Assembly: GCA_036172245.1 (NCBI GenBank) | Contig: JAYWIR010000046.1 | Location: 806,001 to 870,000 of the forward strand | Direction of reading: 5' to 3' | Source of the DNA: Raillietiella orientalis | Lineage: Eukaryota | Length of the DNA: 64,000 bases | In this document: positions 1 to 64,000 of the stretch, in pieces | How positions within the stretch are numbered: position 1 is the first letter of the stretch | How the letters are laid out: each line of letters opens with the position of its first letter | The notes under the pieces: generated by a model | The model's input: the letters and a program-made list of their open reading frames with translations, nothing else | Told to the model about the DNA's origin: nothing | Databases searched by the model: none | Program-made: the position numbers and the translations under genes

Positions 1-1383
1 CCTTGATTTAATTTCTCATTTTCATAAATTCTTCTAAAAATTCATTTCACTCACAATGATAACAGCATAACGACTTCACTATTTAAATAACTGGGAGGTT
101 TAAGAAAATCAACAGACTACTGTTATTAGCTAAAAAACCATACGTTTAAGTTTGAGAACACCGTACACTTCGGACTGTGTATCATACTTCGCAAATCCTT
201 TCAGTACAAAAATTAGATTTGTTGATTTTAATTTTTGCCTTGTTGCAGTTTGATTTTTGCAATTTAATTAATTTTGACATATTTATTAAGGATAATTGGT
301 GTTCTTTATTAAAATATTTAATAGGTCATCCCTTCCCTGCTGGCTTTCTTATTTTCGGGTCAGTTACACAAAGCAGACTTCGCAACTTCTAAAAGCATAA
401 ATTATCATTAAGTTTCCGAGCTAATGTTATGGTTTAATTTGATTTTGATTTTGAAATCTGCATTCTTATCTGGTGCAGATTTGCAGGGAACATTTTTTCA
501 TGAACAATTACGAGAGTGTGGATCAAGTCAGCATGAAAACGATACTCGTTGCTGATGTGGAATCGTAAAGACATAGAAGTTGTAATGTCGATTATTGGAT
601 AAAATTTGAGCGACTGTAGTCCTTATCATTCTTATACTCCAGACGTATTAAATATAAAGAGTTATAGATGAAGTGAAATGAATGGAAGGACATTGAATTT
701 GTTACGAATGCCATCCATGAGTTTCAATTCTCAACAAAGGACAAGAAATGTTATCAGGATGAACAATCTAATTAGAAGTTGTTGTATATTATTTTTGTTA
801 AGATTAAATTAAAGCAAACTGACATAACGAGGATATGAACGAATTCTCTCGTGAAAAATTAAAAAGCAGAATTCCCAAAAATGAAACAAATATTAGACAC
901 CAGCAAAATAGAACGAAACTCTTTCAGTATAGGGCTAACCATTTCAATCATTTTGCGAGGGAACCTATATTTTTCACATTTCAAAGCTTGCAAAGAAAAG
1001 TTTGGTACAGTTGTAATAACTGATATTTGGAATGGAATAGATGGAGAAAATATTTTCTCGCATAGTGATGCACCAAATGTCAGATCTGCGGCTACTAATC
1101 GGTTCCTATATGACCGCCAAGATTTGAGACAATTTTTCTCATTAAATATGCGCATGTTCATGTACAAAACACGCGAAATACAGTAATTATTGACAATTGC
1201 AAGTAGTCAAGAATAGTATTGCACACAGCAAACACCGAGAATGTTCATGAGACGATTAACTTTATTTCGATTTTGTCTTTGGCTTTTTGCAATTGACTTG
1301 ATGTTGAATCAAAAGTCATCACTACGGAATCTACCAAGTACTTGATACTTCAATAGTTCTATTTGCCTCTATACATAACTTAC

Positions 1384-1985
1384 AATTTTCGCAAATTCTT
1401 TAGAAGATGCAAATTATCCATTCTTTCCAACTGATTGTTCTGCAAATACAAATGGGTTATACTGCTTACGTTTGAAAAATCGATCAGCTTCTTTAGATGG
1501 TTGTTGTGGAGATATAGAACGACCAAGTTGGGGCATTTTGGAAACTCCTTCTAAAAATATTACACTTTTAATTAGAGTAGATAATCATAGTTCAAATCAT
1601 AATTAAAATCGGATGCAAATTGGCGATTAAAGCTCAAAATAATAATTCTCATTGGCAGTCAATGATCAAGTATATTCTAGCAAAGACTCAAAAAGGTATT
1701 ACTAATGTTGAAAGTCTTTAGTTAATCAGGAAAAAGTTTTTAGTCTATTAAGCGGAAAATGAATTATGCAAATAAATAAATAAATAATTGATAAATTTGA
1801 ATCGCAATTACAAAATAACGTTCATCAACCTTACTAACCAGTGTGGTTAGGTTTCTGTCATTAAGGTACAAATGAGTAATACTGTCAAAGCGAGATGCTT
1901 CATTAGTTTTCTTAGCTATTGGTGACACAGACGATTGAAACAAGCGAATCCATTTCTTATCACCTTCTAATTTAATTGCACTCAT
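1384..1985 (-). CDS. PPP1R42: PPP1R42/LRRC67-like leucine-rich-repeat protein, first two coding exons (1985-1839, 1550-1384); later exons not found in the window
   Basis: Spliced translation MSAIK...ITHLYLNDRNLTTL|KEFPKCPNLVVLYLHNNHLKKLIDFSNVSSITHLYLQNNQLERMDNLHLLKNLRKL matches the SDS22-type LRRs of PPP1R42 as recalled (CxNLxVLYL, THLYLQNN). Splice signals GTTAGT, TTTTTAG and GTAAGT give consistent phases. Confidence 0.75.
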
Positions 1986-3891
1986 TTCGAATATTTATCG
2001 GCAATATGACTAGTTTAGTACACTTTTAAAACGAGAATGAATTTTCGAAGACTGCTAACACGTTTCTATGGAAACAGCGTAAACAGTGTACACATGATGG
2101 AGGCTTCACCCGACATCCTATGAGCAGAGATCTTTGATAAATCTTTGTTTTCTGTTTCCTGTAATTTACTGCTAACAATATTATAGCTCAGTCAATTCAT
2201 CTGCAGGATAACCGATGCTGAAATCTCTGCAGTAATGGAATTCTATCAACTCGTAATTAAGATGCTTAATGGTGTTCCATGCTGAGCTTAGCTGTACTAC
2301 ATGAAGGTCAAATCAACGAACTTACTCAGGTCATGATTTAGCTCCAAATTAAAAAAATTACATATGCAATAGTTTCTAAACTAGAACGTGACAAAATTAT
2401 GCATCACTCATGGTTTCCTTTCCATATTCGTATGAACCTTAACAGAACTATGAACTAGTTGTGCAAACTGTACTTGAATATAGGAAAAAAGAAATAGCAT
2501 TCCCTTAACAAATGATTCATAATCGGAAGCAAATTATAAACAAATACCAAACATTGATTGTTTATTTTTTTCTTTTTTTAAATTGTGTCTTAGGTTCAAG
2601 TATGAGTTCAATATGTACTTCATGTACTTCAAGTATGGTCCTAAGCAAATGATAATTTCACATAGTTAAGAAATAACTGCCGAAGGAAAAGACATCAAGG
2701 TGAGCAAAGCATTCACACAAATATAGGGAAGGAAGCAAGAGAATCCAAAGCATTCTGTCTTGCAAGAGAATGGGCCGAGTAGCCTTATGCTGCACATACA
2801 CAATGTACCCAGATGATAAGCAATAGTAAAGGGCTTTTCACACATCTATTATCAAAAACAGGAAGCTGAAATGCAAGTGATCCGGACAATGAAGAAAAAT
2901 ATCCTAGGGACACACCATATAAAAATAATCCCAAAATGCAAGGAACTCTGTCACGAAGAACTCACAACGATAATTTGCCAAATGGCATCATCACATGCAT
3001 ACAATGGATAATAACAGGGTGGTCTACGAAAATAGAAGACGATAGTCAAACAATTGGTTTTAGGAGGAGATCCATCAGATGATCTCTCTGCAACTCCACT
3101 CTCAAAATAAAAGGACGATTTATCTACAGAAAAGGGAACTATGGAAATGGAGAAAAGTGGCCGGAAAGAACATCGAGACATTATTTGATTGACAAAACAT
3201 AAACGATGAAGCCTTGAGAAAATTGAAAGAACAACTTTGAACACAGAATGTATCTCTATCTAAAAGTGGAAGAACAAACTGCCTTCAATTTTTAGAGAAT
3301 TTATTTCTCTTGTACCATCCAGGTTTTACTATATCGACAAAGACTCGAGCACTGGTCTCAAAACAGAGCAGATCAGTATTGTCCCAAGTATGGAGAGACT
3401 GAGTTGCAGGTTCACACCTTTCATTGCAGCACTTTGACAGCTACTGGAAACAGGCGAGAAGTATCCCTAACAAGTGAAAGAAGAGACATATTAGGAGGAA
3501 TGTTAGGAGGACAAGGTATTACTCCGAAGGATAGAGGGTTAGTGACAATCTACATAGCACTCTTCATTTTTTTTTTTTTCTTCTGACTTCGCTCTTTTTC
3601 TTTCAGCTTTTTTTTTTTTTAAAAGGTTATCTTTTTTTTTGGTTCGCTAAGTACCTCAGAGCCGGTCGCGTGCCTCGCGACCCACGTGGCTCTTTTAAGC
3701 CACTGTTTTGTTTCCACGCCGCTCCCCTGCGACAACCCCGCAGGCAGGCGTGTAATTCTTCAGGATAGGAGTCACCCCGGGATGGGGGGGGAATCCGCTC
3801 TATGAATACAGGAAGGACTCGGAGTCCACTCCTCTCATGCTTGGGGAGGGATTCCCCCGGACGGGGGGGATCGCACCTCCAAGCCTGGTTG

Positions 3892-4090
3892 TCTCCGAAG
3901 GGGAACCCCGGAAGGAATCTCCTTCCTCATTCTCTCCGGAGGGACACCCCCTGGGAGTGGGGTGGTCCTCTCCATTTCAACTTCTCCGAAAGGAACCCGG
4001 AAAGGATCCACTTGTAGGAATTTCTTCTCCGGAAGAAACCCGAGGGAACCGCTCCTGTTCACTCCTCTGAAGAGAACCCCGAAGGGACGC
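3892..4090. repeat. About 5 degenerate subrepeats with 38-50 bp spacing, rDNA-spacer-like
   Basis: Units resembling TCTCCGRARRRAACCCG..GGA start at 3892, 3933, 3983, 4026 and ~4064. Confidence 0.6.
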
Positions 4091-4557
4091 TTCCGAAACT
4101 CAGAAAGGGCGCTGCAGCTTCCCGCAGGGAATCGCTCTCGCTTGCTTCATTGTGCACACTCTGTGAAGAGGCGACGACGCGGAGGGACCCCCAACAGGGG
4201 GGTCCGCTCCTTTGAACAACTGGAGAGGTACCCGTGAGGGCTCCTACTCCATCTTGAAACCGGAGGGGTCCCCTGTGGGGGGTCCGCTCTCCGTTGCACG
4301 ACAGGAGGGGGAACTCCCCATTCCTTGATTCCTAGGAGGACCCGAAGGTCGACTCCCATTGTTCCGGTCTTCATCGGGGGCCTCCGACTTAATCCACCGC
4401 CGGTGCCACGCCCGAATGTCTCGGCCAACCAGCGCCATTGCAGAAGAAACTCGGAACCCGACGACGCAGTGGCGTCAGAGTTTCTGCCGAAGTATTCGAA
4501 CCCGCGACGCATGGTGCCACACGCGGAAGCCTAAACCACAAGGCCTCCGACGCGGGC

Positions 4558-4801
4558 TTACAAATCCTCGACCAGAAGGGCTTAGCCTCAATAGATCGCA
4601 GTGTGGTGGCTGCTCTACTACGTACAACACCCCGGTCGGTACGTAAGTCGTCTACAGACGATTTGACACCTCCACGTTCGCCATACGGGATGCTCCATAC
4701 GATCCGGATTACGAAAACGCGCGCGTCCGCGGGCTGAGTCGCTTCGCGCGCTCTGCGCGCTGCCCGATGGGGGGCACACGGTGTTCACTTGCCGGGGCTT
4801 G
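4558..4801 (-). rRNA. 28S rRNA: 28S (LSU) rRNA 3'-terminal fragment, isolated and non-functional
   Basis: Minus strand reads AAATCGTCTGTAGACGACTTACGTACCGACCGGGGTGTTGTACGTAGTAGAGCAGCCACCACACTGCGATCTATTGAGGCTAAGCCCTTCTGGTCGAGGATTTGT, the conserved eukaryotic LSU 3' end. The upstream GC-rich part is presumably the last expansion segment. Confidence 0.9.
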
Positions 4802-5275
4802 ATAGCACTCTTCATAACAGCAAACTTAATAAGAAGGTGGAAGATCAAAATGGAAAATGCATGAAAAAGTGATGGAAGACTTATTGCAGAAAGAGACTCC
4901 TATCAACGGGTGTGGCAAAGTTCCTTCGGAAATACCCTAGTAATTACTGAGAAAAAGAATCAATTCCCAACACAGATTTTAAAAATGCAAACACTTTCTA
5001 ATGTAACGACAAATAGTGTAATCTGTATTGCATAACATGAAAAGTGGAACATAAAACAACTCTGATGTACATGCATTAGTGAAAAGCAAAGCATTTAAAG
5101 GAATGCAAAAGAACTGCTGTGGAAAGGGAAGAAACCCATGGTAAAAATGAAATATCCATGGAGACCCAGAGAACAGGGTAGTGTAAGAATGAAGACACTT
5201 GAGGAAGCCATACATGCCTTCCCGTATCTCCAAGATTCTCTAGGATTGATCCAAGAAGTAAGAAGAAGAAGAAGC

Positions 5276-6851
5276 GTTCCTTTTGGAGCCTTCTATCCAT
5301 CAGAAGCGTGGTCGGACTGCCTTCACAAGGCCGAGACTGTTCTGGGCCCGTTTCAAGGCGGCAGGTTCCTCCTGTCGGAACGGGCCTTCGTGTGGAACAT
5401 TTTCGTTGCCCCTCTCCTCCGTCCCCTCTTTTTTGTTTGTCCCCCTCCCTACTCGGCTAAGCGTCGGGCGCAACGCCTGTTGCGAAACGCCTTGTGGGTA
5501 CCGGCAAGGTCTAGGATACGCCTCAAGGACTTGGCGGCTCCTCGGCGGGATGCAGGATTGGGCATCCTGACGCTGGAGCGGATCGGACTGCTAGTGCAGT
5601 TCCGCATGCTGGCACTTTGCGCCCAGCTATGGACTACTCCCTGGTGTGCTCCAGCGCGGCTGCCGCTGCGGCGCTGCACGGGTGGCGACGGACTGCGTTC
5701 GTTGCACCTGCGCACGGAGTGCGCCCAGAGAGGATTCGGCTTCCCACTGAAGCAGCTCTCCTCGCTTCTGGGAAAGCATGCGTGGATCTCCTGCCGGCCG
5801 ACGAACTTCAACGCCTGGAGACAGGAAGCCTTATCGTCCTGGGCAGCGCAACAGGATGTGTCCCGTTTGGAACTCCGTTGCGTGAACCTTTCCCCATACT
5901 GTCCAGCGGGGAAGGTGCTTGAAGACCAGGACCAGTGGACACGCCTAGCCGCTACGCCCCTCGCCGAAGCACTGTCTGCATTGATGGTGCGAGACGACAG
6001 TGACCTGCCGGCGAGGTGGGAGGTCGCTTGCGAAATCCCAGGCGAAACCCGACTGCTGGGCGGCTGGAGGACTTGCGAGCTGGCAGACGCTGCCACGCCT
6101 CGCCTTCGTGCCAAGGGACTTTTCCGGTGGAGCGAGCTCCTCGGGGTGCCCACCGAAGAACTTGTGGTCCCTTCTGCGTGTTTGGACGCGACTGTGTTCC
6201 CCCTTCGGTGGAAACAGGACGCTTTTCTGCTGGTGCATTGGGGTTTGTACTGCAACCAGCGCGCGCACCTCGTTTCCGGGGGAGCTGCGTCCCCGAACTG
6301 TGCAACATGCGGAGCGGTGGAATCGCTTCCGCATTTGCTATTTGAATGCGGTGCCCTCCAGGAGCTGTGGCGGCGGCTGTCTTCAGCGCTCCTGCACCCC
6401 GGACACACCGCAAAGGACTGGATGCGCCGCTTCTTCACGCGTGGCGGTCTTTCTCTTGGAGCGGTTGTCGCAATCGTCTGCTGCGTCCGCGCCATTGTCA
6501 GGGCCCGCCAAGTATTGCAGATGCGAGTGATCCCAACATCGGTCCCCGACACTGCAGCCTGCAACCTGCAAATGGCTGCCGGGTGGCCACATCTTGGAGC
6601 GGAAGTGAGGACGGAGATCGGCGGCATTCACCGCCGGTTCTGAGAATAGGAACGGTTAGACTGCATACCCCTGTCCCCGCCCTCCCTCCCAGTTTATTTA
6701 TTTATTGTCCCCTACCCCCCCGTTCCGAATTCTCAGTGTGCCCTGCCTGCGTGCCAGGAACCCTCCTCCCCATCTTCTGTTCCCCTTACCTGGGAACACA
6801 GTTCCCAGAAGACATTATTAATAAACGTCCCGGCGCAACCGGGTAATAAAC
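5276..6851 (+). mobile_element. 5'-truncated L1/Tx1-like non-LTR retrotransposon (post-RT region, CCHC finger, 3' UTR, terminal hairpin)
   Basis: Open frame to 6643 with PRRDAGLG and CATCGAVESLPHLLFEC; clear homology to the copy at 23.3-24.6 kb; ends AATAAACGTCCCGGCGCAACCGGGTAATAAAC. Confidence 0.9.
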
Positions 6852-7968
6852 AACGAAAGTTCAGAGAAGCAATACATCAACGATAGAATGTAGCACCGAC
6901 TGCAACCAGTGTTCTTGCAGCACACTTTCCTTGCGTGCAGTCAAGCTTCAAAGTTAATGCTGAAGCAAAGCAGAAGCATCTCAAAGTTTGTTTGGATGTT
7001 TTGGCAATCCACGAATACAAAAACAGTTAACACTCTCCAAGCAATGCACATTTGCAAGAGATGCTGAATTGGTTTGAGAATGTCCCAAGAACCCAAGTAC
7101 TATAATCGTGAATCATCATGATTTCCACAGTAATAATAATACCACATTGAAAATGCTGGCCAAGACGAAGGCTCTGACTTCAAACAATCCCAGATTTCTT
7201 CATTTACCATGCAATTCATGAATCGTTGCAGTCAGTTGTTTCAGAAGGTCGCACGACCCAGACTGGATTGCTCGTCGCGGCAAGGATACAGAGTTGAAAC
7301 TCCAATGGGAGCAAGCTGAGCATCATGAAGCTTTGACACCACAGCAGACGTTCTTTTCGTTGTCAATACAGAATTTCACATTTTTGAGAGCAGAAATCAA
7401 CGCTAATTGGGCTTTCCTTCCTTTTCCTAATTATGGAAGAGTGGCATAAGCGGTTAATATAGGACTGGAAAGTCCTTCATCCGTTTCCCAGTGTAAAACC
7501 TGTATTTGAGTATCCTTGTGCCCCACCCGAAACTGCCGTTATAATTTGCAAACCTCACGGGTTCTACATGTTTACCAGCATTGCAAGTAATAAGAACATT
7601 TCCAACTTCATGAAAATCAGCCTTCGGTTCGTAACCATAAGAGTCAACAAACCTTATAAGATATTGCGTTCTTCCAAAACTCAAGAGCACATGGTTGGGT
7701 TAATTGGACTAACGAGTTGTCACAGATTGCTAAGAATTAAGTTTGTTTTCGCATGTGCCTCTCGTTCTCTTTTTCCTTTGAAACGAGTGGTTTCGATACG
7801 AATGAAGCATTGCGATAAAAAACAAAAACGAAGACGGTAACTCAATGTAGAATAACGTAGAATTGCATGGGAGGCACGTTAAACCAAACCTACAGATCAA
7901 GCACTTATAAAAGATCCGGTTGCTTTATTTAACAACGCAGTCCTAAAAACACTGTGCATGTTCACCGC

Positions 7969-9318
7969 TTATATGTTGTAAACAAGTATGCTGGTCTTCT
8001 TACAATATGCCATGGCCAACTTAACACCACCAATTGAAGGAGAAGAGAAGGCTAGGCTATCCACCGATAAATATTCACCATACACGAAATGACTCCTGGA
8101 AAGCGACTGCTGAGAACTGCTTGTTCGCTGCACAAATTACCTCACGGAGTCCAGCAGACACGTAGCTATGCCCTTCCTTCGAAAAGCTGGATGGCACCAG
8201 ATTCTGCTTATACCACATTGCACCGAAATGGTCTGGGACGTATCACAATGATAAACACCTTGTGTGCCGGATTCCACCAATGGCCAGGCATGCTGAATGA
8301 ATTCGGCGAGCACCACACCCATTATCATTTTCTTTTTCGTAAACAGAAACGCCTGACAAGACAAAATTGCCACTGTTGCAAGCCCAACACTTACCTTATG
8401 CGGTTTACTCCACTGAATGTCAGGGGACCCTAATTCCTGATTAATGAATGAACACACCTTCTGTACTTTCTCCCAATGTTGTTTGGGATCGGACGGCAAA
8501 ATCAAAACAACCGCTCCTCCAAAATTTTCCCAAATGACACGTTTCCGACTATAATCCTGCACACACGGAATCCATATTGACGTCTGCACCTTCCTTGTAC
8601 TTACAGGAAAACTTAGATGGCCATGGCACTGTGCATGAAAATTTTCATGTTCCAGGCGATCGTTTGGGGAATCCTGGCAGTAGACCATCCCACAAGATGG
8701 GCATTCAGTTGCACCCAAGCGTCTCTGACCAGCATCAATAATGGTTTGCTTTAAAGATTCTTTCTTTTCTAGCTGTCTCCGTCTCCTGATGAAAAAGTCA
8801 CTCAATCTGTTTTGGTTACAGGATCATCACCTCTTCAGTTGAGGAAGCATAATCGGTTTCAAGACATGGATTTCAGGTTTGCTCTCCAAACATGATGCTT
8901 CCCAAGCTGGACGAACAGTCTTTATGCAGTGGACAATACGATCTGTCTGTTCCGTCGATTCAAGAATCCGCAAACTCTCATGTTTGTCTTTTGACTTGGA
9001 CTCACTTTGCTTCACGTTAGCACACGACCTGGGATGCAGCACAAAGTTTCCCGTATCAACACTTTTCGGCACTGCTTTTTGCACGCTAAAAACTACTTCG
9101 AATTTGCCACTAGAGTCGTGCTTGAAGAATTTGCGATTCTCTTTTCCTGGGTTTCTTTCTTTGCTCACACTGTATTTGGCAACCTGCTTGCATGCCTTTG
9201 GTTGGCTCACAGTTACGCAGCATCGTTGTGTGACTTGGGGTTTTGCAGTAAACTTTCGGACACTATGAGAAACACCCCTGTTGATCGTATCGTAGCTTCG
9301 CTTTCTCATATCCCGCAT
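7969..9318 (-). CDS. ESCO2: ESCO/Eco1 cohesin N-acetyltransferase, 5 exons (9318-8831, 8785-8605, 8556-8395, 8352-8141, 8095-7969)
   Basis: QTIIDAGQ motif, C2H2 finger CPSCGMVY...HENFH, acetyltransferase motif CGISRIWCHPAFRRKGIATCLLDSVR, C-terminal LAFSSPSIGG...ILVYN*. Four GT-AG introns of 45, 48, 42 and 45 nt. AATAAA at 7929-7924. ESCO1 versus ESCO2 orthology cannot be resolved. Confidence 0.9.
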
Positions 9319-9359
9319 CTGCAACCTAGAACAAATTAATCAATACTTTTGCTCTTTCG

Positions 9360-12300
9360 CTATACAAGTCTCCCGATATATTTGGCATTCCGAGCCCTCC
9401 CAACCAAACTCGGCCATTGCACTAGAAATTCGTCCACCATATACTGAGCAATCCATCCCGACACCGACAGATGCTTCACTCTGCACACGCTCTCGCAAAA
9501 CACCATTTTCATTTTCCTGAGACACAGTACCTAGTCAAATGACATGCTCGCAAACGACTATCCCTGAAATTACCACTACTTACTTTCGCCAAGAAACACC
9601 ACAACAATACAGGAAGGCATGTACCAGGGCCATTGCATACAACCTGAAATCTGTTCTCTGTGTAGGGAAGTGCATATACTCACTAGATCAGGATTGGTGT
9701 CCAAAATCACAGGTAATGTATAAAAACATGCATACGCAAATGTGAAGATAGAAGTGAGCCAGGACTGCTTCACATGCCGACTTCGTGGAATCGAAACAAT
9801 TTCATACTGCAAGACATACGACTTGTACTTTGCAGGATATTTATGTCAAAAACAACAATTTGCACAATCCCGAAAACGAAAACGCTTCCTCTTGTTGACA
9901 GTACTTTACGTCCGTTATTGTCAAAAACAGAGCGCTACACACAAACTTATGATTCAATCGAATTCCATATAAGTGGCACCATGCAAGGACTCACATTCTT
10001 TTCACCGCTCTTCTCAAATGCCTTCACTTTTTCTTTGCTCAGACCATCGTCACTGGCAACCACATAAATTCGGGGACTGTAAGCTGTTTTATCAAGTGTG
10101 TCGAAAAGTTTCAACAGTTCTGCAGTGTGTCCACCTAATTGAAGACTCATCAAAGACTCACAAGTTTTCATGCACATTCACACTCAGTTCTGAATTCAAC
10201 TTTGCACGTTGTCAAGGAAAACGAAAAATCCCATTCAAACAATACGGCAAAACAGCGTGTAAGGTCTCCAGAATTCAGGCTCCGAAGGATTCCTACCACC
10301 TGGCTACTCCCAATCGAAAAACACGAACAAACAAAAGTTAACATCAGGTACCCCCACAATGTTTGGAACTCGGATTGAAAACCATGTACCATTAGAATAC
10401 AAGTGACCAGGCTGCTCACATGAGGGAACCTTACAAGCTCTGATGAAACACGCAATTGCTGAAACATGCAAGAACATAGGTGAGGTAGCTCTACTAACTG
10501 ACTGCAATTCACTGAAATACTTCTGTTATGTGCATTCACAAACAACCATTCACAAATACAGAAATCTCCAGACAGAGCCAGTTCTACTGACATTCAAATC
10601 CTTCCACTCAACCAAAACTAGGAGTGGACTTGCAGACAAGAAACTAAACCAATTTTCATTCTAGTCACCAGAACATGTACATCAGGTTAGCATAGTTTTC
10701 AGAATTCCTCAATTCCATATCCATTATCTCAGGATGCTCCTGTCTTCACACATGCATGAAATACATTCCCAGCAGCTACTGAGAAAATGTTACCCTATAT
10801 TGTACACTGTATCAATAGAATTCCAAAAATCCAGATTCGTCTGCTAAGTTTCTTGCTTACATCATGCACTTATTCTCACACATTAAGAGAAATTCGGAGA
10901 TTTCCTTGCCTTCCTCATTACCAATCAGTTAGGGCCTCTCCATTTTAAAGTTTTGCTTTGCTGTTGTGCTTGTTCATGTATGTGCAACACTGTCAACTCC
11001 AAACACATCAAAGGAATGCTATGTCGCATGGGTAGCATCAGGAAATAAATGTTAGAATAAGTCAATGCAGCAAAAAGGCTAGAAATAACAGGCTTCTAGA
11101 ATGCTTACTGGAGTTTCAAGCACACTCTAAGATGAACTTTTTATTCAATAACTCTGCACTTCTTCAGATAACACTGATAATTGTGCTGCAGAAATTAAAC
11201 ACCCAATAATGTCAAATATCATGACTCAAAAGAAAAGAGAATAAGGGAAATAAATGCAGTTCAAGACATAAAATAATTTCGTGCAAACCAGGAAATCAGT
11301 CGGAACTGAAACATCTTTCAACAGTCAGAATGGATAAATGCAGGGTTGAAAAACAAAAACAAATTCATAGCAATCAAACATGGACAAAATGGGTTCTTTG
11401 AAGTTCTTTTGCTTCCTCACTGTGGAAAAGCATGATGATACACTTATTGCATGATTGTCTTTTCTATTTGGTCTTCTGAATTCATGGTTCATGCATCCAA
11501 TTTTCTCCTTTCTGCTTTGTGCACGAAAAAACAAATTTCCTTTACTCATTTTTTAATTCGTGACCATATGTAGTGGTACTTATTTCCCAGGCAAATACTC
11601 TGCACATAGTAGTTTTCATTCTGCTTCTGCATACATATACCGTTTGAGGTTATTTTAAATATGCTTGTTCCTCATTTGCTTTACAGTCAGTTACTCAGAC
11701 AAGTTTATGAGAGTTCCTGGAGACTCTAAACAGGCACTTCCATGAGGAATTTCTTTTTTCGTACTCGTTTTGTTGTGCAGATGTGTGAATGTACAAGTTT
11801 ATTTGTCATCTTGGCTGCATGCCCTACATCATGGATTCTGGATAGTTCATTTGTGATAGTTTACAGTTTAACTCAAAACTAGTAAGTAAACTTTGTTTTT
11901 GTCCTCCAACAACTTAGTTCTTTTCTTTCTGTAATCCTATATTCGAAACACGAATGTTTCAGATGCACAAAGCAGAAAATGCAGAGCAACAGCGGTCATA
12001 CTGAGTAGGCTTTGCAGGAAAAATGAGGAGGGCAAATCACAGGATTTTACCAGTCGAAACTGCATTTTGATGGCAAAAACAAATCCTGTAAAGCATGGAT
12101 ATGCACATCAGGCACACTTGACGAATCATGAACTTTCAAATGCACAGAATACTTTAGAGATGCTATCTTTTTTTTTTTTGTTGAAAGGATCTTCTTTTAT
12201 GGGTGACAAAGTCACCAGAAAATGCTTTGGTAATGTAGGAAAACTTTGAAAGAAATCATGAGTTACCTGATCCTAAGACTGCTAATACCTTTATTCCCAT
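9360..12300 (-). CDS. ALG14: ALG14, UDP-GlcNAc transferase subunit, 5 exons (12300-12267, 10134-9995, 9806-9684, 9643-9584, 9530-9360)
   Basis: Spliced product MGIKVLAVLGS|GGHTAELL...PRIYVVASDD...IPRSRHVKQSWLTS...PDL|VVCNGPGTCLP...FCESVCRVKHLSVSG...FLVQWP...YIGRLV*. All introns GT-AG and phase-consistent. Confidence 0.92.
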
Positions 12301-12879
12301 TGACTTCAACACATGCAAAAGACAGTCTTCATGCCATCAAATCTAAAACATGAAAACAAAAGGTTACATTTGTTGTTAAAGTTTACAATTTCAGTTATAT
12401 TTCAATACATGCAAACAAGATCACACACTCAAGTATCCATATTTTATGCTGTGAGTCACTGAGTTGGTTCATTTACATCACTAATGAATGCATCTGATGA
12501 GAAGCCAAAATCATGAAATCTTTGAACAAAGTGAACTTCACTTATGTTCAATTACATATCAGTCTCTCCTTCCCTAAAATCATAGTTTCACAATATGTAT
12601 CAGTTACAGTCAAAAGCCAGTGTTGCAGCAGTCTTTGCATAAACAAAGAGAACTATAGAACTTTTATTCCTGAATGAAATAAGAAAAATTCACACCTTGT
12701 GTTTCCAAACAGAATAAGTTGTTGGAATGTCTGTCATGTATTTATGAAATCCTCATGAAATCATGAGAACAACCACTGAATACAATTACAATTTTCTACA
12801 AAGAACTCTCTAACAGAGAACAGAAGAGTTCTAAGCACACCTCAATATGGAAAAAATTGGAATTCCAAACAATGCATTT

Positions 12880-13750
12880 CTCCTTTTGCACTTCGTGAAA
12901 GGTTTTCCCTATGGATTCCCTCTCCCTTTAATGGTAAACATGAATGACTGAACAATATACTTGACTGTCAAGTTGCAACACATGAAGAATTATACCTAAA
13001 AGCAGTACTGCAAGCTGTTTCATTATGAAAAATACATTAACAGAAATGCAATCTTCCTAATCAATGCTTAACATTCACACCTATATCCATGCATATCAAT
13101 GTTTTTACTTATTTGTTGGTCTCTAAAAATGCTCTTTTGGAGGAATAAGCAGATTCACTACAGCATTTCCAACCCAGAAGACTTTCATGCATACAAAGAA
13201 AACAAACCTATTCTGGATAGAAAATTTAGATCAGACATCCAAATTCCTGATGCAAATCTATCAAGCTGCTTTCTAGCATTTAATTAAATCTGAGAACTTC
13301 TACAGCTGCTCATACATAGGGTGAAGCATGTAAATGCAAACTCGAACAATTGCAAGTATGGGAGAAAATTTCACAATCAACATTCCATAATCACAATCAG
13401 ATACCAGAATGGTGCTAATTTCACGCTAACAATGTATTCCATGCATTTAAAATGATGGAAAAAAACAGCAGCAGCTTTAGGGAATGGCTTCAGTAGGCTT
13501 ACCTAGAACTGCTACTTGAATAAAAGAACGGTTCAGCTATTAAACAAATCCCAACAGCAAATTCAAAACCTATACCACAATCAACCCCATATGTCAAATT
13601 ATGAGTACCAAAATCATCGCTACTACCCCGTGGAGAAGGCAACTTCACCCAATTGTCAATCACAATTACTACCAAAATCATACATGCAGATTCTCTTGAG
13701 AATTTGAAAACGTTAGGATCCATCCTCATTCCTGATTATTGGAATACTTT
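12880..13750 (+). mobile_element. Highly decayed Penelope-like RT remnant; boundaries approximate
   Basis: Frameshifted motifs GFPMDS(P)LSPLMVN (~12900; cf. GxPMGSPLSP) and ENKPILD (cf. LPFLD) in the expected order. Confidence 0.35.
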
Positions 13751-14689
13751 TTCTCTCTTAGATAAGAACCTAGGATTTGCAAACGCAAGATGATGGAATA
13801 CTCGCAGAACACATGAATGCAGAAGAACGACTATGCAATAAAACCTTAAAGTTTACTCAACATTTACTTTGATGAAGGCACCTTGCATGAATCAGTTACA
13901 CCTCTTATTTCACAATAGTGGCTAACAATCAATTTTCCCGTCAGCAGTTTTGACAGTTTTCCAGTTATTTGAAAATTTCTCTTACGTTGCTTGGATATGT
14001 GATAGCACGCTACTCCAGCCGTGCTACATTTGCTGGTCGCAGCCAGACACTGAATACTAGTTACGGAAGCGAAAAGGCGGCAAAAGCTGGGATACGTCAC
14101 ACGAACAGCATAGCAGCTCTTTTCAAACATGCCGCAGTTTATGCTGTTGCATGATCGTCGATGCTTTCGCAGTGCTGTGCATCACGAGTTTTCTTTTCTC
14201 ATATCTCTCTCTTTATTTCCGTCTTCCAAACACAAAACATGCTTCATTTTTAAGTCTTCTGAGATTTCAACCATTGCATCAAGAACACACATTATCGATT
14301 CCCAATCAGTTATTGACTAAAATTGCAACCAGCTCCAATTCCACACTACTAGACATATTGCAGTAAATCCGTCTCGGTTTGCAGAGTTACTGGTAGCTTT
14401 CCTTCACCAAGAACTGCAAAACTGAGAAAACTACCAATACCTGAAAACTATTGAAATGCAAAGCAGCAACGTGCATTTGTCAGTGAAACGCACAAACGTA
14501 TAGTACACATGAGTTACGAGTACTAAATGGACAATGACTGAAATATGCTCATTTGCAAGGATGATGCTCTTCTGTTTCTTCTCATGTTAATACCCTGACA
14601 ACCATAGTCGGCATTTCGGTTTCCAGGAAAAAAAAGTAGGTGCATCGGTATGAAGTACGACTATGCAGGCGAAAATCCGTTTCAAAGTA

Positions 14690-15300
14690 TAATCAATGCG
14701 AACAAATGTTTCTTCTTCACCAATGGTGATCACCTGAGATTCCAAGAGTATAGATTCATCCACACAGCATGGCTATACGTCCTACCAGTCAGGGCTGGGC
14801 CCAGGATGAAACCAGAACGCGCGTGCCGGCACTGCCGGGCGGAAGATGGAACGTTGTCTCACATATTGAACAAATGCAGGAGACAGTTTCATCTGTCCAA
14901 TGCGCAACACGACGCGATTCAAGAGATGATCATCAAGGCAGCAGTGGATGAGGCAAAGTGGACACTAGGGTCCACCAACCAGAGAGCTCCAGGAACGAGC
15001 TCCCTCTTAAGACCGGACTTAGTGATGAAAAAAGAGACCGGTTTATAGTGCTGGACATCTGCTGGCCATACGAGGGTGGAGGAGAAGAGCCCAGCGCAGC
15101 TAGGAGGAGAAAACAGGAAAAAGACAAGGAAGTAGCCCTTCAGCTAAGCAGAGAGGGGAAGCAATGCAAGGCACATGCTCTTATCGGTGACTCTCTGGAA
15201 GTCTTGGATCCAGGTAACGAGGAAGTACTACAGAAACTGGGAATTCCAAAAAAGAACTTGAGGACAATGTTTGAACCTAGTTGCGCTGGATCGCTTATTT
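14690..15300 (+). mobile_element. 3' fragment of an RLE-type (NeSL/Utopia-like, R2 group) non-LTR retrotransposon
   Basis: FFFTNGDHLRFQEYRFIH, CCHC finger CRHC...TLSHILNKC, HDAI (cf. RHN), LRPDLV, IVLDICWPYE, ARRRKQEK and ALIGDSL..DPGN...LGI give the PD-(D/E)xK restriction-like endonuclease layout; one frameshift near 15040. Confidence 0.85.
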
Positions 15301-15429
15301 TGAAACAAGAACAAAATAAACTACGAGGCGGAGGGGAAAAGTAACTCCTTAGAAACGCGAAACGCCAAAAGAAGAGAAAGGAAGTTGACCCAGGATAACC
15401 ATCGGCGAGCAAGCCGGCTTCCAAAAACT

Positions 15430-16167
15430 AGGGAACGGAGGGAGGAGGCAATAAATAAATAAAAAAAGATGGGAGGGTGGAACAGAGGCCTTTGGTATGT
15501 AACATCCCTTAATTCAGTAGAGACTGTGGACAGTGGCGATCTCCCTGGCGACTTCTTCTGGCAGATGAGGCCACCTTGCTGCTGCACTCATAAGGGCTGC
15601 TGCCACGCTGGTGGCTTCTCTTCGCTGCGAACTTGATTCCAGCACATGGCACTATGGCACGGTTGCAACCGACTGTTTTGATCACAGAGCCTTTCGCCAG
15701 TCTGCATTCTGTAAAAAATCGCTGCAGCAAGTCCGTTTCCGGTCTTGCGGTCTACGGAGTGTCGCAGCGAGTCTCCTCCACAAGTCCGCGGGGGCACTGC
15801 AGTCCAACAGCAGGTGCGGTTGGACTGCGGTTCGAGGAACCAATTCCCCTGGAAACTAGGTGTCCGCGCTGAATGCACTGGAACCCCTAGTGCAGAAACA
15901 GCAGAACATCCTGTCTCCAGCTTAGCGGGAGCACGGAGGTGTCCACGCAGAGGGAAGGGATCATGAGTTCTCCGGAGGGTACACGAAGCAGCTCACTTCA
16001 CCGAAGGATCTTCTTCTCCCGGAAACGAGTAGGGGCGTTCACCAATTCGCTCGTTTTGTAGCCGTTCAGGAGTTTTTCGACTCCTGCAATGTTACAGGAG
16101 AACTACCACTCCGCTGGTTGGCTGCTGTCATTACTTACCTTGAGGGCAGACAGCGCTGCAGCGAGAA
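15430..16167 (-). mobile_element. Decayed 3' fragment of the Tx1-like family
   Basis: LAAALSAL, QRGHLVS, PHLLLDC and LLQRFF align with the C-terminus of the 5.3-6.6 kb copy; family-type 3' UTR near 15430-15490. Confidence 0.75.
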
Positions 16168-17660
16168 GTTTTTCACCCGGATATGCCGGGGCATTATTAT
16201 TAAAATTTTAACAAAATGAAATTTCTTAATAAAGTCTTATAATGTTTTTCAGGCAGAACGCGTGGTTCTGCCTGTCTTGTAATACTTGTGTTTACCGGTC
16301 TGCAGGCCGGTGAGGTCCTCTTGGCTTGTGAAGGGGAAGGGGAAAACCACAAAAAAAAACAAAAACACGAGGGGAAGGGCAATGTTTTACAGGGAAGGAG
16401 GGGGAGGAGAAAGGGATCACGATTCGCTGCGATGGATCCTCTGCATTCGAGTTTGGATGCGCACAAGTACCGGTCGAATTTTCCTTAGCCGGGGCCATTG
16501 GGAAGCCTTGTCCATGGAGATGGCCGCCCAGTGAATGGCACTCCGGCTTAAGCGGCCTCTCCTCGACCCAGTCCACTACAGCGAGGTGTAAGACGGCTAA
16601 CCGGAACCATTGCGTCCAATTCTGCAGATCTCCCAGCGGCTTGCGTATGAGGCCCTGCAGCGGTCACAATTCCTCTAGGCGCACTTCCAAAGTGGCAGTG
16701 CACTGCTCCAGAGCTTCCTGCCGCTAGGTATTCCAGTTTATGGAGCGGCAGAAGATCCACGGATAGTCTAGCAGAAACAAGGACAGATGCCTCAGGGGGT
16801 AGCCGAATCCAGTTCTCCGGAGTAGGCTGCGCGGCAGCAGCGAAAGAAGTTCTGCGCTTCCAACGCATCTCTGAAGGATGTGGCGTGATGGAGCACACCA
16901 ATGGGAGGACCACAATTTTCCAAACAGGGAGAGAAGTCGGAATTTAACCTGCAGTCCGATCTTCTCGATAGTCAAGATGCCCACGCCAGCTTCCTGGTGC
17001 GGCACCACCAAGTCTTTCAGTCGGATCCGGGACTTTGCAGCGCCTCACAAGGCTTTCCGTAGGAGGCTCTGCGCCTAGATCTTCACCGAATGAAGGGGTG
17101 GGAAAACAAAAAATACGGATAGGAGGAGGGAGGCAATAAAACTGTTTCAGATGGAGGTCCTCTCCGACAAGACGAACTTGTCTTCGAGGAACGGACCGAG
17201 CACTGTCTCGGCCTTTTGAAGCCAGAGATGGTGCTCGGCCGCTTAACCGGTATGGACTTTCTGAAGAAAGCAAACAGGTGGCCTCATCTGAAACAGGAAG
17301 TCAGCAGGGAGATCAGCAACATTGCACGAACAATTTAGAAGATAAGAAGCAATTCCGGTGTTTCCTTCCCTCCCACCAAAGATTTACTTATTTGTTCATC
17401 CCCTCATGCCCTCATTGCTGCAGACAATTTCTTCGCAGTCCTGCGAATCCTCCCCTGATGAATTTTTTTGTGTTTATTTTTTTTTTCGATTCACAGGGGA
17501 CGACGTTCCTTGGTTTTTCATGTAGTTTTATTTTTTAATTAAAATAAACGCCCCGGCGCAACCTTTTGAAGCCTTTCGAAAGCAGGCTGACCACGTTTCT
17601 GACGAGCAGAAGTCGTCCAACGGAACGTCAAGGTACCGAAATGTTCCACACAAAAATGCG
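16168..17660 (-). mobile_element. Tx1-like copy with internal deletion, interrupted by a plus-strand insertion at 17224-17561
   Basis: FRYLDVPL..WSACFRKA, KAETVLGPF and LKDLVVPHQEAGVGILTIEKIGLQV; terminal hairpin at 16168-16200 (minus: AATAATGCCCCGGCATATCCGGGTGAAAAAC). Confidence 0.8.
17224..17561 (+). mobile_element. Very short 5'-truncated Tx1-like insertion with a 12-bp target-site duplication
   Basis: WPHLKQEVSREI C-terminal motif, 3' UTR and AATAAACGCCCCGGCGCAA; flanked by CCTTTTGAAGCC at 17212-17223 and 17562-17573. Confidence 0.75.
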
Positions 17661-18541
17661 TCCAGTAAATGACATCCTTGCCATTCTGTCCTCTTCTGGA
17701 CGCGTTCCATGCCGCCACGATTCCACGAATGCAGCACAGCACTGCTACAGACGCAGCCGGGGGAAAGGTGAGACGAGAGAAGAAGCGCCTGAAAATGTCC
17801 CTTGGGGCGCCTCCGCCAATGTTCAGGAGTTTCACAAGTCGATTTCAGAGGGGACGGAGGGCGATACAGTCGACGAGAAGGTGGAGGCATGTCTCTTTCA
17901 ATGGACAAACAAAAAGCAAGGGGCGGAGGAGAGGGGCCGCAAACGCGTTCCACACCGCGGTGCGCTCCTGAAAGTAAAACTTGCCTTCATGGAACGGACC
18001 AACGATGCCTTTTGGAGACGGTCGGACCAGGCTTCTGCTGTTCAGAAGTCCCCCAACGGAACGCCAAGGTACTTGAAGCACTTGACCGTGGGGATCCCCA
18101 AGCGGATCCAGTCCGACCGTCCAGCCCATGCCGAGCCGACAGGAACGATGGACGACTTTGCTCTGTTCACCTCCAGGCTCGTCCCGAGGCATAGCAACTC
18201 GAAGAAACCCTCGAGCGCAGATGCCGGGGTGGACCCGGGGAGGAGCAGCAGCAGATCATCTGCATAAGCCGACACGGTAGGAGTGCCGGGACACGAGCTC
18301 GGCAGGGGTGCTAAAGTCTCCCTGTATGCTCTCAGCACCAACTCGAAGTAGATGCTAAAGAGCAAAGGGCTCAGCCTGTCTCCCTGCCGGATGCCGCGGC
18401 GCACTGGCACGCCGCACACGTGCCGGCGGCTGAAACTAATGTTAATTCACGCGTTGCGCCAGCAGGAGCGCAGGTAGGACTTGGACACCATCATGAAACC
18501 CATGCGTGCCAGGGGCTCCAGAAGGAGTTCCTGGTCCTTGC
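17660..18541 (-). mobile_element. Tx1-like RT fragment; downstream half of the copy whose upstream half is at 25835-26330
   Basis: DQELLLE, GIRQGDRLSPLLF, AYADDLLL and FKYLGVPL, then a deletion into the C-terminal LHLLVDC region. Confidence 0.9.
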
Positions 18542-18545
18542 TTGT

Positions 18546-18559
18546 GCGGACGTGTTTTC
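18546..18559 (+). promoter_or_regulatory. DPE-like internal Pol II promoter motif at the element 5' end
   Basis: GCGGACGTGTTTTC lies 4 bp inside the element start and resembles the (A/G)GACGTG downstream promoter element of invertebrate LINE 5' UTRs. Confidence 0.45.
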
Positions 18560-18695
18560 TTGGTGCTCCTCGGTGCCAGGAACCCTCTCTACTTTGCGAA
18601 GTGTTCTGTGGTTCGGTGGTCGATCAGGCAGCAATTCCTGACACAATCACCAGTAAGTGCCAGGAGGCTTCTGGGCTCCGTTGCCCCCAGAAGTG

Positions 18696-19742
18696 ATGGA
18701 GGTGGGGGCATCCACCCCCACAGGATCAGTCCCCGCTGCAGCGCGGGCGTGGAGTGCCGTCGTAGCGGCGCCTACGCCTGCAGCCGCGGTGGAAATCAAT
18801 GCCTACATGGAGGAGGGGTATAACCCCTCACTACCCTATAATGTAGGAAATTTGTACTCTCCTGAGAGTGCACGCGACTTCTCCAAGGCGATGCGCGCTC
18901 TCAACGTTCAGGAGGAAGAACTGTGCGCAATGACCATCCGGGGGACAGTACGTCGAGGTGATCTGCAAACAGATCTGGCTCAATGTCTGCTCAAAACCCC
19001 CGTTGTGATGGGGAAATGCAGGCTTCTTCCCATAACGGTGGACCGCAGCATTGTGGTCCACCTGTTAGGTGTAACCGCGAGGATGCGTAGGGAAACGTAC
19101 GCGCCGCACTCGAACAGTACGGTACGGTACACGCGCAGTGGTCCAAGCCTGGTCCCTTTGTGGACTATACTGGACTTTAATAAGGCCTCTCGGCTGCACA
19201 CATCACCGTCCGTGAGGACTGTTCGCTTCCCCACAAACTAGTGGTCGCCGGTGAAACGGTAAACCTGTGGTATGTGGGGAAGTCCAAATACTGCGGCTTC
19301 TGCAATGCGTCGGGCCATCTCAAAAAGAGTTGCCCCAACGTGCAGTGCCAGGTATGCGGGACAATGGGCCACACAAGGGAGGTGTGCTCACAAGCAGCAG
19401 TGCGCGTGGTGTCCGCAAGGAACTCCAAAAAACGCGCCAGGCTGCTATAAAAAAAGCTTGTGGCCAAAGCTGCCGCGAAAGCTGTGCCACCCGCACCCAA
19501 GGCCCAGGCTGCACGCGAGACCCCGGCGAACAACGCCGAAAACGTCGAGGGAAACGACCAGGAGCCTGAACGGCAGGTGGCAACAGCCAAAAAATCAAAA
19601 AATGAGAGGAGAGAAGCGAAAAAACTCTCCTACCGCAGCAAAAAGCAGCTGGGTAGCGAGTCGATTAAAGATTGCAGCGTCGTCGTAGAGCGCGTTCCCG
19701 ATGTTCCCGAACACTGCGAGCAAGAACTCGCCGCCACCGAGG
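18696..19742 (+). pseudogene. Retrotransposon ORF1 (gag-like, two CCHC zinc knuckles), disrupted and 3'-truncated
   Basis: YCGFCNASGHLKKSCPNVQCQVCGTMGHTREVC; stops at 19241 and 19450 plus frameshifts. Confidence 0.85.
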
Positions 19743-20380
19743 TTTCCACCCGGGTACGCCGGGGCGTTTATTGAACTCAACAAAACGTGGTACGAGGCCC
19801 CACTAACGGCCAACACAACACCGGACCTGCCGGGACGCAGCCCGGCGTGACTCTCCTCGGCAGTGAAAGGGGACGGGAAAAAAACAAAAAGAAAAAATAA
19901 AGAGAACCAAAAAAAAAAGACTTTGGAGGGCCGGGAAGGGATCATTGTTCACTGGGAGGGAGGCCCAGTGAACAATGGACAAAGCATTCGAGGAGGCCCA
20001 TCCTTTGCAGGATGCTCTCGAGGTCCTTCAGCATTTGTCCCAGCTGGGGCCATCCCGTTGCTCTTTCCATAAAGCAAACAGCATAGGGGATGATGTCCCT
20101 CTCGTTATCATCGACAACTTCTTCGTGGGCATCACTCCAAGCCTCCACGATGCCACGGATGCAGCAGAGTGCTGCCAGGGCTGCGGCTGGCTGCAGGGCG
20201 TCCCTCACGAAGAGGGCCAGAAAATGTCTCTGGGTGCGCTGTCCACCGGGAGCCCGAGGGTCGTCCCAAAACGTTCCCATAGGGGTCGGAGGGCAGCACA
20301 ATCAACAATAAGGTGGGGGAGCGATTCCTACTCCCCACACGTGGCACACTCAGGATTTACTCTTCCCCGCGACTGGCTGG
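19743..20380 (-). mobile_element. Antisense 5'-truncated Tx1-like insertion replacing the ORF1/ORF2 junction
   Basis: VNPECATCGE*ESLPHLIVDC...ALCCIRGIV, then 3' UTR and terminal AATAAACGCCCCGGCGTACCCGGGTGGAAAC at 19772-19743. No target-site duplication seen. Confidence 0.85.
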
Positions 20381-22783
20381 CTGATACAAACGTACGCAAG
20401 GCACATCTGATCGGTGGGAATTTCAACATCCGCCTGCTCTCAGGTGTTCCTTGCGGGCAAAAAGACTCGGCCAGCGAGTTGTGCGCTGCTATGAGCACGC
20501 GCAACTTGTTGGGGTACCTACCGGAAATGGTCCAAAGCGTCGACCACGTCTTCCTTGACACCGACTTGTGCCTACGGGTCGGCAGACGAGGGAAACTTCC
20601 GTCGACGCTATCGGACCATTTCCCGCTCATTTTCGAGGTTATGCCTCGCGACAAAGGACCACCATCCAGGGCGTGGCGTCTGCCCGGGGACTGGACGCGC
20701 ATCTCAGGTGCGGCGGAACATCTCTGCCAATTCCTGGGAGGCGTCATCCTCCGGAATCTCGACGACTGGGACCGCATGAAGGTCTCAGTCCGCGAGTTCT
20801 GCGAGGAGTTCCCTCTGCATCGCCTGCTCCGGGGATTTGGTGAGGGGGCCCACAACGAAAGAGCGTATTTGCACACCCGTCGTTACGCGAGGACCCCTGA
20901 CGTCCGTTGCTTGGCCGAGTACAAAGCCGGGGCCGAGCGTCAGGCCTGGCAAACCGGGCCGCCCAGCGTGCTGGACGACTTGGACCAGGAACACTCGGAC
21001 CCAGCATCGATACGTCGCCTCGTGCGGGGATTTTACTCCTCCCTTTACTCCAGGGCACCTGCGGAGTGGGACACCTCGCGGCGCTTGCTCCCAGATGGAG
21101 CCCCGGCAATAGGAGAGGAGGAGAAAGAAAGCCTCGACGGGCCTTTTACGACCGGTGAAATCATCACCACGATTAAAAGGCTCAAGAGGCGTAAGGCGCC
21201 AGGGGAGGACGGCCTGCCGGCAGAGTTCTTTCAGTGCTTCGCTGCAGAGCTGACCCCCCTGGTGCTCGAGTTGACACGGCTGATCCGAGACGAAGGCGAT
21301 GTTCCCGCCTCGTTCCGGTCAGCCAGGGTGAGGCTCCTTCCTAAGGGAGGAGACCTCAGGAGATTAAGCAACTGGCGTCCGATCACGATTGTGAACACGG
21401 ACGCCAAGTTGTTGGCTGGACTGTGGGCTGCGCGGCTGGGACAGGTAGCGGACAGCTTCGTCAGCCCGGAACAGACGTACGCTGCTCCCGGGCGAAGCAT
21501 GGAGGTCAACCTGTACCACTCTAACGCTACCACCTGGCTAGAGCTCCAACACGAAAGGGGCTTGGTGCTCAACCGGAATTCCGGTGAGTCCGTCAGCAAT
21601 GGGTAGGATGGTTGGGTGGGGGAGGGAGCCCTTGCGGTCGCAGTCAACTTGCACAAAGCATTCGACTGCGTCGACCAGAGGCTCCTGCTGGAGCTTCTGG
21701 AACGCTTGGGCTTCCCGGCCTCATTATTGGCCTATCTGCGCTCCAGCTGACGCGACACGCTCATCAACGTTTCTTCCAGCGGGCAGACCGTGCACGGCGT
21801 GCCGGCGCGGTGTGAGATACGGCAGGGAGACAGCCTGAGCCCCCTGCTCTTCAGTACCTACTTTGAGTTGGTACTGAGCGCGTACAGGGAAACTCTGGCG
21901 CACCTGCCGCACGACTGCGCCGGTACGCCTGCGGTTTCAGCGTACGCGGACGACCTTCTGCTGCTGCTCCCTATGTCCACCCCGGCTTCGGCGGTCGAGG
22001 AGTTCTTCGACCTGCTCAGTCGGGGAACAGGACTAAAGGTGAACAGGGCGAAGTCGTCCGTGATGCCAGTTGGTGCGGCGTGGGCAGGGCAGCAGGACTG
22101 GGCTGGGTCCGCTCAGGGATCCCCACGGTGAGGTACTTCAAGTACCTTGATGTGCCGTTGGTAGGCTATTCTCCTGAGGAAGCGTGGTCCCGCTGCCTCC
22201 AGACAGTAGAGACGGCAATCGGTCCGTTCCAAGGCGGCAGGTTTTTCCTGCCGGTACGGGCCACGGTTTGGAACAAGTTCGCGGCTTCTCTCCTCCGCCC
22301 CCTGCTTTTTGTTTGTCCCCCCACAGAGAGGATAAAAAAGCGGACGAAGGACCTCCTCCCCTTTGGGACAAAGGGAGTGCCCGAGTCCGCTTGAAGGACT
22401 TGTGCGCTCCGCGTCGGGACGGCGGTCTCGGCCTTCTAACGTTGAAGCGGCTGGAGCTTCACCTCCAGTTTAGAATGATGACCGTTGTGCCGGAGTTGTG
22501 GTACACCTGCTGGTGCGTCCCTGCACGCCTCCTCGTCATGCAAGCCATCGGGAAGACGGGACTCACGTCCTTTCTTGCACTCCATCGCAGTCGCATCAAC
22601 CGATGTGGGCTCCAGCTGCGGAGGGTAGCTGCCTTGACACGGAGAATCCCTGGATTGATTACCTGTCGCCCCGCGAACGGTAGTGCCTGGTTGCAGGAAA
22701 CCGTTCGCACGTGGGCACAGAGCGGCATGCAACGCGCCGTACAGGAACGACGGTTTCTCTTCGGGCTCTACAGAAGTTGCACG

Positions 22784-24860
22784 TCGCGGTCGATCTCCGC
22801 AAGGCGTTCGACTGCGTGAATCAGGATCTCCTCCTGGAGCTCCTGGAACGCCTCGGTCTCCCGGTGCACCTCGTGGCCTATTTGCGCGCTTGCTGGCGCC
22901 ACGCGCTGATTTCGATCTCTTTCAGCGGCTGCCACGTGTACGGCGTGCCGGTGCGGCGGGGCATCAGGCAGGGCGACAGCTTAAGCCCGTTGCTCTTCAG
23001 CATCTTCTTTGAGTTGGTGCTGAGGGCGTACAGGCTGACGCTGGCCAACCTGCCGAGCTCTTGTCCAGGAACGCCGTCCGTGGCGGCCTATGCCGACGAC
23101 CTGCTTCTCCTTTTACCCATGACCACTCTGGCGTCCAGTCTCTAGGATTTCTTCGAGCTGATTCGCCGGGGAGCGGGCATGAGCGTAAACCGGAGTAAAA
23201 GCTTGGTCGTTCCTATTGGTGCGGCGTGGGAGGGGCAGTCCGACTGGATCCGCCCGGGCATCCCGACCGCTTCGTCCTTCCAATACTTGGGCGTTCCGCT
23301 GGGGAACGTCAGTCCAGTGGAAGTGTGGTCGGACTGCCTTCGGAAGGCTACGAGTGCTCTGAGCCCGTTCCACCACGGCAGGTTCCTCCTGTCGGAGCGG
23401 GCCGCGGTATGGAACACCTTCGTTGCCCCCCTCTTGCGCCCCCTGATTTTTGTTTGTCCGCACCCCCACTCGGCCAAGCTTCAGGCGCACGCCTGTTGAG
23501 GAACGCTCTGTGGGGACCTGCGAGGTCCAGGATCCGCTTCAAAGACTTGGCGGCTCCGCGTCGGGATGCCGGCTTGGGCATCCTGACGCTGGAGAGAATC
23601 GAGCTGCAGGTGCAGCTTCGAATGTTGGCCCTGTGCGCCAACCAGGTCCACTCCGTGGTGTGCTCCCGCGCGCCTGCTCCTGCGGCGCTGCACCGGCAGC
23701 GATGGACTTCTGTCGCTCCGGCCGCATACGGAGCGCGCCACGAGAAGCTTCGGTTTCCCGTTGAAACCGCTTTACCGGCTCCCGGAAGCCCAGGAATGGA
23801 TCTCCTGCCGCCCAACGAACTTTGAATCCTGTCAGCAGGAGCCGTTGCATGCCTGGGCAAAGCACGAGGATGTTTCCCTTCTGGAACTCCGTTGCGCTCA
23901 CCTCTCCCCGTACTGCACGGTGGATGAGGTGTGCAACAGCCAGGAGAAGTGGACCCGCCTGGCCGTCACGCCCCTCGCCGACGCTCTGTCAGCCCTCAGG
24001 GCAAGAGATGACAGCGAGATGGGAGGTCGCCTGCACCATCGCAGAAGCAACACGACCCATAGGCTGCTGGAGGACTTGCGAGCTGGCAGACGCCGCCACG
24101 CCTCGCCACATCCCGAAGGGACTCCTTCGGTGTAGTGAACACTTGAGTGTGCCCCCCGAAGAACTTGTGATCCCTCCCTCGTGTCTGAACACTTCTGTGT
24201 TCCCTCTGAACTGGAAGCAGGACGTCATCATGCTGGTGCATTGGGGTTTTCACTCCAACCAGCGGACGAACCGTGTTTCCGGGGGAGTTGTCTCCCCGAA
24301 CTGTAAGCGGTGCGGGGAAGTGGAAACGCTCCCGCACCTGTGGTGCCCTCCTAGAACTGAGGCGGAGGCTGGCCTCAACCCTCCTGCACCAGGGGGACAC
24401 CGCGAGAGACTGGGACACCGCTTCTTCACGCCAGGTGGCCTATCTTTAGGTGCTGTCGTTGCAACCGTGTGTTGCACCCGCGCCATCGACAAGGCCCACC
24501 GAGAGTTGGAGAAGCTGGCCATCCTTCGTCAGCCCACCGGATTAGCCAGCGCGAACATGGCGGCGGCGGCCGAGTGGGCCCATCTTCCAGAGGGCGTTAG
24601 GAGAGAGATCGCCGGCATCCATCGCCGGTTCTGAAAGGAAGAAACAACCTTACCAAAGACCCCTGTCCCCTGCACTCCATATCTTTATTTTTATTTTTTA
24701 TACTAGTGTATTTGTGGTCCCCTCTCTCCCATTCCGGACTTTCCGTATACCGACCTGCGTGTCGGGGATCCCACCCCCTTCGTCTCTTCTGTATCCTTTG
24801 TCCGGGAACTCTGTTCCTGGATAGTTAAGAAATGAACGCCCCGGCGCACCCGGGTGATAA
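22784..24860 (+). mobile_element. 5'-truncated Tx1-like copy nested in ORF2, with a 14-bp target-site duplication
   Basis: Starts at AVDLRKAFD and ends AATGAACGCCCCGGCGCACCCGGGTGATAA; flanked by ACAGAAGTTGCACG at 22770-22783 and 24861-24874. Confidence 0.92.
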
Positions 24861-25834
24861 ACAGAAGTTGCACGCTCGGAGAGATCCTGGAGGATCCGAA
24901 GAAGAGAGCGTGGTCAGGAAGAATCCCTCTCGCTGCTGCGCTGGCCTCCCTAATGGAAGATCTGGACAGCGATGTTGCGGCGAAGTGGGAGGTTACTGTT
25001 ACTATCTCCGGGAAGGAGAAGAAGATAGGAGAATGGAAGACGGGCCAGCTAACAGACGCTGCGACTCCGATTACGCCTCCCCATGCACTTCTGCTCTGGG
25101 TCGCGCTGCTCGATGTTCCGATTGAACATCTGAAGTGGCCCCCGGTGCTCATGAACACTTCCATCCTCCCCTTAAAATGGCAGGAGTCGGCTCTACTGTT
25201 GCAGCACTGGGAACTCCTCTGCAACGCCCGCCGACACCACTGGACCTGGGGAGCTGTGAACCCCAATTGTATTAGGTGTGGGGAACGGGAGTCCTTCCCC
25301 CAGATACTTGTGGATTGTGTTGCCCTCCGGCCCCTTTGGCTACGCTTTGCCGCGGCCATCGGAATCCCCTGCGGCAACCCCAGTGACGCTTTAAAAGTCC
25401 TCTTCGTTGCCGACGCCCTTCGGCCTGCGGCGTCGTTAGCAGCCCTGTGGGATCGTCGCCGCTTGGAGCAAGGCTACGGGAGGACCTCGAGAAAAGGGTG
25501 CCATCCAGCACTCCTTCGAATTTTTGAAGAGTCTCGATGGCCCCACCTGGATCCAAGAATACAGAAAGAGCTTGTCGGCATCCTGCAAGGGATGCAACGG
25601 CCCCAGCAGCAACAGTGATCCCTTTCCGTACTCTCCCACCTTTTCTTTTCTTTTTGTTTAGTTTTTTGTTTATCCCCCTTCCCCCTGCTGCCGTGGTGGA
25701 CCGTACCGGTCTGCGTACCGGTGACCCGGCAGGTTCTGTGTTTCTTCGTGCGTGGCTGGAGCACTGGTCCATCCACAGCACGTCTTTGTTAAAATTTGTT
25801 AATAATAAACGCCCCGGCGATAAACCCGGGTGAA

Positions 25835-26330
25835 AATCGAATGCTTTGCGCAAATCGACCACGACGGCAAAGCCTCCCGACGTTCATCCCGCCTTCTACC
25901 AATTCTTGCTGGTGAGAGGAGAGCTCAAGGTTTCCTTGACCATCCTGAGCAACGCGTTGTCGCAACTGCCACCATGTGCTGGCGAGGAGCAGGTTGTCCT
26001 CCATCGTTCGTTCAGGAACAGCGTAGGTCTGCTAGGGACTGATCACGGATGCAGCACCCGTCCCAAACGCTCAGCCCACAACTTGGCATGCAACTTTGCG
26101 TCCGCATTCACCACTGTGATTGGACGCCAGTTGCCAATGTTGAGCAAGGCTCTGATTTCGAAAGGAGACGTACTCTTGCTGACCGGAACGAGGCGGGAAT
26201 TTCGCCTTGCTCGCGGATCAGCGTACTTAACCTGTGCACCAGGGGGACCAGCTCTGCCGCGAAGCGTTGGTGAAACTCTGCGGGTAGGCCATCATCCCCT
26301 GGTGCCTTCCTCTTTTTTAATCGTGAACGG
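25835..26330 (-). mobile_element. Tx1-like RT N-terminal fragment; upstream half of the split copy
   Basis: NWRPITVVNADAKL...SMEDNL...VVDLRKAFD, ending at 25835. Confidence 0.85.
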
Positions 26331-26649
26331 CTCTGCCAAGCTGGAACGATCTTTCTGAGTATGTATTAGACGTTTGAGCGCTTCAACATTACTTACGACA
26401 TCGATCGAGTTTTGTATTTCGGATTTGATGTGTCGATAAAACGATGCAAGTTAAGAGACAAGCCACGATCAGTTCAAGCAAGCAGGCTGAATTCAATGCT
26501 CACAAAGAATATAGAAATCATACACAAATGAATAAAAGAACAGTTAGGAAGAAACATCCATGCCATGAAAACATGCTGAAAACTGTTAGGTAATTGACTT
26601 CCTTGCGGCTATGAATGCCAGTATCAAGCAAGAGTGTTCCGAAACAACA

Positions 26650-28270
26650 TAATTGTATACAGCAGACTCAACTCAAGCCTTCGTAGACACAAGTACAGCG
26701 CATCAGGCTATTTGGCGAGAAACCTGGACCCATCCTGTTTTCGGCTGCGGAGGTCACCAGAGTTACACTATGATTCTTGAAAACTGGGAAAATCCAAAAG
26801 CGCTGGAGCATACACTCTGCCGTTTTCCAAGAATTCTCACTTAATAGACCTGATTTATATCGTTCTCTTAACCGAGATATTGTGAAGAATTCTGATGTCC
26901 TTATAAAATCATTTTGAGAATTGGTAAAACCCTCCACCACTATGTATTACGATGAACACGAAGGAAAGAATGCATGTCACACTATATTTCACAGTGAACC
27001 GCACACATGTTCCCGATCGACTCATTTACTGCATTTCACTAAAAAGGGGGTGGAATTTACTGCACTTTACCCAAACGTAGCACTTTGAGAGAGATACTTC
27101 AAAATCAATCATTCGGGAGGCTAAAACTATAGATAACAGTTCCAACCAGGCGTAGGAATCTCTTTAAACAAGAATGCCTCAATACCACTCCGAATAAAAA
27201 GAACCATAATCTTGTAAAGAACATTTTGTCGGGAGACACTTGCTACACGTTTTCCATTGCAACGTGGTCATTATAAGTCCGATACGAAGACTCCACATGA
27301 GATATGCTCGTAAGGTGTTCAAATCTCACATGGTAAAATGAGCGGAGAACGAAGACAGTGAACAGCCAAGATCGTTTGAAAAGCTAGAGCGTAACGCGAT
27401 TTCTTTCCGACGCCAAAGGAAAACACAAGCAACGACATTTCACACTCGCGTTCGCGAATCTTTTGTCCGGAAGTCCGTTTTTGCGGACTGTTTTCCATTG
27501 AGTTGGATAAGCAAGACCAAGTTAACTCTGAAACTCCATTGCTATTCTTGCAGGCATGTTCAGCCACTTGGTTGCATGAAAACGTTGCAAGATCCACTTC
27601 CGCGCTCACGGTTTCGAACCAAAAGGTGATTCAAAGATGCAACTTGGTCTCAGTTTCAACAAAAACAAGCACCCTGCCCACAAAAGCTGCAAAGGATGCT
27701 TCCTAGGAGTTCCAGATGTCGCATGTAAGTGCATACTAGAGCATGTGATCATCTAATTCATTTGTTGTTTTATATCACTCTCTTCACCGACAAAGACATT
27801 TTACATTGTACTGCAGGCATCTATCCCACAAGACAGCAGGTCCACACTACCCATAACGTTTTCTCGATTACAAACCACGATTGGCTAGATCTCGCCCACT
27901 TGGTAGCACCACTCACTCATACTTCCATGTACTTCTGGGTTCACTCGCAGTTCGAAGGTGGCAGCCACAAATTGAAGAAAACGCTTGAAAAGCACCGGAC
28001 ACCTTCGAGAATGCACTCCATGCAGACCACTGTGAAAACATCCCCTCCTGCAAACTTTGTACAAACTATGAAAACGCCATCAGTCTGCCAGTGTTCTCCA
28101 AATACATAGAATTCAGAAAGTACACGAGCGATATAAAGTGCAGAGTTGTACTCCGAAACGGAATCCTCACAACCATACCGGACGTTTGTGAAAGCTTCCT
28201 TCCAACCGGACATTTTAAGAACTCGAATTTAACCGTGCAGCATAAGTGTAAACGAAAAGACATGGCCATA
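26650..28270 (+). mobile_element. Possible decayed Penelope-like element; boundaries approximate
   Basis: EFTALYPNV (~27055-27080; cf. DVxSLYxNV), CYTF..GHYK and a later PSCKLC motif; heavily mutated. Confidence 0.3.
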
Positions 28271-30079
28271 TGAAGGCATAAAAATTGAAACTGAAATTAG
28301 CGCTGCTTAGGAACGTGCAACCGAAAGACCGATCAGAAAAATAATGACCTTCCTAATGCAATCAAAATAGAAACCATGATTGTACTAAAACGAGTTTTGT
28401 TACACGATTACAAAATTATAGTCACACATGTCAATAATCAATGCAACATGTAGGTGGTGCTTCCGCACATGATTGTAGACCAAAAATGCCGTGAAGCCTC
28501 AGGAACACGCAAAGAGCATTCCACTGGAAGAGCTCTGCAACGGGTTTAAGCAGATGAGATTAGCTATTCATCTAATTCTAGAATCAGGATGAAATTCGTA
28601 AATAATTCTTCATGCAGACGAATGTAATGAATATGGAGATAGCAGAATGCATCAAAAAATTCGATGTGTAAGCCACTCTGAGCTACAAGAGTGCGGCTGC
28701 CTTTCAGCATCGTCGTTCCTGTAAAAGGCATGTATCATGAACAATGAGAAAACTAGTTGCACAGGTACAAACATCTATATTTGAGTTTCATCTGAAGCGG
28801 AAACCAACTTTACTTTGGATGTGGAGTGTGAAATCTCAGAATAGAAGTCGTTCATCCTTGAAGAGATCAAAGTTCTTTCTAGGCTCAGGGTGCTTCTAAA
28901 GAATGTTTTTGCTATATCTTGCATGCCTGCATAATTCCTTAGAGCATCTTGTGGTTCAGACAAGTGGGAGATGTGGATTCGAAGCGAGCACGAGGATGGA
29001 AGGAACCGAATGCCGTCCCTCTGGGAAGAAGCGCCGCCCAGCGTGACTTCCAAGGCGGTGTGCGAAAGTTCAACATGGCCTTGTTTGGGAATGACCCTGC
29101 TTCCCGCAACTCCGCTCCTCGCAATAGAGAAGCGTCTGTTGCACAACGGAACAAACTGATGCCACTCGATTAATTCGCTGCGGCGACGACCCAGGATGCC
29201 TGCCAGGTGAACGCACCGTTTGGCAATCGGTGGAATCCCGCGGGCGCGGTGAACCGGTCGCTCAGCACGCACCAAGGCCAGCTGCATGCGCGGTTCCCGG
29301 CAGCACATTCGCTGGACAAGGCGCACGCCCGGGGCCAACGCGATTCGGATCCCACATCCGTTCGGGAGATGCCTCGCTTAGGATCCCATTTTTCAGAACG
29401 CGCGCGCGTACACCAGACTGCGTGCCAATAAGCACCTCGAACCTGAAAAGGGTTCGGACACTTGAACGTGAAACGGAGCGCGCGTTTCCGGCACGCTTCA
29501 AGCTGGGAACACGCCTTTCTTCGCCTGCATTAAGACGGAGGACCTGTCCAGGCGAAACAAGGCGTTGCTATGGGCACCTGAAATTTCCTTTCCGTCCTCG
29601 CCTCACGATTCTGCGAATTTAGCTCGCATTCCCTCGAAAAGTGGCTGTCTGTTCGCGCGAAATACGAAAGAAAGTTCGCGCTTCGCACGTGTCGTTCGCA
29701 ATCCGGCGGTCTGCCAGAGCTCGTTGGCACTTGGATGCTGGCTTCGTTGGATTCGAGGAGATCGAAAAGCGAAAGGCCAAGCACCACTTTGCGCCTGCTT
29801 CTTGCCGTCTCACTGCCCCCTGCTCGTTGAAGATTCCAGCTGCTTCTCCAACAGTGCTGCCTCCCCTATACGCCAACAGCATTCGATGGTGTCCTTTTCC
29901 GCAAGTTTCCACAAACGGCCTTCGAGCATGCCCGGCATGCTCAAGACCGACTTTACTTCGACGAAGATTGATGGGCTCGATAAGAATAATCCCGAGTCTT
30001 TTGCAGTGACGTGTCCCAGTCGCATTGCCAGGTACGCCAGTTCGATCCGGTGCTTTGCGAAACAGCATCTTGCTGTCTG

Positions 30080-30445
30080 CAGGCAACATGGGTCATACTG
30101 AACGGGTCGTGCAGGGAAAATGAGGAAAGCAAATCACTGTCCTGGGATTTTACCAGTCGAAACGTGCTTTTTTGATCGCAAAAGCACATTCTGGAATACG
30201 GATATGCATGCACATCAGGCACACCTGACGGATCATTCGCTTTCAACTGTGCGGCATACTTTGGAGATGCAAATGTTTTTTTTTTTTTGAAACTATCTTC
30301 TTCTTTTCAGAAAAGTCATTAGAAAATGCTTTGGTAACGAAGGCAAACTTCAAAAGAAATCATGAGTTACCTGATCCTAAGACTGCTAATACGATTATTC
30401 GCATTCTGTTCAACACATGCTCTTGCTATGAAATAATCTAAAACA
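30080..30445. repeat. Diverged direct duplicate of ~11980-12350 (ALG14 exon 1 plus proximal intron 1)
   Basis: Colinear similarity by eye, including an identical core AAAGAAATCATGAGTTACCTGATCCTAAGACTGCTAATAC and a shared ATCTAAAACA (acceptor on minus). Confidence 0.9.
30371..30404 (-). CDS. ALG14: Second ALG14 first coding exon (MRIIVLAVLGS|G)
   Basis: 34 nt with intact ATG and the same phase-1 GTAACT donor as the 12.3-kb copy; no other ALG14 exons were found next to it. Confidence 0.7.
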
Positions 30446-30845
30446 CGCAAAAGTATTTCTAACAACACGAACAGGGATATGGAAGATTGAAATGCAAACT
30501 TTAGGTTTTGATTATATTTGATGGTATATGGGCAAGATCACATTAAAAGGAACAGTAACGACTGGAAATTTCATTAATTTCACTGTTTTCTGAAAAACCT
30601 ACGGCGCCCAATGAAGTTTTTCTGTTAAAGCTCAAAATAAAATCCTAAAATCACTACCCGAATGAGACTGAATTCACTAGCTGCATTCAACAATAGCATA
30701 ATCAAATATTACTATGGCAACTCTATACATTTGGAATCGGTAATAATACTTAGCTTGCAATCATGGAAACTTTTAAAACAGTTTTTAGTTCTGCTTGCAC
30801 TAAAATATCGCACATTTCGTTTCCAATTTCTCCTTCTACAAAATC

Positions 30846-32954
30846 ATGTGTTCTCGAGATCTATCAGCTGAAGGGAATGATTCCAGGACTCTTTGCATTA
30901 ACAAACAGAAAAATTCCAGAACTTGCATTGCAGGAAATAAAAGAATTCAAACTACCTGTATGCCAAATAGAATAAGCTGTTGCAATTCGCATCATGTGAC
31001 TAATAGGCCTTCCAGAAATCATGAAGACAATCATTTAAGACAAGTTGCAAGTTTGCACAGAAAACACACTAACAAAGAAAATGATATTTTAAAATATACT
31101 TCAATTCTCGGTAAATCGGAATTCAAGGAACAGAACTCGCCTTCTTGCACTTCAACAGAATGTGAGATTTCTGGATGGTGTACCTCTCAAATGAATAGTG
31201 GACATAGATTGCTGAACTCTCAGGCAGATAAGATCATTCCCTACCAAGAATGTAGCCCACAAGATACAAATGAAGTAGTACTGTAAGTCATGGCACTAGA
31301 AAGATTCACTAATAATAGACTACAATGTTTTGAAAAAATGCTGATCTTTTATAGATGTACCCATACTAGTATTATTAGGATTAAGAAACTAATTCTGAAC
31401 AAAGTAGCAAGCAAATAATACAATGGATGTTTTCAGAAATTGTTCCATGAAGACTTGTGTCCTATAAATTAAGATAATACAATACACTTTAATTTTTTTT
31501 CAAGGTTTGCTATTCTTCCAGAGAACAGCACTTTGTAATTAAATGTTTCTGAGATGTACAGAAACCATCTATAAAAAAATCATTGTTTGGATTAGTTATT
31601 TAAATCTATTACGAAAATGTTCATATCAAACATCCATTCTGCATGCCTGACCACATTGTATAAAATACTGTACAGACAGAAATCATGCCGACATACTTGA
31701 AGCTTATTAATTTTTCAGAATTCCTAACTATTGCTGTGGAAATGAGGATCTATGCAAGCCAGCATCTCAAAACAGGAGAGATACAACTTGTGAGCTCCGA
31801 AGAGCAAAGGTATGGGAAAGATTAATACCATTGAAAATATGAATTCCTACATAAGTAACCTAATTTGTAAAGCATTTCATGAGTAAAATCCGTTGTTTAA
31901 TCTCCATTAAGATAAATAAAGGTTACACACTAACCACCACAATACAAGAGTTTTCGAAAACTGTAGAAAGAATTCTCATCACATAGGAAGAAAGGCTTAT
32001 TTTGGATGGAAAACTACGTGTGATCAACACAAAAGTGCAGCTGCTGGAGATTTTGAATTCTCTTATGAAAGAACGAGCTGATATCCTGCAAAACCTTGTC
32101 TCCAATCCAGAAAACATTGATGTAAGTGCAAATCAGTTATCCCACCTGTACAACTCAGACCTTTAATTAGGAATACAGATGTAAATCGAACAGATTCCTC
32201 ATCACTATTAACCGGAATCTAAAAGAACTTTGCCAAATCCGAGCTGATGCACTTCAAAACCAAGTAAGTTCGTCAACGGTTTCCTCTCTACACATTGGAA
32301 TCAAGATATCGAACTGATCGTCTAATGCGTGTTACTTGCAGAAGGCCTTACAGAAAAATTCTAATGCCATCAAACTACAACATGAAAATCTTAAAGAGGC
32401 CAAAAAAATATTTGCTGCTGAAGTATCTGCAACCGTAACACGTCACAATCAAAAAAAATGCACATTCATAAGATTGCAAGTAAGGCAATATTGCAAAGAT
32501 CATTCTGCAGCTCTTTATGCAGTGGTACCACTTTTAAACTGAAATTGTTTCACCCATGTATAGGTTGATGGATTCTTTCGCAATGTTTGGAATAAACAGA
32601 AGGGGCTTTTAGGAATAGCCCTGGTAGAACTATCTAAGTACTTTAGACAGCTCCTTCAGAAAGAGAAAATTACACCAGCTGAAGACCTTAATGCAGCAAT
32701 AGAACAGATAAGAGAAAATAAATGCCATATCGAGAATTATGAGTTCACCACCACGGAAAAGTAAATAGCCCCATGACCGATGATAGCATCATGAATATGT
32801 TTCCAGATTCTATTCGGACTTTGATAATGAACAACTGCACTGGTTTCTGACTGTTGGAACGCTGCTGCTGAAATTAGATCCCTCAGATTTCCAACGATGG
32901 AAAATGCTTCTGGAGAGCTCGATAAACGCTGAAGAAACAAAAAAAGATAATTAG
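30846..32954 (+). CDS. Uncharacterised ~400-aa protein, 7 exons (30846-31282, 31719-31809, 31987-32121, 32171-32263, 32342-32479, 32564-32760, 32807-32954)
   Basis: Six consecutive GT-AG introns give one stop-free frame ending ...KMLLESSINAEETKKDN*. The start codon and the exon-5 donor (32422 or 32479) are uncertain. Confidence 0.75.
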
Positions 32955-35900
32955 AGCAACAATATATCAATCTCCATATTGTTACTTGTTTTTATTGAGG
33001 AAACTTTATAAACCAATTCATCAATGTTATTTACAACACCTTAAGTTAATTTGGTAGATTTACGAATTTAACTGGTGTAACTTAACAAATTGAACAAGGA
33101 AACAGGCTATTTTGAAAACCTCTCAGGAAGAAAACAGTACAGAAAACAACTGAATCCTACCACCGAAGATGAGAAAGTCAAAATTTTGTATTGAACGTGC
33201 GGGTGTATTTCGAGAATTTGCGATTCTTTTCGAGAACTACATTATGTAGAATGAAATTCGAAATTTTCCAGGTTCGTCGCTTGCATTTCACCATGCATTT
33301 CTTGTGTTCACTTTTAAGCATTCTAATACCGTTTTAGCATTACAAATAATATTTGAATGTGTCCCTTATTAACTTAGAAATCCAACTACATTTTAAATTT
33401 TGTAATGCATTGAAGAAAAAAAAAGACGCTGCAATTTTTTCATGAATTCTTGATGAAGGACCTGAAAGTGAATGCGAAGAAACAGGAAAATAGAAATACC
33501 CATGAATTCTTCAGCTTTGGATAGAGATGAAATATATCTGTGTCATAGAAAACAAGTCGATACATTGTTGTTTATATCCAAGTATCTAAAGTTTTCGAGA
33601 ACATTAAAAAAATGCACTCTTAAACCATACATGCAATGCTGCAATGCTGCAAAAATCTTTGTTTCTGTTTCTGAGCAATATCTCTAGTCTTCAAAACTAG
33701 AGAAATAGCTATGAAGACTAGTCTATAGTCTTCGAACTTCAAAATACCGATAAAAATCATTGATTCAAAGCAATATGTTTTCAAGTCGTGGATCTTGCTA
33801 GTGCAATTCTCTCACTGATAGCATTTACTTTAGGAAAAGTTAATAGACCTGGATTCACTAAAGGATGCACAAGCTACTTTTGTGAACAGTGCCGAAGAGC
33901 AGATGAACATGGACAGTAGAAGACATAATTCATCACCCAAATGTTGCTAGGATTTAGGAAACAAAATAAGTACGAAGTGAACTTCACGTCAGCTATAATT
34001 TCAGCGACTACCGAATATCATCAGATATAGTAACTAATCGCTTCAATCTAAAATAATGGGAAGAATATACCTTGAGGAATACAATCACATCAGGTGCTGA
34101 TTGCTAATGTTTCAGAGTTTTTACTAGATGAATCCATACAAAGGATTGATAACGCGACCACTAATAAGAGGAAGTCATTAGAAACATAACATTGATTCCC
34201 TTGAACTAGTTTTCAGAATTCTTTACAATATACATCTTGTACATGGACCATAGAGGAAACGCTTTTAACTTATTATGGTGGAGTTCAAAAAAAGATTCCT
34301 TTGTTTCAATGATAGTTATTCATGAGATTATTACTAATGGAACAAGGGTTGTTCTTGAGTTGAGAATGCAAACGAATAATCCCCGGCATTAAGTTGACTA
34401 TGAAACATATCTAGTAGGACGAATGTTTACATTATCTGTTTCGAACCGGAATAAGAGGCCCTCGCAATTGAAAGCAGTAATGATGGAACCAGGTGTTTTA
34501 GTTAGTGTTGACTAATTCGTTTAATTGCATGGAATCTTGCTATGCATTTTGAGACTTCGTTTGCTGTTCATCTCAATAGTTTAAAAGGCCTTCGATGATT
34601 TAGAGGAACTGAGTAACAAACTTAGAAAACGAATTTCCTTAACGCCATCTAGCTACTTAATTAACGATTTCATTACAATGAACTCAGCCACGTAGAGATA
34701 ATAGTCATTTCATTCTCTTGAGAATCTTTCGAGCCAAAAAAATCAATACATCTGAAGCTCAACGAAGTTGGAAGGTTTATACCAATTCTTTATTAGCGAC
34801 AAAACATGTGTATGAGTATTTCGTGTATGTTAATATGAAATGATGAATTATTTAATAATCCTGTAAAGGAAACTGATATCTTTTTCAAATGCATGATTCG
34901 TATAATATCAAAAAAAAAAAAAAAAAGTGTTTACTGTTTACCAAATACAAGCATAAAAATGCTTCGTAGCATGATAGTTTTATTTTTTTTGCACGTGTTT
35001 GTTGTATTATTTATAATCGAATACTTCACTTTGTCCACGTTAATTTTAAAAAACTAAGTCATTGCTTGCTATCATATATGAAATCGAGATTTTCAGTTTG
35101 CTTGTAATGAAAAATTTTCGTGCTTGTTTGTTACGCCCACTTGAAACGATTTCACCTTCTTGTGCGTTTCCTTTTCGAATATAGCAATTTCTAAGTGACA
35201 GCTTAATTTCGGATGGGGCGAAGGATTTTGAGATTTTGTCTCGATAAATCGTGCTTTCTAACCATCACGCAATCCAGTTTGTTTCTTCTCCTTAGCTCAC
35301 GAAGCAAAAGATAGATGACTCTCACTGACGCTGTTGAAGTTTACAAACCCACGTTAGCGAAGCCATCGATGATTGCAGGTGTTCTTCCGCAAGACGGAAA
35401 ATGGGTACGCCTGCGTCACATGTTATTTCACAGCAAGTTTCCAACGGCAGTTACCGTAAGAATTTAGGTAGCTTCGGAGTTATGAAACAAAGTGCTACAA
35501 TTTTGTGAAAGCTAATTCCTTCAGAGTCCTTAGTGTCTTCACATTTTCGTACTATTGATGTAAAAAAGAAAACCTCAATAGTTTTCCTTCCCCCCTCTGC
35601 CCCCTGTCCCACAGCTTTGAGAAACATGGCTAGTACGGTTGTATAAAAACTGGTTGGATCAACAACCGCATAAGCCAGCAAACGGGATCCTACTGTGTAA
35701 CTGCAAAACGTCTTGTTTGTCGTACATCTGTTTCTTTGCATTCTCGGGAGTTAACTGTCGGATTGCAAAATCCTTCGTTGCTCATCTGAGCACTTTATTT
35801 TATTTTATTCTTCTTCCAGTCTAGAGCAGCTGGGTGAACTTTGTTTTTAAAAATACCGACTCATTTTTCTCCTCTTCTGAGAAAGATACATTCTAGCTAT

Positions 35901-38900
35901 CTTGAGTGCAAAAGACATTTTGGTTTTATCAGTTGTCATGATGTATACTGTCCGGATGGAAATGAGAAACCTTCCTAAATGCATGTCTTAGATCTCAAGG
36001 ACCTTTTCTTGTTCGTCTACTCCCATTCATTCGTCGTTTGTGACTAGATTCCATCTGTTCTGGTAGCTGCAGGTGAGCTGGCTCAAGTGTCATAAGAAAT
36101 GCAAATCGGAGGAGCGAAGCGGCAGCTGTCAGCTCCGGAATCGGAGAACGCGACGTCTTGGAAACAGAAAATGCTTGCTTGAGACATGAAGCTGAACCAG
36201 TCTGAAGCTGCTGAAGTCTGCATTTTTGTTTCTCAGAGATTCACACTCGGTGCCCCCATGTGTTTATGGATTCCACTGTGGTTTGCTCTGGAGTTTCTCA
36301 ACAAGCAAGGTCACAACTGACCGAAAATCGAAATTGAAAAATTATAGAGGAGGCGAATTTGCTGCTCTTCACATTAGGTCTTACTAGGGGGGGACGGACA
36401 AAGTGTTCCCCCATGGAAGCGAATGCTTGCAAAATGCCGTCAGTAGTGGCTGGTGGTTTATAAACTCAAATTTTCTAACGGTGTCGCGCGTGCACTGCGA
36501 AACCCCGAAACGCAAGGAAGCACTGCGGTTCGGAGGGTCGCATCCTGGGAGACCGTAGGCCTCATTTTCTGATAGACAAATTCCTCGGGGCCCTTCGAAC
36601 GGCGTCTGTGAGTTTTCAGCACTTCCTCTGAGCTGCTCACGCCCGAGTGCTTATGTACACGAGACATACGTACATGAATATGAATGTACATTCGTAAATG
36701 CACTTATATGCTTTCCTCATTTCTCTGTACTACTCTCGGAAGTAACATTATCTGTGAACTCACGCGTGAAGATGTGGCACTCATCGATTGTGCAAACACG
36801 ACACGTGGGTTCTAGGAGGCAGAATACGTATAGGAAGGAGCATGAACGCATGGGTACGTAACCCGATGTGACCCAGCATCACTACGACACGTCCCTGGAG
36901 CAGTTTGCATGCCTGCGTTTCTCTGAAGGAGACGGCGGACTGGGTGATGGTTCTGAGACAGGAAATCACATCCAGCTTGCTGGTCAGGTTGATTCAGAAA
37001 CGCATCCTGATTGGTTGTTCACTTCCGACAATCTCGCCGAGAATTTCCGTAGAAGGACAACATTTTGCTAGGGACGTGTGGTAGTCCTGCTACACGCCCC
37101 GCGGTGGAGACAGCTGGATGCGTGTGGAGGCGCAACGGTCGGATCTTTGAACGTGGAGAAGAGAGGAAGATGTTCTGCAGACGTTCACCTAGTTGTGGAA
37201 GTTTCAAGAGTGAAGGTTTCCGCAACCCAAGTATTTCAGGAAGGACTTCGAGCAGCGAAGAGAAATGATACCAGTTAGCGGGAAGGAAAAGTCGAAAGGA
37301 TCCACACCAGTCTAGGAAAACACCGGAAAGTGCCAGAAGGTGGAACTACATCACGTTGGATTATGCCGTTCAAAAGACATGTAAGAACTGCTAGTCTTGA
37401 ACTCATGGCCGGCTTTATAAAACTGCAAGCTTCTGTTTTCGAGCAGGAATAAGAGTCTCAGGAGAAGAGAATTCTCTGTTTATCTTTCCCTGGACGCTCA
37501 TGCACCTAGCGAGCGAACAGAGATGTGACAATCAGGAAGCTGGACATCGATGACAAATGGTGCTGTTCAAAAAAGAAAACCAATGTGTCCGGATTACTTC
37601 CACAATGGAGACAATGAAGCGAGCTCGATGGAGGCAAGTGAGCGCTCCAGCCGCAGCTTCGACATCCCTTTCTTTCCTGGTTGAAATTTCCGTTGCTGTC
37701 GCTGGAGGAGTGGCGCCTTCCCATGAGATGAAATAGACACCGCCGAAGTCCTGTCGATGCTGTTCGTCTCCAGTACCTTCGATCAAGCTTTCCAACAGGT
37801 CTTAGGTCTTAGGCTTCTTGCTATCCGCTCTTCTCTTAAGAGGAACGGAAAACGCAAGCAATGGCTGTCCTTTCCTAAGAAAAATTCCCAATCCCCCAGC
37901 CCTCCTTTTTGGTTTGCTTTGCTTCCCCCCCTTTCCTTCTTTCTCTTATGCCTTAGTTCCTTCCTGGCCAGTCGACGGGCTGCAGTTCCAGGAGGAAAAT
38001 TCCAAGAGGGCATTTTTGAAGAAGGTTGCCGGGCTCACATTCTGATTTTGTGGAGACATCTGCAGCCGTCACTGTCTTTTTGCAACTTTGTCAGCGGCAA
38101 GAAGGTCGGCTGTATCGTGCTCCGGACGCACTCGTAGGTATTCGTCCCTGAATACCTACGGTTCCCATAGCTACGTGGAAGGAAAAAGCGCTCTTTACAG
38201 CGACGAGGCGGACGGGAAGTCCTCCCCGTCCGTAATGGCGAACGTGGAGCGAGTCTCTCCTTGTCGACTCCAGACAATCTCCCTGTGGTCCAGGACGTCT
38301 TTCCTTCCTTTCCTTCATTCGGCACACCTGCCGTTGTGCGCGCTCTAAGCCGGGATGCTTGGTCTCAGGGAACCAGAGACCCAGAGACTACATCTCCCGC
38401 CTTGTTGCAACCTACCACTCCCACTCCTCAAACGTTCTTTTGGTCCCGAATGAGTAGGAGAATCTGGACCTTCTCACCAGGAAACAAGCCATCCATGGAA
38501 ACGGTAGTGCTATGTGAGACACGTTTTTCGAAGTCTCAGTCGCGCTCCAGGTTCACCAAACTGTAGCGGAGTTGCTTTGCAGGAGGAAGATTTGAGCCGT
38601 CTCCATGTAACAAGAGGTTAGCGAAAGGATGGATCTTTTAGCCTGAGTTTGAAGAGTCGGGGTTTGCTAGCTCTCTGTAGGAGCCAAGGACTCTTGGCGG
38701 TCGTCGAACCGTCTATTTTACTCTCCGAATGCTAGTCAAGCCCTTAGAACGGTGAGCAAGTAGAATGGACAGAAATGACAACAAAGATGCTTCTAGAGCA
38801 CTTGGAAACTCAAGGCTTGCCATGCATTTTCCCCATCAGCATCTACATGATTTCCTTTCAACGAGGTTTCTGCTGTTCCTGCTGTCGGAGGAAGCAAACA

Positions 38901-39430
38901 GAAGGAATTTTTAGGAAGGTTGAGGCATACTGAAGAAGACTCTCGAGCTGCTTGTTCTAATAGACGCACACGACGATTTGCAGATTTAGCTTCCGGTCGG
39001 TGGGAAGGAATTCGATCAGCTGGTGGCCGAACAACGGAACGAGCCAGGGCACCTCCTTTCGAGGTGATCTTCCACCCACCCAATGGACTTTTCAAGAGCG
39101 ACAATCTTCAGGGGTGGATCGAAATTGTCCTGATAGGCAGAACGTGGAACTGACCTAACTAACTTCCTGAAGTTTCTTGATGCTTTGGAACATTGGTGTG
39201 GTGAGCTCCACATTCTTATTCTGGAATGAGAGCGAACGAAAAGCGAACAAGTCAGCAAGATGAGAGGTGACCGACTGCAGTTTCCAAAGGAGGAAAAGGA
39301 GGCATGCAGCCATCTTGCAGTGCTCAAAGTGTTTCTTCGGGAAAGGAGGCACCAGAAGATCAGCAACAGAAAGTGCATCATGCTGTGGCGCTTCGGCGGT
39401 CCTTGGATACAGCCGGCTATGTAAGCGGAA

Positions 39431-39466
39431 GCTACACACTCGATCACTTGCGATCGAGTGTGTAGC
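39431..39466. repeat. Perfect 15-bp inverted repeat with a 6-nt loop
   Basis: GCTACACACTCGATC-ACTTGC-GATCGAGTGTGTAGC. Confidence 0.9.
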
Positions 39467-39999
39467 CCTCCCAGATCCCCTGCCCCCATAGTTGATGGGC
39501 ACAAGCCGAGGATGGCGACCGACGATGATCATGAGGTTCATTGGGGTGGTGGTGCCTTCTTCCCCTTGGGATGAAATGACCTCGGCTCATTTGGGTGTTT
39601 TGTTGGTGGGGAGAATGTCTTGGGCACAAGACAGCCAGCAGTTTCATGATGCAGCATCATCGATTGAGGGGCCGCAAGGCGCGCCATTACGTTTGCAGTC
39701 CTGAAGATCGCCTCAGGCGTTGTGAGAATCGGTTGCGAACTTCTTAGGAGTACAGCAGCCGGAGAAAGACGTCCAGGCGGAAGGAGATGGAAGGCCAGTA
39801 AGGAAAAGCGGAAGAAGCTCTTCCGTCTGTCTTCTGTACCTTCCTGCACCTTTCTCTCATGATCACTTTACTGCAATTTGAAGTGCGGAGGTTATGAGCA
39901 TCCAGGGTACAGGAGAAGGTGCGGAGCTGAAAGGAAGGGACATCATATGATTCCTGGAGAGCTGAGGACGAATACGCGGAAAAGATAAAACTGTCAAGT

Positions 40000-42900
40000 G
40001 CTCCAGAAATCCCCCGAGGCATTTCACAGGGAAGCGCTTAGCAGGAAGGATGCGTGCCTCCTCGCGTTCCCGTGGCATGGGATGCTCAGAAATGGACTTG
40101 CATGGATTCTTCCTGTCCAAGAAACCAGGCAAAAGAGCAAGGGGAGGAGCCAATGGCTTTGGATGATGCCCTCCGATCGGCGGCTCCTCTCGGCCGCAGG
40201 TCCAACAATCCACTTGAGAGCCCACCTCTCTCTTTCTTTTCTCCTCCCCACCCCACGCCTGATTCCTCTCCCTGTGCGCGCACTGCATTGCCTTCCTCCC
40301 GCGCCCACCTTCCGCTGCTGTGGATGCCACAAAGAAGGGGGGTAGAGAGAAACATGGAATGAGGTGGTCGGAAGAGGGACCGACTCTTCTCCCTCCCCCT
40401 GCGATTTCGATCTTCTCCCTCCTTCCTCTTCCATCTCCCCTCCCTCCCCCGCACCGCCGCCATCTCACGAATGCCTCCAGAGACAGCCTGGCGGCGAATT
40501 CCACTCTGGACGGAAGGCAGAGTCCTCGTAAGCGACATGGGGGAGGGATCGGAGGACGAGTTCCATCGGGGGGACCGGGAAATTCTGGGACGGAGGTCTA
40601 GTCCCTCGGGAGACAAGGAGGGATGCCGAGAGCCCTCGGAGGAGATCAGCACGGCAGGAAGGGCGAGTCGGAGGGGGGTGCACAAGAGAGCCCCGGAGGA
40701 AGGTCGCGGGCCGCCCCCGCGGTGACTTGGATCCCCCCACGCGCCACCGGCGAAGGGCGCGAGGTCTTCCTTGACTTTCGCTCTGCCTCTGGGCAGGTTT
40801 GGTGAATGGCGGGGGTGGCGTCGCGCCACCGCACCGGAGCAGGGACGACGCTGCGAGCGGACGGACAAGAGCAGCGCCCCTCCCCCCTGGGTCTTCGCCC
40901 TCCCTCTCCCCACCAGGGGAGTCCTCACACCTTCCCTGGACCGTGCGCCCGACACCCAGGCTATGGTCCGGCTTTCCTCTCAGAGGGAATTTGAGGGGGG
41001 GAAGGGAGAGGAGACTATGGGAAGCTTCTGGCCGCTCGGAGCCACCCACGCAAGAGAGGAGGCGACTCCACGACCCGGATCGCCCAGGACTTCCGACCGC
41101 GCTCAGGCTGGACTCCCCTCTCTTTCTTCTCCTCGTCCGGAGGACAGTCTGTCCGCTGCACTCTCTCCCCCTCCCCTTGCAAGAGGCGGGCAGTTTTCCA
41201 TCTCTCCCTCTCCTCTGGGGCCGGGGCAGAACCTGAGGAGGCGGCATCGTCCGCCGTGCGCGACGCTGCTGCAGCAGTGCGGCGGCGACGCGCACTCGTC
41301 GGGCGAGGGAGCGGAGGGGAGAGGAAGGGACGGCGTCCCCTTTCCCACCCCTCCCAGATGCGTGCGGAACAGTTGTTCCGGAGGAAGGGGAGATGCGGAA
41401 GCCGCTGCCCGGGAAGCCGAAGGACGCGCCGCTGGGAGGGAGGGATGACGAGCGGAGGTTGCGGGAGGGTGAAGGCCGCTAGGAGGCCTCAGCACGTGCC
41501 TCGGGGAGAGAGCGATTTCCAATTCTGCTGGGAAGGGGGTGGGGAGGGGATGCCAGAATAGGAGGAGAGGGGGAGGAGACGACCTCATCGGTGCGTAGAG
41601 TTGGCGATTAGGGCACCACGTGAGTGGGACTGGCTGTTCCCCACGGTGGCCGCCACCGCCATACCGGCTTTCCGCACGCCGGAGGACAGGCCGGAGAGCG
41701 ACGCTGTCGTCTTCCCCCCCCCCTTCCCCCGCCGCCGCGTCCTCCCGGAGGGGGTGCCGTGGGCCGCAGCTTCCCACGCGTGGCGAAGCATCCTTTCTTC
41801 TTCTCCTCCGCACGCTCTCTCTCGGCACCTTCCGAAGTGTGGCCGCCCCGCCGACGCAGCAGGCCAACGCGGAGGAACTCGCGCGCGCGCGGCGGCGCCT
41901 CCGCCTTCCTCCCCCCCCTCCTCCTCACGCCCGGGAGCCGCGGCGACCGGAGGCGCGCGCGCGTAGGCATGGCAACCCGTCTCCCGCTCTTCGTCTCCCC
42001 CTCCTTCCTGGAGGCACACATCGGGAGCCGCGCAAGATGGCGAACAAAGGCCGGCGGCGGCGGCGGCGAAAGAGAGAAAGGGAAGGTCGCTGAAGGTGGT
42101 CAGCTCGCCCGATATGGCAAGACAAGGTCTGGCGTGGTGCCGTGCGCGCCCGGCCAGCCCGGCCCGGCCCCCTCTGCGCGCGCGCGCTCGCATGACCGAA
42201 GCGCGCGCGCGCGCCTTCCTCCTCAGTTGGCGAAGCAGCCGGCCGCGGGCGCGTGGTCCCGCGGAGTGCACTCGACGGACATCCCTGCCGGGCAGCATCC
42301 TCAGCATCCGCAGCCGCCTCGAAGGAAGATCCCCCTTGCCCTTTCCCTCCTCTCTCTCCTTTCCCGCCACCTCCATCGCCGTCGCCCGTAGGGGGGCGCA
42401 CGCTGGCGCTCCCGCCGCCGGAGACGTCCGCGGCCCGAGGAGGACCGACTCTTCCAGGAGGCCCCCCAAGTGGGGGCATCCCAGCAGGATAACGCAGGAG
42501 GATCCCGGCAGCCGCTGCCTCCTGGACAGGGGAGGAAGAGGACTCAGAGTAAGGATGCCGCCCTTTACCTCCCTCCCCCGCGCTCTCCCTGCTTCCTGGG
42601 AGCTCCCTTAGTGGATCCTCTCCCCTCGGAAAAGGGAACCCCCTCCCGTTTCGCGCGCGCCGTCATGGAGAAGGGGGGCGGAGGGAGGGGTCCCGTCTCC
42701 TCTGAGCTCTCGGACGGGTCACGTGAAGGTTGACCCGCGCGCGCCCTCTCCGCCCATGCGCCTCCCTTTCTCCCCACTTGGGGCGCCGTAAGGAAAGAGG
42801 GGTCAGCGAGGGGTCGCTCAGCCACCGCCTCCTGGAACCGTCGCGCGACCGCCCCGAGAACCTTACGCGGTGGGCGGAGGGCCCCTGAGTGAGGGGGCGC

Positions 42901-45900
42901 TCTCCTGCCCGTTCCTCCTCTTCCTCGTTCGAGAAGGAGAGGGCCTCCCTTTCTCTCCCTCTCTTACGCGGGGGACGCGCATCCCTCTCCAAGGGGAGCG
43001 GCGACTCGCCTTGGAGAGGGACGGTGCACCGGAGAGGGTGGAAATCTACCTAGGCGGTCCCTGGAGAGCCCTCCTAGCTCAGGGCAGGGGACAGGAACAG
43101 GTCTGGTGTCCATGCCAGCTTCTCCCCTGGGCACCCCACCCCCGCCCGAAAGGCATGCGCCCCTCCCCCTTCAACTACCCGCGGTCGCTCATCCCGCGAG
43201 GAAGGCTGGCGGTCCGCAGGTCGCGAAAGAGGAGGAGGAGGGGGGGGGACTGCTGCTGCTGGTGGACGATGCTGACATTTCAAGGTCAAAACTCGCGGGA
43301 GGACCCAACCGCTCGCGCGCGCGGGCGTGCAGTCCGGGCAGGGAAGAATCCCACGCGCTCGGCACTCCTCCCCCGCCGCCGCCGCGTTTTCGTCAGCAGG
43401 AAGACCGGAAGGCCTCGCTGAAGAGGAGGGGGAGGAGGGAGCGACCTTCCGCGTGTGGCCTCAGGAGATCGAGTGGCCGCGAGTGCAGGGCAGTGGGGAG
43501 AAGGGAGACAAGGAAGGAGGAGGAGGAGGAAGGAGGGAAGGAGAGAGGGAACGGGAAGGGGGTGGAGGCAGGCGGACACGTGCCTGATCCAGGGGGGAGC
43601 GTGTCTTCCTCCCCTTCCCTCCTCTCCTCGAGGATGCTCTCCTAGGGCATTTGTCCCTAGGAAGGACGCGCTCTAAAGGGAGGGAGGGGCGACGTCCGGC
43701 CAGAATGCTCTCGTGGGCCTCCGGCCCCCCGCGGGCCCTTCCAGCAGCTGCCGCTCCGGTCGCCCCGCTCCCACGAAACACGCGAGATTTCCCCCCTCCC
43801 CCCCCCCCTTCTCTGCAGCCAGCCGTTGTCGAGGACACCGAAGCTCACTGTCTCCCTAGCAAAAACACCGGCAGCGCACAGAGCAGGGCACCGGCGCACT
43901 CCAAGGGGGTGAGCGCAACGAAGGGAGGGAGGGGCGTGCAGAAGCGTCCCTTCCAGAGGAGAGGCAGCCCCAGCGAGGGCGGTCCGTGTCCCAGGGACGG
44001 CGGAGTCGTGTGGGGGCGGGGCGGCAGCCGGCGCCTCGCGGGGAAGAGGAGGTAGGCGTGGGGAGGGAGGGGGGGAGGAAAGAGAAAGGGGCGGGGCAGG
44101 GGGGACGCGCCCGCCCACGCAGCCTCCGCACATTGCGGTGAAGGCATCGTCTCTAGGCGCTCGCGCGACCTGAGGTGCTCCCTCGCGATGGCAACGAGAA
44201 CGGGACGCTCCAGGACGCGATGCGACTGTTCCGGAAAACAAGGGGGACGGGGAAAGGTGGCGCTCGCCTTTCGGTTGGGGTCTCCCCGCCTCCGCGGGCA
44301 ATGCCGGACGCTACTGGCCTCTCCGCCGTCCCCCGCGGAGGCCGGCGGCGGGGAAGGGCGATGCGCCGTCGTTCACGTGGGCGACGGCAATTGCCCAATC
44401 GCCAGCTCGAGGGGAGAAACCGCCCCCGTGAGTACGCGTGTCCCGTGACCCCACTTTCGTTTCTTCCGCTCGCGTCTCCGCGCCCGTCGTGGCCCTCCCC
44501 ATGCCCACCGCCGCCAGCTGGGCTCGCGCGCAAGCGCCCCGGCACGGCGTCTCGGGAGATTTGAAGGGAGGGAGGGGGGAACGATAGTCGGACTCTGGTT
44601 GCGTGACCTGCCTGCTGCCGGAGAGCTGACCACATATCCTCGGCTGCCCGAAGGGCCCCCTTCCTCCTCCAATGGAAGAGAGGGTAGTGGATGGGGGTGT
44701 TTCTCCCCTTCCCTCCCCCTTCTCCCGTTAAGCCTCTCCAAAGCCGAGGCCACCGAAGTCGGACGGGGTATGCGCAATGTTCAGAGTGTCAGAACACGCT
44801 CCAGACGACTTGGAGACCTCGCCGAGGAGCCGGATGTGACCGCCACTGTCCCCATGACGGGGGGACAGGAAGGGACGCCTCAGTGGCCTTCCCGGCGACA
44901 GGTGGCGCGCGCTTTCGAGGCAGCTCGGATACGAGGAGGGGTCGAGAGGCGTGGCGCGGCGACGGGGGCCTGGGGAAGCCTCCCGAAATGAGAAGCAGCG
45001 GCCCCGGAAACGACAGGAAAACCGTCGTTCGGGACGTCTTCTTCCCCGGCCCTTGGCCGGCGGAGTCCTCACGCGCGGCTTACGTCACGCGCCGCCTCCG
45101 CTCGTCCTGCTAAGGCGATGCGTCTGCTGTCCTCGGAGGCGTTCTCCGGGCGGCGGCAGGGTAGAGGTAGGGACCTCCTAGAGAGAGTGCGCTCGCCTTC
45201 GAGGAAGCAGGGAGCTTCCTCGCCCTGGGAGGCTCTGCTTCCGTCTCCACAGCGACCGCCGAGAAGACGGCCGGCCTGCACCAGAAGGGAAGGGCAGCGA
45301 CAAGGGAGGTGCATAGTCGGTGAGGCGGTGGCGGTCCGGAGGGATGCGAGAGAGGGGCAGGGAGGAGATGATTGTTCCAATGCTCTACAGGAGACTCAGC
45401 ACACGCGTGCGCGCCAGGCTGGCGCTTCTCCGAAGCGCCCTCAGCGTTGCCAGGCTACGTCCCTCCAGAGTCCCTCCAATTTCTCCTCAACGCCTTGTTC
45501 TCCGGCACCTGCAAGCGTCTGCAGCCGCAGCCTACAGCCTCCGCTTTGGCGGCGGCGGCCTTCTTCCGTCGATGCAGCCCTGGAGACGGCCGGAAAGATA
45601 GGAAAAAAAAAAAAGAAAAGGAAGGAGGGGAGGGAGAAGAGAGGAAAAAAAAGTAGAAATTCCGCATCTGCGTCGCTGCTGCGAGCGTCCGCCCGGAGGA
45701 CGCTCGTGGAGCCGACAGCTTCCGGGGCGAAAGCTGAGCTGCCTCTCTCTGCGAAAGTCCCAGGTGCCGTGGTTTCCTTGATTTGCGCGCCGGGCGAGGG
45801 ATGAAGCGGTTTCGAGACTGGAGTCTTCCGAGTGCCAGGAAAACTCCCGCGGAGCTCGCGACCTCCGCTCCGACGGCCAGGAAAGCGCGCTCACGGGGCT

Positions 45901-47800
45901 TCCAGAGGGCTCCCTACAGACTACCGCGCTGAGCTGCCCTTTCACGGGTTGGGCGGGGATCCGCCGAACGCTGCCGGAGGGATGTCGGACCTCAACTCGG
46001 GAAACGGGGACGATGGACTTGCCAGGCAACCCCTTCCTCCGCCCCGGTAAATCCCCTAAGCCAGGTCCTCCGCCGGAAACATCCCCTGCGCCGCTCCCTG
46101 CAGTCTGCCCTCGTTCGCGCCGGGATTCTCGGGATGCTGGACTCTCTATCGCCTTCCTTCGGGTTACCATGCCCTTAGCAGTCCTCTGCTCGTTGAACGC
46201 AGCCGGGCCAGCGGCGTACCGAGGGCCGGTGCGTATCTTTTCAGGGCTCGCAAAACCTGCCAAGGACCAGGGAGGTGCGAAGCACTAGCAGAAGCTCCAG
46301 AGAGTGCGTTTTCCTTCGAGTAATTGGCTCTTTAGCCGGTCGCTAAGCAACCCCGTTTCGGGGCCAGTAATGAGAAGGTTCAGCTTAATGAGGGTTCAGT
46401 GGATGTCAGCGGGCGACAGGAGTCCGGCTGCACCCTCGCGTTCCTTCCGTCTCTTCGTCTCGTGTAGTGCCCGGTCCATCTGTCGCTCACCGCGAGCAGC
46501 CCGCGCAGGCTCTCGGAGAGAGAGAGGGGGGGGAGGGAGGGACACCATAGGCCTCCGGCGTTCCTTTTCAAGAAGGCCCCGTGTGCACAGCGGACGGGGC
46601 TCAAAGCGGCGAGCGGCATGGAAGTCGCCGCGAGTTTTGGCCGCATGGTCACCTGCGACTGCTTTCGAAGCGTTTGCCGGCGAAGCGCCTGGGGGGCTGG
46701 ATGCGCGCGCGTAGCGCTTCCTTCCGCGGAAATAAACAACCCCGCTCTGCAGAGCTTGCCGACAAGAGACAGTTATGGACGTCCTGGCACAGAGACGTAC
46801 CAGAAGCGGAGGAGGAAGAAGACAAAGGAATCCAGCATCTTTCGCGTATGCGGCGCGACACGCTTGCCTCCATCCCGTCCTGAGACCTCGGGCGTGCAGC
46901 AACAAATGGACGCGGCTCTCTGTGAATTTCTGCACTGCAGCTTCCGGCACGTGACAGCTGCAAATGACAGATGTGGCGGGAGTGTGAAAGAGATGAAACA
47001 TCAGCGTCTCTCCTTAACTCTTTCTCTTTGCTGCGTGAAAGAACAATGGGAAGCTCCCTCGGGATCAAAGCCATCCATCTACCTGCGCCGAACTCCTGAC
47101 TCCATCGATCAGTACCCCAAGTCGAGGGAATCCAAGTGGTCAATGGGTGGCTGGGCTCAAAGTCCAACCTCCCTTTCACAAACCCCGGTGTTATTTCGGG
47201 CGTGATGGCTTCGGAGGCATCTCAAGCAGTCCAGGAATCTTCTCCTGCGCCCGCAGAAGAGTGACGGAAAGCTCCGTCCCCTTCGCGACGGCGCTTTGAG
47301 CACGCATGGATTTCAGCTGCGGCACTGGCGGCACGGCCAGCAGCAGGGTGGCGGAGTTTTCTCCCCTTTCGTGCTGGACGCCGAGCGTGCCACGAAGAGG
47401 TGAGAAGCGCACCTCGTCGCTCTCGGGAGCTCTTGCGAGCGAGCTTCTCTGGTGCGTAGGTGTGAGCACTCTGCGTTTCTCCAAGAGGAGGGAGAGTCAC
47501 GAGACTTCCAGTCTCGCGGGTGGGAGCTCTGCAGATCGCGGGTGTTTCCGCCGGAGACGCTTCTCCAAGAAAACAAATGGCGCGCGCGGAGGGCTCGCAC
47601 TGTGAGGAAAGGTGAGACGCCAAGCACAAGAGGAGGAACCACGCAAGGGTTGGGAACCGTTCAGAAGACGAGGGAGAGAGAGGGGGGGGGGGAAGTATGG
47701 CTTCTCTCTTGCACTTGCTCGGCGGCGGAACTTTACACTACCCTTTCCTGAAGGAAAAAAAAGGGCCGCGTCCACCGCATCTCTCATTTCATCTCTTTCG
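40000..47800. other. Extended GC/CpG-rich low-complexity domain (CpG-island-like) with purine/pyrimidine tracts and G-runs
   Basis: Dense CGCGCG, GGAGG and CCCTCC tracts; overlapping ORFs in all six frames with no recognisable domain. Confidence 0.7.
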
Positions 47801-48526
47801 CCATCTCCAGCGCAGACGGAGGAGCTTTCGGAGGGATGTCGTAACCTCCCTCCGGAAGCTTGCGGTTCTCGGAGTTTCAGGGATGCGCTCCGGAATTGAT
47901 GCTCCATTCCCGCTCATTCGAGGTGAGATCGCTATTGCGTACCGGAGGAGGAGGAGGAGGGAGGAAAGTGCGTCCTACCATGGAGACACACAAGGTGCTT
48001 TGGAGAATGGGAATGGGAGGGGCCCATCCATTCTTCCGAGGCCCAATGATGCTTTCGATGATGATTTCTCTCTAAGTGCTTGCACCCCTTCTCATGAGAG
48101 CATTCTCCTTCCCCTCCCCTCTCCTCCCCTCATACCCGTTACAGCACGAGGTGCAGAGAGGAAAAGAATAACCCTTTCTGTTCTTGGAGTCGATCGGAGC
48201 ACCTGGCTCCGAGTAGGCGTGCTTAGGCGGTGCCGGAATGCTTCAAGGGAGGAAGCACCGAGGTCATCAGACCTTGGTCATTCCCCCTTGGGCACATACG
48301 TGGAAAGCGAGTCTTTTTCCTTCTCCGCAGACCATCCCTTCTTATTTGCGGTGTTTCCTGCTCGGCATCTTTTCCGGGAGATCGTTCCACCTGTGACCTT
48401 GGAAGGATCTTAGGTGCGCGGCCCAAGATCCTTGCTTCCCACTCTGCCTCGCCAAAGTCCTCACCGCAAAAAAGCTCTCCAAAAAAAGCTCCTTCTACTC
48501 TTTTCAGATCTCTAGGCGAGGAAACC

Positions 48527-50260
48527 ATGCGCCGCGCCGACCTTAGAAGGAGTGATTCCTTGCACGTGCACTCTCCCTGCGACCCCTCTCTGAAGAAGGT
48601 TTCCTTTCTGAGGGATCCCCGCAGGGAGCAGGCGACCATGATAGACCGGCTGGGCAACCCAGTCACCGTTCTCCCTGCCTACGCGGACCCCAAGGCGTGG
48701 TTCTCCTCCAGGAGGCTGGAGCCAAGGAAAGACTTGGCCGGACTCGGCCAGCTCTACAGGAACGCCGGCAGGGATTCCGACCAGCTCCGCCGGGACGAGT
48801 TCCAGTGGCAGCCCTCGGGCTACGGGGGAAGCGCGCGGACCCCGATCCACAGGAACAGGAACGGCGTCTGCGCGCGCCAGCCGGTCAGCATCCCAAGGCT
48901 GCAGAACTTCCACAGGTCGAGAACCAGGAACGAGTCCCATTATGAGATCGAGCAGCACGCGGACTCTCCGAACCGCAAGCATTCAGAGTACCGGAAGCTG
49001 GTCGGTCTGGACCAGAATTCCAACTGCATGGATTCGGACGAAGAGTTCTCCTCCGGGTTCCACGAGCCCAGGTCGTGGAACCGGTCAAGTAGCGAGAACC
49101 AGGTGAACTCCCTGGTGGCGCACTTCAACGAGAGGGCGCGCCACAAGCTGCTCCCGGAAAGAAGCAGGGCGCGGGAGAGATCCTGGGAAGAGGCGCTTCC
49201 TTCTGCCTCCGTGTACCCGACGCAGGACAGGATGCTCAATGGCAACAGGCCGTTCTCCTACCTGAGCAGCGAGAGCAGCCTCTGGAGCTGCTCCCGGGAT
49301 CCGAGGCCTGAGCTGGTGGCGGGAGGCCGCAGGGTCCCCGGCCACGCTCCGAGAAGGTCGCCCGGCTTCGCGTCCTCCTCCTCCAAGGAAAATCGGGAGA
49401 GCTCCCGGCTCGGCGCGTTCCTCGACAGCCGGGGGTCGAACTCGGAGAGCGACGAGGAAGAGGAGGAGGAGTTCGGCGAGCCCATCAGGAGAAGCTTCGC
49501 GGGGTCCGCGGCCACCCTGCCCGGAAGAGGCTCCTCTCACACGCAGGTCAGGGCTCTCAGGGAAAACGCGATCCTCCGTCCACCGCCCACCACGCTCCTC
49601 GGCGCTTCGAACGTCCTGCCGGATAGCCTGAAGGTCCTGTCGGACGTGCGGTACTCTAGGGAGCGCGGGAGCGCCCATGTGTTCCGAGGGTGCAGCAGCA
49701 GCCCTCGTAGGAACAGGACCTCCTCCCCGGGATGGAAGGAGGAGGCCGCCGCAAGGTACGTCGTGGACGCCCAACCGCCGACCGGGAACGTCGGCCACGC
49801 CAGCGATTCCAACGACTCCGCCGCATCCTTCGGAGAGAGACAAAGGGCTCGAGAGCAGAGGGCAACCCGTCTCCTGCACGCTTCTACCTCCTCCGAGAAG
49901 GGAAGGCCCGGAGAAAGCGCTCCCTCGCGGTCGCGAGGCAGTCCCGGATCCTCCAGGCAGCACGCGGGCGCGCCCCCCTCGAGGATCGCCGAGAAGCCCA
50001 AGAGGATCAGGGTCGTCTTCGATCCCAAGCCCGCCAGGTCTGTCACTCCCGACCACTCGGAGAGTCCAGAGGAGAAGCGTGTCGACTACAGCAGGGACAG
50101 CAGGAAGGCAACCCATCCCCCCGGTGGCGTCCAGAGCAGCTCGGACGCCTCGAGCAAGCATCTCGGCAAGCCGGCGGGAAGGACAAAGCATTTTTCCCTC
50201 AGCGACCTGTTCCGAAGGTCTGCCACGAAGGAGAGGAAGCTGGACGACGCTCAGAGGAAG
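48527..50260 (+). CDS. Large first coding exon (578 codons) of an unidentified S/R/E-rich, probably disordered protein; downstream exons not identified
   Basis: TTTTCAG acceptor at 48501-48507, AACCATG start, long open frame with G/C-rich third positions, AAG|GTGAGT donor at 50260/50261. Confidence 0.6.
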
Positions 50261-53200
50261 GTGAGTTTCCCCAAGGGGGCGTCCGAGGCTTGGGCGTCGC
50301 GGGAAGCGCAGAGGGCGGCCTTCAGAGAAGAATCAGGAACCCCGCTCGAGGCGGTTCCGTCACGCGTCAGGCAAAGGCGTTCGGTTGCTGGGCGATGGAG
50401 AGATTCACGGGACGGCAGCCGGTTAGAAAACGGGACTCGGGTAGTTCCGCACTCCTTGCCGCCGCAGCCACAACCGCGGTCGTCACGAAGACCGGCGATT
50501 AGCCGCACAAAAGAATGGCCGCTGGGGAAAACTCGGGCGCAAAGCGTCCCGTCGTCGCGGAAGCGAGTTGGCAGGTCCGGGCTCGTAATCAAGGGTCAGC
50601 CTGCCACGGGGATTGGCGCTCACTCCTGGAGCTGCTGCGTCTTTCTGCAATGTCGTGTCCGCTTTCCCGAAGAGGCGTCCTTTCCTCCTGGGGATCGCCC
50701 AGATTCCAGCGTCCAGTAGCAGTCTTGTCGGTGAGACTGTCCCGGCGTGCCGCTGGCTGCTTCTCGCAAGCTGGCTAACAAGACTCCGTTCTCTCGAGCG
50801 ATGTCGCTGGGGCTCAAGAAACGAACAAAATCGATTAGCTCCAGAGTATCCAAAGGTTTTTTGGAGCACAGTGGGCTTTTTGTCCGCTTGACCATGAGCG
50901 CTTCTTGGGAAGTCCTCCGACTCGGTCCTCCGGCTTAGTTTCCTGCTTGTTTGACATGCAGAGCTCTTCCACCCTGTCTAGAGGAATCCTTAACTAGGAG
51001 AAATCTGGATTCCATTTGAGAGCGCCTCCTACCACCGTATCGTAGAACCGTAGCGCATGAAGAAATCTGGCTGACTGGATTCCGCTTCGAGTCTTAAAGT
51101 TCGAATGAGACATCATCCAAAAGCTTTGCATCATTTTGGAAGAGTCCAGTTGGAGACTGCACGTTCGGATATGCAATCTTGTTCCTTTATCTTCTAGGAT
51201 TCTTGAAGCTTTTAGGACGTGTAGGGAATCTCAGCCGTGTCACTGCTGAGATCGATGAGCTCCAATCCATCATTTCACTTCTCTGTTGATGGAGCAGAAT
51301 GGATTTCTGAATAGCTTCAGCAGGGAAAGTATCTGCAAGGGAGTTCTCTGCTTCACGCGTGGCAGTTCCTAGAATACAGGCACCTTAAAAGCGAAGAGAT
51401 CCGAATCTGAGATGCTGGAACACGGACGATGTCAGACGTTGCCAAGAGACTACTGCATCTTGATCTCCTTTTCCCGACCGTGGCGATGCGTTCTATCACA
51501 TCACGGAAGTTTGAGACTGCGATTTCCTAACAGTAAACCCAGTTCGTGCATCTCGTGGGACACTGAGCATGATGTCATCGCGCAACTCTCTCGTTCTTTG
51601 GAGAGGCATTTCGTTTTTGTCTCCAGCAAAGGTTTCTGGAAAAACGAGGTCCGACCGCAGCTGGGGAACAGTTGGATCCGCCTCCAAGTTTCCCGATTTG
51701 CAAAAGCATATTACTTCTCTTCGATCTAAAATAATTTCTGATACTTCTATATCACTCGCACTTGACCAGAACCATCCAGTAACCGCTCTGATATCTCTTT
51801 CCTTCCATCTTCATTCCCTTCTCTGGACCCAACTTGGAAAATTTGCTGGTTTTCTGTTTCGCTGCTCCTTATACCTCTTGAGATTGTTCCTGGGCAGATC
51901 TCTCCGTCTCAGGCGATTTCGTTGCCTGATATTCTTGCGAGGGAACTTGATGTTCTAGCGGAGTGCTCAGCATCGGTGTTACTCATACTACTTCGATGCC
52001 GTCGACTGTCTCTTTTGACCATATGTTCCTATCGGATCGACTGTTCAAAATTCCCTGCTTTATCGATTATTCCACAGAAACGCCTTCGTGTTCTTTCATC
52101 CTTCTTCCTGGATTGCTGTACTGAGTTAGCTCTTCGTTTGTTTTCAGCTTTAAGCATAGGCTGAGTTCACCAAGAACTTTTTTTCTACTCCTTGTTCTTC
52201 ATCGAGCCTTTGATCCACTTCCTTCATGAATAAAAATCCCCATCTTCCTTCTCTGGACCTCATGCTGTCCAATTGACTTCAACGGCTAGAAAATATTCTC
52301 AATAGCATTAGGAGTTCCTCTGGAAGCTCGGTGCTAGTCAGGAGGTCGGCTTGTTTCATGCAATGGACCCAAAATGGCCGATGCCTGATGAATCGGTTAG
52401 TAAAACCGAGTGCATTTCCGTTAGTCGAGTTTACTCAGCAACATTCATCTACGCTCTTTCCCGAAAGTGGTACTTCCTGACCTTTTTATGTGAGCCTCTA
52501 CCTGGAGTTTTCTAGACGGATTGCTCTCGTAAATTCCATTTACATCAGTCAACATTGGTATTTGGGGTCTCTGAACCACTCTTCGCTTTGGTGTCTTCTG
52601 AGTCCGTGATTGGCTGGTTTAATTGAATTCTTATGATCTTCAGTCTCATCCGAGTTTTCCCCTTCCCAGTAAATAAATTTAAATAAATTGAAAGAGTCAG
52701 ACTCGGAACGGTCTGCGTTTCCTCCTGCAGAAATCATCATTCATTCCCTGGTACAAAGAATAGGAAACAGCTCTGCATGACGCCCCGACAAGTTCGCTTT
52801 ACCAGGCGTGCTTTCCGTTCGATTCGTTGACTTCAGCTGGGAGGAAGAGTCATTCTCCATTCCCAAATCTTCTCGGTTAGTGCGGGAGTGATTGCTAGTT
52901 CCGCGCGCAAGAAACCTCGTCAGCTCAGTTTCGTTTCCTGTTCTTCCGCACTTGATGGAAGCAGGGAGGCAGCTTGACGTTATGGCAGCTTGGAACGAAA
53001 CGCCCCATGCACTTTCAAGGTCAATTCTTTGAATGGCTGCTCACGAGGACTCTCAGTCCAAGAAAGGCAGCGACAGCGAAACATGACTCTCGGAGGATTT
53101 TAGGACTCCTGTTCCTAAAAAGGCAACCAAGGAAACTGCTTGGTTTCGAGGTTTTCGCTGATCGTTGTTAAGTGATAGCGTTGCTGCCTGAGCACTTCGA

Positions 53201-54811
53201 CCTGCACAAACGCACTTCCGGATATCGATATAGAATCCGGCTTATTGATGCCCAGATGAATTCATAGCGTGTGGGGTCCTTCACAACTCAGCCAACCACG
53301 GACTCTTTGCGGCAGCGCGCTCGTCCATCCCGGTAGTCTGCTACCCCTCTACTCCTCGCTGTTGCCACCAGGGCATGGCTCAAAGGGCGAGCGCTTTTCA
53401 AGAAAACCTCGTGTCAAGAGCGCTCTGGCAGTGAGTTTCTCGAGCCTGAGGCAGAGTGGTTTCTGAATAGCTTCAGGAGTCCCTTCTTCAGTTCTGAGGT
53501 TGAGGAAGTGCTGTGCTCCGCAGGGTTTCGAGGCGATTTTTCTCCCAGTGCGCCTGATTGCCATCACCCCTCGCAGTTAGATTAATGGGCACACACACGA
53601 CTCAGAGGGTTCCGGTTCTGCCCAGCCGATCACGTCCCAAAAAGATCGTTTCCGACCTCGCGGTGGTGCGCTTTTTCCTGTCTTCCAGGCTTGCGTGTGT
53701 GCATTCTGCCTATGAGGACAGAACAGGTGCACGAAATCTCCTCCATTCTTTTTTTCCGAATGCAGATGCCCGCCACTCTTCTCCTTGATCTGAAAGTATG
53801 GCATTGATTTGCCGCTGCGTGCACCGACTGCACGTCTAGGCCCAACAACTCCCTTTGCTTCGCTTTTGCATGAAATGAGCTAAGAAGCAAGCGATCGTCG
53901 TTCTTGGCTGGCGGATAGAAAGAATCTCTTGACCCCTCTTACTGATTCGGGAAGAGAAGGGGGAAATTTTCCTGGTTACTAAAATCCCAACTTCAAGGTT
54001 GAGCTGGCTGCCTGAGAAAAAGAAGACAACAATAGAAGCCAAGGTCAAACTGAGCTGAGCATTGTCCAAGTCCAGAGGGGGGTAAAAAAAAAAAAAAACA
54101 AGGAACATGGAGCACAAAAAAACATGAGCACTGTCCAGAACAAAAAAACACTGATTTTGGGAGGAAAGGTCAGTCACTGCTTTGACCAGTCTCGCGTGCA
54201 CGCGTGTGTAAACGAAAGGTGGCGTTTTCATCATTTGGTTACCCTCACTTGAACAGTTACGGATGAGCGTTCAAGAGGACTTTCGGATGCCTCGTTAGAG
54301 ATCGTCTCTCTTCCATAAACAGTTACGGAGATTTCTTGAAGTCTAAATGAAGAGGGTGGTTGGAAGAAGAGAAAGAGCTTGAAATCAAAACAGTTTCACA
54401 TTATAAGCGTCTCAGGAACGATCTGTAGAAGAAAAGACAAAAAATTGGTAACTAAACCACATTCCTTCTTTATCATGTGACAGTTCAGAGGAAAAGAGAG
54501 TGCTTGAAAAGGTGTGGGCAAGCGATTGAAAGGATCGAATTTTTACTTCTTTTTCATACATGTTTCTGCTGAACTTCGGGGTTAATGCAAAGAATCAGTG
54601 ACAATCAGCTTTTGGCTCATTGGTATCAGTAGCTGAGCATCTTCACTCCAGCTTGAGCGTTTCATGGACTCATTTCTTTCCACCTCGATTGGCTGATAGT
54701 TGAGTGGTTTGCTTGAGCCCCTAACCGGTTCACGGCAAATACCCGCAAAAGTGGCAATCGAGGAAAGATAAGAAACTCCATCAGCCTGCAGACGGAAGTG
54801 GCTATTGGTCT

Positions 54812-54854
54812 TCACATTGACCTTTCGAAGCTTGGATTCGAAAGGTCAATGTGA
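54812..54854. repeat. Perfect 18-bp inverted repeat with a 7-nt loop
   Basis: TCACATTGACCTTTCGAA-GCTTGGA-TTCGAAAGGTCAATGTGA. Confidence 0.9.
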
Positions 54855-57800
54855 CGGGTCTCGTTGTCTCGTTGTCTCCACATGCCTCTTGTCTCGTTGC
54901 GTGGAAACGAAGGGTCCTTTCCTGAGTGTGAAACCGAGGTATAGAGACACTCTCCAAAGCGAGAGCAAACACCAGTATCAGAGAGCAGCTCAGACGAATG
55001 CAGACATGGATGACGAAAGCACTGAACTGGCCATCTTGCAAAGCCTTTGATTTCGCTTGGCCGCCTGCTCGCGGCCCTAGCGATCGGCATGCAAGAAGAT
55101 GCATCTGGACATTTCATCTTCATCAAGAATTGCCGCAAAGAGCCAGACACGTCACCATCTCGGTGCCATCCTAGACATTACAAGCCACACAAGAACCTTA
55201 CAGGTGACCAGCTGACTTGATCTGTTGCACTGATGAGCACACCCGACTTTCAGAGGTGTCAAAGTTCACAGTGCGAATCAAACAGGGGAAGCACGAAGGA
55301 GACTGAGTAATAAGGAACGCATCGGAAAACCTCCCTCTCCGCATTGATGCACACCGGAAAAAGAAGAAAGGACTAGTGCTTTCGAGAGTGCTGGATAGAG
55401 TCCAATTTCTTGAGTAAAATCTGGGAAAAGGCGTGTGTCTTCCCCCAATTTCGTGTGCATTGAAAACCTGGGAACATGGAAGTTTTGGATTTTCCGTTGC
55501 AACAGTTTTCCAGAAATGAAGTTGTGGTGTTGGTCAAGGAGCGACTCCAGAAGCTTTGGCTTGAAACCAAAGCTTTTGGAGTCGTTTAGGTACGATGGAT
55601 TGGAACATCGCCTGGATGGCGAGTAAAGGGAGAGAAATGGCGCACCAGCCCGGCTTTGCTCGAATCCGTCTTGTCTCTCGCAGCAGCTACGAGGAAGACG
55701 CACGGGACTCAGCAGCAACGTTTTTCCGAGTGGGTCGTCAAGATCTCCGTCCTGCCAAAGGGGTAGAATTCGAGCACAGTACCTGAGTGATGCGTCCGTG
55801 CAGTTTGTGCAGGTCGTGAGCCCCGTGTTGCCTTCTCATCTTCAGAAGAGATCGGTCGAGAGTCTTTGCAAACCCTGGATTACTTCCATAGGTGGAACCT
55901 GAACTCTGTGAGGATCATGATCCCCTCCTACTCGTCTGGTTCCCCTTCGGCTCTCACGACACCCAGTCAACGATGCGCCCAAATCGAATGCTCCCTGCTC
56001 TTCGGAGGTTCCCTTTGCTCTTCCCTTTTTTTCTTCCTTCCGTTGCTGGAGCTGCCGCTCGGTTTACAGAGTGAGACGTGCTCGACGAGCGGTAGATCGG
56101 TTCGACAACTGGAGTCATTTCCACCAGGAAGGGCGAAGGTTCCAGTGTGCGCGCACACGCAGACACCGAATCTCACGGAAATTTTGAGCAGCTGAAAGGT
56201 GCGGTGGCTCTAAGACGAGATGATGCAAGCGTTCTTTTGGGGGAGGCTCCTCTGCTGGCTTTTCAGCGACCTGCCATTCTCTCTCAGGTTTTTCATTATA
56301 GAACTCGGAAAGTGCAACTCGAAAGAAGGGGGGGTGGTGAATGAAAGTGAAAATGAAGAGCTTGTAGTTGCTCACGGAGAAGAATTCGTTGAAAGTGACT
56401 CGCGCTTGTCTTCGGCGAGTCAAAAAAGATCTTGGCTGCGCACTGCGGAAGACTTTTTTTTTTTTTTTTACCTCTGAACATAAGTACTTCTTGGCGAAAA
56501 GCTGCAGTTCCTCGAAGCCTTGAAGCCGATTTGACCTGAGGCCCGTCGACTCCATTTTCAAGCCTCCTGAGCAGAAGTCGGGAAAGCACGAGGCGTGGAA
56601 GGATCCTGCAACGTAGCCCTTTCAAATGCCTAGCAAAGGCTGCCCGAAGGCATTACTGAAATGAGTTTTCTGGTTCGGATGCTGGACTGTCTCTAGCTAT
56701 CGCATTTGAGGACCACCCGGGAAAATTTATCCTGCAGAAAAATTAGAATAGAAGCAATTGATTAGTCGTCAGGAATGCTCACGGAATTTATTGGACGCTT
56801 CACGAAGAGATTCAAGCATTCCACTTCAAGAGTAGAATATGGAGAAAAGAGCAGATTCTGGGGAATGCGATGCATGCTAACGCTTTTGGTCTAGATCTTT
56901 CAAGACCCGTCGGCTACTTCGGTATGCGCTTCCGGCGTGGAAGAGCAACTTTTCAATCGCATCAAGTGAGCCGCTTTGAAAAATTCATGGGAAAAAATCC
57001 CGGAGCGAGCACCTTGTCTCTTCATTCCCTGATCTCCATAAGTCGGCTGTCTTCCTTCTGGTACTTGTGATCTCACAAAAAAGGTTCCCATCTTCCTTGG
57101 TTGAGCTCGCGAGGCAGCCTGCATCGGATTTTTGGAAGTAGCGTCTCTTCCGCCGCAGGCCCTCGGAACTTCATCGGATCCAGGCGGTCGCAGGTGACCG
57201 CGAAGCCACAAACTCACGCCTACGTTCCTCCCAAATCAAATGGTGCGCGCGACCTCAATCTCAAGTGCTCGTGAGTTCCATACCTTTGCGAACACGAAAA
57301 ACGGGGAAGCGCACGCGCGTAGAATTCAATGCCTGACTGCCGGTGCTGGTGCGTCCCAATGCGATGCCATCGGCGAAACCTCCAGTGCTCCGCGATGGCT
57401 GGACAATGACGTGCAGACTCCAGCAAAGCTCGCCATTCGACCTCGACCAGCCGGGGAATGATAGAGACCGGTGGAAACATTTAGTAGCTATTCCATGAGC
57501 TGAATATCACTTTCGCGGAACATGAGCGCTCTTGGACATGAACCGCTTCGATTGCTGCTGGGCTAACCCGATGAAAAGCGAGATGATTCGCGAACTATCT
57601 CCATAAATCAAACTCCCGAGCCTGCGAGCTGGTTATCAATTGGATTTCTATTATACCGCGAAAACGCTTCTAATTTTCGAGGAGGAACCTAATCTCCGAG
57701 ATCCACGTGTTCGGATTGGCGACTCTTTCATCCATGGTAGTCATTAAGGAGGAAACCGAACCCCGAAGACGACCCCCATCAAGACACGTATAATCAGGTG

Positions 57801-58666
57801 AATTCATTTCCTTGCGCACACAGAATGCTAAGATTTTCGGTAATGAATCGATCGCGGCTTCCAAGGAAACTATCCATCATCATTACGTATCTGCATAGGA
57901 ATTTGCGAGTCTTTACAAACAGAGGTGATTTTTCATGCACTTAGCAGCGTAATTTGAAACCTGCAAAAAAAAGCAAAAAAAAAAAACAAAAACAAAATGG
58001 AGATTAATCCAAGCAGGACAATCGGCAAGCAGCATTTTGCTGTATTCCATCGATCCTTGACCCTTACGGATGGATTGTGTTCGGGAAACAGCGCAGCCGA
58101 TTTCAGGAAGCCAGGGGAAGCCAAGAGCTCGCAAACACATGCGAGTAGATGAATTGGGTGATCTGGCCGGCCACATCTCGGCGCCACGTGCTTCGCCGGG
58201 TGCTCTCTGCCCCGAAAGAGCAGGTGCTTTTCGTTTCGAAGCCCGCGTGGGTTGCGCCTCCTCGTCTTCGAGCTCCGGTTTGCTTTCAGCGCCTCATTCC
58301 TTCGCTGCCCAGTCCTTCGCGTCCTAGTTCCGTTCATCCGCGCTGTAAAACTGCTCAACCTTTGTATCGTCTGAAATTTAAAAGCTGGAGCCCCACCCGA
58401 ATTGCGAGAGAACGAAGGAACAGGAGTTCGAGCAAGAGTTCCCTAAAAGCACCTGGGGATGTTTCCTCCTCGAGATCATGGCTCCAGAACATTATCAGAC
58501 CCTTCCTGCCAGCTGCGCGCAAATTTCTCTCCCGAAATGCAGTCGGCATTCCCAGATCTGCAGTTGCGCTTCCGATGTTTCGCCCCTACTCCCACCAATT
58601 CAAAATGCCGAGCGGCCATGCTTCGTAAAAAAGCGCGTCAGTATGAAATGGAGCTGATGCGGAGGA

Positions 58667-60385
58667 TGGTTGCTCTTCGCATATCAGTATTTACTGCGAA
58701 CACCTCGAAAACTGAGGAACTACTTTGCAATGAGGAGGAATACTCGCTATCCAGAATGAAAATCTGAGAAACTTCGGTTTGTACGTCTTCACAGTTCGTG
58801 AAAAAGTACAAACCGGCAGAATGCGTTCCTCACGGGTTTGCTCGAAGCATTGGGCGATACTTGACAAGGTGATCACAGCATCCGGAAGTTCCCGGATCTT
58901 AATACCGCGCCAAATGAAGAGAAAGACTGTCACGCCTCGAATGGAACAGCGTGGCACCAAAAGCGTAGGACCCACTCTTCACTGATTAAAGTCCACAGTA
59001 CTGGGGCAGCATCTACTTATTTAGAGCCTTTGGTTTTGTTGCGAGAACCGCTCGATCCTGTTTTCCGAGACATCTGAATCTAAATGAGACTATTCAAAGC
59101 TCATTCTGGATGAGGAAACACGGCAGCACACAGAGCTTGCCGAAGCTGTTTAGATGTGTGATTTCGTCAATTCTGTCACTTTTTCAACCAAAGGACGGCC
59201 TTGCATCCTTTCGTTTCAACTCTGCTCTATCGTCATGGCACCTTCTCGGAGATGCCACTCTTCCATCATCAGTGCATTCCGAGTCCAATAAGCTTTGCTC
59301 CCTCGAAATCCTTTCGCATCCAGGAGATACAAAAACGACTCCGGCACTGGGAAGTCCCCCGTCTGTCTGCAGCCTATGTATGTTGCGTTAACGGTGTTGC
59401 TGAATGCGCTGGACTGACGTCATGCAGCAGCACACTTGTAATGGCGGAGGTCCTCTTGCTTTCGTGTCCACTTGTTCTTGCGCTGATGCCGCTTTAGAAA
59501 GAAAATTTACATGCGAACCTGGACAGTCAAGTCATGCCATGTGGAAAACCTTCATGCGTCAACGTGACCTTGTAGGCAGCGGGAGAAGCGCAGAGTAATC
59601 TACAGGAACATGGACGGAGGTGCGGACACGATTTGATTATTGAGAAAGTACAAAATATCCAGTGCTCGGAGAGCTTCTCCTGAAGATCAATGCAACCAGA
59701 ATCGGAGAGAGGTGGTTGTGGCTCTTTCGCGCACGACCCCGACGTGGTGTGCTCTCGTGCTTTTCTCACGTGCTCTTCGCCGATCTTTCGATTCCTGGAG
59801 CGAAGGACGGGAACAGAAACGCGGATCCTGACCCGAGGGTTTTGTGCGGGCGTAGAGAATCCGAATTCCGCTCGGCGATTTCCCTTTCGACGATCCAAAC
59901 GAGGGAAGCCTTGGGAAGCTCGACTCTTGGTAGCGGCGGCAAGCGGAAACCTTTCGAGCTCAGATGAGCCAGCAATGTTGCCGGTCGCCTGTCACTGCGG
60001 GCAATTGGAATCTTCAACGAAACCTCGGTCCCAATTATCGAAAGTAGAAATTGATTCTTCTGGGGTAATGAACTCTGAGTTTGGTTGAGACCCGAAAGCG
60101 GAAAGCGCGCAACACTTGCGGATGTGCCGGACAGGATTGGAGGAAAAAAAACACAATAAACAAAAAAAGAGCTCGTCTTCATCCGAACAGGTGGTCATAC
60201 GAGAGAAGAACGTATAAGGAAATACCAGATTTATTGCTTACTGCAGTGAATGGTTATGTGATGCAAGAAACTGAGCAAAATTTCTCAGATTTCTGTTCTG
60301 GATAGCGAGTGTTCCTCCTCGTTGCAAAGTAGTTCCTCGGTTTTCGAGATTTTCGCAGTAAATACTGAAACGTGAAAAGCAACCA
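58667..60385. repeat. Pair of 105-bp inverted repeats (58667-58771 and 60281-60385)
   Basis: Ungapped alignment by hand with about 12 mismatches over 105 bp. Confidence 0.85.
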
Positions 60386-63300
60386 CACATGCTTGGGTGG
60401 GAACGCCTAAGCTTGGCTTCCGTGACTCGGCACAGCAGTCTTTCCATCGAGAGCTTGCTAAGCGTTCGCATACCCGCGTGCTTTTAGAAAAGTTGGTTCC
60501 CACTTCCAAAACTGGAGCCTTCGAGGGAGAATTTTTGTGCTTCGTAAATCGGATAAATCCTTCGCGGGGGCCTAGAGCACCTCAGAAGCAATAGCGTTTT
60601 ACCATAGTCAGCAAAATAAACGACGTCGCTGTTTTTCCAGAGGTACTTTGTGAACTTCATCTATAAAGAGCTTTAGGTATTCCAAATGTATGGAAGAGAA
60701 GAATGGAAGCAAAAAAAAAAAGTCATTATCTCAAGGAAAGGGAGGCAGAGAGGAAACAGAACGTCTATTTTCGGAAGACAAAACTGCGAGCAGAAAAAGG
60801 TGCGAAATGTGGAAATCCAGCCATTCGGAAACAAACGGATGAAAGTGAGAGGAGCAGAAACGCAAGGGCTGACAGATTTCGTCAGTGACCAAGGATTCTC
60901 TTCGTCAAATCTAACAAAAACAACCAGGGTGTTTTCAAGTGAAGGCGAGCAACTCCTAGAGGTGCCGGTCAACAGTTGCGATGTATTAAGAGCCTGCTTT
61001 ACAGCTTGCCGCCACTTCAACCCGAGAATAATACACAGTGGCAATGTCCACTTGAAGCTACTCGTGCGCGAATCCATTGATCAGGTTCGCAATGTTGGCT
61101 GAGATGAATGAGGAGCCTTTTGAAGTGAAGTCTTCGTATTCATCAAGTGTGGAAAATGGGAAGCTGTGAAGAATTTCGTAATCCTATGGTCACTTCACTT
61201 CCATGCTACTGCCTGTAGCTGATAGATGCACATGTAAAACGGTGGATATATCCATAGGTAGAGCCTTCAAGTTTTGGCAGTTTCCAACAAGCCAATGATT
61301 CTTCCTGCTATATTTTCTTCCTGTTCGAGTTGGTTCCTGTCACATCACTGGGAAATCAAAGTAATGAGACGGGAATACCCCTAGGACACACACGAGACGA
61401 GTTTCGGAGCCTTTCTGCTTCCCCCCACCGTGTCTTTCGAACTTCCTTTTCATGCGCTACATCCGTCTTCCCGATGTTCCGTTCCTTCTTCACCGTGAAG
61501 TCATGCTGAAGCATTCTTTTCCTTCCTATGGTTGTTATTATTAGCTGTTATTTTAAATAGGGTTGATCTTCGGCAGAACCATGTTGTGACCACTTTGTAA
61601 TTTCTGCCTTTGTCAGGTTTACGCGAGGGCAGTCCCTGACGTATCGTTCCTCGATGTTTGATTACAATCTACGGTAATCAATCTCCCAGTTGACAAAAGA
61701 TTACTTAGATGAGTTAGGATGCAAATCTGGGGAGGTGAATCCATTGCGCATAACTCATTCCAAGTGAGCTTTCTGGTGGTGAGCAAAACAGTCCCAGAAG
61801 AGAGGAGTTCGAACACTTCTCTTTATGACGCAAGCACTCCTTGGCGAGCGAGGTTCCTGTGGTTGTCCTCCTCAATTCCTCTGCCTTAAAAAGTACTTTG
61901 CACAGAGAATGAAGGAGTTGAATCACCTAGTTTGTTAGCCCCCACTCGGAGTCAGCCCTCGTAATGGCAAGCCAGAGGGAACTGACCAAGAGAGGGTCCT
62001 CATTCTGCCTCGCACTACGGAGTTCACTTTCGTTTACGTTAAGTCTTGCGTGCATGTATCACCTCCCATGTGGTCTCGTGGTTTTGGATTCTTCGTCTTC
62101 GTTCTGTTATGAGGATGAAACACATCTTCAGATTTCCGCTGATCTCAGGAACCGGATGCATTTGCTGACCGCTGCACGCCCCAGCTGATTTGAGTTCCGA
62201 AATGTTTCCATCTGGAACAAACTCGTTCCCTCCAGCGCTTTCCACAAACGCTCCTGCGCTTCTGAAGGCTTTCCAGTATGTCATTCTTTAGTGTCTTCGT
62301 AGTTTTTTCATTTTTGTTTCACCGGACAATTATCTGATCCTGCATTTTCTTGCTATTTGCACTTCGTGGCGCCCCACGACACGCATACCTGGATTACCTG
62401 GATGGTGCTGAGATCCAGAACTGGCACATCATCGGAATCTGAGGCTCCATCATTGTTTCTGATGAGGAAAATGCTCGTGGAATCATTGTCCAAGTGCTGA
62501 GCAAATTTGAAGCTGACAACAAAGAATCAGAAAATGGAAGGTGTATCACCTGCTGACCAGCTAGGACAGATTCAGAATTTGAGAAACCCTCCGTTGCCAA
62601 GTTCTTTGACTTGCTTCTTTAGAGCTGAGTAGAGTGGTGCACAATGTGATTCTGTGATCGCAAGATGGGATACTCGGATAGGAAAAAAAACAGGTTAGGG
62701 AAAATGCTTCAGCTAGTAGGTAAAGCAGTCCCATCACCTGCTTGTTCCCCACATTCTCGTAATGGGGAGCACTCAGGGGAACAAGAATTTTGTGCAATCT
62801 TATGATTTGGTCTTGTCGCGTGCACATGTGCACAGGCTAACGTCAGGTCAAGTGATTAAGGTTTCGGAACATCACTGAGAGCGTCGTAGTTTCCCCCTTC
62901 CGTGCGGCGTAGGGAAAGCGAATCGGAAAATGCAATCAGGCGGGTTTCGAACGCTTGGGGTGTTTTTCCAGAATTGATCCATTGTCCGAGTACGAAACGA
63001 GATGAATGCAGTGGAAGTGATGGTTAGGCAGATAATGAGCCAATTCTTCTAGGCAAATATCGCTGTTTTTTTCAGGGGTGGCGGTATCGCATCGATGATT
63101 TATATCCCGAGCATCCGGTTCGCTCAGTAAGAAGCGCTGTTTTGTTTTGTTTTGCTGGCACGTTCAATGATTTCAGAAATTTCTTCTTCGATCTCTACGC
63201 TAGCCAAGAAAATTTCTTCGAAGTGCCATGAGTTTTACCTTCCTAATCTCGACTCTGCAGCTTTCTCGCGTTCGATTTCTTCGAGCATGTTATCCAGGAA

Positions 63301-64000
63301 GTCTATTCCGTTTCGAGATCGTCTCCTCTGGAACACTGGGCGGGAGAAACAAGGGACTCGTGCGCAAAAGGAAGATGGCATAATACCTGCCCTGAATGTA
63401 AGGAATCGTATCTTGGCTTACAAGCGCTTTCTGTGGAACCCAGCTGACGAACTAAGGCTTTGTTTTGCTTTTGCATCTTTTGCTTGATACTCTTCTTTAG
63501 CCATGCTTAAAATTGTTTGAATACGGAGATGTAGCTTTGAGCGCATAGTCGAAACCTGTCGTATATCGTCGGCGTGTCTTCACCAAGAACGCATTAGCAA
63601 TTAAAATTCGAAACAACAACATTCACCAGTGCAGGGGATGGCGAAGATGTGCGTGAGATGCCACAGTACAGTCAAGAAAATATATGCATCTCTTCCGTCA
63701 CAGGAAGAACATAAAAGTGCACAGAATTCCCAGCCGGTTGGGATGATGAATTCTTCAATCCGTTACTCAGCCTGATGTGTTACTTGTGTTCTTTTTGGTT
63801 CACTACATCGGTGTTTGCACCAGCTGTCGTTGTCTCGCCGCATCGTTTCCGTGAACCATCTTCACGTCACCTGAAATGCAGGAGAATTCAAGCACTGAAC
63901 GTGTATGTGCAAGAATGTTTCTTTTCGTGCATCCGAGCATTTGCGGTGTTTTTATCCGGTACCAGGGTGATAAATGGCGGTGTACGTTGCAAGCGGAGAT

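What the first reader, a model, noticed from the sequence alone, without database searches (positions are those of the whole stretch)
3554..4815. 28S-3'-end-headed retroposon with spacer-like body, A-tail and perfect 14-bp TSD
Seen: about 240 nt of terminal 28S rRNA continue into ~1 kb of GC-rich, subrepeat-containing sequence and an A-rich tail, all flanked by ATAGCACTCTTCAT twice. Known: a TSD plus 3' A-tail indicates target-primed reverse transcription by a LINE, and 28S-derived SINEs (SINE28) are rare. Inference: this is either a retrocopy of an unprocessed Pol I transcript running ~1 kb past the 28S end, or a member of a new rRNA-derived SINE family. The TSD length equals that of the nested Tx1-like copy at 22.8-24.9 kb.
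Basis: partly seen in the sequence, partly recalled or inferred. Interest (0 to 1): 0.8.

Follow-up and report, generated by a model that had tools for sequence, protein, structure and literature searches.

The report
28S rRNA–SINE chimeric retrocopy
A reverse transcriptase copying a common jumping element apparently hopped onto the end of a ribosomal RNA and pasted both into the genome in one step, a known kind of accident; other ribosomal RNA copies in this genome often begin right after a known methylated base, as if the enzyme had stalled on it.

Summary
Between perfect 14-bp TSDs lie, on the minus strand, the last 242 nt of 28S rRNA, two extra A's, and nt 1-998 of a ~1.06-kb tRNA-headed SINE. 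The SINE has at least 511 intact 5' ends in this genome. The body is unrelated to the 3' ETS, and the 28S-SINE junction occurs once. So this is neither a pre-rRNA read-through copy nor a 28S-headed SINE family, but a one-off chimera. It most likely arose when a LINE reverse transcriptase jumped from the SINE 5' end to the mature 28S 3' end. A second chimera of the same anatomy (1.1 kb of 18S + the same SINE, 14-bp TSD) lies on contig C23. Such chimeras are a known class (U6/L1, U6/SINE, 28S/L1). A side result is newer: 9 of 38 28S-fragment loci start exactly one base 3' of the m3U site of the peptidyl-transferase centre, where reverse transcriptase is known to stop. These copies look like independent rRNA retrocopies, a possible fossil footprint of an rRNA methylation. 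No reads spanning the junctions were available.

The parts
3554..3567 (.). TSD copy at the element's 3' end (14 bp)
3568..3640 (-). SINE internal A-rich tract (about consensus nt 929-998) ending in 12 A; the copy is 3'-truncated here and lacks the terminal hairpin and TTTT
3568..4557 (-). tRNA-headed SINE body, nt 1-998 of a ~1,066-nt family consensus, 91.9% identical to it; GC-rich hairpin subrepeats
4492..4502 (-). Pol III B-box (1 mismatch to the recalled consensus); the family motif is kept in 113 of 128 copies
4536..4546 (-). A-box-like motif of the tRNA-like head; the family motif is kept in 123 of 128 copies
4558..4559 (-). 2-nt AA linker; not rDNA (which continues CC) and not SINE: untemplated or the remnant of an oligo(A) on the rRNA
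4560..4801 (-). last 242 nt of 28S rRNA, ending exactly at the mature 3' end, 5'-truncated; no B-box found in it
4802..4815 (.). TSD copy at the element's 5' end (14 bp)
2884..5085 (.). old dispersed repeat that hosts the insertion; paralogues lack the insertion

Best explanation
A single chimeric retro-insertion. A LINE endonuclease nicked the target. Reverse transcription was primed on an internal A-tract of a Pol III transcript of the tRNA-headed SINE and ran to SINE nt 1. The enzyme then jumped end-to-end onto the 3' terminus of mature (perhaps oligoadenylated) 28S rRNA, copied 242 nt and stopped; second-strand completion left a 14-bp TSD. Shown: the anatomy, the family, the single junction, the empty site in paralogues, and a second chimera with 18S. 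Inferred: template jump rather than RNA ligation, Pol III transcription, and which LINE did it. The copy is most likely dead on arrival: it has not multiplied.
For: One outer TSD encloses both parts and there is no inner TSD at the SINE. The junction joins the exact 28S 3' end to exact SINE nt 1 with 2 extra nt. 511 SINE 5'-end matches, 0 for the reversed control. Of 128 copies examined, only this one has sense-strand 28S directly upstream. Of 36 junction-pattern matches the window is one of 3 exact ones, and it is the only one of the 30 fetched 28S-end loci in which the SINE 5' end directly follows the 28S end. Head like tRNA-Arg/Glu/Gly with A- and B-boxes. The only TTTT in the consensus is at its 3' end; 11 of 300 dinucleotide shuffles of nt 1-928 lack TTTT. 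3' truncation is common: 38 of 128 copies reach nt 1050, 48 end at nt 900-1049. A second chimera came up in an independent 18S search: about 1.1 kb of 18S (96.6%) + 3 nt + SINE nt 1-941, TSD 13/14. Many dispersed 28S copies end at the mature 3' end with A-rich tails, so rRNA is a frequent template here.
Against: No reads or contigs spanning either junction were available. ARAGORN (0 of 22 loci) and Rfam (15 loci) do not call the head a tRNA; the likeness rests on pairwise scores of 33-36 against shuffled maxima of 25-32 and on box motifs. 71 of 128 copies gave no detectable TSD. No partner LINE was identified. Only 128 of at least 511 copies were inspected upstream, so further heads may exist. 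Template jump and RNA ligation leave similar products.
Confidence: 0.85

Rival explanations
1. RNA-level ligation (RtcB-like) of a 28S 3' end to SINE RNA before reverse transcription; same product, different step.
For: Same-orientation chimeras can form by ligation or by template switching (bioRxiv 10.1101/2025.02.02.635956, passages).
Against: Both chimeras join at SINE nt 1 with 2-3 extra nt. A Pol III 5' triphosphate is a poor RtcB acceptor, and added nucleotides fit end-to-end jumping (both points recalled, not tested).
Confidence: 0.07
2. Two sequential insertions: the SINE landed in the short A tail of an older 28S retrocopy.
For: 28S retrocopies with A-rich tails exist in this genome, and SINE targets are often A-rich.
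Against: An inner TSD could be at most 2 nt, against 9-20 bp in the family. The same holds for the C23 18S chimera. The two parts look similarly young.
Confidence: 0.05
3. Retrocopy of an unprocessed Pol I transcript running past the 28S end.
For: The 28S end and the body are contiguous and co-oriented. The assembly holds only fragments of rDNA, so a variant unit cannot be excluded.
Against: The sequence after 28S in three rDNA-like copies is mutually homologous and unrelated to the body. The body is a dispersed family with its own 5' end.
Confidence: 0.015
4. Member of a 28S-headed SINE family (SINE28-like; first reader).
For: Heads are known to be added to SINEs in the course of evolution (PMC4494074, passages).
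Against: One junction in the genome. No B-box in the 28S piece. The dispersed 28S copies do not group as one family.
Confidence: 0.015

Closest known systems
Chimeric retrotranscripts by template switching: U6/L1, U6/Alu, U6/AnolisSINE2 (PMC4476161, passages)
   Same: Cellular RNA at the 5' side, non-LTR element at the 3' side, same orientation, one TSD; SINEs are known as the 3' partner.
   Different: The 5' partner here is rRNA (the 28S 3' end; an 18S fragment on C23) and is itself 5'-truncated. The SINE is complete at its 5' end and truncated at its 3' end.
28S rRNA/LINE-1 chimeras in primates (bioRxiv 10.1101/2025.02.02.635956, passages; n = 18, median 269 nt, 83% sense)
   Same: A 28S fragment of similar size in sense orientation at the 5' side of a retro-insertion.
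   Different: The partner there is LINE-1 and the fragments often start near nt 3636; here the partner is a tRNA-SINE and the fragment ends at the mature 3' end.
SINE28 (PMC4994717; parts 1-2 of the text, passages, supplement 2 part 1)
   Same: 28S 3'-terminal piece and TSD. The genome's free 28S 3' copies with A-rich tails look like SINE28.
   Different: SINE28 is 28S plus a simple tail, under 700 bp; here 1 kb of another SINE follows. The free copies behave like independent rRNA retrocopies, not like one family.
tRNA-derived SINEs (SINE2)
   Same: The body has a tRNA-like head with A/B boxes, a fixed 5' end, TTTT plus an A tail, TSDs and hundreds of copies.
   Different: Long (~1.06 kb), rich in GC hairpin subrepeats, mostly 3'-truncated; no partner-LINE tail found. 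It was not compared with SINE databases.

Membership tests
SINE28 / 28S-headed SINE family | 28S 3'-end head | tested here: met
SINE28 / 28S-headed SINE family | several dispersed copies of the same head-body unit | tested here: not met
   one junction
SINE28 / 28S-headed SINE family | simple-repeat tail directly after 28S, length under 700 bp | tested here: not met
   990 nt of SINE follow the 28S end
SINE28 / 28S-headed SINE family | Pol III transcription from the 28S piece | not testable with these tools
   no B-box-like motif in the 242 nt; transcription itself was not tested
Pre-rRNA (28S + 3' ETS) retrocopy | body colinear with the 3' ETS/IGS | tested here: not met
Chimeric retrotranscript (RNA/non-LTR element) | two unrelated RNA copies fused in the same orientation inside one TSD | tested here: met
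Chimeric retrotranscript (RNA/non-LTR element) | both parts arrived in one event (empty site known) | tested here: inconclusive
   empty site seen in paralogues of the host repeat only; no orthologue or allele available
Chimeric retrotranscript (RNA/non-LTR element) | formed by template switch rather than ligation | not testable with these tools
   junction features only
tRNA-derived SINE (body) | tRNA-related head with A and B boxes | tested here: met
   not called as a tRNA by ARAGORN or Rfam, as expected of a diverged head
tRNA-derived SINE (body) | many dispersed copies, common 5' end, differing TSDs | tested here: met
   511 5'-end matches; 49 of 128 copies with an adjacent TSD
tRNA-derived SINE (body) | 3' tail shared with a partner LINE | tested here: inconclusive
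   no match in the window or the fetched loci; the genome's LINEs were not surveyed
Tx1 clade (LINE at 22.8-24.9 kb) | RT phylogeny in the Tx1 clade | not tested
   only RVT_1 E 8e-14 and similar scores to R2 and L1 structures

The most novel reading that the evidence does not exclude
Dispersed rRNA retrocopies keep a fossil record of an rRNA base modification. The LINE reverse transcriptase stalls at m3U of the 28S peptidyl-transferase centre, so copies start exactly one base downstream of it: 9 of 38 loci, 8 with unrelated flanks, 78-94.5% identical to the reference copy and so formed repeatedly over time. SINE28-like copies would then be retrocopies of mature, modified rRNA rather than Pol III SINEs. 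In this genome rRNA would also be a recurrent jump target for SINE cDNA, the raw step of SINE head-swapping.
Probability: 0.72. Interest if true: 0.65.

Novelty: new variant of a known kind. Interest (0 to 1): 0.48.

Why it matters
The window element is a clean, young snapshot of how SINEs are thought to gain new heads, seen twice (28S and 18S) with one SINE family, but it is a dead-end copy of a known class. The side result matters more. If retrocopy 5' ends mark RT-blocking bases, genome assemblies alone could show the presence and age of an rRNA modification in organisms that were never assayed. The SINE28 concept would also become testable: 5' ends piled at m3U+1 point to mature rRNA templates.

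Tried and rejected
Rfam at gathering score over the whole window: 0 hits; the 28S piece appeared only in the focused search. Public runs: one run listed, holding 0.06 of the words; its contigs covered the SINE body but not the junctions or the 28S head, so it is uninformative. Further chimeras among 128 SINE copies: 8 had a distant TSD-like match, 2 of them the rRNA chimeras. L077 was rejected because its 396-nt upstream piece is colinear with an old host repeat. L011 and L066 have only 16-20 extra nt. L086 was viewed at its ends only and showed nothing convincing; L241 and L260 were not examined further. L192 (antisense 28S next to a SINE) was read as two insertions, 95% against 79% identity and no joint TSD. 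L270 is an unrelated distant fragment. The shared 28S start as a sarcin-ricin-loop cleavage product: rejected, that motif lies about 70 nt downstream. As a single SINE28 master family: disfavoured by the tree. 18S fragments (11 rows) show no pile-up after the m1acp3-pseudouridine site, and the C23 piece reads through it. An HDV-like ribozyme at the SINE 5' end was considered from the fold and dropped by eye; no Rfam ribozyme hit. Literature searches for a link between retrocopy 5' ends and m3U (listings only) showed no such paper. The library lacks most subscription papers, and bioRxiv supplements were closed, which bears on the 28S/LINE-1 start positions.

Full report
Observation. The window is G000:C46:806001-870000 of a 210-Mb genome in 491 contigs. 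ATAGCACTCTTCAT stands at 3554-3567 and 4802-4815. On the minus strand, 4801->4560 is the 3'-terminal 242 nt of 28S rRNA: Rfam LSU_rRNA_eukarya matches to its last position (E 5.9e-14). The piece is 93.9% identical to the best 28S-like copy, with 3 mismatches in the last 175 nt. Two A's follow, then 990 nt of body (4557->3568). The host is an old repeat. Five paralogues align across the site when the two flanks are joined, L167 most cleanly. This argues against an assembly artefact, but no spanning reads could be had.

The body is not spacer. Three rDNA-like copies continue after the 28S end with mutually homologous sequence (72-87%), taken as the 3' ETS. It has no significant similarity to the body (best E 0.056). 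The body is a high-copy family: 3,466 first-look candidates, 40 scored, the long matches 85-92% identical. A 28-nt 5'-end pattern gives 511 matches against 0 for the control; a 3'-tail pattern gives 102. The consensus of 57 copies is about 1,066 nt. Its head aligns best with the genome's tRNA-Arg(CCT), Gly and Glu among 30 tRNA loci, with A- and B-box motifs at tRNA spacing (box consensus recalled). ARAGORN (22 loci) and Rfam (15 loci) do not call it a tRNA. The only TTTT is at the 3' end after a hairpin; 11 of 300 shuffles lack TTTT. Of 128 distinct copies examined, 49 have an adjacent TSD of 9-20 bp, 71 have none detected and 8 have a distant match; 38 reach the 3' end and 48 stop in or near the internal A-tracts. 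The window copy stops at consensus nt 998. So the body is a long tRNA-headed SINE; Pol III transcription is inferred.

The 28S head is unique to this copy. None of the 29 other top copies carries it. Among the 30 fetched loci of the 39 matches to the 28S end, only the window has the SINE 5' end directly behind it. A junction pattern gave 36 loose matches, with the window among the 3 exact ones. Among 128 upstream flanks, sense 28S abuts the SINE once. An independent 18S search exposed a second chimera on C23: TSD, about 1.1 kb of 18S ending internally at nt 1257, 3 extra nt, SINE nt 1-941 ending in the A-tract, TSD (13/14). Two in 128 is not an unbiased rate, since both were reached through rRNA.

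Mechanism. One outer TSD, no inner TSD, a join at exact SINE nt 1, and 2-3 extra nt in both chimeras fit target-primed reverse transcription of SINE RNA followed by an end-to-end jump to an rRNA 3' end. The anatomy is shown; the jump is inferred. Ligation and sequential insertion are the weaker rivals. The LINE responsible is unknown. The copy at 22770-24874 has a 14-bp TSD and an RT fragment, but it shares no tail with the SINE and its clade was not resolved.

Known relatives. Template-switch chimeras with SINE partners (U6/Alu, U6/AnolisSINE2) are described in PMC4476161 (passages). 28S/LINE-1 chimeras are described in bioRxiv 10.1101/2025.02.02.635956 (passages; supplements closed). Addition of RNA heads to SINEs is described in PMC4494074 (passages). 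SINE28 (PMC4994717; text parts 1-2, passages, supplement 2 part 1) is 28S plus a simple tail; this element fails that test. The listings showed no 28S or 18S/tRNA-SINE chimera by title or abstract start; only the papers named were opened.

Side result. Searching with the last 1,161 nt of a 28S copy showed many dispersed fragments with one start. Among 38 distinct loci aligned over that region, 18 extend upstream, 9 start exactly at position 635, 5 start at 634-648 otherwise and 6 start at 652-712. In the 9, identity is 13-20 of 20 downstream and 3-6 of 20 upstream, so the boundary is real. Position 635 is the second U of GGG-UUU-AG. [quoted passage not shown] With a hand-entered list of 29 starts (8 at 635) and a uniform null over 538 positions, P is about 3e-13. 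Upstream flanks are unrelated except L039/L055, and identities range from 78 to 94.5%. On a 34-row tree (L206 dropped as too short) the 14 copies starting at 634-648 need 11 changes, against 9.6 for shuffled labels; well-supported branches alone do not rule out one origin. A SPOUT1-family gene is present (best structure match human C9orf114, E 2e-45).

Against the side result. m3U was not measured in this organism, and that it is an animal is my inference from its tRNA sequences (recalled comparison). A natural RNA break at that exposed site would give the same pattern. 18 loci run through the site (two of them rDNA-like copies with 3' ETS). 18S fragments show no matching peak, and one reads through its blocking base. 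L039/L055 leave room for an insertion at that site. The human starts at 4501 may be a single duplicated event. Four searches (listings only) found no paper making this link.

Verdict. The rRNA/tRNA-SINE pairing, seen twice, is a modest new variant. The m3U footprint is the part worth a specialist's time. Interest 0.48.

Noticed in passing
G000:C23 about 25.7-27.8 kb (L233, L221): Second rRNA/SINE chimera: 18S nt ~164-1257 (96.6%) + 3 nt + SINE nt 1-941, inside a 14-bp TSD with 1 mismatch.
   Followed up: yes
L036, L039, L040, L041, L046, L048, L055, L198, L202 (and near misses L050, L044, L045, L200): 28S fragments begin at the second U of GGG-UUU-AG, one base 3' of the m3U site; upstream identity drops to 3-6 of 20. 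A SPOUT1-family gene is present on C3.
   Followed up: yes
L039 (C6) and L055 (C1): Both carry the same ~170-nt piece (71% alike, weak match to an internal LINE ORF stretch at window 21307-21386) directly before the m3U+1 start. L039 has further 28S upstream with 7 overlapping nt; the outer flanks differ. Either a jump at the block that was later re-copied, or an insertion at that site.
   Followed up: partly
PMC4994717 Table 1B and Table S1: Six human LSU fragments start at 4501 (all in the segmental-duplicate group, so perhaps one event) and one at 4500; human m3U is U4500. Seven others start at 3635-3639, unexplained. That the two numberings agree is my assumption.
   Followed up: partly
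L009:2500-2545 and 1440-1485: The flanks of this SINE copy are inverted repeats of each other, as if it sat inside a small DNA transposon.
   Followed up: no
L172:1700-1807 (C158): A U6-like copy (Rfam 54 bits) lies 4.4 kb upstream of a partial 28S gene.
   Followed up: no
window 5099-6846, 17.5-26.4 kb: Several nested copies of one LINE family share a short 3'-end motif at 6820, 17543, 24831 and 25804; the copy at 22770-24874 has an RT fragment and a 14-bp TSD with no poly(A).
   Followed up: partly
window 8137-8823 (-): Exon of an ESCO1/2-type acetyltransferase gene.
   Followed up: no
window 12101-12316 and 30208-30420: Two copies of another short repeat with an internal T-run, 81-88% alike.
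   Followed up: no
G000:C360, C158, C72: rDNA is only fragmentarily assembled (a full 18S on a short contig, partial 28S copies), so identities to '28S' are to these copies.
   Followed up: partly
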